A DNA stretch of 64,000 bases. It comes from Candidatus Hodarchaeota archaeon (lineage in GTDB: Archaea > Asgardarchaeota > Lokiarchaeia > Sigyniarchaeales > SOKP01). This document shows positions 1 to 64,000 of this stretch, in pieces. The notes beneath the pieces were generated by a model. The model did no database searches. It had not been told where the DNA came from and was given only the letters and a program-made list of their open reading frames with translations. Positions within the stretch are counted from its first letter, which is position 1, and every line of letters starts with the position of its first letter. A program made the position numbers and the translations under genes. The stretch covers positions 59,903 to 123,902 of the forward strand of contig JBHLKM010000014.1 of the NCBI GenBank assembly GCA_048886685.1, read 5' to 3'.

Positions 1-3
1 GGA

Positions 4-1068
4 ATGCCGGATTTTTCCCCTCCTTTAGAACTTATAAAAGGTATAGAAATAGGAATTGAGGAAGAGGAGCATCAATACTCGGTTACATATGGTAGAGTTG
101 ATTTACGAGAAAAAATAGCTAGGAAACTTCAAGACTACAATAAAATAATAGTTGATCCCTATAATGAAATTACAATAACATGTGGTGCCAGTGAAGCAAT
201 TGCTTCAAGCATCTTTGCCATTACAAATCCAGGAGATGAGATTTTAATTCTTGAGCCTTGGTATGAAAATTATGTTCCAATAACATATCTAGCTCAAGGC
301 AAACCTGTTTTTGTCTCTTTAGCAGAAGATACTTATAATGTTGATGAGGAACGATTAAAAAATAGCATTACGAGAAACACCAAAGCGATAATTGTAAATT
401 CACCTCATAATCCTACTGGCAAGGTATTCTCTTCAGAAGACTTCAAAACAATCTCAGACTTGTGTATAGACTATGATATCGTCGCAATAACAGATGAGAT
501 ATATGAATATATTTTATTTGACAACCTAAAACATCAAAGTATTGGTAGTTTTGACTCTATGCATGAAAAAACCATCACGGTTAGTGGTTTTAGTAAAACA
601 TTTTCAGTAACAGGATGGAGGATTGGTTATGTAGCAGCAAATAAAGAGTTGATGGAAGGTATCAGAAAAGTTCATGATTACCTTACTGTTTGTGCTCCCT
701 CATTATTGCAATATGCATCGTTAAATGCTTTTACTTTAGATTCTTCATATTTCAATAACCTTAGGAATAGATATCAAACGAATCGAGACTATTTTTATAA
801 CCAACTTACAAAAATAGGAATGCAGGTGTTTAAACCAGAAGGTGCTTATTATATGTTTGCTAATATTTCTCAATTTGGCATGGATGATTTAGAATTTTCA
901 GATTTTTTAGTAAAAGATGAGGGTGTTGCGGTGGTTCCAGGATCCAGTTTTTATGATGGTAAATATAAAAATAGAAATCCGGGATCTGATTATGTTAGGT
1001 TTTCAATTTCACAAAAATTAGAAACATTAAAACAAGCTATAGTGCGAATTGAGACAAAACTAATTTGA
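4..1068 (+). CDS. PLP-dependent aminotransferase class I/II (probably 5'-truncated by the window edge)
   Basis: NSPHNPTG, DEIY, SKTFSVTGWRIG (PLP-lysine motif). Begins at the GMPDF motif, which normally lies about 30 aa into the protein. Confidence 0.93.
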   Translation: MPDFSPPLELIKGIEIGIEEEEHQYSVTYGRVDLREKIARKLQDYNKIIVDPYNEITITCGASEAIASSIFAITNPGDEILILEPWYENYVPITYLAQGKPVFVSLAEDTYNVDEERLKNSITRNTKAIIVNSPHNPTGKVFSSEDFKTISDLCIDYDIVAITDEIYEYILFDNLKHQSIGSFDSMHEKTITVSGFSKTFSVTGWRIGYVAANKELMEGIRKVHDYLTVCAPSLLQYASLNAFTLDSSYFNNLRNRYQTNRDYFYNQLTKIGMQVFKPEGAYYMFANISQFGMDDLEFSDFLVKDEGVAVVPGSSFYDGKYKNRNPGSDYVRFSISQKLETLKQAIVRIETKLI

Positions 1069-1118
1069 AAATTAAGTGTCTATTCTTATTTTTATAAATT
1101 CCTATTATTTAATCTCAT

Positions 1119-1259
1119 ATGCCAGAAGAGGCAATTAATAACAAGCAAAATTATAGAGTTATAATATATCATGGTCACCTCCACAAAATTCCTATAGATG
1201 AGAACACAGAAGAATTTCAAGAGAAAAAACTGGTTTTAAAAGAAGAGTCAATTAAATGA
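1119..1259 (+). CDS. putative 46-aa small protein (MPEEAINNKQNYRVIIYHGHLHKIP...)
   Basis: Hand-translated ATG..TGA ORF filling the intergenic gap. Below the ORF-track cutoff; no family recognised. Confidence 0.35.
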   Translation: MPEEAINNKQNYRVIIYHGHLHKIPIDENTEEFQEKKLVLKEESIK

Positions 1260-1338
1260 TACAATTTATAAAAAATCTCATTATCTTTTTATATATTAGA
1301 AGAACCTAATAAATTAATCATTTTTATCTCTAAATTGA

Positions 1339-1908
1339 TTGTATATGGATATGAATAAATCAAGGAAAAGAGAAATTAAAGGAAATCTCTTAAGTCCTTT
1401 ACCAGTTGTTTTGGTAGGCGCTCTGGTTAATAAAAAACCGAATTACCTTGTGATAGGATATATATGTCCTTTCGACTTCGGGAGATATATATTCTTTAGT
1501 CTATACAAGAAGCGGTACACTAGGATTGGTATTCATGAAAATATGACTTTTAGTGTAAATGTCCCAAATGAAGATATTTTAGCTGAAACAGATATTTGTG
1601 GCAGCAAGTCTGGTCATGATTTCGATAAATCTTCAATCTTTAACACTTTTTATGGAGAATTACAAACGGCTCCTATGATAAGCGAATGTCCTGTGAACAT
1701 AGAGTGTAGAGTAGCTGAAATTCTCGATTACGACCCTAATGAAGGTATCATAGGTGAAGTTATTAAATCATATGCAAATCCTCATTGCTTAACGGGTGAT
1801 AAACTAGATTGGAGAAAAATTCATCCTATTATATGGGCAACGGGAGGTGATTTTAATTATTATCAACTTGGTAAAAGAATTGTACCAGAAGAAGTTGAAA
1901 AGGATTAA
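1339..1908 (+). CDS. flavin reductase-like / flavoredoxin family protein
   Basis: PLPVVLVG, FSVNVP, CGSKSGHDFDK, APMISECPVNIECRV. True start probably ATG 1345 or 1351. Confidence 0.88.
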   Translation: MYMDMNKSRKREIKGNLLSPLPVVLVGALVNKKPNYLVIGYICPFDFGRYIFFSLYKKRYTRIGIHENMTFSVNVPNEDILAETDICGSKSGHDFDKSSIFNTFYGELQTAPMISECPVNIECRVAEILDYDPNEGIIGEVIKSYANPHCLTGDKLDWRKIHPIIWATGGDFNYYQLGKRIVPEEVEKD

Positions 1909-1969
1909 ATGACATCTTTCATTTTTTGGGATTATTAAAATTGATTATAAACATATGAGGATTTTTTAA

Positions 1970-2473
1970 ATGGGTGAAAGCGAGCAGATTAAATTGTTAA
2001 AGGACAGAAGAAGTATAAGAAGTTATGAATCAAAGCCTATTGATGATGATATTTTAACTAATATTCTTGATACAGCTAGATGGTGTATGAGTGCTAGAAA
2101 TAGGCAACCATGGACTTTTTACGTCATTAGAAATAGAGAATTAATTGAAAAAATTGCTAAGGAATGCACTACTGGCCCTTTTGCTTCAGGAGCACCTCTA
2201 TTGATAGCAATTGTTGGAGACAAGGAATTATCGCCAAATTGGTATCTTCATGATACATGTTTTGTTTCATTACAATTAGCTTTAGCTGCGTGGTCATATG
2301 GTATTGGAACATGCTGGATTGGTAGGATAAACCGAGATAATGTAAAAAGTCTACTAAATCTTAAAGAAAGTGATGATTTATTAACTGTTCTTCCATTAGG
2401 ATATCCAAAGGGAGCAATCCCTAAGCCAAGGCCTCGAAAACCATTAGAAGAAATCGTTAAATATATAGATTAA
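1970..2473 (+). CDS. nitroreductase family protein
   Basis: RRSIRSY, SARNRQPW, GIGTCWIG, LPLGYP. Confidence 0.93.
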   Translation: MGESEQIKLLKDRRSIRSYESKPIDDDILTNILDTARWCMSARNRQPWTFYVIRNRELIEKIAKECTTGPFASGAPLLIAIVGDKELSPNWYLHDTCFVSLQLALAAWSYGIGTCWIGRINRDNVKSLLNLKESDDLLTVLPLGYPKGAIPKPRPRKPLEEIVKYID

Positions 2474-2560
2474 TTCTTATTTCAACATCTTTTTTTTCAA
2501 AACTTCTAAGTAGAAGTAGTGTAAGCATTATAAATCGATAAATCCTATTAATAATGAAAA

Positions 2561-3523
2561 TTAATATTTTTTCAAAATTTCATTAAACACTGATTCTTCA
2601 ATATTACCGCCACTTATCACCGCTACTACATTTTTACTTAGGAACTTTTGTTTTTTCTCGAGGATATGAGCAACGACCGTGGCTCCAGCCCCTTCAACGA
2701 TTTGACCTTCATTCTCCCACAAAAGGTAGATTGCTTTTTCAACACTATCCTCCTTTACCAACACAATCTCATCTACACATTTTTTTATTATCTCAAAAGT
2801 AATGGCATCAGATTCAAGCCCACCTAACAGTCCCTCTGCTATAGTATTAAATTCTTCGATGTCTACGATTTTACCAACTTTCCAAGATTCATACATAGTT
2901 GAGGCTCCTTTAGTTTGAACACCAATTATTTCAATATTTGGATTTAGGGATTTAGCAGTGAAAGCGATTCCAGAGATTAAGCCGCCCCCTCCGATGGGGA
3001 CAATTATTATATCTACATTTTTAAGATCCTTATAAATTTCAAGAGCTATTGTTCCCTGACCCGTTATAATATTAATATCATTATACGGACTAATATAAGT
3101 TATATTCTCTTTTATAGACAAGTTCCTTGCTTTTGTCTCAATTTCATTGAAGTCTCCTTCTTGAATGATAGATACATCGTATTTTTTGATTTTATTTAAT
3201 TTAACTTCAGAAATATTAATAGGAACTACGATTTTAGCAGGGATTCCTAAATGTTGTGCTGCTAATCCTATTCCTTGAGCGTGATTTCCCGATGAGGCTG
3301 TAATAATTCCATGTATCTTTTCATTGGAACTCAACTGTAACATACGGTTTAAGGCTCCACGAATTTTAAAAGCATTAGTGAGTTGTAAATTTTCCAACTT
3401 CAAATAAACATTACTATGACATAATTTACTAAAATATCCTGAATGAATGAGAGGAGTTTTTCTAATAAATCCTTTAATCTTTTGATGAGCTTTTTTAATT
3501 GCTTCTAAAGTTAAATCATTCAT
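2561..3523 (-). CDS. ilvA: threonine/serine dehydratase (catabolic type, no ACT domain)
   Basis: LKLENLQLTNAFKIRGA, SSGNHAQG, PIGGGGLISG, SGGN. Start moved to ATG 3523. Confidence 0.9.
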   Translation of the reverse strand: MNDLTLEAIKKAHQKIKGFIRKTPLIHSGYFSKLCHSNVYLKLENLQLTNAFKIRGALNRMLQLSSNEKIHGIITASSGNHAQGIGLAAQHLGIPAKIVVPINISEVKLNKIKKYDVSIIQEGDFNEIETKARNLSIKENITYISPYNDINIITGQGTIALEIYKDLKNVDIIIVPIGGGGLISGIAFTAKSLNPNIEIIGVQTKGASTMYESWKVGKIVDIEEFNTIAEGLLGGLESDAITFEIIKKCVDEIVLVKEDSVEKAIYLLWENEGQIVEGAGATVVAHILEKKQKFLSKNVVAVISGGNIEESVFNEILKKY

Positions 3524-3646
3524 TTTTATATTTCCTAATCTCTTCAATTTCTAAATTAACATCATTTTAGATAGTATTTTTATTAGAATCAAATTATTTA
3601 AGAATGGATTTAATAATAATGATATCACATAAAAAAAAATAACAAT

Positions 3647-4432
3647 ATGTTAGATAAGATATGGAATCTTCGTGATTATGTTTAAAAAATTGAAGATACT
3701 AAAGAGGAAATAATAAATCACTTAAAATCCATTAAAGATCTGGATGATTCAACTAGAAATATATGGACTGCTGACGTTAAGGAATTTTTCCATAATGCTG
3801 TTTCTGCTTGGGAAGTACTTACAGCGATTACAGAAGGGGAACCTGATTTGAAAAACGTTGACAATTCAAAAAGTTTCTTATGTGCTGCCAGAAATCGCCT
3901 TTCTCAAATAATGAGTGAACTCAAAATGTTTCATAGTAAAGAACCGTCAATTCTTATTGAAAAGATTAAAACAGCTTTTAAAGAATGTTGGGACTCGTTT
4001 TGGATTGTTTTTAAGAGTTTATTACCTGAAAAAGAATTTGTGAAGCCTAAAAAAAGAGTGATTAAAGTATCTGATTTAGAATATCACCTTCCTTGTTCTG
4101 TATGTAGTAAAATTGCTGTTAAATTTAAAATTGGTTATAGAAGATTAGATGAAAAGGAATCTCTTGTGTTTAGGGGGATTACACTTGAAACCTCCTTAAA
4201 AGTTGAATTAGCAGAGATATTATTTAAGATTTTACAGAAAAAGAACCTTTTAGGCGTTCATAATTTCATGCAAAAATATCATTCATTTGAAGGAGTGGAT
4301 ACATATTGCCCTGAATGTGATGAGATTTATTGTTGGGAGCATTAAAATGCAAGAGAAGAATATGATGATGGATTTTATGATTTTAATTATGGTGAATGCC
4401 CAAAGGGTCATATAAGAATGATTGATGATTGA
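3647..4432 (+). pseudogene. Zn-binding hypothetical protein interrupted by two in-frame TAA stops (3683-3685, 4343-4345)
   Basis: One frame from ATG 3647: MLDKIWNLRDYV*KIEDTKEE... CSVC ... YCPECDEIYCWEH*NAREEYDDGFYDFNYGECPKGHIRMIDD*. Protein-like sequence continues across both stops. Confidence 0.75.
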
Positions 4433-4515
4433 ATAATTGATTCTAATAATAAAGTTAAAATCTTGTCAATCCCTTAACTTATCAAGTTTCTATAAAAATA
4501 CTGAGAGATCTTATA

Positions 4516-5031
4516 ATGGAATTTTATGAAGTAGTTAGGAAAAGGAGAAGCTATCGAGTTTTTAAACCAGATATGCCTGAAAAAGAAAAAGTTGACAGAA
4601 TTTTAGAATCAGCCCGTTTAGCGCCAACTTGGGCCAATTCACAATGCGTTTCATATATTGTGGTTCAAGAACCAGAGAATGTTAAGGCAGTTTGGCAAGC
4701 AGTAGGACAAAGGCAAAAATTTACTGAAGCACCTATGTTCATAGTAGGAATAGTTTCTGAGAAAACTTCTGGAACTAATTTGAATGGTGAAAAGTACTAT
4801 GGTGTAGATTTTGGTATTTGCTTTGAACATCTAATATTAGCTGCAACAGCTGAAGGCTTAGCAACATGCTGGATTGGATGGTTTAATGAAAGGAAAGTTA
4901 AAGAAGTATTAAATATTCCAGATAAATACAAGGTAATGGGCCTAACACCACTGGGGTATCCCGTGAAATCTAAAGGTGAAATTACCGATCGTAAACCTTT
5001 GGAGAAAATAGTACATTATGAAAAATTCTAA
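4516..5031 (+). CDS. nitroreductase family protein
   Basis: RRSYRVF, LAPTWANSQ, GLATCWIGWF, PLGYP, RKPLE. Confidence 0.93.
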   Translation: MEFYEVVRKRRSYRVFKPDMPEKEKVDRILESARLAPTWANSQCVSYIVVQEPENVKAVWQAVGQRQKFTEAPMFIVGIVSEKTSGTNLNGEKYYGVDFGICFEHLILAATAEGLATCWIGWFNERKVKEVLNIPDKYKVMGLTPLGYPVKSKGEITDRKPLEKIVHYEKF

Positions 5032-5071
5032 CATAGATCTTTTTTTTATTTATTTTTAAGGTAAGACTAAT

Positions 5072-5269
5072 TTGAGAGAACGAGAGTGCTTTAAGTGTGG
5101 AAAAGTACTGGATTATGATAGTTTTATTAAAAATGTCAATCCAAATGACATCGAAAAATTAACAAATATTTGGAATAGTGATCATGTAGAATTTTTCTGT
5201 TGCCGATGTTACAGCTTCAAGATTAAGTACCAACCCCACAACGATATAGAAGATTTTTCTTATTATTAA
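5072..5269 (+). CDS. small zinc-finger protein (CxxC ... CCxC)
   Basis: CFKC and FFCCRC motifs; TTG start. Confidence 0.7.
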   Translation: MRERECFKCGKVLDYDSFIKNVNPNDIEKLTNIWNSDHVEFFCCRCYSFKIKYQPHNDIEDFSYY

Positions 5270-5294
5270 CATTTTGTTGTATTGAAAAAAAATA

Positions 5295-5702
5295 TTAGTT
5301 TTCCTTGAGTTCTTTTAGTAGTTCTTCTAATATTTGTATAACACGCTCTTTTTGTGTATATAATGCATTGGGATAATTATAACTAAATGTACGCCAGTAT
5401 GGTCGCTTATGACCGATTTTAAATTTAACTCCTTTCATAGAGGTCATATAAGAGTTCTCATCAATCTTAGTAGCTATTTGATCAGCAATAATGTACCAAT
5501 GAAATTTCGTTTTTCTAGCTGCTCCCGAATTTCTTGGAGCAGGTGTTAATCTTGTTTTAAGACTGTCAAAGGTAAAGATCCATTTGTCAGGAGCTTTTTT
5601 AGTTTCAAACCATTTTCCATTATTATAATTCCAAGAATGAGAGCCTCCAACTTTCATTCCTGAATAAATTTTTTTATCGTGAATCTTAAGAGTATCATAC
5701 AT
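5295..5702 (-). CDS. conserved hypothetical protein (YSGMKVGGSHSWNY...FHWYIIADQ family)
   Basis: Clean ORF with aromatic-rich, conserved-looking motifs; function unknown. Confidence 0.75.
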   Translation of the reverse strand: MYDTLKIHDKKIYSGMKVGGSHSWNYNNGKWFETKKAPDKWIFTFDSLKTRLTPAPRNSGAARKTKFHWYIIADQIATKIDENSYMTSMKGVKFKIGHKRPYWRTFSYNYPNALYTQKERVIQILEELLKELKEN

Positions 5703-5869
5703 TTTAGTTTTTTAATTACAATACTTTTATTAAAAAATCATGAATCACAAAAATAACACTGTTTATATACCTTTAAAGACTCATGATTTTTTATTTACCC
5801 CTGAATTTGATTTATACGTGAATCTCTAAACAAAATTAATAAGTAAAAATTTTGAATTAAAAAATTGAA

Positions 5870-6307
5870 TTATTTGGTACGCCACTCATACTTTTTTGGG
5901 CCAGTAAATAGTAGAAAGAGAGCAACGATTAATATTGGTATTCCACCCCACCAAGTGAAAATTTCAAGAATTATAAACCAAAAAAGCATCCATGGAAATC
6001 TAAAGTTTCCCAACTCAATAACCCAATCTAATAGAAAATCCCAATCTTTATCGGCACATTTATCAGAAAATTTTGGTTTAATAATGGCATATGATATTAC
6101 AATTGTAATCACACCACCGATGATCATAAAAATAAAACCCTCAATGCCAATTCCTAATAAAAAAGTGCCAACAACTGTTGCTCCATAAAATCCCCATATA
6201 AAAGAGCTAATTCCGCTTATAATTCCGATGATCCATGCCCATTTCCCCAGATCAGAAACAAATTTTTCGTATTTTGACCAATTGGGGTTTCCTTCTTCAA
6301 TTCCCAT
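5870..6307 (-). CDS. hypothetical membrane protein
   Basis: Several hydrophobic segments; ATG start with upstream GAGG. Confidence 0.8.
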   Translation of the reverse strand: MGIEEGNPNWSKYEKFVSDLGKWAWIIGIISGISSFIWGFYGATVVGTFLLGIGIEGFIFMIIGGVITIVISYAIIKPKFSDKCADKDWDFLLDWVIELGNFRFPWMLFWFIILEIFTWWGGIPILIVALFLLFTGPKKYEWRTK

Positions 6308-6453
6308 ATTCTTATCCTCTTTTTTCTATAACAATCTTAAAAAATTAGATATGATATATTAAGCACACAAATATTTAAAGAATGTTAAGGAATAGGCATG
6401 ATAGGGAAATTTAATTAACTTTTAATTTTGAGTTTGTTGAAAAAATAGTTCCT

Positions 6454-7911
6454 TTAAGATCGTGGTTCTAATATCTCTCCTACGTAATAAAAGCCAACTA
6501 AATTACCCCTCCTTTCAAATTTCCTTGAGACCAATAAGATAATTACATGTTCATTTTCGTCAAGCAAATTAATACCAACAGCGTGCTTTACTGATTGTTC
6601 TATTATTTCTTCAGCATCCATATGGAAAAAATCAATATTTTCTATATGGACTGGTTGTACTCCCCAAACAAGCCCTAATTCACGTGCGGTCCTCTTTAAA
6701 GGCGTAATTGCGACAATCGGTAATGGAGGACGATATTTAGCTATCATTCGTGCACCATACCCTCTCCGTGTAATAACAAGAATTTTCCCCCTGAAATTTA
6801 ACTCTTGCATTTCTTCTGCTAAAGCATGAATCGCGTGTCCTAAAGTCTGTGTGTGGGTAAGTCTATCAGAATCAAATTCATCTGGAACTCTCCGTGGCAT
6901 ATTTTCAGTTGCTGTTTTAGCAATTTGATTCATATATTGTACAGCATTGATAGGAAACTTGCCTACTGCCGTTTCACCTGAGAGCATTACAGCATCACTC
7001 CCATCAAAAACCGCATTAAATACATCATTAGCTTCAGCTCGAGTAGGGATAGGTGCGTTAATCATAGATTCGAGCATTTGAGTTGCGACAATGACAGGTT
7101 TTCCTTCCTTATTACATTTGTAAATCATATCTTTTTGTTTTAAAGGCACTTTATCAGGATCAATTTCTACACCTAAATCACCTCGAGCTACCATTATTCC
7201 ATCACTTACTTCTAGTATGGCATCAAAATTATCTAAAGCAATGGGTCTTTCAATTTTAGAAATGAGTTTAATATTATCATTTCCATGATTTTCAAGTATT
7301 CTTTTCACATGAAGTATATCACTACTATCTGAAACAAAAGAAATTGCTACGTATTCTGGATCTAACTCAGCAATAAGTTCTAAATCTTTAATATCTTTTT
7401 CTGTGGGAACTCTTTGCTGTAATTCGCCTGATGGAATATTAACTCCCTTTCTATTGCTAATCATTCCACCAGCTAAGACTTCTCCAATAATATGATCTTC
7501 TAGCTTATTTTTTACTCTAATCTTGATAATCCCATCATTTACAAAAAATATATCCCCAACTCTCATAATGTTCAAAAATCCATCTAATGGTATTGAGAAT
7601 TGATCTTGATCTCCTTCAATCTCTTTCTCAAAAACTTTAACTTCTTGTCCAATGTTTAAATTATAGGCTTTTTCATCTTTAAACACCCCAACTCTAATTT
7701 TTGGGCCTTGAATATCGGCTAAAATTCCCACATAATCATCTATTCCTCTAATTTTTTTAATTAATTCTCTTTTTTCGTCATGTGTACCATGCGAGAAGTT
7801 TAAACGGAATATATCTACCCCTGCTTCAGTTAATTTTTTTAACATTTGTTTAGAGCTGGAGGCTGGTCCAAGGGTACTGACAATTTTAACTGTGTTCTCC
7901 CTTAGTGACAT
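6454..7911 (-). CDS. pyk: pyruvate kinase
   Basis: TLGPAS, RLNFSHG, DIQGPKIR, MVARGDLGVE, ATQMLESM, DAVMLSGETA. Confidence 0.98.
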   Translation of the reverse strand: MSLRENTVKIVSTLGPASSSKQMLKKLTEAGVDIFRLNFSHGTHDEKRELIKKIRGIDDYVGILADIQGPKIRVGVFKDEKAYNLNIGQEVKVFEKEIEGDQDQFSIPLDGFLNIMRVGDIFFVNDGIIKIRVKNKLEDHIIGEVLAGGMISNRKGVNIPSGELQQRVPTEKDIKDLELIAELDPEYVAISFVSDSSDILHVKRILENHGNDNIKLISKIERPIALDNFDAILEVSDGIMVARGDLGVEIDPDKVPLKQKDMIYKCNKEGKPVIVATQMLESMINAPIPTRAEANDVFNAVFDGSDAVMLSGETAVGKFPINAVQYMNQIAKTATENMPRRVPDEFDSDRLTHTQTLGHAIHALAEEMQELNFRGKILVITRRGYGARMIAKYRPPLPIVAITPLKRTARELGLVWGVQPVHIENIDFFHMDAEEIIEQSVKHAVGINLLDENEHVIILLVSRKFERRGNLVGFYYVGEILEPRS

Positions 7912-7996
7912 TTTTGCTCATTTCCTTGATTTTGTAAATTAAATAACTTTGGGATATAAAAATAATTAATAATATTATTGTATTTATACTTAAAAA

Positions 7997-8467
7997 TTAT
8001 TCATTTTCTACAAGTTTCTTTATTTTTATTAATTTTTCTCGGAAATCTTTTCTAAATGCTTTTAAAATTTCAATAGAATTGCTATAGTCTTTTGGACTTT
8101 TGATTTCTTTCATAGAAAGTAATTGAGTTCTTAATGTCTTAGGATAAATGGAATATTGAATTAATTTTAAATCATTTTTAATAGCGAATCCTTTCGCAAG
8201 CTGAACAAGTAAATCAGAGCTATTAGCCGCTAGTGTAATTGCTAAAAAATATCGCAGTTTTGGTTGTTTTAAATGACTTTTTACGATAATAAAATAAAAT
8301 CTCTTAATAAATTCGTTCATATCATATATAGATTTTACTGGTAAAGAAATAAGCGTATTATCAATGAGCTCAGCTATTGGTGCTCTTTTTCCTCTAACTT
8401 TTTTAATATCCTTGATTATTTCGCTTTCAATAAAGGATTTTAATTCTATTTCACTGATGATTGGCAT
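7997..8467 (-). CDS. hypothetical protein
   Basis: 156-aa ORF, ATG start, co-oriented upstream of pyk. Confidence 0.75.
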   Translation of the reverse strand: MPIISEIELKSFIESEIIKDIKKVRGKRAPIAELIDNTLISLPVKSIYDMNEFIKRFYFIIVKSHLKQPKLRYFLAITLAANSSDLLVQLAKGFAIKNDLKLIQYSIYPKTLRTQLLSMKEIKSPKDYSNSIEILKAFRKDFREKLIKIKKLVENE

Positions 8468-8975
8468 ATTTTTTTCATAAAATCTATATCTTAATTATTT
8501 TATTAAAACTTCTTTTTAATTAAAAAATAGACAGTTTTCTTTAAATGCTTTAAATATAAAGTTCAAATTTAAATAGATCTACCCATAGCACCTTTTTTTT
8601 AAATTAAACTAAAGATTTAAATAGTTCCTTTTGTTTAATATAGATGGCACCGACGTTAAAAGAAAATTCTCTATTAAAGGGTTCAGAGTAATACAAAGCG
8701 CATCAACAGTTTCTATAATTAAGGATTTTATCCATTTCAAAATCTAGCAGAATTAAAAAAAATATTGTTGTAAAAATATGGAAATAATCCCAGCAGTAAA
8801 AAAAAATCATATAGCAATACAAAAGTTTATCGATTGGGATAAATGTAAGAACATGTTTTATAACAACATATATTTAGACAAGTGGAAACTAGTAATAAAA
8901 ATGCCACTCATTCCAAGAGAAGACTCTGATGAAGATATTAAAATAAAAAAGTTCGACCTTGAGAAGTACACTTAT

Positions 8976-9128
8976 TTATGCTCTTACTGATTTATTCCTT
9001 GGATTTTTCCTTTTTATCTTTAATATATCATTCCAGCACTTAAAACACATGTATGAACTTCCGTCTTCTCCTAAGACTAAATCTTTGGTAGATCGAATCA
9101 TTCCGCAAATATTACATTTGTTCAACAT
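8976..9128 (-). CDS. 50-aa C4 zinc-finger microprotein (MLNKCNICGMIRSTKDLVLGEDGSSYMCFKCWNDILK...)
   Basis: Hand-translated. CxxC-x19-CxxC followed by a basic tail; directly downstream of and co-oriented with 9158..9793. Missing from the ORF track. Confidence 0.7.
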   Translation of the reverse strand: MLNKCNICGMIRSTKDLVLGEDGSSYMCFKCWNDILKIKRKNPRNKSVRA

Positions 9129-9157
9129 AACTAGTTTTTGACCTTAATGAAAGTATA

Positions 9158-9793
9158 TTAATCAAATTTTATCCAGGTTCTCAATGCTGTATATTTTTGT
9201 AGCTTTTCTGTAGCAGATTCAATTTCTTCCTGAGTCATGAAATATTTTTTGATTCCTTGTCTCTTGAGATCTTCAATTTTTTTATCAATAACATTCATTA
9301 TCTTATTTGAAAGTTTTTTTGTATATTTAGCACTTCTATCTTTAAGAGTCCTATCATTAATTTCAAGAGATTTTAATTCATCAATATATCCTTGTTTATC
9401 CAGATTATCTAATTTATACTGTAAAAAACTCATGCTTAGCTCACGTAATTGTAATGCTGCATTCACAATATGACCATGATCTCCATATCTGCCTGTGAAT
9501 ACTTGGATCGTATCCCAAATAATTATAATCATAATAAATAAAGCGATTATATCTGCGAAAAGGAGATATACTCTAAATTCTGTAAAATTATTAGAAAATG
9601 CCGTAAAAATTAATGAAATTGCTGCAATAAAGCTTAAAATTAATAGAACTAATAGTTTGATTTTCCTACTCTTCTCAGATTTATCCCAAAGTATAGTATG
9701 TGTTGCTTCCAAGTCGATTGATCTATTATAACTGACTTTAATTTTAGCTATTGAAAGCTCTTTAAGTTCTTCTAACTCACTTTCCATCTTCAT
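9158..9793 (-). CDS. SLATT-like two-TM membrane protein
   Basis: Y..TH..D helix, two TM helices, H...N...LRE, C-terminal F.xEEIE motif; resembles SLATT family 4. Confidence 0.6.
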   Translation of the reverse strand: MKMESELEELKELSIAKIKVSYNRSIDLEATHTILWDKSEKSRKIKLLVLLILSFIAAISLIFTAFSNNFTEFRVYLLFADIIALFIMIIIIWDTIQVFTGRYGDHGHIVNAALQLRELSMSFLQYKLDNLDKQGYIDELKSLEINDRTLKDRSAKYTKKLSNKIMNVIDKKIEDLKRQGIKKYFMTQEEIESATEKLQKYTALRTWIKFD

Positions 9794-9960
9794 ACACTCA
9801 TATTTCGTGTGGTGTTAGATATCTATTCGAAATAATATTGATTGATATTATTTATTATAAAGATCTATCAGTTTTCTATTAATAATTTTAACTAAGAACC
9901 ATATAATAATATAATAAATCTATTTCAAATTATAGTTTTATAAAGAGGTAAAAAGCCAAT

Positions 9961-10959
9961 ATGGATATTGGAAATATTGAATCAGGGAATGCTATGGTGA
10001 AAGTTCTGACTACCAATGAAGTAAGCCTTACTATTTTACCCAAAATGAACCTAATAGATAAAGTTAAATATCCTGGTGCTGTTGCAATTAGAGCTAAAGG
10101 AGAACATGGTTTATCTATAATGATTAAAATTGTTGACAGAGAACAGCCTAAATACATTTTAATTGACACAGGAGGTCCAGCTGGAACTATTATAGAGAAC
10201 TGTAAACTGTTTAATATTAATTTGAGTGAAGTTGATAAAATGGTATTAACTCATGGGCATTTCGATCATTTCGGTAGTCTACCAAATGTGATTCCTTTAT
10301 TAAAAGAAGGTTGTGAATTTTACTTGAGTCCTCTCTGTTATGAACAATTCTTTATAGCTGTAAAAAAAACAGGAGAAATTGTTCCTGCTGATAAGTTAGC
10401 GATAGCGTTGAAAGAAGAAAAAGATACATTTGCCATGAGTAGAAAATTACCACCATTAAATAAAAACATGATTACTAATTTAGCAGATAAATATGGAGTA
10501 AAATTAATTGAAACTAATGAACCTATTAAGTTATATGATGGGATAATTACTAGTGGAGAAATTGAGTTGATTGATGAAAGTGAATTGACACCAGGTGTGT
10601 ATATAATGAAAAGTCAAAAGGAATTTAAAGAACATAGCTTTAGAGATGAAATCTCGGTTTATATAAACATTAAGGATAAGGGCTTAGTGATTCTTACTGG
10701 ATGTGGTCATTGTGGTATAGTAAATATTATTAAACATGCTCAAAAAATAACAGGAATCGACAAAATCTATGCTGTAATAGGAGGATTTCATGAAGAATGG
10801 AATTCAGAGGAGAAAATTGAGAAAAAAGTTGATTACATTGAACGATTAAGTCCAAGTATTGTTAGCGGAATGCATTGTACTGGCTTCAATTTTAATAAAG
10901 TAATGGCTCGTCATCCCTCTCACACAATAGGAGTAACAGGGACAGAATTTCATTTGTAA
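9961..10959 (+). CDS. MBL-fold metallo-hydrolase (archaeal dihydropteroate synthase-like subfamily)
   Basis: EHGLS, LIDTG, THGHFDHFG, GCGHCG, GGFH, HCTG. Confidence 0.9.
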   Translation: MDIGNIESGNAMVKVLTTNEVSLTILPKMNLIDKVKYPGAVAIRAKGEHGLSIMIKIVDREQPKYILIDTGGPAGTIIENCKLFNINLSEVDKMVLTHGHFDHFGSLPNVIPLLKEGCEFYLSPLCYEQFFIAVKKTGEIVPADKLAIALKEEKDTFAMSRKLPPLNKNMITNLADKYGVKLIETNEPIKLYDGIITSGEIELIDESELTPGVYIMKSQKEFKEHSFRDEISVYINIKDKGLVILTGCGHCGIVNIIKHAQKITGIDKIYAVIGGFHEEWNSEEKIEKKVDYIERLSPSIVSGMHCTGFNFNKVMARHPSHTIGVTGTEFHL

Positions 10960-11014
10960 AATTTAAATAAGAATTTAAGAAAAAAAATTAATATTATTTA
11001 CTATATTCTTTTTT

Positions 11015-11797
11015 TTAATCTCTAAAACCATAATATACGTTTATAAGGAGCAACAAAATACCCCGTAAGGTTAATTCAATCCCATATTGAGTTAAAGATA
11101 TTATTTGATAATCAATATCAAATGTGTAGAAAAATAACGCTGTAGTAATAGTAATTAACATAATTATAGATATTAGGCTTTTTCCTGTACTTTTCCACCA
11201 ACTTGGTTCTTTATGCATTAAATTTTCAATAATCTCAACATCGCTAAGAGAAGCATCCATACCAGCAATTTGTTCTCTCAGATTTTTTTTTTCTCTGGCT
11301 TTAGCAATGGATCTAAATAAAGCACCTATCATAAAAAGACCAACTATTAGTAAGATATCGGCAAGAGTATTTGTTATTTGAAAAGTAATATCTGGCAACA
11401 CAAATATTAAAACTTGAATAATCACAAGCATTACAACTAATAAAATTCTTACTGTATACTTCGGTAAATATAGTGGCTTTTTTTCCTTTTTCAAATCTAT
11501 GGTTTTTAAATCTGTAGATTTTAGCTCATCGATAATTTTTTTAATATTTTCTTCAGAACTCTTCCTTGCTTCAAAGTAAAAAGCTATTACAATAAATATT
11601 GCATTAATAATCAATGGTGGGATAGGTTCGCCAGTTAGTAAATATCCAAAAGGAAAAGACACAATCATGAGAGTAATCAATGCACGAACAGTACCACGTG
11701 GCATTCCAAGAGGTTCGCCCTCAATTTTTCCATCTTGGGAAAACCTGTTTAGTAAAATCCAAAATAATATAATTCCACCTAAAATCCATGAAATCAT
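11015..11797 (-). CDS. hypothetical membrane protein with internal duplication
   Basis: Multiple TM segments; repeated PLxxPxxTVR motif. Confidence 0.8.
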   Translation of the reverse strand: MISWILGGIILFWILLNRFSQDGKIEGEPLGMPRGTVRALITLMIVSFPFGYLLTGEPIPPLIINAIFIVIAFYFEARKSSEENIKKIIDELKSTDLKTIDLKKEKKPLYLPKYTVRILLVVMLVIIQVLIFVLPDITFQITNTLADILLIVGLFMIGALFRSIAKAREKKNLREQIAGMDASLSDVEIIENLMHKEPSWWKSTGKSLISIIMLITITTALFFYTFDIDYQIISLTQYGIELTLRGILLLLINVYYGFRD

Positions 11798-11976
11798 AAT
11801 AAGTAAACCTAAAAAATCTAAATATAAATAAATTTGCTATATTTAATATATATCTCTTGTTTCTAAACATTCGATTTCAAGTATTTTACTTATTTAAAGT
11901 GGGAGGAAATAGTTTCGATATTTAAATTATTTCACCTATGAATATGTCTCATAAAATCCTTTCAAGAAGATTAGAA

Positions 11977-13776
11977 TTATGTTGGAATGATTATTTTTGA
12001 ATCTAAATCACCAAATTTACCATCTATTATTTTTTTATATGCTGATTTAGTGAAAGAGACGTAATTCTTTGATCCAGAATCCCAAAGCAACATATCTTCT
12101 TTAATCATATCAATATCATACGCTTCACGCTTAAGAGTAATTTTCTTTATTTTATATGGTCCTGTGATTTCAAGTTCATCACAGAATCGAATAAAGATGG
12201 GAATCGAGTATCCAGGTAAGACCTCACGGACAAATTGAGAAAACTTATTTATCTCAAATTTAATTGATGAATTTAACTTAATTGCAGCCATACCTGCTTT
12301 ACCCTCGGTATTTGGGATTGCAACGCCGTAGACTGCTGACATTTGAATAGCGGGAAAAGAGTTTAAAATTGATTCTACTTCTGTTGTAGATACATTTTCT
12401 GATTTCCATCGAAATGTATCGCCAAATCTATCAGCAAAGGAGACCCAGAGATCATCATGAAGTTTTAGCATATCTCCCGTATTGAAATAGCTATCATTCT
12501 TTCTAAAAACATCATGCAAAATTTTTTTCTGAGTTTTTTCTTTATCTTTATACCCAGTAAAGAAGCTCCGTTTTTCTAATTTGAACATAGCCATTCCAAT
12601 ATCGCCAGCTTTACATTTAATGCAATATCCCCTCTCATTTCTGAAGAATTCACCTGTTTCAGGATCAACCTTCGCTAAAGCGAGCCCTGCCATTGAATGT
12701 CGTCCTACCATTCCGGGTATTTCGTCAGCATTGAAAAGAGTTCTATGACCTTCAGTCAAACCATAAAATTCATAAATATGATCAATTTTAAATCGTTCCT
12801 TAAATTGCTCCCAAATTTCTTTTCGAAGACCTATACCAACCATTTTTTTTAGCGTATGGTTTTTTTCAAGTTCTGAAGGAGGTTGATTAAGAAGATATCT
12901 CGGAATTTCTCCTACGTATATCATAAATGTAATTTTATATTTATGAATATCTTTCCAAAATTCAGAAGCAGAAAATCTTGTTCTTAAAACAGCAGTTGCT
13001 CCTAAAAGAAGAGTTATCGGCCAAGTGACCCCTATTGCAAAATTATGGTAGAGTGGAGTATTGATATAAATAACATCCTCTGGCGTTAAATTGGCAAGAG
13101 CAGGTCCTAAAATATATCCTTGAGTGAAAATTTTGAAATTCTGCATTATTACTGCCTTAGGAAGTCCTGTTGTTCCCGAAGTAAATATATATAATGCAGT
13201 TTCACGTAAAATTGAATTATTTGAAGTAGGGGGATTAAACCTTGAAATTGATGAGAGCTTGTCTGATAAATCCACATAATCGTGCTTAATATTCTTAGGG
13301 TTGTTAATAATAAAAATATTTTCGTTCTTATAAGGTAAATTACTAGCAATTTCGTTGAAAAAAGGTAAATTTTTTCCATCTAAAATGACGAATTTTGAAT
13401 CTACGATAGTAAAAGAATGCTTGAGTGCCTGTCTTCTCTGATTAAAATTTATTAAAGCACTAATCCCTTGAATCTTGTTTATTCCTATTGTAGAAAAGAG
13501 ATATTCTGGACAATTTTCTAACATAAGTGCTACAGTTTCACCTGGATTCAAACCTAAATCCAGGAAAAAATTGGAATATCGGTTGCTTTCTTCATTAAGC
13601 GTTTGCCAAGTCCAAGAGTCATCTTTATAATGGAGAGCTATATGATTTGGTTTTTCTTTTGCTAGATTTTCAGCAAGAGTCCCTAATCCTTGATTTGGAT
13701 TTTGTTGTACACTTAGCATACCTTGTCCGAATCTCTCGTAAACCTCTGCTTCTTTTTCAGTATAGTTTGGAGACAT
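11977..13776 (-). CDS. long-chain acyl-CoA synthetase, FATP/SLC27 type
   Basis: YIFTSGTTGLPKA, RFSASEFWKD, YVGEIPRYL, DRFGDTFRWKSENVSTTEVE. Confidence 0.93.
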   Translation of the reverse strand: MSPNYTEKEAEVYERFGQGMLSVQQNPNQGLGTLAENLAKEKPNHIALHYKDDSWTWQTLNEESNRYSNFFLDLGLNPGETVALMLENCPEYLFSTIGINKIQGISALINFNQRRQALKHSFTIVDSKFVILDGKNLPFFNEIASNLPYKNENIFIINNPKNIKHDYVDLSDKLSSISRFNPPTSNNSILRETALYIFTSGTTGLPKAVIMQNFKIFTQGYILGPALANLTPEDVIYINTPLYHNFAIGVTWPITLLLGATAVLRTRFSASEFWKDIHKYKITFMIYVGEIPRYLLNQPPSELEKNHTLKKMVGIGLRKEIWEQFKERFKIDHIYEFYGLTEGHRTLFNADEIPGMVGRHSMAGLALAKVDPETGEFFRNERGYCIKCKAGDIGMAMFKLEKRSFFTGYKDKEKTQKKILHDVFRKNDSYFNTGDMLKLHDDLWVSFADRFGDTFRWKSENVSTTEVESILNSFPAIQMSAVYGVAIPNTEGKAGMAAIKLNSSIKFEINKFSQFVREVLPGYSIPIFIRFCDELEITGPYKIKKITLKREAYDIDMIKEDMLLWDSGSKNYVSFTKSAYKKIIDGKFGDLDSKIIIPT

Positions 13777-13967
13777 ATAATTTCCTTACTATAATCTTAC
13801 CAATAAATTTTGGTTAAATTTTTTGAATTAAATTCATATATCTCATTTCAGTATTTATATTTTTTTGTATAAGACCAATCTTACAAGAAATATTTCCCGA
13901 GAAATTCAATAGCATAATAAATTTTAACCATATACGATTAGAAAGGGATAATATCTTCTTAAAATGC

Positions 13968-14858
13968 TCAGATCAGTGCCGCCATATCTTTCACATTTTG
14001 AGCGATTCTCATGATACTTTTAATTTTCTCTTTATCTTCATAATCCAAGTTACTCAATAACTTATTTGCTTTATCGAATAGTACATCTTTTTTTATCCAC
14101 ACAATAAATGCTAATTTATCGTCTTTCTGTAAAAATGCATTCATGACTTCATTAAAATATTGTTGGGTTTCTTTATAAAGATCTAATACCTTCCCATTCA
14201 AACGAAGCTCTTTCAATATTTCCCCAATTTCCTCTATTTTTTCACAGAACATACGATAATCCATTGCTTCAAGAGGTGTAAATTCACTGGTTGACGATAT
14301 ATAAATTCCTGTTCTGAGATAAGTTCTAATGTGAATGACTAATATAAAATAGAAGTTTCGTAATTGCTCGAAATTATCGTTTAAATCCTCAAATGATTTG
14401 TTTTCTAAATCCTCGAACATATTTACAACTAGATATAACAATCGTTGGATCAGTTTTTTAGTGGGGATCTCTTTGTACCCAAAATTTTGAACGATTATTT
14501 TTTGTTCAGTTTCCTCGATAATTTCTGTGTTTGGGAGTCTATTGACATATCTTCTAATAAATTTCCTTAAGCTTTTATTTATTTCCCTTTCTGAAATTAT
14601 GGTTATCTTTCTTTCTCCTGCCAAACTTTTCTTTAGTAGTTCCCAGATAACGTATTGATCAGCTTCTAATATGATTTCATCTTGTATAACTTCACCTACT
14701 TCTTGCATTTTTGGCATAACTAATAATGTGCCATCATTTCGAATTTCCATACCGATTGATTCACCAGCATCTAATTCATAATTCTCTGTCCATTTTTTCG
14801 GCAGGCTTACTACTAACGAACCCCCTATTTTCTGTATTTTTCGATAAAATCTTTCCAT
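13968..14858 (-). CDS. AbrB-PhoU phosphate uptake regulator
   Basis: N-terminal RKIQKIGGSLVVSLPKKW (AbrB-type domain) plus PhoU-like helical domains. Confidence 0.85.
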   Translation of the reverse strand: MERFYRKIQKIGGSLVVSLPKKWTENYELDAGESIGMEIRNDGTLLVMPKMQEVGEVIQDEIILEADQYVIWELLKKSLAGERKITIISEREINKSLRKFIRRYVNRLPNTEIIEETEQKIIVQNFGYKEIPTKKLIQRLLYLVVNMFEDLENKSFEDLNDNFEQLRNFYFILVIHIRTYLRTGIYISSTSEFTPLEAMDYRMFCEKIEEIGEILKELRLNGKVLDLYKETQQYFNEVMNAFLQKDDKLAFIVWIKKDVLFDKANKLLSNLDYEDKEKIKSIMRIAQNVKDMAALI

Positions 14859-14990
14859 AATCAATATATAAGATGAATTAATATTATTTATACTTTTTTA
14901 TTGTGTATATATATTTTATACCATAGATTTATACGGGAATTTATACATCTTCATATTAGAAAAAAAAGAGAAAAAATGTGATTAAAAAAA

Positions 14991-15131
14991 ATGTCATTAT
15001 TTAATATATTTCGACCGGAAAAGGGTAAAAAGAAGTTAGAAGAGCTCAAAGTAACGCTCCAAATTAATCCAGAATATTATAAGGAGCTAAAAATGCTTAG
15101 ATTAAAGAGAGACGCTAACCCATATTTCTAA
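14991..15131 (+). CDS. 46-aa basic microprotein, copy 1
   Basis: MSLFNIFRPEKGKKKLEELKVTLQINPEYYKELKMLRLKRDANPYF; paralog at 16270..16410 with many synonymous differences. Confidence 0.8.
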   Translation: MSLFNIFRPEKGKKKLEELKVTLQINPEYYKELKMLRLKRDANPYF

Positions 15132-15172
15132 AATATTTTTTCCTACTATTTTTAATTTCCTTGTTTAAAACA
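14991..15172 (+). repeat. direct repeat copy 1 (microprotein gene plus T-rich 3' flank)
   Basis: Aligns to 16270..16453. Confidence 0.85.
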
Positions 15173-15173
15173 G

Positions 15174-15836
15174 TTATAAAATTATTTCCATTTCATATCT
15201 CCTTTCTTCAATGATTTCAGGAAGCGATTCAAAATTGTTTAAACTCAAATCTAAATATTGTAGAGATTTTAGCTTTGCGAAGGAATCTGGAAGGGAAGAC
15301 AGTTGGTTGCTTCTTAATATTAATTCTTGAAGCGATGTAAGGTTCCCTATAGATTCGGGCAATTCTGTTAATTTGTTTCCATTTAAATTAAGATATTTAA
15401 GATTTTTATAATCACCGATGAAATCTGGAAGCCTGATTAATTTCGCGTCTACTATAAAAAGAGCTTCAAGCAATCGTAATTCTTTAAAAGAGTCTGGTAC
15501 TGTTTTTAAGGCGTGGTATAGATGAAAATTTAAATAGAGCTTTTTTAAAAACTTAAAATTAGCGATAATCTCTGGAAATGATACTAAATCACATGTTCTG
15601 CATTCAACATCAAACTTTATGCATTCCTCGCATACAGAAGGGTCCGTTAGTCCGATCAAATCGACATGGTGAGATTTAACGGTGAATAACTGAGGATAAT
15701 AACACCACCCATCACATAAAGAGAATTTCTCAACTAACGAGATACCATCGTCATAGTTCCTTTCTAACTTTTTTAGAGCTCGTACTTCCTCTTCAACAAT
15801 ATCTGCTCCTTGAAATTTTGCCACCGAATAAGTCAT
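15174..15836 (-). CDS. leucine-rich repeat protein
   Basis: LxxLxLxxNxLxxLPxxIGxL repeats; Cys-rich N-terminal region. Confidence 0.93.
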   Translation of the reverse strand: MTYSVAKFQGADIVEEEVRALKKLERNYDDGISLVEKFSLCDGWCYYPQLFTVKSHHVDLIGLTDPSVCEECIKFDVECRTCDLVSFPEIIANFKFLKKLYLNFHLYHALKTVPDSFKELRLLEALFIVDAKLIRLPDFIGDYKNLKYLNLNGNKLTELPESIGNLTSLQELILRSNQLSSLPDSFAKLKSLQYLDLSLNNFESLPEIIEERRYEMEIIL

Positions 15837-16028
15837 TTTTGTTCACAAGGTTTTTCGTTCACAAGGATTTTTGATGTTATTTTGTTATACATAGAAAATA
15901 ACCTATATAAATTTAAAGACTATTAGCGAACAGTGATTCGTGAAATTATGGAAATTAACATTTGTGAAAAACTAATACTATAATTCAAGAAAAAAGATTG
16001 AAAAAAAAAATTGATAATAGATAGAACG

Positions 16029-16049
16029 GATCATATAATTTATATGATC
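16029..16049. promoter_or_regulatory. perfect 10-bp inverted repeat, candidate operator
   Basis: GATCATATAA-T-TTATATGATC in the divergent intergenic region. Confidence 0.4.
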
Positions 16050-16269
16050 TGGCACCCACTTTATTATTAGAATATATGATATTTTAATTTTGATCCTATA
16101 TTATAAATATATTTAATTGATATTCTCATATTGTAAAAAGAATATATATGAAAATGATCATTCAGATTTTCATATTAGTACTAATTCCTGATCATTATTC
16201 GATATATATTTATACATGATTTTATATTTATGTAACGTAGATAAAAAATAGAAGAAGTGATAAAATAAG

Positions 16270-16410
16270 ATGATATTATTCGATTTTTTTAGGCCAGAAA
16301 GAAATAAAAAGAAGTTAGAAGAACTCAAAAAAACGCTTCAAATTAATCCGGAATATTATAAGGAACTAAAAACACTTAAATTAAAAAGAGATGCTAATCC
16401 ATATATGTAA
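16270..16410 (+). CDS. 46-aa basic microprotein, copy 2
   Basis: MILFDFFRPERNKKKLEELKKTLQINPEYYKELKTLKLKRDANPYM; 37/46 identical to copy 1. Confidence 0.8.
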   Translation: MILFDFFRPERNKKKLEELKKTLQINPEYYKELKTLKLKRDANPYM

Positions 16411-16453
16411 AATATTTTTTTTCTTACTATTTTTGATTTACTATTTTAAAACA
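16270..16453 (+). repeat. direct repeat copy 2
   Basis: Aligns to 14991..15172. Confidence 0.85.
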
Positions 16454-16522
16454 TAACTATGATTATTTTGAAAATAGTCTCGATATTCAAAATTACAGAA
16501 TAAAATAGAAAATAAAAAAACT

Positions 16523-17818
16523 TTAAAGTTTCTCAAAAATATGTATACACATTGCTGCTTCTCCAGGGCCCAAATTGCCTCCTCCATTATGAGCAAGAGC
16601 TATTTTAGCGTCTTTAACTTGCCTTTCTCCAGCTTCTCCACGCAATTGTGCTACCAATTCATACATCTGTGCAACACCGGAAGCACCTATAGGATGTCCA
16701 CGAGCTAACAACCCCCCGCTAGGATTAACAGCCACTTTTCCATCGAGTTGAGTAGCCCCACTTTCTGCAAATGGACCACCTTGCCCTTCAGGGCAGAAAC
16801 CTAACCCTTCAGTAATATGAAGTTCTGCATAAGCAGTTGCATCATGAACCTCTGCTACGTCAATATCTTCTGGATCAAGACCAGCTGTTTTATAAGCAAT
16901 ATCAGATGCGATTTTTATTCCGTTAAATGGTTGACGTGAGCCAGATCGTAAGACTGAAGCCCGTACTAAAATTGCTCTATCTCTAAGACTTGGATTGTCA
17001 TTTAAAAATTCCTCAGAACAAACTATTGCAGCTGCTGAACCATCTCCAGTAGGAGCACACATGGCTCTTGTTAGAGGATATGCCACAACATAATCTTCCA
17101 TAACCTGTTCAACGGTTTGAGGGAATGTATACTGAGCTAATGGATTCATCGTAGAATTATTATGATTTTTTGCTGCAATAACAGCAATTTGACGTTGAGT
17201 AGTTCCGTACCTCTTCATGTGAGCTCGAGCACCCATTGCATAGAAATCCATAAAAATTGAATGATCTTTCTTTTTTGGCTTTTCTCCTCCCTCCTTCGTA
17301 TCTTTTGCTTTCTCCTTAGCTGCTTGTTTGTTTCCCTCTTCAATTTGTTTTTTCAACTGACCAATCATTTTAAGAGTGTCCTCAACATCGGTCCCTGCGA
17401 TAAATCCGGACATTGCACCCATTCCCGGTATCCCGCCGGATCTCACAACAGGAGGTTTGTCAAAATACATTTTTTCTGTTCCCACCGCTAAAGCAACGTT
17501 ATAAACACCTGCTTTAACTGACAACCAAGCATTATGAAATGCACTACTTCCACCTGCGCATGCATTTTCTACATTCGTAATGGGTATTTTATCAATACCA
17601 TGGGTACTTAGTGCAACTTGCCCTCGAATACAATGCTGATATTCTGACTGACCCCAACCCGAATTACTAAACCAGGCTGCTTCTAAATCACCTTTACTCA
17701 AACCACAATCCTTTAGGGCATCCTCAACAGATTCACCAGTCATACTTTTCATAGTCCTTCCTGGAAGCTTCGCAAACCGAATCATCCCTACACCTATAAT
17801 ATAAACATTTTCGCTCAT
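16523..17818 (-). CDS. thiolase, SCP2/lipid-transfer type
   Basis: NVENACAGGSSA, EVHDA, NPSGGLLARGHPIGASG, HNGGG. Confidence 0.93.
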   Translation of the reverse strand: MSENVYIIGVGMIRFAKLPGRTMKSMTGESVEDALKDCGLSKGDLEAAWFSNSGWGQSEYQHCIRGQVALSTHGIDKIPITNVENACAGGSSAFHNAWLSVKAGVYNVALAVGTEKMYFDKPPVVRSGGIPGMGAMSGFIAGTDVEDTLKMIGQLKKQIEEGNKQAAKEKAKDTKEGGEKPKKKDHSIFMDFYAMGARAHMKRYGTTQRQIAVIAAKNHNNSTMNPLAQYTFPQTVEQVMEDYVVAYPLTRAMCAPTGDGSAAAIVCSEEFLNDNPSLRDRAILVRASVLRSGSRQPFNGIKIASDIAYKTAGLDPEDIDVAEVHDATAYAELHITEGLGFCPEGQGGPFAESGATQLDGKVAVNPSGGLLARGHPIGASGVAQMYELVAQLRGEAGERQVKDAKIALAHNGGGNLGPGEAAMCIHIFEKL

Positions 17819-18088
17819 GTAGTAGTTTCACTTTTTACAGTACTTTGTCTACCAAAATTAACGAGAAAATAAGAATCTTCTCTTTAAATAACTTAAGGAT
17901 GTTTGTAAAATTGAAAATAAATAATTATGAATCCATTTAAATTCGTACTCAACTCTGTTTAACAATTCTATATTAGAATATAATCTACTTACTCTTTAAA
18001 ATTCAACAAATTCATAAATTGTAATGCTCTTTATTACAAAATATAATAGAATATTATAAATTTAATTGCAGGTAAGCTTCAGATTTTT

Positions 18089-19063
18089 ATGTATGGAGAA
18101 TTAATGGCAATTCTCACTGTCTTGTCTTTTGCACTTTCATTTGTATTAGCGAGACGGATAGAAAAGCATTTTACTCCAATTTTTCAAAATACTGTACGTT
18201 CATTAGTAGGTTTAATCACCTTTTTTACAATATCCTTAGCATTTGGTATTTTAACAAGACTTTCTTTACTTCCCATAATAGTTAGTTTCATGTTAATGTT
18301 AAGTATTCTATTCAACGTAATTTTGGGAGATACTGCATATCTTCACAGTCAGAAAATTTTGGGACCTGCTAAAGCTCTTGCTATAGCAAATACAAATCCC
18401 TTTTTTACCTTCTTATTTGCAGCTATGTTTTTAAGTAGACCAATTACTAATCAAATGATTCTTTCGGGGATTTTAATCGGGATCGGAGTAATTATCCTAA
18501 ATAAAAGGAAGGAGAGCAATTTAAAAAGAGATATTGTAAATTCAACAACTCAACTCAGTCCATATGAAAGTGAGTTAAACAGAGAAATCTCAATAAGGGT
18601 TAGAAAAACAACAAAGGGACTGTTTTGGGCTCTTTTTGCATCTATTTCATGGGCAATTGGCTTGGCATTATCAGATTATTCTTTCAATCAAGCTAATAAG
18701 GAATTGGGATTAGGAATACTAAGCACGATGTTAGCAATGGTAATAAGGTTTTTGTTTGCTTCAGTATTATTAAGTAGCATCGCGTATATTGAGGGTCGAA
18801 ATAAATCGTCTAATAAGTTGCCGAGAAATCGAAGTATTTGGGGTATCTTGATTTTATCAGCTATATTTAGTTATTCATTAGGGAGTATTTTCTTTGGAGA
18901 AGCTGTTCATAGAGTTGGTGCATCATTCATGGCTTTAATCTCCACAGCGTTGCCTTTATTTACAATTCCTTTTTCCTATATTATTAATAAAGAAACATTA
19001 TCAAAAGAGGGTTATATAGGGGTTACAATTACCATTCTTGGAGTAGTATTGATAGTTCTTTAG
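18089..19063 (+). CDS. DMT/EamA family transporter
   Basis: About 10 TM helices in two EamA-like repeats. Confidence 0.88.
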   Translation: MYGELMAILTVLSFALSFVLARRIEKHFTPIFQNTVRSLVGLITFFTISLAFGILTRLSLLPIIVSFMLMLSILFNVILGDTAYLHSQKILGPAKALAIANTNPFFTFLFAAMFLSRPITNQMILSGILIGIGVIILNKRKESNLKRDIVNSTTQLSPYESELNREISIRVRKTTKGLFWALFASISWAIGLALSDYSFNQANKELGLGILSTMLAMVIRFLFASVLLSSIAYIEGRNKSSNKLPRNRSIWGILILSAIFSYSLGSIFFGEAVHRVGASFMALISTALPLFTIPFSYIINKETLSKEGYIGVTITILGVVLIVL

Positions 19064-19183
19064 GATTTTATCGATTTCCAATAATATCATTATTGCACGT
19101 TCTTTCAGAATAAAACCTAGAAATAGAAATATTAGAAATAGAAATGTAAAAAAAAATTTTAATATTTAATAAAAACTAATAAT

Positions 19184-19687
19184 TTAACAACATCCATCAT
19201 GGGCGTTGCTATGATCGTGTTCACATCCACAACCACATGCGGTAGGTGGATCGGGCTCGCAATCAGTTTCAATAATTTTAATTTTAAAATTTAGAACTTT
19301 ACCTGCCATCGGATGATTTAAATCGATAACTACCATATCCTCTTCAATTAACTTTATTGATGCGGGCATCTGACCTTGCGGGCCCATAACCATCAGCATT
19401 AAACCAGGTTGAAGATCAACTCCCTTAGGAAATTGAGCTTTTGGAACACTTTGAGTCATTCCTTCCTTGCGTTCACCATATGCTTCGGAGGGTTCAAGTC
19501 TGATGGAATACTCATCACCAAGGTTCTTATTTATTACCGAATTATCGAATCCATTAATAAGTTGCCCCGCTCCTACTTGGAATTTTAAGGGAGCACCTCC
19601 ATTCATTTGTGTGCTATCAAAAACAGTTCCATCATCAAAAGTCCCTTCGTATTCGACTTTTATCCATTCTCCTTTTTTTACAGCCAT
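19184..19687 (-). CDS. slyD: FKBP-type peptidyl-prolyl isomerase, SlyD-like
   Basis: YEGTFDDGTVFDST, DLNHPMAGKVLNF, Cys/His-rich tail CGCGCEHDHSNAHDGCC. Confidence 0.93.
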   Translation of the reverse strand: MAVKKGEWIKVEYEGTFDDGTVFDSTQMNGGAPLKFQVGAGQLINGFDNSVINKNLGDEYSIRLEPSEAYGERKEGMTQSVPKAQFPKGVDLQPGLMLMVMGPQGQMPASIKLIEEDMVVIDLNHPMAGKVLNFKIKIIETDCEPDPPTACGCGCEHDHSNAHDGCC

Positions 19688-19869
19688 CTTTATCAAATTT
19701 TAACTTTATTATAAAAATAATAAATTCATGACTTATGAGTTAATTGATTATAATTTAGTAATTGTTATGACACAGAATTACTAAATATTTAAAACAAATC
19801 AGGAATATTAGAACCTTATAATTATATAGAGTTTACTATTATAATTTCTAAAAAAGGGATGCATTTTCA

Positions 19870-30252: not shown

Positions 30253-30831
30253 ATGTCAACACAAGAAAAGAATTCTGCTAAAATTTCGCTAAATCATGCG
30301 GAATTCATTGTTCTAGGATTGATCGCTGAGCTTCCTAGTCATGCATATAATATCAATAAAAGAATCGAAGAACGTGGAATGAGAAACTGGACTAGAATAG
30401 GTAGATCTTCAATTTATCGAGTAATTAAGAATCTAGAAAAAAAAGGATTAACGAATAAATGGCTAGAAGAAGTTGATAATAGAACCCTAAAGGTTTATAA
30501 CATAACGGAAAAAGGCTCTATAGTTTTAAAAGAAAAGATTTTTAATACTATAAAAGAATTTATTGGAAGAAATGATGAGGATTTCTATGTTGCGTTTTCT
30601 ATGCTTCCAATTTTAACAGAAGAGCAACAAATTGAGGCATTTACAAACTCTTTAAACAGAATTATTAAGCATAAAAAGGAACTGGAAGACATGCTGGAGG
30701 AGAATTCAAAGATGCCTTTAAATGTTAGAGGTTTATTCTTACATCCCATTAAAATCTTAGGAACAGATATAGAGTTCTTAAATTGGGTGTTAGATAAAAT
30801 CAAAAATGGAGAGGGTAAAAATAAGCAATAA
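30253..30831 (+). CDS. PadR family transcriptional regulator
   Basis: VLGLI..HAYNI..SSIYRVIKNLEKKG..YNITEKG. Confidence 0.9.
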   Translation: MSTQEKNSAKISLNHAEFIVLGLIAELPSHAYNINKRIEERGMRNWTRIGRSSIYRVIKNLEKKGLTNKWLEEVDNRTLKVYNITEKGSIVLKEKIFNTIKEFIGRNDEDFYVAFSMLPILTEEQQIEAFTNSLNRIIKHKKELEDMLEENSKMPLNVRGLFLHPIKILGTDIEFLNWVLDKIKNGEGKNKQ

Positions 30832-31954
30832 ATGTATGGTAAAGAACTTTATGCATAGGGTTGGGTTTCATTGTGAATCATCATCTATGAGAGATCTTTT
30901 TGAGTTTTATGGTTTTTCCATGTCGGAAGCGATGGCGTTTGGATTAGATGCTACAATGGGATTCGGTTTTTTTGATACCAAGAATAGCGTATCTTTTATC
31001 CCCGAGTCAGATGTTGCCTTCTTCCTTGGAGGTAAACAAGGAACTATAGAGCCAAACTCATTAGCATGTCGACTATTAGGAATCACATTAAGAAAACAAT
31101 CTTTCACTAGTGCTGATAAAGCATGGGAAGAGTCGAAAAAATTGATTAACCAAGCTATTCCATTGATTCTTCAAATTGATTTAGCATATTTACCATATTT
31201 CGAAGGAGAAGGAGAGATTCATTTTGGTGGTCATGCAATAACTTTAGCAGGATATGATGAGGGAAATGGAATTGCTTATGTAGGCGACTCGGAATTTGAT
31301 GGATTTCAAAAGGTTACAATCGAACAACTAAAGAAAGGTCGAAGTTCCGAATATGGCCCTAAATTCATGCGCCCAAATAACACTCAATTTTCTATGAAAA
31401 GAAGACCAGATGGAAAACGTCCTCCCCTAGCTGCAGCTGTTAAGGTCGCAATCCAAAAAGTAGTAAGCAATATGCTACGTCCCTCAGTAACCAATAATGG
31501 GGTTCAAGGTCTGAAATTGTTCGCATCTTCAATACCTCATTGGGAAGAAAAATTAAAAGGGGAAGCAAAAGATCCTGAAGGAAAAAGGATTTCTCGTTCA
31601 AGGTTAATGTTTGAATTATTATATGGCTATATTGAAACATGGGGAACTGGGGGTGCCTCCTTTAGGAATTTATATAAAGAATATCTTGAGGAATTATTGA
31701 CTCATCCAGAGTTAAAAGAAGGTCCAAAAGCATGGACTATTGATGATTTCAAGATTCTCGAAGATTGTATTCCCGTTATTACCGATTCAGCTAAAAATTG
31801 GACATTGTTAGCAGAGACTTTAAATGATGCTGCAAAAGAACACAAAGATGATTGCTTAGAGCATGTGGATTTAATTGAATTACAAAGAATAACTCTTAAT
31901 ATTCTCTTTAAGGAGGAGGAATTGTTTAAAAAATTATCAAAAATAAAAATATAA
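30806..31954 (+). CDS. BtrH N-terminal / DUF4872 papain-like putative peptidase
   Basis: HCESSSMRDL (Cys), HFGGHAITLAGYD (His), TGGASFRNLY. Start probably ATG 30836. Confidence 0.85.
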   Translation: MERVKISNKCMVKNFMHRVGFHCESSSMRDLFEFYGFSMSEAMAFGLDATMGFGFFDTKNSVSFIPESDVAFFLGGKQGTIEPNSLACRLLGITLRKQSFTSADKAWEESKKLINQAIPLILQIDLAYLPYFEGEGEIHFGGHAITLAGYDEGNGIAYVGDSEFDGFQKVTIEQLKKGRSSEYGPKFMRPNNTQFSMKRRPDGKRPPLAAAVKVAIQKVVSNMLRPSVTNNGVQGLKLFASSIPHWEEKLKGEAKDPEGKRISRSRLMFELLYGYIETWGTGGASFRNLYKEYLEELLTHPELKEGPKAWTIDDFKILEDCIPVITDSAKNWTLLAETLNDAAKEHKDDCLEHVDLIELQRITLNILFKEEELFKKLSKIKI

Positions 31955-31965
31955 AGGGATTGTAA

Positions 31966-32394
31966 ATGGTAGAAAACAATTTAGCAGCCCCATGTGGAAT
32001 ATATTGTGGGATGTGCCGTCAATACCTTGCCTTGAAAAAGGAGTTATTAGAGGAAAAAGGTCTTAAATGGGGTTGTAAAGGTTGTCGAATCCGACATAAA
32101 AATTGTACTTTTATTAGAAGAGATTGTCCTTCACTAAGAAAAAATGAAATAGATTTTTGTTATGAGTGTGAAAAATTCACTTGCCAAAACTTAAAAAAAA
32201 TAGAAAAAATATACAGAGAACGATATTCTGTAAATTTAATTGAAAATTTAAAAAGAATTAAAGAGATTGGAGTCGAAAAGTGGCTCCAAGAGCAAAAAGA
32301 GCTCTATACATGCCCCGAATGTGGGGGTGAAATTTGTATCCACGATGTAGAATGTTACGATTGTGGTAATAAAATTAATCCAAATATAAAATAA
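31966..32394 (+). CDS. DUF3795-like Cys-rich metal-binding protein
   Basis: APCGIYCGMC, CKGC, FCYEC, CPECG, CYDC. Confidence 0.85.
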   Translation: MVENNLAAPCGIYCGMCRQYLALKKELLEEKGLKWGCKGCRIRHKNCTFIRRDCPSLRKNEIDFCYECEKFTCQNLKKIEKIYRERYSVNLIENLKRIKEIGVEKWLQEQKELYTCPECGGEICIHDVECYDCGNKINPNIK

Positions 32395-32410
32395 AGGGAA
32401 TGAAGAGTAA

Positions 32411-33082
32411 ATGACTGAAGAAATATTAAAAGAACTAGATGCTGATGGGCTTCGATCAGTTTTTCTCAGATATACAAGAAAAGCATTTGAAAGTATTCCT
32501 GAGATTGACAAACCTCGTATACTTGACATTGGATGTGGTACCGGAATGCCCACATTAGAGTTGGCAAGGTTAAGTAATGGTGAGATAACTGGAATTGACA
32601 TTGACCAGGGATTTTTGGATAAATTAAATCTTAAGATTAAAGAAAAAGGTCTTTCAGACAGGATAGAAGTGTATAATCGTTCAGTATACGACACTAAATT
32701 TGAGGATGAAACGTTTGATATCATTTGGGAGGAAGGAGTCATACATTTGCTTGATCTCAAGAAAGCCTTAACAGAATGTAATAGGATTTTAAAACTAAAT
32801 GGGTTTATGATTTCAGGTGAAGCAACTAACTGGGCAGATCAGAAGCTCAAACATTTTCCTAATTTTGGCTTTAAACTTTTCAAACAAATACCATGGGAGA
32901 AAGAATGTTGGTGGACTGAATATTATGCCCCATTGGAAAAGAAAATTAATCAGTTAAGCAAGAAATATGATAACCTAGAAAAAATTAAAGAAATTCAACG
33001 CCATGTAACGGAAATAGAGATGGTTAAAAAAAATCCTGCGGGATTTGATTGTATAACTTATATAATGCAAAAAATCAAATAG
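32411..33082 (+). CDS. class I SAM-dependent methyltransferase
   Basis: ILDIGCGTG, FDIIWEEG, WWTEYYAP. Confidence 0.92.
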   Translation: MTEEILKELDADGLRSVFLRYTRKAFESIPEIDKPRILDIGCGTGMPTLELARLSNGEITGIDIDQGFLDKLNLKIKEKGLSDRIEVYNRSVYDTKFEDETFDIIWEEGVIHLLDLKKALTECNRILKLNGFMISGEATNWADQKLKHFPNFGFKLFKQIPWEKECWWTEYYAPLEKKINQLSKKYDNLEKIKEIQRHVTEIEMVKKNPAGFDCITYIMQKIK

Positions 33083-33102
33083 AGAAAGAAATGAGTTAAA
33101 GA

Positions 33103-35601
33103 ATGGATGAAATTAAAGTTATTGGAGCAAGGATCCATAATCTTAAAAATATTAATGTTAATATCCCTAAGGGAAAAATAATCCTTATTACGGGAGTCTC
33201 AGGCTCGGGTAAATCTAGTTTAGCATTCGATATTATATTTGATGAAGGAATGAATAGATATCTTCAATCAATTGGCTTTCCCCCTAAATTTGAGGATGAA
33301 AAACCGTTTGATATGATTGAAGGATTAAGCCCAACGGTTGCAGTGGAGCAGAGAACCACACGAATCTTTAATCCTCGTTCTACTGTTGGAACAAAAACAG
33401 GAATTTATGGGCTACTAAGAATGCTCTATGCTACTGAAGGTGTATTGATCTGTCCTATTTGTAAAGAGCCTGTTAATGAAAATTTGGAATGTGATATATG
33501 CGGTATGGTCATAGAAAGAAAGCAAATTAAACATTTCTCATTTAATGAGCCCTCCGGCATGTGTCTGAATTGTAAAGGGAGAGGCTATACATTACATATT
33601 ACCGAAGAGATGATAGTTCAGGATTATAATCGAAATCTCATACAGATCACTAAAGCAGGTTCAGCAGTTTTCGCGGATCAAATTCGATTTGTTGAGCAAT
33701 TACCAAGCTTCTATAATTTTAATATTAACACACCTTTTAAGGATTTGCCTGAAGATGTTAAACAAGTCTTTCTATATGGGAGTGGGAAAAAACTTAAGTT
33801 TCAGTGGGAATCTAAAACTTTTAGTGGAGAATTGGAACGTGTGTTTGAAGGAATTATTCCACATATTAAAAGAGCTTTAATTGAAAGTAAGAGTGCATAT
33901 AGAAGAAATAAAATCCATAAAAATTTCATGGCAAAACAAAAATGTGAGGAATGTGAAGGATATAGAATAAATGATCAAGCGAAAGAGATAAAAATTGGAG
34001 ATAAACACATAGGAGAACTCGCAATGATGACTATTGATGAATTGATAGATTTCTTAGAAAATATGGATGAAGGGCATGTAAAAAGCCCTCAGGGTAAATC
34101 AATGTTAGATAGTTTATTAGAAAGTTTAAAAAGGATGATTAATGTTGGTCTTTCTTATCTACACCTACATCGTTCCTTACCTACATTGAGTGGTGGGGAA
34201 CTTCAGCGATTAGCTCTCATGACTCATTTAGATAGTGGTCTTGACTCGCTTATTTATATATTAGATGAACCCAGTATGAGTTTACATGAAAGAGAAAAGG
34301 AATCATTAATTAAAATATTAAAAAAGCTGAGAGATTTAGGAAATACAGTCATAATTGTTGAGCATGATAAGCATTTTATAAATATTGCTGATGAAATAAT
34401 CGATATTGGTCCAGGTGCAGGTGCGAATGGTGGTGAAATAGTATATCAAGGTTCACTTGGGGGGATCCAAAAAGTAGAAGAGTCATACACCGGTCAATTT
34501 TTAGCTGGAAATATTAAATTACCTGAAAAATCGATTGAAGACCGCAAAAAAATTGATCAAGATACTAAATTCCTAACAATTAGAAGTGCTAAAACAAATA
34601 ACCTAAAGAATATTGAGGTAAAAATTCCATTGGGAATGATGATAGGGATTGCTGGTCTTTCTGGATCTGGGAAAAGTTCTCTCATATTAGATACTCTCGT
34701 TCCATTAATAACACCTTATTTCAAGAGGGGTGCCGATTTACCACAAAAGAAAACTGATAACAATGAGGACAGTGAGGAAAATGCAGAGGATCTTCTAGAA
34801 TATTCTGGTGTTATAGAAGGATGGGATAATATTGATGGGATTATTGTAGTTAATCAAAAACCAATCTCTAGGGTAAGAACTTCCACACCTTGTTCTTTTA
34901 TTAGTATCTGGGATAAAATACGGAATTTATTTGCAAAAACACAAGAAGCAAAGAAGAGAAAATACAAAGCAGGACATTTTTCTTATAATTCTGAAAGTGG
35001 GAGGTGCCCTTCTTGTAAAGGTACTGGTGAAACAGATCTACAAATATCATTTCTTAGCAGTTTTACAATCCCTTGTAGAGAATGTAAAGGTTTGAGGTAT
35101 AAACCAGAAATCTTGGAGGTGACTTATAAAGGTAAAACAATTTCAGAGGTGTTAGGTATGACGGTAAGTGAAGCATTAGGCTTTTTTAAATCTCAACCTA
35201 ATATATCGAAAGTGCTAAAAATTCTTGATAAGATTGGCATGGGTTATATCACACTTGGACAGTCTGCTCCAACATTAAGTGGTGGTGAAGCACAACGAGT
35301 TAAGTTAGCAAAAGAATTAGGAAAAGCGCGTAAAGGAAATTACTTATATATCTTGGACGAACCTACAGTTGGTTTATCTTTCTACGATGCGGTAAAACTA
35401 ATGGAGTTGCTTGAACAATTGGTACAAGAAGGAAATAGTGTAATCATCATTGAACATGATCCAGATATTCTTGAATACACAGACTATATAATAGAATTAG
35501 GTCCAGAGGGAGGCCCAAAAGGAGGAGAAGTAATTGCGATTGGAACTCCCGAAGAAATTAAAAAAAATAAAAATTCTAAAACGGGTATTTATTTAAATTA
35601 A
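33103..35601 (+). CDS. uvrA: UvrA-like ABC ATPase, class II (lacks the UvrB-binding domain; DrrC/UvrA2-like)
   Basis: GARIHNLKN, GVSGSGKS, LSGGELQR, GLSGSGKS, LSGGEAQRVKL, zinc fingers. Confidence 0.9.
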   Translation: MDEIKVIGARIHNLKNINVNIPKGKIILITGVSGSGKSSLAFDIIFDEGMNRYLQSIGFPPKFEDEKPFDMIEGLSPTVAVEQRTTRIFNPRSTVGTKTGIYGLLRMLYATEGVLICPICKEPVNENLECDICGMVIERKQIKHFSFNEPSGMCLNCKGRGYTLHITEEMIVQDYNRNLIQITKAGSAVFADQIRFVEQLPSFYNFNINTPFKDLPEDVKQVFLYGSGKKLKFQWESKTFSGELERVFEGIIPHIKRALIESKSAYRRNKIHKNFMAKQKCEECEGYRINDQAKEIKIGDKHIGELAMMTIDELIDFLENMDEGHVKSPQGKSMLDSLLESLKRMINVGLSYLHLHRSLPTLSGGELQRLALMTHLDSGLDSLIYILDEPSMSLHEREKESLIKILKKLRDLGNTVIIVEHDKHFINIADEIIDIGPGAGANGGEIVYQGSLGGIQKVEESYTGQFLAGNIKLPEKSIEDRKKIDQDTKFLTIRSAKTNNLKNIEVKIPLGMMIGIAGLSGSGKSSLILDTLVPLITPYFKRGADLPQKKTDNNEDSEENAEDLLEYSGVIEGWDNIDGIIVVNQKPISRVRTSTPCSFISIWDKIRNLFAKTQEAKKRKYKAGHFSYNSESGRCPSCKGTGETDLQISFLSSFTIPCRECKGLRYKPEILEVTYKGKTISEVLGMTVSEALGFFKSQPNISKVLKILDKIGMGYITLGQSAPTLSGGEAQRVKLAKELGKARKGNYLYILDEPTVGLSFYDAVKLMELLEQLVQEGNSVIIIEHDPDILEYTDYIIELGPEGGPKGGEVIAIGTPEEIKKNKNSKTGIYLN

Positions 35602-35677
35602 AATTTATGTATTTTGAATAACATTTAAGGTAATATCATTAAAAATTAGCAAGATAGAAAAATCGTTTTAGGAAATA

Positions 35678-38600
35678 TTGATTTCGATGCAAATAAAGAT
35701 TAAAGGAGCAAGAGAAAATAACTTAAAGAATATCGATGTAACATTTACTGATGGGTTAACTGTTGTTACTGGAATTTCTGGCTCAGGAAAATCATCTCTT
35801 GTTTTCGATACATTATATCATGAGTCCAATCGTCGATTAATAGAATTATTCGGTTATAGTCGTAAATGGTCAGCTCAGAGATCTTCTTATAAACTTGCTC
35901 CTGCTAAGGTTGGATCGATAATCGGGTTAGGACCCGCAGTTGCTGTAGGTCAAAATTTACTTAATAGAAATCCAAATTCTACATTAGCTACGGCATCAGG
36001 GTTACACCCTTTATTTAGATTACTCTATGCAAGGTTTGGGGTAAGAAAGTGCCCTAAATGCGGGGCCAATATAACCATCCTTACTCAAGATGAAATAATT
36101 GAATATCTTCATAATTTAGCTAGAGAAAAACCTATTGTCATTTATTGTCAATTGGTAAATAATGTGTTTGGGAGCCATAAAACGTTATTAAATCTTTTAT
36201 CAGAACAATTTCCTTCGGAAAATTTGTATGTAGATAATAAAAAATGGGGCGGAATTGAACTTGATCCTAATAATCCACATAAAATCTTAATAAGATTAGC
36301 TGAAATCGATAGTTCAACTTTAACTGAATCTATAAGAGAAATTGTCATAAATAGTCAAATTTTAGGTTCAAATATCCTTCAAATTGAGAGTGGTAAAAGG
36401 ATAGAAAAGATCACAAAGGTAAAATCTTGTGTAGAATGTGGTACATGGTTAAAAGATGTTGAACCCAAGCATTTTCATATGTCTTGTCCTTTTTGCAGAG
36501 GAAAAGGTTGTCAACAATGCAATAATATAGGACTTCATCCTTTAGCTTCATCAGTATATTTCTCAGGTCTACTTATCACCCAACTGCTAATTTATTCAAT
36601 AAAAGATGCCTTAAAGCTTTTTAAAGACACCATACAATCTGGTTTTACAAATCGACTGATATCTGAAATAATTAAAAGATTAGTAGCATTAGAGGAAGTA
36701 GGACTTGATTATTTAACCTTAAATCGCTCATCTCCTACATTATCACGTGGTGAATCTCAAAGAGTTAGAATAGCACTCACTTTGATTAACCAGCTAGAAG
36801 ATGTATTGCATATACTTGATGAACCAACAATCGGTCAACATGCTGCAAATATTACTAAATTTTTACCGATTTTTCACAAATTACCCGGTCCCGTTATTTT
36901 TGTTGAGCATGACAGGATGGCAGCAGCAGCGGCGGATAATGCTATTGATTTAGGACCTGGGGCAGGATTAAGTGGAGGTTCAATAATTTTTGACGGATTA
37001 CCTTCAGAATTATGGAAGTCTGATACACCCACAGGAGAATTTTTTAGTTTAAGAAAAAAAGTCATAACACCAAAAAAAAGACCAAAAGCTAGTCTCTTTT
37101 TAAAAATTGAAGGCGCTAATAAGCATAATTTAAAGAATATAAATGTAGAGATCCCTTTAAATCGATTAACGGTTATAACAGGAATTTCAGGTTCAGGAAA
37201 GAGTACATTAATCCAAGATGTTCTTCATAGTTCATTACAAAAGAAAAAACCTATTGGTTGCAAGAAAATTACTGGACCAACCTCAAAGTCAGTAATGGTT
37301 GATCAGAGTCCTATTGGGAAAAATCCTCGCTCAAATCCGGCCACCTATACCAAAATATCAGAGATCATAAGAAGACTATATACAAAGGAAACAGGTCTAA
37401 GGTCTTCTCATTTTTCTTTTAACAGGCCTGAAGGTGCTTGTCCTACCTGTAAAGGAATGGGTGCATTGGAAATAAGAATGAGACATATACCTTCATCTTG
37501 GATTCCTTGTCCAGACTGTAAACGAGCAAGATTTAATGAAGAAGTTCTTAGCAAAAAGGTTGTTTTTGGTGATAAGTCTTACTCTATTTCTGAATTCTAT
37601 GATTTATCCATATCCGAAATAGCTGAATTAATAGAGAAAGAAAATCGATTATCTTTAAATGATTTACAAAAGATAAAGGAGATGATAGGGACTCTCAAAG
37701 ATATCGGTTTAGGTTATTTATCTCTTGGTCAACCTTCACCTTCTCTTTCTGGAGGAGAAGCTCAACGTATTAAGTTATCAAAATATTTGGGAAAATCAAA
37801 TTTGAAAAACCAGATAATAATATTGGATGAACCAAGTACAGGTCTTCATCCTCAGGATTTAAAAGGATTACTAACAATTTTAGATCGATTAGTAAGAGCA
37901 AGAGCAACTGTAATTATTGTAGAACATAATTTAGATATCATCAAAGCAGCAGATTGGATTATTGATCTTGGTCCTGGAGCTGGTGATGAGGGAGGGAATA
38001 CTATCTATTCTGGTCCTTTTGAAGGATTAATAGAGTGTAAAGATTCAGAAACAAGCAAAGTTTTGAAATTAGAGGAATCGATAGTACCAAGCTCAAAAAA
38101 GGGAGATCGAAAAACTTCAGATAAAATCATCATAAAAAATGCCCATATCCATAATTTGAAGGGAATTGATTTAGAATTCCCTAAAAATTCAATTAACGTA
38201 GTAACAGGAGTTTCTGGAAGTGGTAAGTCTAGTTTAGTAAGTGATATAATCGAAGCTGAAGCCAAACGTCGCTTTTTTGAAACTTTATCTATGTACGAAC
38301 GTCAAGGGATTAACGAGGGTCCTGAAGTATTGGTAGACAAAATATCTGGTCTGGGAGTTACTTCTCACGTTATATCCACTAGAGCAATGCATTCACGTTT
38401 TTTAATGGTAAGAAACACAATCGGAAAGGCAACAGAAATTTCTCTTCATATTGCAAATTTATTAGCATATATAGGAGAATGTAAATGCCCGGAGTGTGGA
38501 TTTTTGATGATAAAAAAATCAGAGAGGATTTGCACAAAATGCAATACTAAATTCCCATTACCCAATCCTATACACTTTGATCCCGCATCATATCAAGCAG

Positions 38601-40573
38601 CCTGTAAAAATTGTCATGGCATAGGAACTATTAATGTCCCAAACCCAGATAAGTTAATAATACATCCAGAAAAACCATTATGCAAGGGTGCTATGCATTC
38701 TCCTGGATTTTTTCCTCAGGGGTATCTATGTAAACCATACAACGGAGGGTATTATGTTATTCAAGCACTTGCAAAACGCTATAATTTTGATCCAGCTCAC
38801 ACTCCTTGGAATGAAATGTCCAAAGAAGCTCAAGATGCATTTTTATATGGGGATGATGAACTGTTAGAAATACATTATGAGAATCGGAAAGGCGATAAGC
38901 GTATATATAGAAGCAAATTTTCTGGATTTTACCATGGATGGGTAAGTGAATGGGATATTGGTGGCACATACACAGATATAAAAACATGTAAAAGTTGTAA
39001 AGGGGCTAAGCTTCGACCAGAATATCTAACAGTTACTTTAGAAGGATATAATATGCAGCAATTGAGTGAACTGCACTTTAAAGACTTATTAAGAGTTATT
39101 GAAGATATTTATATAAACCGTGATATTCCTGATATTGTTTATAATAGTTATAAAACTATACGAGATCGATTAAATTTCCTAATTAAAACAGGTTTAGGAT
39201 ATATGCATTTGAATAGAGTTGCAGCATCACTTTCTGCAGGTGAAGCTCAAAGGATTAGATTAGCTGGAATTTTAGGTAGTGGACTTACTTCTCTTACAAT
39301 TGTTTTAGATGAACCTTCAAGAGGATTACATCCTTCAGAACTAGAAGCATTATTAGAAGCAATTGTGGAATTACGTGATATGGGGAACACCATTATTATG
39401 GTAGAACATGACTTACTGTTAATTAAAGCAGCAGATTATATTATAGATTTAGGACCAAAAGCTGGTATCGAGGGGGGTAAGATAGTTGCAAAAGGAAAAC
39501 TGATAGATATTAAAAAGGAAAACACAATTACAGCTGATTGGTTGAATGGGAAAAAAAAATTCAAATATATCAAGCAAAAAAGAACTCCTAAGAAATGGTT
39601 AAAAATATATGGTGCAAAAGAAAACAATCTGAAAGGTGAAACTATAGAGATTCCCCATGGTCTTTTGGTGGGTTTATGTGGGGTATCAGGCTCGGGGAAA
39701 TCCACGCTATTAATAGATACTATTGGAAGAGCACTTGCTCCGAAGAAACATACAACTTCAATGGCACAAGAACCTATAGAACCGGGGAAGTATGAAAAAA
39801 TCGAGGGCGAATTATTTCAAACTATAATCATTGATCAAACAAGAGCTAATATTACAAGCCCCATGAATTATCTTGGTCTAAGGAAAAATTTTTTCAAGAT
39901 ATTTGCTGAAAGTGAAGATGCAATTTCATTGGGATTAAGTGAAAAAGATCTAAAAAAGATATGTACAGCTTGCAAAGGAAAAGGCAGGATAAAAACAGAT
40001 ATGGGTTTTTTACCAGATATTTATGATTTATGTGAAATATGTAATGGAACCGGCTATTCTATCAATGCTTGGAAAGTAAAAGTTAATGGAATTTCACTAC
40101 CTGAATTAAATGAAAAGACTATAGATGAGATTTATGAATTGTTTAAAGAAGAAGAATCTATTGAAAAAAAATTGAAGTTTGTGAAAGATGTCGGTTTAGG
40201 ATATTTAGTAATGAATCAACCAGCTTACACACTGTCAGGGGGAGAAGCACAGAGACTTAAAATAGCAAAAGAACTAAGTAAGAATAGTAAGAAAAAATCA
40301 ATGTATATTCTGGATGAACCAACTGTAGGACAACATATGGAAGATGTTTCTCGTCTAATTACTGTATTACATCGGTTAGCTGATAATGGACACACTGTGG
40401 TAGTTATTGAACATCATCCTCACCTTTTGGCAGCATGTGATTGGATAATAGAACTCGGTCCTGGAGCGGGTGATGAAGGCGGAAAGTTAATCGGGACGGG
40501 AAAACCTGAAAAAATCGCAGAAGGGAGTACACCAACAGCACAATACCTAAAAGAAGTTTTGGAGGAAATTTAA
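35678..40573 (+). CDS. uvrA: double-length UvrA-like protein with four ABC ATPase domains
   Basis: Four Walker A (GxSGSGKS), four signature and four LDEP motifs, multiple CxxC pairs. Confidence 0.9.
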   Translation: MISMQIKIKGARENNLKNIDVTFTDGLTVVTGISGSGKSSLVFDTLYHESNRRLIELFGYSRKWSAQRSSYKLAPAKVGSIIGLGPAVAVGQNLLNRNPNSTLATASGLHPLFRLLYARFGVRKCPKCGANITILTQDEIIEYLHNLAREKPIVIYCQLVNNVFGSHKTLLNLLSEQFPSENLYVDNKKWGGIELDPNNPHKILIRLAEIDSSTLTESIREIVINSQILGSNILQIESGKRIEKITKVKSCVECGTWLKDVEPKHFHMSCPFCRGKGCQQCNNIGLHPLASSVYFSGLLITQLLIYSIKDALKLFKDTIQSGFTNRLISEIIKRLVALEEVGLDYLTLNRSSPTLSRGESQRVRIALTLINQLEDVLHILDEPTIGQHAANITKFLPIFHKLPGPVIFVEHDRMAAAAADNAIDLGPGAGLSGGSIIFDGLPSELWKSDTPTGEFFSLRKKVITPKKRPKASLFLKIEGANKHNLKNINVEIPLNRLTVITGISGSGKSTLIQDVLHSSLQKKKPIGCKKITGPTSKSVMVDQSPIGKNPRSNPATYTKISEIIRRLYTKETGLRSSHFSFNRPEGACPTCKGMGALEIRMRHIPSSWIPCPDCKRARFNEEVLSKKVVFGDKSYSISEFYDLSISEIAELIEKENRLSLNDLQKIKEMIGTLKDIGLGYLSLGQPSPSLSGGEAQRIKLSKYLGKSNLKNQIIILDEPSTGLHPQDLKGLLTILDRLVRARATVIIVEHNLDIIKAADWIIDLGPGAGDEGGNTIYSGPFEGLIECKDSETSKVLKLEESIVPSSKKGDRKTSDKIIIKNAHIHNLKGIDLEFPKNSINVVTGVSGSGKSSLVSDIIEAEAKRRFFETLSMYERQGINEGPEVLVDKISGLGVTSHVISTRAMHSRFLMVRNTIGKATEISLHIANLLAYIGECKCPECGFLMIKKSERICTKCNTKFPLPNPIHFDPASYQAACKNCHGIGTINVPNPDKLIIHPEKPLCKGAMHSPGFFPQGYLCKPYNGGYYVIQALAKRYNFDPAHTPWNEMSKEAQDAFLYGDDELLEIHYENRKGDKRIYRSKFSGFYHGWVSEWDIGGTYTDIKTCKSCKGAKLRPEYLTVTLEGYNMQQLSELHFKDLLRVIEDIYINRDIPDIVYNSYKTIRDRLNFLIKTGLGYMHLNRVAASLSAGEAQRIRLAGILGSGLTSLTIVLDEPSRGLHPSELEALLEAIVELRDMGNTIIMVEHDLLLIKAADYIIDLGPKAGIEGGKIVAKGKLIDIKKENTITADWLNGKKKFKYIKQKRTPKKWLKIYGAKENNLKGETIEIPHGLLVGLCGVSGSGKSTLLIDTIGRALAPKKHTTSMAQEPIEPGKYEKIEGELFQTIIIDQTRANITSPMNYLGLRKNFFKIFAESEDAISLGLSEKDLKKICTACKGKGRIKTDMGFLPDIYDLCEICNGTGYSINAWKVKVNGISLPELNEKTIDEIYELFKEEESIEKKLKFVKDVGLGYLVMNQPAYTLSGGEAQRLKIAKELSKNSKKKSMYILDEPTVGQHMEDVSRLITVLHRLADNGHTVVVIEHHPHLLAACDWIIELGPGAGDEGGKLIGTGKPEKIAEGSTPTAQYLKEVLEEI

Positions 40574-41613
40574 TGACTTGGATACCATTATTACTAACTG
40601 ATCCTTCACCAAACCTAAGATTACTTGTATTGAAGGAGTTATTAAATCGCCCAGAGGATGATAGAGAAATACGGGAATTATTATATTTACGTGAAAAAGA
40701 CCCAATTGTCGAATCACTCATAAAAACTCAGTTGGCTGATGGTTCTTGGAGTAGTGTGGATTTCGATAGTAGAAAATCAACTGCGGGAAACCTTCAAACA
40801 ACCTCTCAAGCATTAGTGAGATTAGGATATCTTGGATTCGAAAAAGATCACATCATTGTCAAAAAGGCTGCTGAATATATCTTCTCGAAACAAGAAGATG
40901 ATGATTCATGGCCAATTCTAACAAGTAAAATTGGATCATTTGAAGAAATTCGTAGTTATGATATGATACCTTTACAAGTTGCAACACCACTGGAAGGATT
41001 AGCAGCTTGTGGATATTCCACTGATAACCGAGCCGAAAAAGCTTATGATTGGTTGATGGAACACCAACTTGATGATGGAGCATGGCCTACAGGAACAGCT
41101 TCAGGTGTTTATGGAGGAGTTGCCGGATATCGTCGTCTACCTCACTCAAGATGGGGCTGCAGATCATCTACGATTGCTGTACTAAATTGCTTAGCTTATC
41201 ATTCGAAAAGAAGAAAGAGTAGTAAAGCAAGAAGAGCACTTGATTTAATTTTAGGATGTGAGACGAAGCAAAAAAATTTATTGGGTTTCATAATTTCCCG
41301 TCTTATTGGATTAGAAGAATCGAGAGGATGGAGAACATATTATCCCAAAATGGATGCTGCTCATATTTTAAGTCTTTGTTGGAAGATCGGAGCTTCTTTA
41401 GATGATGAAAGGATTTTAGAATTAGTTCAGTTTGTTAAAGAAGAAAAAGGTGAATATGGATTATGGGAATGCTCATTACACCCTCAAGCATCTCGATGGT
41501 TAACTTTTGACTTGTTGCGGTCACTTTCCAATCTAGAAGAAAGCACAGATTGGATCTCTACGGAACCTCGTACTCCCTTTCAAGAATATCCCAAAAAAAT
41601 GAGAAGGTTCTAA
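40573..41613 (+). CDS. prenyltransferase/squalene cyclase-like alpha/alpha-toroid protein
   Basis: QW-type repeats QLADGSW, QEDDDSW, QLDDGAW; start overlaps the upstream stop (TAATG). Confidence 0.8.
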   Translation: MTWIPLLLTDPSPNLRLLVLKELLNRPEDDREIRELLYLREKDPIVESLIKTQLADGSWSSVDFDSRKSTAGNLQTTSQALVRLGYLGFEKDHIIVKKAAEYIFSKQEDDDSWPILTSKIGSFEEIRSYDMIPLQVATPLEGLAACGYSTDNRAEKAYDWLMEHQLDDGAWPTGTASGVYGGVAGYRRLPHSRWGCRSSTIAVLNCLAYHSKRRKSSKARRALDLILGCETKQKNLLGFIISRLIGLEESRGWRTYYPKMDAAHILSLCWKIGASLDDERILELVQFVKEEKGEYGLWECSLHPQASRWLTFDLLRSLSNLEESTDWISTEPRTPFQEYPKKMRRF

Positions 41614-41681
41614 AATATCCTAAAATATATTAAAAATATTGAGCTTATATTAATCTTTTTAAGAAAAAAAGGAATCTAATT

Positions 41682-42092
41682 ATGAGAACTTCACTCCATC
41701 ATGCTCACATATTCGCATCTAATCTTGAAGAAAGTATTAATTTCTACTGTGAAATGTTTGGAGCAGAAATAATATTTGATTTAGAAGTAGCAGGGGCTCG
41801 TAATGTTTTAATTGCAATTGGATCCTCAAAAATAAATTTCTATGATCAACCACCTAAAGATCAAGGAAGAGGGGTAGTACATCACTTAGGGTTTGAATCA
41901 GATGATTTAGAGGCACTAGTCATTCATATGAAAAATAAAGGATTTCAATTTAAAAACGAGATAAAAAGTTTAGGACCATTAAAATACGTTATGGTAGAAG
42001 CTCCAGACCATTTGCTTTTAGAACTTTTTGAGGTCGTAGAAGAAAGAGTAATCCCCGAGCAATTAAAACAAATTTCTTCACTAGATAAATAG
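41682..42092 (+). CDS. VOC / glyoxalase / bleomycin-resistance family protein
   Basis: LHHAHI..FYCEMFG, HHLGF, APDHLLLEL. Confidence 0.9.
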   Translation: MRTSLHHAHIFASNLEESINFYCEMFGAEIIFDLEVAGARNVLIAIGSSKINFYDQPPKDQGRGVVHHLGFESDDLEALVIHMKNKGFQFKNEIKSLGPLKYVMVEAPDHLLLELFEVVEERVIPEQLKQISSLDK

Positions 42093-42126
42093 ATCTAAAG
42101 GTATAATGAGATCATTTTTGAAATAT

Positions 42127-43887
42127 TTAAATGTTATATTTTCCCGTCAAAATATTCATATAATCATCCATATTTAGTAATTTATAGGATTGTGTTGAGG
42201 AATTCCATAAATAAATGGTGTCTTTTATTTTATTTATATCATAACCCTGTTTTTGAAGGTTAAATTTTTTCAATTTGTATGTTCCCGTGAATTCGAGTTC
42301 ATTTTGAACTCTGACGAATATGGGTATTGAATATTTTGGTAAATTTTCAATTACAAATTTCGCAAATTTCTTTGAATTAAATTTATGAGATTCTTTTAAT
42401 GTTATTGTGACCATCCCTGCTTTTCCTTCAGTATTTGGAATGTTTACACCATAAACAGTGCACATTTGGATGGATGGAAATGTATTTAATATTGATTCAA
42501 CTTCTAGTGTTGAAACATTTTCCCCTTTCCATCTAAAAGTATCCCCAAATCTATCAGCAAATGAAACCCGATGATCTTCATGGAGCTGAATCAAATCCCC
42601 CGAATTAAAATAAACATCATCTTTTTCAAATACATTCCTTAGAATCTTCTGTTCTGTATTATATTTATCTTTATAAAGAGTTAAGTTTGATTCATCTTCT
42701 ATTTTTGCTAATAACATTCCAATCTCTCCAGGGGCACATTTAATACAGAATCCGTTCTCATCTTTATAAAATTCACCTGTCTCCTGGTTAACTTTCGCAA
42801 GTTTTATTCGAGGAAGGACCAATCGACCTATCATTCCTGGTATTTCATCAAAATTAACAAAAGATGCCATACCTTCTGTGGATCCATAAAATTCTAAGAT
42901 ATGTTTAATATTAAATCTTAATTGAAAACGCTCCCAAATATCTTTGCGAAGACCTACACCCATCATTTTTGTAAGAGTGGTATTTTTCACGTATTCTGAT
43001 TTTGGTCGATTTAGAAGATATCTAGGAATTTCACCAATATATAATGTCCCAGTCGCTTTGAATTTTAAGATATCCTTCCAAAACTCTGAAGCAGAAAACC
43101 GTTTCCTTAAGGCTAGGGCTGCTCCAGAATATACTACACCCCTCCAAGCTCCATTGGAATGGGAATGATATAATGGTAAAGGATCATATATTATATCGTC
43201 TGGATTTAATTGTAAAACCAGAGAATAGAAATGCCCCATTCGTTCATTTCTAAGTACTGTTGCTTTCGGGAGTCCTGTAGTGCCTGATGTGAATATGTAG
43301 TAACCTTTATCTGAGAGTTTTGAGTTAAAAGTTGTTTTTGGATTCTGAATAGAAACTGATTTCAATTTGTGTGTGAAATCAACAAATTCATGCTTTTTTT
43401 TAGAGGGATTGTTTAATACAAAAATTTTATTACTCATAAAATTTAAATCTTCGAAAACGTCTTTAAATGCAGGCAAACAATCGCCGTCAACGATAAAATA
43501 TTTTGGTTCACTTATTTTAATTGCATGAATTAAAGCACTTTTCCTTTGATTGATATTAATCAGAGAGCATATTCCTTGAATTTTATTTATCCCTGTTTCT
43601 ATAAAGAGATATTGAGGTGAATTTTCCATCATAATTGCCACTGCATCACCTGGCTTAAATTCTAAGTCTATCAGGAAATTTGCGATTTTATTACTCTCCT
43701 CATTAAAAGTCTGCCAAGTCCAAAATTTTTCTTCATGAAATAGTACCTTCTTATCAGGTACTTTTCCAGCCCATTGTTCGATGCAAATTCCAGTACTTAA
43801 ATTTGGATTTTGATCAAATTCTTTCAGTGTTTGATTAAGTCTTTTAAAAAAATCAGCTTCCTTTGGTGTAAATATGCTTTTAAACAT
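42127..43887 (-). CDS. long-chain acyl-CoA synthetase, FATP/SLC27 type (paralog of 11977..13776)
   Basis: YIFTSGTTGLPKA, DRFGDTFRWKGENVSTLEVE. Confidence 0.93.
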   Translation of the reverse strand: MFKSIFTPKEADFFKRLNQTLKEFDQNPNLSTGICIEQWAGKVPDKKVLFHEEKFWTWQTFNEESNKIANFLIDLEFKPGDAVAIMMENSPQYLFIETGINKIQGICSLININQRKSALIHAIKISEPKYFIVDGDCLPAFKDVFEDLNFMSNKIFVLNNPSKKKHEFVDFTHKLKSVSIQNPKTTFNSKLSDKGYYIFTSGTTGLPKATVLRNERMGHFYSLVLQLNPDDIIYDPLPLYHSHSNGAWRGVVYSGAALALRKRFSASEFWKDILKFKATGTLYIGEIPRYLLNRPKSEYVKNTTLTKMMGVGLRKDIWERFQLRFNIKHILEFYGSTEGMASFVNFDEIPGMIGRLVLPRIKLAKVNQETGEFYKDENGFCIKCAPGEIGMLLAKIEDESNLTLYKDKYNTEQKILRNVFEKDDVYFNSGDLIQLHEDHRVSFADRFGDTFRWKGENVSTLEVESILNTFPSIQMCTVYGVNIPNTEGKAGMVTITLKESHKFNSKKFAKFVIENLPKYSIPIFVRVQNELEFTGTYKLKKFNLQKQGYDINKIKDTIYLWNSSTQSYKLLNMDDYMNILTGKYNI

Positions 43888-44007
43888 GCTTTTAAATATA
43901 GGACTTACTAGTTTTATACCATTTATAAATTTAAATTTCCCTTTAAAATTTTCTCATAAACTTTTATTAGGGAGAATTGATATAAAATAAGGAAAAACCA
44001 TATAAAT

Positions 44008-44358
44008 CTATTTTAGATTAATAGTTAATTTTTCCATATTTAATTTCCAGACCTTTTCTGGTGCTCTTTTGCTTTCACTTGGTCGGTAATCTGATTGAAT
44101 TATATCTACGCGTTCTAATTCTCGTAGATGATAATATAGGCTAGGTTTTTTTAAATTCTTAAAATCTCCCTTACCACACACTCCTTTACATTGATTTTCA
44201 TCGGGATCTAGATTCTCGTTCAGATCTTTCAGATAATTAAAAATTTCTTCAGAAGATTTAGGTCCCTCTTTTAAATAATCAAGAATAACCCATCGAATAT
44301 GACAATGTAATGCTTTAATATACTTTTCTATTTCATTTAGGGTAATTTCTTTTGCCAT
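44008..44358 (-). CDS. ArsR-like winged-helix regulator with Cys insertion
   Basis: KALHCHIRWVILDYL, CKGVC insertion, LYYHLRELE. Confidence 0.8.
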   Translation of the reverse strand: MAKEITLNEIEKYIKALHCHIRWVILDYLKEGPKSSEEIFNYLKDLNENLDPDENQCKGVCGKGDFKNLKKPSLYYHLRELERVDIIQSDYRPSESKRAPEKVWKLNMEKLTINLK

Positions 44359-44509
44359 TTATCCTAAACCTTCAAATTTTAATAATATAAATATTTTAGA
44401 AATATTTAAATATATGGTTTGATTAGTTAAATTTATCATTTAATTAATTAAAAATTTCATCTAGGAATTTAATAATTTTATTTTGAAATCTAAATAAAGG
44501 AGGATAAAA

Positions 44510-44668
44510 ATGAAAGAAAAACAATCAGAAGAATGTGCATGTGATAAACCAGAAATTAGAGATCAATTCCCAAGGAGAAGTTGTTCTCTAAATCAAATTA
44601 TAGAATGCCATGGTGACCAACCAGTAGATGTGCTTTTTAAACACATTCAATCAGAAAAAGAGAAATAA
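44510..44668 (+). CDS. 52-aa Cys/His microprotein (CAC ... CSLNQIIECHGD)
   Basis: Hand-translated; strong AGGAGG ribosome-binding site at 44498-44503; first gene of the ABC operon. Missing from the ORF track. Confidence 0.8.
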   Translation: MKEKQSEECACDKPEIRDQFPRRSCSLNQIIECHGDQPVDVLFKHIQSEKEK

Positions 44669-44695
44669 GATAATTCTCATAAATGAGGTGTTATT

Positions 44696-45685
44696 ATGAA
44701 TGCGATTACTGTAAAGAATCTAGTAAAACTCTTTGAAACTCCAAAAAGAGGGAAGCCAGGGAAAATGGGACCAAATAGTCCACCTGCAAAAATGGGTATT
44801 GTTCGTGCAGTCGATGGTATTAGTTTTGATGTGAAAAAAGGGGAAATTTTTGGTTTTTTAGGTTCAAATGGAGCTGGAAAAACTACTACTATCCGAATGT
44901 TGACGGGGGTATTAAAACCTACAAAAGGAAACGTTGCAATATTTGGGCATGATGTCTGGAAAAATCAAATACTCGTTAAACAAATTACTGGAAATGTTCC
45001 TGAGGAAGCAAATGTATACTTTGATATGTCAGGATTACAAAATTTAATATTTATTGGAGAAATCTATGGTGTTCCTAAGAAAACTCGCATTGAACGAGCA
45101 AAGAAGCTGCTTAAGAAATTTGAATTATATGAAAAGCGTAATTTGAAATCCATGAAATATTCAAAGGGAATGAAGCAAAGATTATTATTATGTATGGCTC
45201 TAATGAGTGATCCAGAAATTTTATTTCTTGATGAACCTACAAGTGGGTTAGATGTACAATCTGCTCGCATAATTAAACAACTAATTAGAGAATACAATGA
45301 AAAAGGTGTAACAATCTTTCTTACTACTCACGATATGGAAGTAGCAAATGAATTATGTCATAGAATAGCGATTATTAATCATGGTAAAATTATAAGTCTA
45401 GATACGCCTGAAAACTTAAAGAAACTAACTCAAGAATATAGAGCTATTGATTTTTATTTTGATAATGGGGTGAATGTAGCCAAAATCGAGAATCTGGCTT
45501 CTGTTAAAGAAGTTCAAAAGGTGAGAGAAGGTTTTCATATAATAGTTGAAAACATTCATGAAGGTGTATGTGAAATTGTAGATTTCATCAAACAAAACAA
45601 TCTTATTATAAAACAATTAAACACACATCAACCAAAATTAGAAGATGCATTTTTAAGAATTATTAAAAGAGGTGGGGAAAATTAG
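44696..45685 (+). CDS. ABC transporter ATP-binding protein (DrrA/CcmA-like)
   Basis: GSNGAGKTT, YSKGMKQR, FLDEPTSGLD, TTH. Confidence 0.93.
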   Translation: MNAITVKNLVKLFETPKRGKPGKMGPNSPPAKMGIVRAVDGISFDVKKGEIFGFLGSNGAGKTTTIRMLTGVLKPTKGNVAIFGHDVWKNQILVKQITGNVPEEANVYFDMSGLQNLIFIGEIYGVPKKTRIERAKKLLKKFELYEKRNLKSMKYSKGMKQRLLLCMALMSDPEILFLDEPTSGLDVQSARIIKQLIREYNEKGVTIFLTTHDMEVANELCHRIAIINHGKIISLDTPENLKKLTQEYRAIDFYFDNGVNVAKIENLASVKEVQKVREGFHIIVENIHEGVCEIVDFIKQNNLIIKQLNTHQPKLEDAFLRIIKRGGEN

Positions 45686-46469
45686 TACTGAATTTTTGAT
45701 AGATAAAAACTCTAAATTTCAGAATTTTGTAATTCAACTAAAGCGATCTTTAATTATAACCAAAAAGGATTTAAGAATATATTACAATAAACCTCCTGTT
45801 TTAATTCAAGGAATCTTCTTTCCAATAATCTTATTCTTTGCTTTTACAGTCGGAAGAGATGTAAAACCTGTTTACCTTATTTCTGGAATAATGACAATGG
45901 TTCTTTTCTTAACTTCAACTTCGTTAGGTCCAATAATTTTTCCATGGGAGACAATGCGTGGTACACTTGAACGCTTAATAACGTGTCCGATTTCAATTAA
46001 AACAATAATGATAGGGAGTATTTGGAGTTCATTTATATATGGAGTATTATTCTCATCAATTCCCTTGATTTTGGGGATAATCTTTCAAACGGGCAGCTTG
46101 GATATTAACTATTTTCTTGTTATTACTGCGATGATCATAGCAGCTTTGGTCTTTTCTAGTTTTAGCCTAATTATTTCTGCTCCTCCAGCAAGATCCCCTG
46201 GAAATACCATGCTTTTACAAATCCTTATTAAATTTCCACTGCTATTTATCAGTCCACTTTTTATGCCCATTAATGCTCTTGCGACTGCGGTTATATCTCC
46301 ACTAACATATTGTGCTGATATTCTAAATGTATCATTAGGAGAAAGTAGTGCATTTGGCTCGCTTGGACTGTTAGTTGATTTTGGGATTTTATTAGTATTT
46401 GGATTAGGTTTTCTCTTTATAGCTTTTTTATTACATCAGAAAACTTTAGAAAAGAGATTTAGAGGATAA
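45672..46469 (+). CDS. ABC-2 type transporter permease
   Basis: WETMRGTLERLITCP, SPLTY, multiple TM segments. Confidence 0.9.
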   Translation: MGKISTEFLIDKNSKFQNFVIQLKRSLIITKKDLRIYYNKPPVLIQGIFFPIILFFAFTVGRDVKPVYLISGIMTMVLFLTSTSLGPIIFPWETMRGTLERLITCPISIKTIMIGSIWSSFIYGVLFSSIPLILGIIFQTGSLDINYFLVITAMIIAALVFSSFSLIISAPPARSPGNTMLLQILIKFPLLFISPLFMPINALATAVISPLTYCADILNVSLGESSAFGSLGLLVDFGILLVFGLGFLFIAFLLHQKTLEKRFRG

Positions 46470-46580
46470 ATATCACTTTTAGTTATTTTTTTTTTATTTT
46501 TATTATGTATACTTTTTAATTTTAAAGAAATAAATTATCTAAACAAATTTCGTTATAGATCTTTAAATTAAGACTACTGG

Positions 46581-47981
46581 TTAAAAGCCTAATTCAAGAA
46601 TTTTCTCTTTATTAAGTTTAACTATTTCTGGTGTAAGTGTGTAAAATTTCCAGAGGATTATAGTTGCGATAAGCATAAAAATCATAGGTATCACAGCAAA
46701 ATGGATCCGAATTCCAATTATTGCAGAAGACGGTTGATCTATAGGTTCACCTCCTTCCACAAAACCCGTGAGAATGTGAACTGTAGCAAAACTCACTGCT
46801 TGAGCAACAAAAGCAGCTCTAGCTACAAAGGTTTGTATTCCTTGATAAATACCTTCCTTCCTGCGGTTTGACATAACCACGGACTCATCAATAGTATTTG
46901 ATCTCACGGGATCCAACATAACCCAATATGTACCCTCAAAGAAGCCCCATATAAAAATAGCAAAGATCATAATAACGAAATCTGTAACGAAAAAAAGTGG
47001 TCCCGTCGCAACTGTCAAGCATGCTGCAGCTATGATTTGTGTTCTACGGTCATTATTTGTTTTATCTGCGATTTTCGCCCATACAGGCATTCCACACATC
47101 ATTCCTAAAAACAATCCTAAAAATATAAAAATAGTATCACCTGCTTCTATACGTAACACATATCGACCAACATAAGAGACTGATCCAATCATGCTTTGAA
47201 CTAATGCTGCATAAAATGTGAAAGAAACGATATATGCTACCCAATTTTTATGTTTTAGAGAACGTTTGTATTCTTTGAAAAAAGATTCAATTTCCATTCC
47301 TTCTTCACATTTATCCAGGTAACAATCAATCCGTATTTGATCCTCCCGGCTGCCAGGAATTGCCAATGCTAAAGCAATTAAACATACAATAATTACTGCT
47401 CCTGCTTGAATTATATAAGTATGTACTTCTCCATATTCGACAAAAAGAGAGGGAATAACAAATCCTAATGCTGTTCCCGCAGCTGCTACAGGAGTACTCA
47501 AAGCCGAAGCTAACCTTCTTTCACTTGTTCCCCGAAATTTATCTGGGAAGAGCGCATAAAAATTTACCCCAAATATAGATGCAAAGGTGTCATATATACA
47601 GATGATAATTACAAGCCATGCAAATATGATCCAAGCACCTTGTTGTGGATCTACAGAAGGTGGAGTGAATATAAGTAGATAACTTAAAATCCAAGGGATA
47701 CCCCCAATTAGAACCCAGGGAAATCGTCTTCCCCATTTTTTTGTAAACCTAAAGGGACGATCTGTCAAATAACCCACTAATGGATCATTAAACGCATTCC
47801 AAATTGCAAAAAGAACATATCCCACCATAACCATCCATGATTTTAACCCAATTTCTGTCTCATAATAAAAGAATACATATGCCCCGAAACACATATTAAA
47901 GAATTCACTTATAAATTTTCCAGAACCATAGGATAACATATTCTTTTTTGAGTGTGGAATTTCAATTTCTTCTAATGTCAT
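46581..47981 (-). CDS. MFS transporter, glycoside-pentoside-hexuronide (MelB-like) family
   Basis: WNAFNDPLVGYLTDR, WGRRFPW, RKEGIY; about 12 TM segments. Confidence 0.92.
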   Translation of the reverse strand: MTLEEIEIPHSKKNMLSYGSGKFISEFFNMCFGAYVFFYYETEIGLKSWMVMVGYVLFAIWNAFNDPLVGYLTDRPFRFTKKWGRRFPWVLIGGIPWILSYLLIFTPPSVDPQQGAWIIFAWLVIIICIYDTFASIFGVNFYALFPDKFRGTSERRLASALSTPVAAAGTALGFVIPSLFVEYGEVHTYIIQAGAVIIVCLIALALAIPGSREDQIRIDCYLDKCEEGMEIESFFKEYKRSLKHKNWVAYIVSFTFYAALVQSMIGSVSYVGRYVLRIEAGDTIFIFLGLFLGMMCGMPVWAKIADKTNNDRRTQIIAAACLTVATGPLFFVTDFVIMIFAIFIWGFFEGTYWVMLDPVRSNTIDESVVMSNRRKEGIYQGIQTFVARAAFVAQAVSFATVHILTGFVEGGEPIDQPSSAIIGIRIHFAVIPMIFMLIATIILWKFYTLTPEIVKLNKEKILELGF

Positions 47982-48120
47982 GTTATAAGACCTATTAAAA
48001 ATCTATTTTTTTAAATAAGGGTTATTTAATGCTATGTAATAAATGGATTTATGTATTAGTTTAATATAAAACTTTATTCTTTTGTCAAGTTTTTTTGTGT
48101 TACCTTTACTTCTATGAAAT

Positions 48121-48711
48121 TCATTTCTGTCGTAATAATATTTTATAAAAATTATATATTATTAGTTCACGCTCTTCAGCAATTTCTTTAGAAATATCTA
48201 AATACAATTTATCTTTAAGTTTTAAAATTTTGTTTTCTAAATGCTCAATAACTTGATCGAGACCACCTTTTCTTTTAATAGTAAAACCTATAGTTCTGTA
48301 AAGACCTATTGCTCCAAGTGCATCTAATTTATCTGCATCTGAGAGGATTTTTGCTTCAAGTGTTTTTGGCTTTTTATTATTTGAGAATGAATGTGAACGA
48401 ATACAATGAATAATGCTTTCAATTTCTACTTTGGAAAAGTTAAAATTATTTGAGTTCAAGAACTCTAAAGCCATTTCAGCAGAAATTTCAGCATGGTTTA
48501 TCTTTGATATATCTTCTTTTTCTTTTATTCTTCCAATATCATGAAGAAGAGCAGCAATTTCAAGTACAAACAGATTTGCTCCCAGTTCTTTTCCTAACTG
48601 GAGACATATATTATAAACACGGTCTACATGTGGGAAACCATGAATATCATCCTTTTCAGAATTATTAATGGCATAACTTCGCACGATTGAAATTATTTCC
48701 TTTTCTAGCAT
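48121..48711 (-). CDS. HD-domain metal-dependent phosphohydrolase
   Basis: HGFPHVDRV, ALLHDIGR, SDADKLDALGAIG. Confidence 0.92.
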   Translation of the reverse strand: MLEKEIISIVRSYAINNSEKDDIHGFPHVDRVYNICLQLGKELGANLFVLEIAALLHDIGRIKEKEDISKINHAEISAEMALEFLNSNNFNFSKVEIESIIHCIRSHSFSNNKKPKTLEAKILSDADKLDALGAIGLYRTIGFTIKRKGGLDQVIEHLENKILKLKDKLYLDISKEIAEERELIIYNFYKILLRQK

Positions 48712-48732
48712 GAATCATCTCTCTAAATACAA

Positions 48733-49710
48733 TTAAAAATTTGAATTTTCCCAGACTTGAAAAGATCCAAATCCATCTTTTATTGAAAGAATTTGTTTTC
48801 TATCCTTATGAATAACTATCGAGAGAAAATATGATCTCATCTTTGAATAACTTTCAGCTAAAATGAGAATAATATGAATTCTTTTCTCATTTTGATGTAT
48901 AAATGGTATCATTGAATTCCATTTATGAAAAAATCTATACTCCTTACTAATGTCGATAGCTTGCTCAATGTAGGCTATTTCCTCAGAATTGTTTGGAAAT
49001 TTTTGATTTAATATTACTTTTTTTTTCCTGGAAAAGGCAAATTTCGTACACAATTTAAATTTGATGCTCTCTTCTGATGAATTTTTCGTGTATATAAGAT
49101 AGAAAAATGGAATAAATCCAGGAATATAATATGATCCCTTTGGTAATCGTATTTGTGTTATTAGTCTTAATATAAAACGGATTCCAAAATAAGCAAAATA
49201 TACGATTAAGTAAAATGAAGTTAATGCCATGAATACATAGTAATATGGTTTAATATAGTAATAAATGAGTAAGGTGAGTAAGTTAATTCCAGAAAATAGG
49301 GCTAATATTGGATTTATTGCCCTATCTGCTAAGATTCTAAATTCCCTTCTAGAAAGTGGATAAAAAATAGGAACTTTTGAAGCACCAAAAAAATCTAATG
49401 AAACATGGATACTGTATCCAGTAGCTCCAGCTATCCAGATTTCAAAGAATGGAACTCCTCGTGAAAGTGAGATTGGTACACTCATAATCCCAGTTATTAT
49501 TATTCCTATGACATATGAATGAGAAGCAGCTTTATGAGATAAAAAGTATAGATTTCGTTTTTTGGTAAATGGATCTACAAATATATCCATATCTGGAAAA
49601 ATAGCCATAATCCATAGGAAGATTATTGCTTCTGGACTTATTTTAAATAATAATAAAAAGCAAGGTAACGTTCCCATTAATATGTGTGTGAATATATCCA
49701 TATTGGTCAA
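48733..49710 (-). CDS. membrane-bound metal-dependent hydrolase (YdjM-like)
   Basis: MDIFTH, PDMD, HKAASHS, HVSLD. Confidence 0.85.
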   Translation of the reverse strand: MTNMDIFTHILMGTLPCFLLLFKISPEAIIFLWIMAIFPDMDIFVDPFTKKRNLYFLSHKAASHSYVIGIIITGIMSVPISLSRGVPFFEIWIAGATGYSIHVSLDFFGASKVPIFYPLSRREFRILADRAINPILALFSGINLLTLLIYYYIKPYYYVFMALTSFYLIVYFAYFGIRFILRLITQIRLPKGSYYIPGFIPFFYLIYTKNSSEESIKFKLCTKFAFSRKKKVILNQKFPNNSEEIAYIEQAIDISKEYRFFHKWNSMIPFIHQNEKRIHIILILAESYSKMRSYFLSIVIHKDRKQILSIKDGFGSFQVWENSNF

Positions 49711-49833
49711 ATGTCAAGTAAAATAATTGCTGAATTATAACAACAATAGAAAGGTTACACTTATTTTAATTGTCACGAACACAAATTTTTTTCTAATTAG
49801 GATGAATTTTATTAGATGAATATCTCTTCGAAT

Positions 49834-51651
49834 TTATACTATTTCTACATTCAAATCTAGGTTATTTGTGCTAAATATTTTTGAAATTATAGACCCTAGT
49901 AAAGGAATATCCCCAGTTTCAAGAATTTGGCTGGTTTTACAGACTTTTTCCAAAGTTTGCCATATAAGAGCTTCTTCTTGTATTTTCTCTGTGAATTGTG
50001 TTAATTTTTTCTGAGCTAAATAAGATTGACCCTTGAATAAGTAGCATATAGAGAATTTTTCCAGAGACTTCATGAGAATCGTGTTCTCGCCGTATTTAAT
50101 ACGATCAAGGCGTTCAGAAAAAAGTTCATCCCCAAAGGACTCGAATGCAGACAAAAAATTACTGATGAGATCGCTTTCGATTGTTAGGTCTTCAGAAAAA
50201 TTTTTTGAAAAAACAAGAGATCCCCCCTTCTCGATGATTAGAAGTAATACAGGATCCTCATTAATAGATTCCGGTGGTTCTGTCGAATTTCTTCCTTTCA
50301 TACGCGCTAAAACTCCATCAAAAGAAGCAAGTTTTAACCGTTCTGATATTGGAGCATTTGTTCTTTTTAATTGCTCCAAAATATCTTGTTGCTCAAGTAA
50401 ATGATCGTGATTATTTGATATTATTTGGGCAAAAAATTGAAGATCATGCGTCTCAGCCATGCGTTGAGCTTCAGTAAGTAACATTCGCGTCTTATCGAAA
50501 TTCATTTCGATTAATGCCAGTCTAGCCTTAAATATTTTCACCTCAGTAAAAAATAAATATGATTCATATTCTTCTGCAAATTCATGCAGTTTAGAAATGT
50601 AGGGATTTATTTCATCGATTATTCCTAAATCATTGGACATTCCTAATTCTTCTATAAATAAATCACATAAAAAATATAAGGCATATGCATATACTGAAAT
50701 ATTAGCGAAATACTGAAATGTTAACGATTTTTTAATGTTAAAAGTATCATCGTCAACTACTTGTTTCAATAATCTTTCAGCTTCAGCACGATCTCGTGTT
50801 CTAGTACTTTCCTTTAGTATTATTCCTCTCGCTGTTGAATAACAATAGGTGAAATACTTCATCGTATTATTGTCAGCTAATCTTTTTAAATTTTCCACAC
50901 ACTCCTGTGCTGCATCATAAGAATCAATTTGAAGATAAACTATTGTTAGTAGGAGAAGAAGTAAGCCTTTATCAAAATCGACTTCAATTTTTTCGGAGAT
51001 TGCTATCCCATTTTTAAGATACTCTACTGCTTTATTGTAATCGCGCTTTATAGTAGAAATAAAACCCAAATTATACATAAAAAGGGGAATAAAATTATAA
51101 AGTTTTTCCTTAGTTGCAAATTTAAAACCCTCTTCACTATAAATAAATGCCTGAGAAAGCTCTCCTCTCATTGTATAAATAGCTACTAAAGTATTAAGGT
51201 TATTTACTTTAACAATGGGACCTATTTCATTGATGGATAAACTTTGCAAACAATATTTAACAGCTTGCTCCGAATCATTAATATCCCAATAATTAAGTCC
51301 AATTAAAGAAAGGCTTGCTGCAATCCTTTGTTGATTGTTCAATTCTTTATGAATTTCCAAACTTTTATAACCATAATTGAGGCTAGTATTGAAATTTCTC
51401 TTTCCACGGTGTATATGTCCAATTAGGTACAAATTATCAGCGATATATGCTTGTTTGCCAATTTTTAAATGCAATTCTTTACACTTCAATGCTATTTCCA
51501 ATGCTCTATCAAAATCACCTCTAAAAAATAGCCCCCAAGCGTCCTGTGTGAATTTTATTATAATTTCAAGCGCTTCCTCTATTTTTCCATCATTTATTAA
51601 TTTCTCTACAAGAGTGAATTCATCAGGACTTGAATTAGACATGGTTTTCAA
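49834..51651 (-). CDS. TPR-repeat protein with C-terminal longin-like domain
   Basis: TPR helices; C-terminal LLIIEKGGSLVFS...LISNFLSAFESFGDELF pattern. Start probably ATG 51642. Confidence 0.8.
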   Translation of the reverse strand: MKTMSNSSPDEFTLVEKLINDGKIEEALEIIIKFTQDAWGLFFRGDFDRALEIALKCKELHLKIGKQAYIADNLYLIGHIHRGKRNFNTSLNYGYKSLEIHKELNNQQRIAASLSLIGLNYWDINDSEQAVKYCLQSLSINEIGPIVKVNNLNTLVAIYTMRGELSQAFIYSEEGFKFATKEKLYNFIPLFMYNLGFISTIKRDYNKAVEYLKNGIAISEKIEVDFDKGLLLLLLTIVYLQIDSYDAAQECVENLKRLADNNTMKYFTYCYSTARGIILKESTRTRDRAEAERLLKQVVDDDTFNIKKSLTFQYFANISVYAYALYFLCDLFIEELGMSNDLGIIDEINPYISKLHEFAEEYESYLFFTEVKIFKARLALIEMNFDKTRMLLTEAQRMAETHDLQFFAQIISNNHDHLLEQQDILEQLKRTNAPISERLKLASFDGVLARMKGRNSTEPPESINEDPVLLLIIEKGGSLVFSKNFSEDLTIESDLISNFLSAFESFGDELFSERLDRIKYGENTILMKSLEKFSICYLFKGQSYLAQKKLTQFTEKIQEEALIWQTLEKVCKTSQILETGDIPLLGSIISKIFSTNNLDLNVEIV

Positions 51652-51789
51652 ATTGTAATATTAAGATTTAAAAAAAAGGAAGAAAATCACACTTAAAAGA
51701 CTTATGGAAAAGTGGATGTTAATAATTTAAGTCTCTTCATTGAAAAAGGATTTCAAGCTTTAGATATATAGTTAATAGGAAGCAATCCT

Positions 51790-51833
51790 ATTGTCCATCT
51801 TTCACTAGCATTTGTTGAAAGATATCATTCAAT
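51790..51833 (-). promoter_or_regulatory. eukaryote-like SECIS element (kink-turn hairpin)
   Basis: mRNA sense: AUUG-A-AUGA-U-AUCUUUCA-ACAAAUGCUAG-UGAAAGAU-G-GA-CAAU. Helix I AUUG/CAAU, AUGA...GA core, perfect 8-bp helix II, AAA in the loop. Confidence 0.75.
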
Positions 51834-52313
51834 TTATCTAAAATTTCTTTTAATTTTAAAGTAGTGAGAATAAGATTCATGGTTTTTCCCATATTTTTGC
51901 ATGATGATTTTTTTGAATGTACCATAATCTAACCTTTCTTTCATAACATCAGCTCATCAATCAGCATGTACAACTATGGTTATATTACTATTGGGATATA
52001 GATTGGTGTTAATATCATCCTGTAAATTCATAAATTCTCTATTTGGACCATAAGCATTTACAGCACAATCTTCATAAATTCCATTTTCTTCACCATCCCA
52101 AATTAATTGTAAATAACTGAATATAAATCCTTTAAAGATTGGAAAAATCTTATTTTCTGGTTCGGAATATACTTGTTTATCTATGGCACTAAGCGTGTCT
52201 ACTATAGTCCCATTATCATCTATATTTATCTCGTATTCTAAGCCCTTTGACAATCTTTTCTCAGGGTCAGGTGCAAAAATTGTTAGGTTAACTTTCTTAA
52301 TTTCAATAATCAC
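51834..52313 (-). CDS. putative selenoprotein, MoaD/ubiquitin-like beta-grasp fold with tandem UGA-UGA (codons 119-120)
   Basis: The track ORF 51957..52313 ends HAD-TGA-TGA, the frame stays open for 39 more codons to TAA at 51834-51836, and a SECIS-like hairpin follows at once. Confidence 0.65.
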
Positions 52314-52347
52314 CCCAAAATAATTAAAATAATAAATTTACTAAAGT

Positions 52348-52638
52348 CTATATAAGTCCTTTAGCTTTAAGAAGCTTTGGTAGTTCTCTCTTTAAAATAA
52401 ATGATGAAGAAAACTTTTTCTCTCCATCAACAACAATACATTTATTACGAAGATTGAGATTTCGTGCTTCTTCTGAATTAAGATTCTTCGTATCATAATC
52501 AATATGTTTAATATAAGGTGTGAGTTCGATGAAAACTCGATTCATAAACTTGTCCCACTCACACGCGCAAGCATCTAAAGGAACATAAATGTCTACTTTC
52601 AGTTTTCCGTTATTTTCTTCTTCACTCATATCAAACAC
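52348..52638 (-). CDS. small thioredoxin-fold-like protein with CxC motif
   Basis: VDIYVPLDACACEW ... CIVVDGEKKF; in the ars operon. Confidence 0.7.
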   Translation of the reverse strand: MFDMSEEENNGKLKVDIYVPLDACACEWDKFMNRVFIELTPYIKHIDYDTKNLNSEEARNLNLRNKCIVVDGEKKFSSSFILKRELPKLLKAKGLI

Positions 52639-52653
52639 ATCATTAATATTAAT

Positions 52654-52872
52654 TTAATTATTATTTTCTATAGTTTTATTTTGCTCACAGTGAGGTTTAA
52701 CGCCACAATATATTCCTTTCTTCAAGCGTTTAGGATTTTCAAGATCACAAGGCCCTTCATGTGAACATTGTGAATCCCCATGAGCAGTACAAGATTGACC
52801 GTAGTAATCTGGTGATGCCCGCATTTCTTTCATGATTCTCTCGATTGTTTTATCTATATTTTCTCCTGTCAT
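52654..52872 (-). CDS. small Cys/His-rich protein
   Basis: CTAHGDSQCSHEGPC...YCGVKPHC; directly downstream of acr3. Confidence 0.75.
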   Translation of the reverse strand: MTGENIDKTIERIMKEMRASPDYYGQSCTAHGDSQCSHEGPCDLENPKRLKKGIYCGVKPHCEQNKTIENNN

Positions 52873-52941
52873 ATCTCTTTCTTCTTTTTTTTATAATTAA
52901 TAATATACCTTCTGAAAAATATATTTTTTGAATATTTTTAT

Positions 52942-53979
52942 TTATTGTAATTCCCAAAAACCTTGTTTTTTAAGATATCGTCCTAAATAAACAATTGAAA
53001 GCATCACAGGAACCTCCCAAAAAAGACCCATTGTTGTCCCTAAAGCCGCCCAAGAACCAATTCCATAAATAGCAATAGCAGTAGCAATCGCAATTTCGAA
53101 ATGGCTGGAAGAACCTATTATAACTGTGATGATTGCCTCTCTGTACCTCAAGTTAGTGAGTTTTGTAATTAGAATATTGTATCCAACAACAATCACAAAC
53201 CCTACTAAGAGAGGAGTCGATATTAATAACAATAGATCTGGATTACGTATCAAAACATCACCATTTAATGAAAAAAGGACGACTAAAGTTGTTAACAACG
53301 CAATAATAGATATCTTGCCCACAATTGGACGGTATGTTTCATTAAACCATTCTTCACCCTTAGAAGATATAATCATTCTTTTACTTATTATTCCACCCAA
53401 TAACGGGAGCCCGATAAAAATAAATGTCGAAATTAATAAAAGAATCCAATCAATTGGAATACTTTTAATACCTGTTAGCAATGTTACCATAGGAGCATAA
53501 CCAAATATTATTGTTATCGTATTTAGACTTGTATTAATTACATTTTGCTCTTGGTTACCTTTTGCCATCAAACCCCATACCAAAACCATTGCAGTGCAAG
53601 GAGAACTAGAGAGTAGTATAATTGCAACAGTTAATTGCTTTATAGTTTCAGAGCTGCCAGGTAAAAATATATTCACCATCGCTAGACCTACAAATGGAGC
53701 GATAAGCCAATTAGAAATGATTGTTAAAATTATCGGTTTAGGGTTTCTACCTAATTTCTTCAACTCAGAAGCTTGAAGATTCAGCATTGCTGGATACATC
53801 ATTAAAAATAAACAAATCCCTACAGGCACAGAAATTTCACCAATTTTTAAAGAATCAATAGTTTCACTGATCCCAGGGATAATTTGAGATAATAGAATTC
53901 CGATAAGTATACAAAGAGCAACCCAAAGCGGCAAGAATTTCTCAAAGAAGCTAATTCTGCGACCTTTTTCTTTACTCAT
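52942..53979 (-). CDS. acr3: arsenite efflux transporter Acr3
   Basis: SFFEKFLPLWV, MMYP, NWLIAP, PCTAMVLVW, SHFEIAIA, EVPVM. Confidence 0.95.
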   Translation of the reverse strand: MSKEKGRRISFFEKFLPLWVALCILIGILLSQIIPGISETIDSLKIGEISVPVGICLFLMMYPAMLNLQASELKKLGRNPKPIILTIISNWLIAPFVGLAMVNIFLPGSSETIKQLTVAIILLSSSPCTAMVLVWGLMAKGNQEQNVINTSLNTITIIFGYAPMVTLLTGIKSIPIDWILLLISTFIFIGLPLLGGIISKRMIISSKGEEWFNETYRPIVGKISIIALLTTLVVLFSLNGDVLIRNPDLLLLISTPLLVGFVIVVGYNILITKLTNLRYREAIITVIIGSSSHFEIAIATAIAIYGIGSWAALGTTMGLFWEVPVMLSIVYLGRYLKKQGFWELQ

Positions 53980-54145
53980 ATTATTTCAGTTTTTATTTAT
54001 TAATTTTAAAGAAATTAAAAATTATCTTAAATAATAAAATTTTTATCCAAATAAAAATTTATTGATTTGAATAAGGTTTTATAAATTTAATTATCTTCTA
54101 TAAATATTGGATAAATGAGAATTGAATAATTCAATAGTGTTAGAA

Positions 54146-54532
54146 ATGAATATTAAGCATGAAAGGGAAATTAAGACAAAATTAATAAAATGTGAGGATA
54201 TTGAGAATCCTGATTTACATTTCAATCAATTAAGAGAATTAGGAAATAATATGATTCAAAATACTAGTTTTGAAGATTTATCTATATTCCTTAATGCGTT
54301 AGCAAATAAAAAGCGTCTTATGATAATAAATATTCTAAAAGAAAAAGATCGTTGTGTATGTGAATTAGAAGCGGTACTAGATGAGTCCCAGCCATCGATT
54401 TCTCATCATTTAAAAATTCTTGAAAGTGCTGGGTTAATTAGGGGTTGGAAAAAAGGCAAATTCACTCATTATGATCTTATAGAGAAACAGATTAATTTGA
54501 ATCTTGAATTATTAAATCAAAAATTAGCTTAA
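54146..54532 (+). CDS. arsR: ArsR family arsenic-responsive repressor
   Basis: ALANKKRLMII, CVCELE, SQPSISHHLKILE; divergent from acr3. Confidence 0.9.
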   Translation: MNIKHEREIKTKLIKCEDIENPDLHFNQLRELGNNMIQNTSFEDLSIFLNALANKKRLMIINILKEKDRCVCELEAVLDESQPSISHHLKILESAGLIRGWKKGKFTHYDLIEKQINLNLELLNQKLA

Positions 54533-54651
54533 ATATTGATATTATAACCTCTCCTCATTTAAAATTAATAGTTTATAATTATTAAACTTAAAAACTAAAT
54601 TGCTTATTTTGATCGTAATCTACCATTTAAATTTACTCAATAAAGAAAAAA

Positions 54652-54900
54652 ATGGCAAAACTAGTTCCAGATACAGAAGAAAGTTTGAATGTGTGTCGAC
54701 AGTTCTGTGGACCCTGTCCCTCATTCAAACTCCAACAACTTAATGAATTTGAACCAAATGCTCTATTTTGCTCAAGAGGTCCATCTTAAAAGCCAAAAGA
54801 CCAAATAGAAAATAAGGGTTGCAGTTGTTTTAGTTGTGGATTGTTCTCACAATATGAATTAGAAAAAGGTTTTTTCTGCATGCCATGGGAACAGAAATAA
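54652..54900 (+). pseudogene. DUF2769-like Cys-rich protein with an in-frame TAA (54787-54789)
   Basis: MAKLVPDTEESLNVCRQFCGPCPSF...ALFCSRGPS*KPKDQIENKGCSCFSCGLFSQYELEKGFFC; the Cys pattern continues across the stop. Confidence 0.75.
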
Positions 54901-55210
54901 TCAAAAAGTAATTCATTTATTTTTTTTTAGCTTTTTATAATTCTAATATTTAAATTTCCTAATTTATTTATCTTAGGAGTTATAAAATATTACCGAGATT
55001 ATTTTAAAATATCTTAAATTTTATGAATTAATGAGAATTAATAATCAGACCAAGCTAGGATTTCTTACCTTTCGCTGCTGTATTTTTGGTTGTTGTTAAA
55101 CAACAGTTTCATTAATTCTCGCTTAACCATCAAAAAATTCTATTGAATAACACTTGTTTGGTTAAAATTGCAGAATTTTTATTATAACAACTTAAATTTG
55201 GGAGGTTAAA

Positions 55211-56194
55211 ATGAGGTCATTATCATATAATAAACAAAAAGGGAAGATAGGAACGAATAATAATTTAAGGGTCTATGATAGTATTGAAGATTTGATTTCA
55301 AATAAGGAAAATCCTTCTCCTTTAGTCAAACTGAATGAAAGAATAAACCCAAATGTAGATTTTCCAATTTATATTAAATTGGAACGATACAATCCATTTG
55401 GCTCTATAAAAGACAGGATTGCCTATTTTATGCTGAAAGATATTACATTTAAAGAGGGGCAAATTATTATAGAACCTTCGTCTGGAAACACAGGGATTGC
55501 ATTAGCATCTTTAGCTAATGCAAGAGGAATACAAATTGAAATTGCTGTGCCATCTAGAATTCCTGAAGAAAAAAAAATACTATTAAAATTACTTGGTATA
55601 AAGGAATTATGGGAAGCTGATGATAACCTGTGTCCAAAGTTTCCTAATGAAGGAGCAAGAGGAGTAGTTAATGGAATATTAACTAGTAAAGGTGGAGAAC
55701 GATATTTTAATCCAAATCAATATGCGAATGACTTAAACGTAGAAGCTCATTATAGAACTACAGGTCCAGAAATCTGGGAGCAAACCAATGGAGAAATTGA
55801 TTACTTTTTCGCTGCTACAGGTACTTGTGGCACTATTACAGGAGTTGGTAAATATTTAAAAGAAAAAAAACCATCTGTTAAAATTATAGGGGTAGAACCA
55901 TCAAATACAATCCATAATATACCTGGTTTAAAGAGAATAACCGACCTTGATGAGAAGTTAATTCCAAAAATATTAGATAAATCGGTAATTGATGAAATTT
56001 TAGATGTGAGTGATGATAATGCTTATCAAACTGGTATCCAGTTAGCAAGAAAAAATGGGATTTTGGTAGGACCTTCAACAGGGGCAATTTTAGCTTCTGC
56101 TTTGAAATATGCTAAAGATCATGAGGGAATAGCTGTTATTATTGCACCTGATGATGCTGCGAAATATATTAGTTCTTATGAACCATACGTTTAG
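55211..56194 (+). CDS. PLP-dependent cysteine synthase family protein
   Basis: KLERYNPFGSIKDRIA, EPSSGNTGIA, NQYAN, GTCGTITG, GPSTGA. Confidence 0.92.
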   Translation: MRSLSYNKQKGKIGTNNNLRVYDSIEDLISNKENPSPLVKLNERINPNVDFPIYIKLERYNPFGSIKDRIAYFMLKDITFKEGQIIIEPSSGNTGIALASLANARGIQIEIAVPSRIPEEKKILLKLLGIKELWEADDNLCPKFPNEGARGVVNGILTSKGGERYFNPNQYANDLNVEAHYRTTGPEIWEQTNGEIDYFFAATGTCGTITGVGKYLKEKKPSVKIIGVEPSNTIHNIPGLKRITDLDEKLIPKILDKSVIDEILDVSDDNAYQTGIQLARKNGILVGPSTGAILASALKYAKDHEGIAVIIAPDDAAKYISSYEPYV

Positions 56195-56478
56195 AATTAA
56201 GAAACCAAAAATGATTTCCATTTAAAAAAATTTTTCAGAAAATTAGAAAATATCTTTTCTCTAATTCTTTTATTTATCCCTTATGGATAATTACTAAACA
56301 AGAAGCCTCATAGAAGAAATAAAAACTAATAAAATATTTTAGAGTTTATGAAATAAATTACTATTATATAAATTTAATGGTTTTTGTCGGGGATGTGTTT
56401 ACCAGTAAATATCATTAACGCTAAATATATATGTGTAAATGGTCTTTAAAATAGTGTTCATAAAAACCTAAATAAGAT

Positions 56479-57726
56479 TTGTTGAATTTTGCTATGAAAG
56501 ATTTTAGAGAGATTCCAGAATTTTCAAGGTATTTTCGTGTGATTTCGCCATCAAATCTTGAAGTCAACAAAGAGGAGATCTTTTATCGAGATAAATATAA
56601 TGACGTAATTAATTATATTAAGACAATCTCCACATTTAATAGTGAAAATGTTTTAAAAGAGTATATTTCTCCTAAAGGTGCTGTGTTAGTAAATGTTAAT
56701 CCTGGAACGGATATAATAGAATTTATTAAGTTAATCTCAATGAATTATTCGTTAGAGTTAATTGAGCTTAATAATAAAGAGATAAAAAAAGCTCCAGATA
56801 AGTTTTTGAAAAGCTTTATATCAATTTTGAAGGAAATTAGTGGAAAAGAAGAAAATGAAAAGATTTCGGGTGATTCTGATAAGGATTTTGAAAATAAAAT
56901 GCTATTAATTAATCAACAATTAAATTTCAAGCCAATTTTTAACGAAACTAATTTGCTTGAATTGTTTTCAGTTTCACAGAAAGATAGTATTTTCAACTTT
57001 ATTGAAGCTAATGTAATATTAATATGGATTAATTATGATATTCGAGATGTTATAGAAATCTCATCAAATGTTTATAACTCTTTTGATTTATTCATAAAAG
57101 TTCAATTATTAAATAAGATCGAAAGGGAAACGGTACTTAGGGACTTCTTAGAGAAAAATCCAAAAATTGTTTTTGATATAAATGCCCTAGTTAATTATAC
57201 TGATAATTGGGAAGTAAAGGATATAAAACAATTACTAAGGGTTGGTATTTTTAAACATTTTTTAAATTCAGAACTAAATGAGACTAGCAATGAGATTACC
57301 CATATTTTACTTGATTTGATAGATTCTGGTGAGTTTCTACCTTCTATTGTACCAAAAATTTCAAATGATCAGCAAGTTTCGGAAGAAGATAAAATTAATC
57401 AACATATAATAAAAAATATATCGAAAAGGGAAGAAGAACAATTTAAAAAAGCTAATAATGTAAATGAATATATAAATAATATTCAAGATTCAAGAATATC
57501 AGAATTTATGTTAGGTCAATTATATGAAAATGCTGCCTCTATGAATTACAATGAGCTCTTACTCATAATTGATAAAATTGACAAGAAGGAGCCGTTAGAG
57601 GACAACGATAGGAAAATGCTGGCAAAGTATCCCTTTATATTAAATGATCCGCCCAATAAGGCACTAATTAATTTAGAAAAAGCTAAAAAAAGAGTCGATC
57701 GTATAAAACAAGCATTTGGTAAATGA
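56479..57726 (+). CDS. degenerate (inactive) AAA+ ATPase-like protein
   Basis: PKGAVLVNVNPGTD in place of PKGxLLxGPPGTGKT; AAA lid-like FD...ERETVLRDFL..DINALVNYTDNWEVKDIKQLL. Confidence 0.65.
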   Translation: MLNFAMKDFREIPEFSRYFRVISPSNLEVNKEEIFYRDKYNDVINYIKTISTFNSENVLKEYISPKGAVLVNVNPGTDIIEFIKLISMNYSLELIELNNKEIKKAPDKFLKSFISILKEISGKEENEKISGDSDKDFENKMLLINQQLNFKPIFNETNLLELFSVSQKDSIFNFIEANVILIWINYDIRDVIEISSNVYNSFDLFIKVQLLNKIERETVLRDFLEKNPKIVFDINALVNYTDNWEVKDIKQLLRVGIFKHFLNSELNETSNEITHILLDLIDSGEFLPSIVPKISNDQQVSEEDKINQHIIKNISKREEEQFKKANNVNEYINNIQDSRISEFMLGQLYENAASMNYNELLLIIDKIDKKEPLEDNDRKMLAKYPFILNDPPNKALINLEKAKKRVDRIKQAFGK

Positions 57727-57748
57727 AATATAATAAGATGAGGTAAAT

Positions 57749-60700
57749 TTGGATTCTCAAATGCCATCTAAAAATAAGGAAAATGACATTATCGGAAGAC
57801 AAAATGGGAATACGTATATTAAAAAAGTTATTTTAGAAAATTTCTTATCATTTCAAAAAGATGAAGTTGATTTTGGAGAAGCAAAGTTTGTTATTATTGT
57901 AGGACCTAATTGGAGTGGAAAAACATCAATTTTTCAGGCTATTAAATTTGCTTTAGGAAGTAATGAAAGAGATGATCGCTATAGAAAATGGTCTAACTTT
58001 ATCAGAAACGGTCAAAATCATGCGATGGTTGAAATCCATATTCAAAATCACGATGACTTAATTCAACTTAGGAGGTATGTTATTAGAGGACAATCTCCAT
58101 TTTTTAAGATTAAAAAAAATAATGAAAAAGAATTTCATAAAATTCAAGCACATGATATCCAAAGAGTAATTACGGATTTGAAAATCAACCCTGATAATCA
58201 GTTTGCTTTCGTAAGTCAAGGAAAAGTTGATGCCATTAAAAATTTAAAACCAACAGAGCTATGTTCTTTTCTTGAAGAGGGTTTTGGCTTAAAACCTCTT
58301 CGAGATGAGATATTAAACCAAAAAATCAATGTACTTACTTTAGATCATGATTTAAAGTCATTAGCAAGTCGAAGAAATACTTTGAACGTTAGCTTAGAGC
58401 TTTTAACGCCGAAATTGAATCGCTTGGAACAAAAAAATAAATTGTTAGAAGTTAGGAAAAAATACAATGATGAGCTTTTATGGGCAAATCGGGATAAGCT
58501 AGAAAAAGAAATAATCAAAATTGAAGAACTAATCAAAAACCTTAAGTTGGTTATAGATGGGATTAAAAAAAGAAAAGACAAATATGATGGTGAAATCGCA
58601 GAATTAATTGAAAAAATTTCTATTGAGGAAGAAAATATAAATAAGTTATCACAAAAACTCGGTGAACTTGATTATGAAAAAAATGATTTAATTGCTAAGA
58701 TACAGAATTGGCAAAAAGAAAAAATATTAGCAAAACAAGAATTAGATGTAATGTCGAAGAAAATAAGAGAAATTGAAAGGAATATTATTAATTTTGAAAA
58801 ACAGAAGGAGAGTTTAGAGGGCGATTTAAAAATAATTAAAAGAGAACAAAAGAAATTAGATGTTCAAATTGAAAGTTTAATAAAGGAACAAGATCAATTA
58901 GTAAAGAAAATTAAGCAAAATAGGGTTCTATTAGATGAATATAATAAAATTAGTTATGAGAAACAAGTAACAAAATCAAAAATTCAAGCGAATAAGAAAA
59001 TAATTGATTCCATAAATGATGAAATTAACCAACTATTTCAAAGTTTTAAAGATATTGAGCATAAATTGGAAAAAAATAAATGGTTTTTAGAAAATCCTTC
59101 AAAAGATTTATTACAGGAAATTGACAGAGATCTCAGGAAAATTTCTTTACGAATCTATGAGATTGATTCTGAAAATAAAAAATTGGAATTTGAAAAGTCA
59201 AAAAAGATAGGTAAATTAAAAATTTTACAGACATCACTAAGAGAACGACGTGTTGTTCTTCCGTCAAGCATATCTATTCTTAAAGATGAGATTAATAGAA
59301 GAGATTTGAAAGTTAAAGGCCCCCTTATTGAATATTTAAAATATGATGATGATTTAAGTTATGCTATTGAATCTGTATTAGGTGAAAAATTATTATATAG
59401 TTTTGTAGCAGAGGATTGGGATACGTTAACTTTATTAAAAAGATTGAAAGACAAATATCGTGCCTATTGTAACATATATCTTCCTAAAAAATTAGATATT
59501 CAATCACTGAGAGAAATTTCTGCCAATGGAGTTATAGATTATTTAGCTGAGCTTGTTAAGGTCGTCGATGATGATTTAGATATTAAGAAAGTTATATATT
59601 CGAAAGTAAAAAATTGTTTGGTTGTTAATGATTACCATTCTGGAAGAAATCTTTATAAAAAACTTGGTTTCAAGGGAAAATGTGTAACTTTAGCGGGAGA
59701 ACAAATTATTTCCTATAAATATGTTTATGAAACTCCTTATGTAAAAAGATTAAAGGGTTTATTAAGTGCAGCAACTCAAAAAGAACAATCTAGTTTGTTA
59801 GAATCAGAGATTAAATCAATGAATAATTCAATCTCAGAATTAAGGGTAGAGCAATCTAAATTAGATTTAATTCAAAAAGATTTATTTGATAAAAAGGAAT
59901 CATTTAGCGACCTTTTATTTAATTTCAACCAAAAGCAGAGGATAACAACAAAAAAAAATCAGTTATATAAACAAATGCATGAGTTAGAGGGTAGCAACTC
60001 GGAGTTTAACGATAAACTTAAAGATTTAGATTCAAGAATTAGAGATTTAAAGTCAAAAACCGAACCTGATTTTTTTAAGTGGAATGATAGAATAAATGAG
60101 ATTCCGAGTGAATTGGGTACTTTAAATGAGGAAAAGAAAAAATGGGATTTGAAATTAAATGAAAATTCAGAGATCCTAAAGGAAGTAAGAGAAGAATTGA
60201 ACAAGCAGAAAAATGAACTAGGTATCAGCAAATTAGAATATGAAAAAAAGAAAGAAGCGTTTCAAAAAGCAGACAAAAATGCTTTTGAAACATATCGACA
60301 ATTAGAAAATGTTGAAAATACCCTTGAAAAAATTGAGAAGGAAATAACAGATTTGAAAGAAAAAAAATATGAATTTCAAAACAAGAAGAACGAAATCGAT
60401 AAAAGAAGCATTCAAATTACTATAAATTTGGAACAAGAAAATATTAAATTGAATGCATTTAACCAAGAGATAGATTCTAAAAGAAGTGATTTTGAACGAA
60501 TTAATTCAGAAATAGGTCCCTTAATATCTGAACAGATTATAGAAATTCGACCAATCGAATTTATAAATGAAGATATCTCAAAAATCGATAAAGAATTACT
60601 CAATTACATAGACGTTGATGATTCACTTATAGTTGAGAAGGACCAAATAATAGCTTCTCTGAAAGAAATCAATAAAAATCAAAAGGATTTAGAAAAAGAC

Positions 60701-61216
60701 ATAAAAGCGGCAATAAAAACTGAAAATAAATTAGAAAAAACATACTATGATAAATTTAGGCATTTACTTGTAGAACTACAATCTAAAGTAAATCAAAAGT
60801 TTGATAATTCTCAAATAAAGTCATATTGTTCTCTTGAACTGATCGGGAAATTTGAAAATCTTGGTGTTGAGATAAAAGCAGCAACTTCTAAAGAGCAATT
60901 AAAATCTTTTACTGCACTTAGTGGGGGGCAAGTTTCTCTTATATCAATTTGCTTGATCTTATCTCTCCAAGAGATTAAACCATCTCCACTATGCATGTTT
61001 GATGAGGCAGGTATGTTTTTGGATGAAAAAAATTCAGAAGTAGCTTACCAATTGATAAAGTCAACGTTAGAACAGAATCCTATCCAATTGTTCATGTTTT
61101 TGCCTAAATCTTCATCTTCATTGTTCTTGCTTGCTGAAAAAATTATTGGAATCGCTAGAACTGGTAAAAATGAAATCTCCTCGGTATTTAAGCCAAAAAT
61201 AATAAAAAAGAAATGA
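57749..61216 (+). CDS. smc: SMC ATPase, Smc5/6-like
   Basis: LENFLS, GPNWSGKTS, Q-loop NQFAFVSQGKV, coiled coils, hinge (GPLIEYL, CVTLAGE), LSGGQ, PLCMFDEAGMFLD. Confidence 0.9.
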   Translation: MDSQMPSKNKENDIIGRQNGNTYIKKVILENFLSFQKDEVDFGEAKFVIIVGPNWSGKTSIFQAIKFALGSNERDDRYRKWSNFIRNGQNHAMVEIHIQNHDDLIQLRRYVIRGQSPFFKIKKNNEKEFHKIQAHDIQRVITDLKINPDNQFAFVSQGKVDAIKNLKPTELCSFLEEGFGLKPLRDEILNQKINVLTLDHDLKSLASRRNTLNVSLELLTPKLNRLEQKNKLLEVRKKYNDELLWANRDKLEKEIIKIEELIKNLKLVIDGIKKRKDKYDGEIAELIEKISIEEENINKLSQKLGELDYEKNDLIAKIQNWQKEKILAKQELDVMSKKIREIERNIINFEKQKESLEGDLKIIKREQKKLDVQIESLIKEQDQLVKKIKQNRVLLDEYNKISYEKQVTKSKIQANKKIIDSINDEINQLFQSFKDIEHKLEKNKWFLENPSKDLLQEIDRDLRKISLRIYEIDSENKKLEFEKSKKIGKLKILQTSLRERRVVLPSSISILKDEINRRDLKVKGPLIEYLKYDDDLSYAIESVLGEKLLYSFVAEDWDTLTLLKRLKDKYRAYCNIYLPKKLDIQSLREISANGVIDYLAELVKVVDDDLDIKKVIYSKVKNCLVVNDYHSGRNLYKKLGFKGKCVTLAGEQIISYKYVYETPYVKRLKGLLSAATQKEQSSLLESEIKSMNNSISELRVEQSKLDLIQKDLFDKKESFSDLLFNFNQKQRITTKKNQLYKQMHELEGSNSEFNDKLKDLDSRIRDLKSKTEPDFFKWNDRINEIPSELGTLNEEKKKWDLKLNENSEILKEVREELNKQKNELGISKLEYEKKKEAFQKADKNAFETYRQLENVENTLEKIEKEITDLKEKKYEFQNKKNEIDKRSIQITINLEQENIKLNAFNQEIDSKRSDFERINSEIGPLISEQIIEIRPIEFINEDISKIDKELLNYIDVDDSLIVEKDQIIASLKEINKNQKDLEKDIKAAIKTENKLEKTYYDKFRHLLVELQSKVNQKFDNSQIKSYCSLELIGKFENLGVEIKAATSKEQLKSFTALSGGQVSLISICLILSLQEIKPSPLCMFDEAGMFLDEKNSEVAYQLIKSTLEQNPIQLFMFLPKSSSSLFLLAEKIIGIARTGKNEISSVFKPKIIKKK

Positions 61217-61226
61217 TAAGAGAAAT

Positions 61227-61877
61227 ATGGAAGAATATAAAGATTTTTCTGAAGAAATAAATAGAAAAATTAAGGAAATTCATACGAAAGTTATTTCAGG
61301 GGATTTGGCTCTATTAGATGTAGAATTATATCCTATTTTTGAAAATTTAAGGGATTCACTTAATATTAACAATCTTAATAAATATTCCATTACATATAAG
61401 AATGCATCTCAGCTCTTAATTCGAAAGTTCGAAGAACTTAAAAATTTAATTAATAATATTGATAGAAAGGAAGGATTTTTACAATTTCTAAAATCAAATC
61501 CAAAAGATTCAGAAATTTGTCAATTACTTAATGACTGTTGGGTAAAACCTTTCAGTATTGAGTCTCTTTCTTTGGATTTTCTTGAATTCTCCAGAGATAA
61601 GCTAAGTATTAAGAGAGATTATCTAACCACTATAGAACATATAGACAGAGTAGAAGTGAAAGACACTTTTTTATTAGAAGTTCCTGAACAAAAATTTACT
61701 GAAAAAATATTAAACTTTTTTAACAGTATTATAAATAAACTTCCTTGCTCATTTGATGAAATATTCGAAGATGATCAAAATCAAATTAGAATCTATGAAA
61801 ATTTTGTTTATCTTTTACATTTACTCCAATTAGGGAAAATAAAATACCAAAAGGAGACGAATTTTTTATATATATAA
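61227..61877 (+). CDS. kleisin (ScpA/Nse4-like)
   Basis: Follows smc; C-terminal winged helix ENFVYLLHLLQLGKIKYQ. Confidence 0.7.
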   Translation: MEEYKDFSEEINRKIKEIHTKVISGDLALLDVELYPIFENLRDSLNINNLNKYSITYKNASQLLIRKFEELKNLINNIDRKEGFLQFLKSNPKDSEICQLLNDCWVKPFSIESLSLDFLEFSRDKLSIKRDYLTTIEHIDRVEVKDTFLLEVPEQKFTEKILNFFNSIINKLPCSFDEIFEDDQNQIRIYENFVYLLHLLQLGKIKYQKETNFLYI

Positions 61878-61881
61878 TGAG

Positions 61882-62418
61882 TTGTTAAAAATTATGAATG
61901 AATTCACAGTTTTAATGCATTTATTAAGTAATAAAAAAAAGAAAATACAAATAGGTGCTTCTAAAGAAGAAATTCTAAAAGCATTAAATATACATGGTAA
62001 AAACGAATCTATATATTTTCAAAACCTAATTACTCACTTATCAAGTTATATTGAACCATTAGGTCTTCAGATTCGATTTAATCCCCTAAGTTCTCGGTGG
62101 TTTATAACATTTGAAAGATATACATCCGATTTTTTTTCTGCTAATCCCTTTGAGGGTAAACCAAGACTAGCTGCAACGTTATTTTGCTCTTTAATTTGCT
62201 GTCTTAAGAATTTGGGTACTGCTAAAATTCAAGAAATAAAAAAAATTAGAAAGAAAAAACATATTCTAGAAGATTTAAAGGAATTGCGGAATATGGGATA
62301 TATACATATAGATGAAAAATTAGAAAAGATAAGTCTAACTCCTCTTATTGGATATCAACTAGACCTAAATAAACTCTTCATAAAATTAGCTCTAAAGTTA
62401 AAACAGCAAGACACTTAA
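61882..62418 (+). CDS. KITE subunit (ScpB/Nse1/Nse3-like tandem winged helix)
   Basis: Two WH-like halves (YIEPLGLQIRFNP..WFI; LKELRNMGYI..LTP); follows the kleisin gene. Confidence 0.7.
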   Translation: MLKIMNEFTVLMHLLSNKKKKIQIGASKEEILKALNIHGKNESIYFQNLITHLSSYIEPLGLQIRFNPLSSRWFITFERYTSDFFSANPFEGKPRLAATLFCSLICCLKNLGTAKIQEIKKIRKKKHILEDLKELRNMGYIHIDEKLEKISLTPLIGYQLDLNKLFIKLALKLKQQDT

Positions 62419-62452
62419 AATTTCAAGTGTAAAAATAAGAATTATAATAAAA

Positions 62453-63088
62453 TTATTGTTTTATTGTAATTTCTAATATCATTTCTGCAACTCTATTATT
62501 AAATGTTTCAACATCTTCGAAATTGTCAACAGTTTCACCACATGTCACAAAAGTTTCATTGATGGCTATTTTTCGAGCGTTAAAGAATTCCTGAATTTGT
62601 TTTGTCATATCACTAACTTTTTTCTCAGGATCACCTTCAAGTAAATCAATTTTATTAATACAGACATAAATTTTATCTGGGAAAAACCTTACATCATTAA
62701 AAAACTCAAATTGAGGATCTAAATCTCTGTCGCACGAAAAAACAGCAATAATTTGCGTAGCTATACGAGATATTGTAATAATACCCATTTTTACGACGGC
62801 ACGGGCTCGATCGCCACCAGGGGCGAAAATTGTATGAGCTTTGTTAGTAGAATCTTCCCTAAAAACAATTCTGTTTGGATGAATTGTTTTTGTTTCTTTT
62901 TCATTCAAAGAATCTTCTTTTTCGCCTCCAGGAACAGTTGCTTCACCAGAAAAATCAGCTTTGACGACAGAACACTTCATTCCTCCTTTAACCTTTTCAA
63001 TATCACCTTTATTTAAATAACGCACAAATAACCTAAGGATACTAGTTTTTCCAACACTAACATCACCTAACAATCCAATGTTTACCAT
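62453..63088 (-). CDS. divergent small GTPase
   Basis: G1 GDVSVGKTS, G2-like KTIHP, atypical G3 APGG, G4 NKID. Confidence 0.85.
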   Translation of the reverse strand: MVNIGLLGDVSVGKTSILRLFVRYLNKGDIEKVKGGMKCSVVKADFSGEATVPGGEKEDSLNEKETKTIHPNRIVFREDSTNKAHTIFAPGGDRARAVVKMGIITISRIATQIIAVFSCDRDLDPQFEFFNDVRFFPDKIYVCINKIDLLEGDPEKKVSDMTKQIQEFFNARKIAINETFVTCGETVDNFEDVETFNNRVAEMILEITIKQ

Positions 63089-63900
63089 TATACTTCACCC
63101 TCCAATAGCTTATTTAATAATAATTCATAGTCTGGTATCAGAAATTGTTCAAGTAGGGCATTGTTATGAGCGTGAATAAGTGCAATTAAGACTTCTTTCA
63201 CATTTTTTGCTTTTTTTGAATATTTTCCTAAATTGTCTGAAGTAGGTTCTTCGTTAAAATCTCTCGCATGTTCTTCAAATCCAAAATTTGATAAATCTGG
63301 GAGTGCATTAAAGAATCCAAAAGCGGAGTAGCCCTGATATTGATAAAACACGAAAAATCTTGTTTTAATATTCTCAATGATACTAGATAAATAAGTTGAG
63401 GGATATATTTCTCCAAGGGTTAATTCTTCATCCTGTTGTATTACGAAATAAGGAGAAATTGGAGAAACTTGCGAACCATACATTTCTTTTGGGGGAATAG
63501 AAATGAATGGGAGTTTTTCTGAAACTATTGTCCAGAGGTCTTCTCTTCTTTTCTCTAACAAAATATCTTTTATCTCATCATAAGCAAAAAAGAAATCTGA
63601 TTGTAAGGCAAGTAGGGAACTTAAATACACCGATATTGAAGCAAATGTAGCTTCTAATACTGGTCGCCTCCCACCATTTGATTCTGAGGGTTTAACAGCA
63701 CCTTTCCAAGCCCTCAATCCTGAATATGCAAATGATTTTACATCAAAAAAGGCTCCTGAGAGAAATAAAAAAGATGGAGCTTCTCCTTTGTCACCAGTCA
63801 ATAAATCCATGGATTTATTAATTAAAATGCTTTCTAATTTAGCATCATGAAACTTAGAGTGAACTATAGGCATTTGTAGCCAAGTTTTTTTTTTTGCCAA
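63088..63900 (-). CDS. hypothetical protein translationally coupled to the small GTPase
   Basis: 270-aa ORF whose stop overlaps the GTPase ATG. Confidence 0.75.
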   Translation of the reverse strand: MAKKKTWLQMPIVHSKFHDAKLESILINKSMDLLTGDKGEAPSFLFLSGAFFDVKSFAYSGLRAWKGAVKPSESNGGRRPVLEATFASISVYLSSLLALQSDFFFAYDEIKDILLEKRREDLWTIVSEKLPFISIPPKEMYGSQVSPISPYFVIQQDEELTLGEIYPSTYLSSIIENIKTRFFVFYQYQGYSAFGFFNALPDLSNFGFEEHARDFNEEPTSDNLGKYSKKAKNVKEVLIALIHAHNNALLEQFLIPDYELLLNKLLEGEV

Positions 63901-64000
63901 AATTACTATACTCTTTTTATTAATTTCGATAAAATTATAAAGGACTGCTGAATAATTAATTTTTCTTATTTTAATTAAACAATATATTATCTCAATATAA

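Follow-up and report, generated by a model that had tools for sequence, protein, structure and literature searches.

At the end of a run of arsenic-resistance genes in this archaeal genome, one open reading frame is cut by two adjacent TGA codons, raising the question of whether they end the protein or are read as selenocysteine (Sec, U). Within the window, by which we mean the whole 64,000-nt stretch of DNA that was analysed, the minus-strand frame runs through ...VVHAD, TGA (51959-57), TGA (51956-54), 39 sense codons and TAA (51836-34). The preliminary description interpreted this frame as a selenoprotein. We reach the same view on five lines of evidence, namely the invariance of TGA-TGA, the constraint on the tail behind it, the SECIS element, the Sec machinery and the existence of Cys homologues. 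Judged from sequence, the gene very probably encodes a selenoprotein of about 155 aa that ends at TAA 51836 and in which both UGAs are decoded as Sec by machinery of the archaeal/eukaryote type with the help of a 3′ lokiSECIS. We hold the explanation as a whole with nearly the same confidence, but the function proposed within it with much less (see below); Sec insertion, the ligand and the roles of the partners are inferred, and there is no RNA, ribosome-profiling or proteomic evidence.

Features of the selenoprotein locus and its neighbours (positions in the window)
Feature	Position	Strand	Remarks
Selenoprotein gene	51834..52301	-	ATT 52301 (probable start) to TAA 51836-34; 155 aa
Same gene if GTG 52313 is used as start			159 aa
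TGA-TGA, putative Sec115-Sec116	51954..51959	-	invariant in 136/136 loci; Cys column in Bathyarchaeia homologues
Predicted beta-grasp domain (SAMP1/CysO/MoaD-like) with insertion, residues 1-114	51960..52301	-	fold model, best Z 7.2 to CysO
C-terminal helical extension, 39 codons	51837..51953	-	pN/pS, pLDDT; kept in Cys homologues
Ribosome-binding motif GGGGTGAT	52309..52316	-	conserved in orthologues, ahead of ATT/ATG
Type I lokiSECIS: kink-turn core, 8-bp stem, 11-nt A-rich loop ending AG	51790..51833	-	
Second small hairpin directly after SECIS	51775..51791	-	<= -4 kcal/mol in 86/111 loci
Thioredoxin-fold protein, 96 aa, invariant CxC (AC-A-C motif)	52348..52638	-	
Cys/His-rich protein, 72 aa	52654..52872	-	found next to 12 loci only, all of the window's subtype
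Acr3-family arsenite exporter	52942..53979	-	TIGR00832 273 bits, cut-off 282.8; only one found in genome
ArsR/SmtB regulator, divergent, CVCEL motif	54122..54532	+	

All 136 distinct loci of the family carry TGA-TGA, and neither codon is ever replaced by TAA or TAG. These are dereplicated loci, counted separately from the 136 genomes given below, as some genomes have paralogues; among the raw family matches the pair is present in 212 of 216, the remaining four being N-terminal fragments. Among 2732 long ORFs of this genome, 71% end in TAA and just 4 in TGA-TGA, so that the pair's invariance across the family excludes a chance origin. The terminal stop behind the tail varies (TAA 91, TGA 32, TAG 12). 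A general reassignment of TGA was ruled out, since 396 long ORFs of the genome end in it. Three variants of the motif occur: C-U-U, the commonest, in 71 loci including all distant lineages; HAD-U-U, the window's own, in 59; and U-G-U-U, with a third in-frame TGA, in 6. In a gapless alignment the Cys of C-U-U is matched by the window's first Sec. A tree calculated with the Sec residues masked separates HAD-U-U (support 90/83) and U-G-U-U (100/100) each by a single branch from the surrounding C-U-U rows; that they arose from C-U-U forms is only suggested, as the direction depends on a midpoint root.

If the pair were a double stop, a protein of 118 or 114 aa would end at Asp, and the tail would be a separate 36-aa peptide starting at ATG 51944. 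Databases do annotate the short form, and 57 of the 59 loci of the window's subtype have an ATG three codons past the UGAs. However, 27 of the 71 C-U-U loci lack ATG, GTG or TTG in the next eight codons, and the Ala-Asp codons that separate this ATG from the UGAs vary synonymously only, which together make a separate downstream peptide unlikely. A double stop would, moreover, be expected to drift to TAA and leaves the SECIS unexplained, and UGA-free homologues hold the tail in one polypeptide. We give it almost no credence. Hardly better placed is a protein in which Sec is inserted at the first UGA and the second acts as stop, the shorter of two products that the preliminary description had left standing. 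Tandem Sec insertion is likely to be inefficient, and such a form may arise as its by-product, but the second UGA is never TAA or TAG, coding constraint begins with the first codon past it, and the U-G-U-U subtype requires at least two read-throughs in any case. Of the two products, full read-through is the one we favour.

Consistent with full read-through, the 31 codons past the UGAs have pN/pS values of 0.25 and 0.30, similar to those of the 30 codons before them (0.23 and 0.37), whereas shifted frames of the tail give 1.0-1.3. By this measure purifying selection acts on the tail frame beyond the TGAs. UGA-free relatives of about 130 aa, three of them named Bathyarchaeia, emerged when 1.8 billion proteins were searched with a profile; a single conserved Cys occupies their Sec column, and a homologous helical tail follows. 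MAFFT places this Cys at Sec115 and hhalign (prob 97.5) at Sec116; the C-U-U subtype likewise has Cys at position 115, and no homologue has Cys at both Sec positions. In one sequence nested among the Sec forms (P0140), Cys-Val-Ser replaces the UGAs, the tail remains in frame and no SECIS is matched, so that UGAs and SECIS appear to have been lost together, albeit in a single case. The tail constraint and the UGA or Cys retained at this position (136/136 loci and the Cys homologues) are what had been proposed as support for recoding.

The hairpin at 51833-51790 has the anatomy first described for it. Its AUGA (51828-25) starts 125 nt after the second UGA; the lower helix is AUUG/CAAU, the 8-bp stem pairs 51823-16 with 51804-51797, GA lies at 51795-94, and the 11-nt loop starts with ACAAA and ends with AG. 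A lokiSECIS is defined by AUGA, a stem, an 11-nt loop with 5′ adenines and a final (A)G, and then GA/AA (PMC4989117). The window's hairpin fits this definition, the published 9-bp stem corresponding to 8 bp plus a U.G pair here. On its own it folds only modestly (z -2.05), and Rfam gave no match above gathering scores, the weak C/D-box matches reflecting the kink-turn. A strict SECIS pattern has five matches in the 4.4 Mb genome, including this hairpin, and at 107-144 nt past the UGAs it occurs in 125 of 134 loci, compared with 22 of 526 control windows (4%). Four of the nine loci without it are upstream members of tandem paralogue pairs (L132, L134, L182, L083), and a fifth lies ahead of another SECIS-bearing selenoprotein gene; hdrA-vhuD are likewise tandem selenoprotein genes with one SECIS (PMC4989117). 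In 75 sequences compared, 98.3% of the upper stem is paired, against 42-54% for slid controls, and each of the 8 pairs shows two-sided changes; a shuffle test of this covariation is inflated by the relatedness of the sequences.

We also built a model, R1, from the SECISes of the new family alone. After the window's own hairpin, four of its next five matches in the genome lie behind three hdrA-frhD pairs and one hdrA. In 20 distant loci it gave 7 matches and one probable chance match (L212); the loops of several distant SECISes are longer or of type II. A covarying lokiSECIS at 125/134 loci, and a model that retrieves the hdrA/frhD elements, are thus what scoring of the hairpin yields. Of the other SECIS-like matches, the one on C7 follows an unrelated ORF with one TGA and is not that of PrxL, and the one on C5 is a chance match. 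A strong SECIS match (31 bits) behind a ~75-aa hydrophobic ORF with GGG-U-VCA (G000:C2 near 362246-362520, minus strand; L221) may mark a further unreported selenoprotein.

Two further observations concern the 3′ ends of these genes. The 32 family loci that close the tail with TGA include 13 in which this TGA is the UGA of the SECIS core, and nearly all tail-ending TGAs lie within 30 nt of the SECIS, presumably too near for recoding. The second small hairpin might serve 3′-end protection or termination, but its role is unknown; similar short inverted repeats seem to trail the hdrA/frhD SECISes of the genome, and a promoter/terminator scan gave chance-level matches only.

If both UGAs are decoded, the genome should hold the Sec machinery, as the preliminary description also reasoned. 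tRNA-Sec, SepSecS and two TGA-containing SelD score above cut-offs, whereas the candidates for EFSec (237 bits, adjoining SepSecS) and a PSTK-like protein (136 bits) fall just or well below theirs. The two selD genes are in tandem (G000:C13 56676-59010); both contain Sec and both have a type II-like SECIS. SepSecS was detected in 131 of the 136 family-bearing genomes. None of the findings that had been named as refuting the selenoprotein has therefore emerged: no orthologue ends with TAA or TAG at this position, the hairpin is conserved and covaries, and Sec machinery is present.

Of the phylum's 398 genomes, profile A1 detected the family in 136, every one of them in the window's class, Promethearchaeia/Lokiarchaeia (136/159, 86%), although related genomes are not independent counts; the named homologues belong to Promethearchaeota. 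Outside the class the same profile found no member, including in about 90 other Asgard genomes with SepSecS, but distant members could escape it. The family is present in Promethearchaeum syntrophicum (DSAG12_01295), Lokiarchaeum ossiferum (NEF87_003065) and Ca. Harpocratesius repetitus, all annotated to the first UGA only and, in the two cultured species, as a truncated hypothetical protein. One genome with three typical Lokiarchaeia copies (L134, L148) has a title naming an actinobacterial MAG that looks wrong, as GTDB places it in the window's family.

The 159-aa ORF first reported has the correct frame, TGAs and TAA, but probably not the correct start. GTG 52313 falls inside the ribosome-binding motif GGGGTGAT, and at the position of ATT 52301 orthologues carry ATG or have an in-frame stop directly upstream. 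On these sequence comparisons the true start is probably ATT 52301, giving a 155-aa product with Sec115-Sec116. ATT and ATC appear to be used as start codons in this gene and its orthologues, which would lead gene callers to choose the GTG within the motif.

The protein had been proposed to be ubiquitin/MoaD-like, with the UGAs in register with Gly-Gly. Pfam and NCBIfam gave no family match for it or 19 relatives, ThiS/MoaD profiles included, and there was no sequence match in the PDB. An AlphaFold2 model has pLDDT 90 overall and above 90 over most of the 39-codon tail. Its best structure matches are the beta-grasp proteins SAMP1, CysO, MoaD and Urm1, with a transcobalamin beta-domain tied (Foldseek best E 3e-3 to SAMP1; VIA Z 7.2 to CysO, 84 aligned, rmsd 3.1, and 6.8 to SAMP1); Z scores up to 7.2 are middling. 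A fold search with one database Cys homologue gave only leads below 0.9, one of them a ThiS-like cluster. Where the model aligns with MoaD, MOCS2A and CysO, the match stops at residue 116, opposite the last Gly of each protein; this bears out the proposed register, though the ends of such ranges are approximate. The model thus predicts a SAMP1/CysO/MoaD-like beta-grasp with U-U at an internal Gly-Gly position.

These alignment ends would also suit a MoaD-type carrier or ubiquitin-like modifier whose cleavage after U-U lays bare a C-terminal Sec-Sec for E1-like activation. As made, however, the protein cannot act as such a modifier: a free C-terminal Gly-Gly is absent, with U-U or C-U in its place followed by 32-42 residues, and it is this folded tail that sets it apart from Gly-Gly modifiers. 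The tail is conserved and predicted to form folded helices, and no E1/ThiF or JAMM protease is among the recurrent neighbours. We regard cleavage as very improbable and take U-U to be internal.

The selenoprotein gene is the last of a run formed with acr3 and the genes for the 72-aa Cys/His and 96-aa CxC thioredoxin-fold proteins, with arsR divergent. The acr3 operon context, noted from the start, holds here and at many other loci: among 96 with enough flank, acr3 lies within 5 kb in 69, the CxC protein is adjacent in 68, an arsR-like gene in 63 and arsC in 13. The link is strong in two host families only, the second also joining the gene to acr3/arsR (L232, L235). Of 20 distant loci, 2 are near acr3 and 3 beside aldehyde:ferredoxin oxidoreductase (AOR), and several adjoin CDF transporters. 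In P. syntrophicum, L. ossiferum and Ca. Harpocratesius, acr3 lies elsewhere on the chromosome, and no arsenic-related neighbours were found beside the Bathyarchaeia Cys homologues. The association with arsenic genes is confined to some lineages, and As(III) binding is an inference without binding data. The genome has no ArsD (PF06953 not found) and no clear ArsC. Two neighbouring ORFs deserve mention: L112 and L113 encode the 72-aa Cys/His and CxC proteins as a single fusion, and in the window a small Cys-rich ORF after arsR (54652-54900, plus strand) is broken by an in-frame TAA (54787-89), either as a pseudogene or through an assembly error.

We propose that the Gly-Gly position of a MoaD/SAMP-like protein was turned into an internal loop in which two or three selenol/thiol groups stand side by side (U-U, C-U-U or U-G-U-U) and over which the helical tail forms a cap. 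This loop would bind As(III), and would buffer it or pass it to Acr3; the selenoprotein would thereby take the role of the missing ArsD, and the CxC thioredoxin-fold partner would keep the selenols reduced or release the metalloid. That the protein binds soft metals or metalloids in general is inferred, and we think it reasonably likely. For the narrower role in the acr3 operons, with As(III) as ligand of the loop and the CxC partner keeping the loop reduced, which is inferred too, we see slightly less than an even chance, because other distant members have AOR, CDF or unrelated genes as neighbours and in the cultured species acr3 is not near the gene. A further point against arsenic is that the loop of the window's subtype offers two selenols only, whereas three ligands are usual for As(III). 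The complete scheme, in which a sulfur-carrier scaffold became a two-to-three-selenol As(III) trap that feeds Acr3, is reset by the CxC thioredoxin and depends on UGA-UGA decoding without SBP2, is offered as a tentative possibility.

In the chief rival explanation, the selenoprotein may be mainly a redox protein with a selenenyl-sulfide or diselenide loop, or a carrier of sulfur, selenium or metal for tungsten or Fe-S enzymes such as AOR, that entered ars operons later. We rather doubt this, yet it cannot be set aside. Distant members adjoin AOR with a 4Fe-4S subunit (L227, L228, L234) or CO dehydrogenase/prismane (L245), the fold is that of sulfur carriers, a thioredoxin-fold partner adjoins, and presence in 86% of the class is above expectation for an accessory resistance gene; U-G-U-U also recurs in the algal thioredoxin-fold PDI_e (PMC7539508). 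On the other hand, AOR is beside only 3 of the 20 distant loci, acr3/arsR linkage occurs in two host families, and a second multi-Sec protein of metal-binding type (GDCCVxC) joins the same operons.

This GDCCVxC-domain protein lies directly behind the U-U gene (L167:2175-2390, plus strand; also L048, L147, L174), matches NF041374 at 56.6 bits (cut-off 40), and has four in-frame TGAs and its own lokiSECIS. It occurs in 26 of 159 genomes of the class, including cultured species, and all 27 matches carry four TGAs. It is outside the seven Asgard families and is listed elsewhere as a one-Sec bacterial family.

The new family itself is not among the seven Asgard selenoprotein families of Huang 2024, and a 2026 catalogue of 119 prokaryotic families has no UU motif and no MoaD-like family (PMC13188914). 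We found no description in the literature of the locus tags or of an Asgard selenocysteine ubiquitin-like arsenic protein, subscription papers being incompletely covered. The suspected novelty therefore stands for a beta-grasp or Acr3-linked family but not for Sec-Sec itself, which is known as GUGUU in algal PDI_e (PMC7539508). As far as the 2026 catalogue goes, this is the first prokaryotic adjacent Sec-Sec and the first MoaD/ubiquitin-like selenoprotein. The Asgard selenoproteome of seven families gains one as widespread as the established ones (86% of class genomes), overlooked because published searches began from known families. Decoding of consecutive UGAs with a eukaryote-like SECIS and no SBP2 makes a sharp test of archaeal Sec insertion against termination, and as the gene is present in two cultured Asgard archaea, their proteomes can test read-through directly. 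If the proposed function is true, it adds a selenium-based route of arsenic detoxification in the closest prokaryotic relatives of eukaryotes.

The recoding system is known; the family, its fold and its motif are new. ArsD, like the selenoprotein, is small and soluble, sits in an arsenite-efflux operon and has clustered chalcogen ligands, but the selenoprotein has a different, beta-grasp fold, Sec for Cys and no ArsA partner in its operon. With the MoaD/ThiS/SAMP1/CysO/Urm1 carriers it shares the predicted beta-grasp fold, having U-U where they have Gly-Gly; it differs in lacking a C-terminal Gly-Gly and in its 39-aa folded tail and ~25-aa insertion. The Lokiarchaeal selenoproteins HdrA-VhuD/FrhD, VhuU/FrhA, PrxL and SelD (PMC4989117, PMC11227280) have the same SECIS type right after the stop, tandem genes with one common SECIS and several Sec per protein, whereas the beta-grasp fold, adjacent Sec residues and ars-operon context are particular to the new family. 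Algal PDI_e also has consecutive Sec-Sec, and its U-G-U-U spacing equals that of one subtype here, but it is eukaryotic and thioredoxin-fold, and no homology is claimed. Finally, the bacterial SaoC, SaoL, MbdU and HgcA (CU motifs; PMC13188914) place vicinal Cys-Sec in heavy-metal or metalloid neighbourhoods, though with a bacterial SECIS and one Sec per motif.
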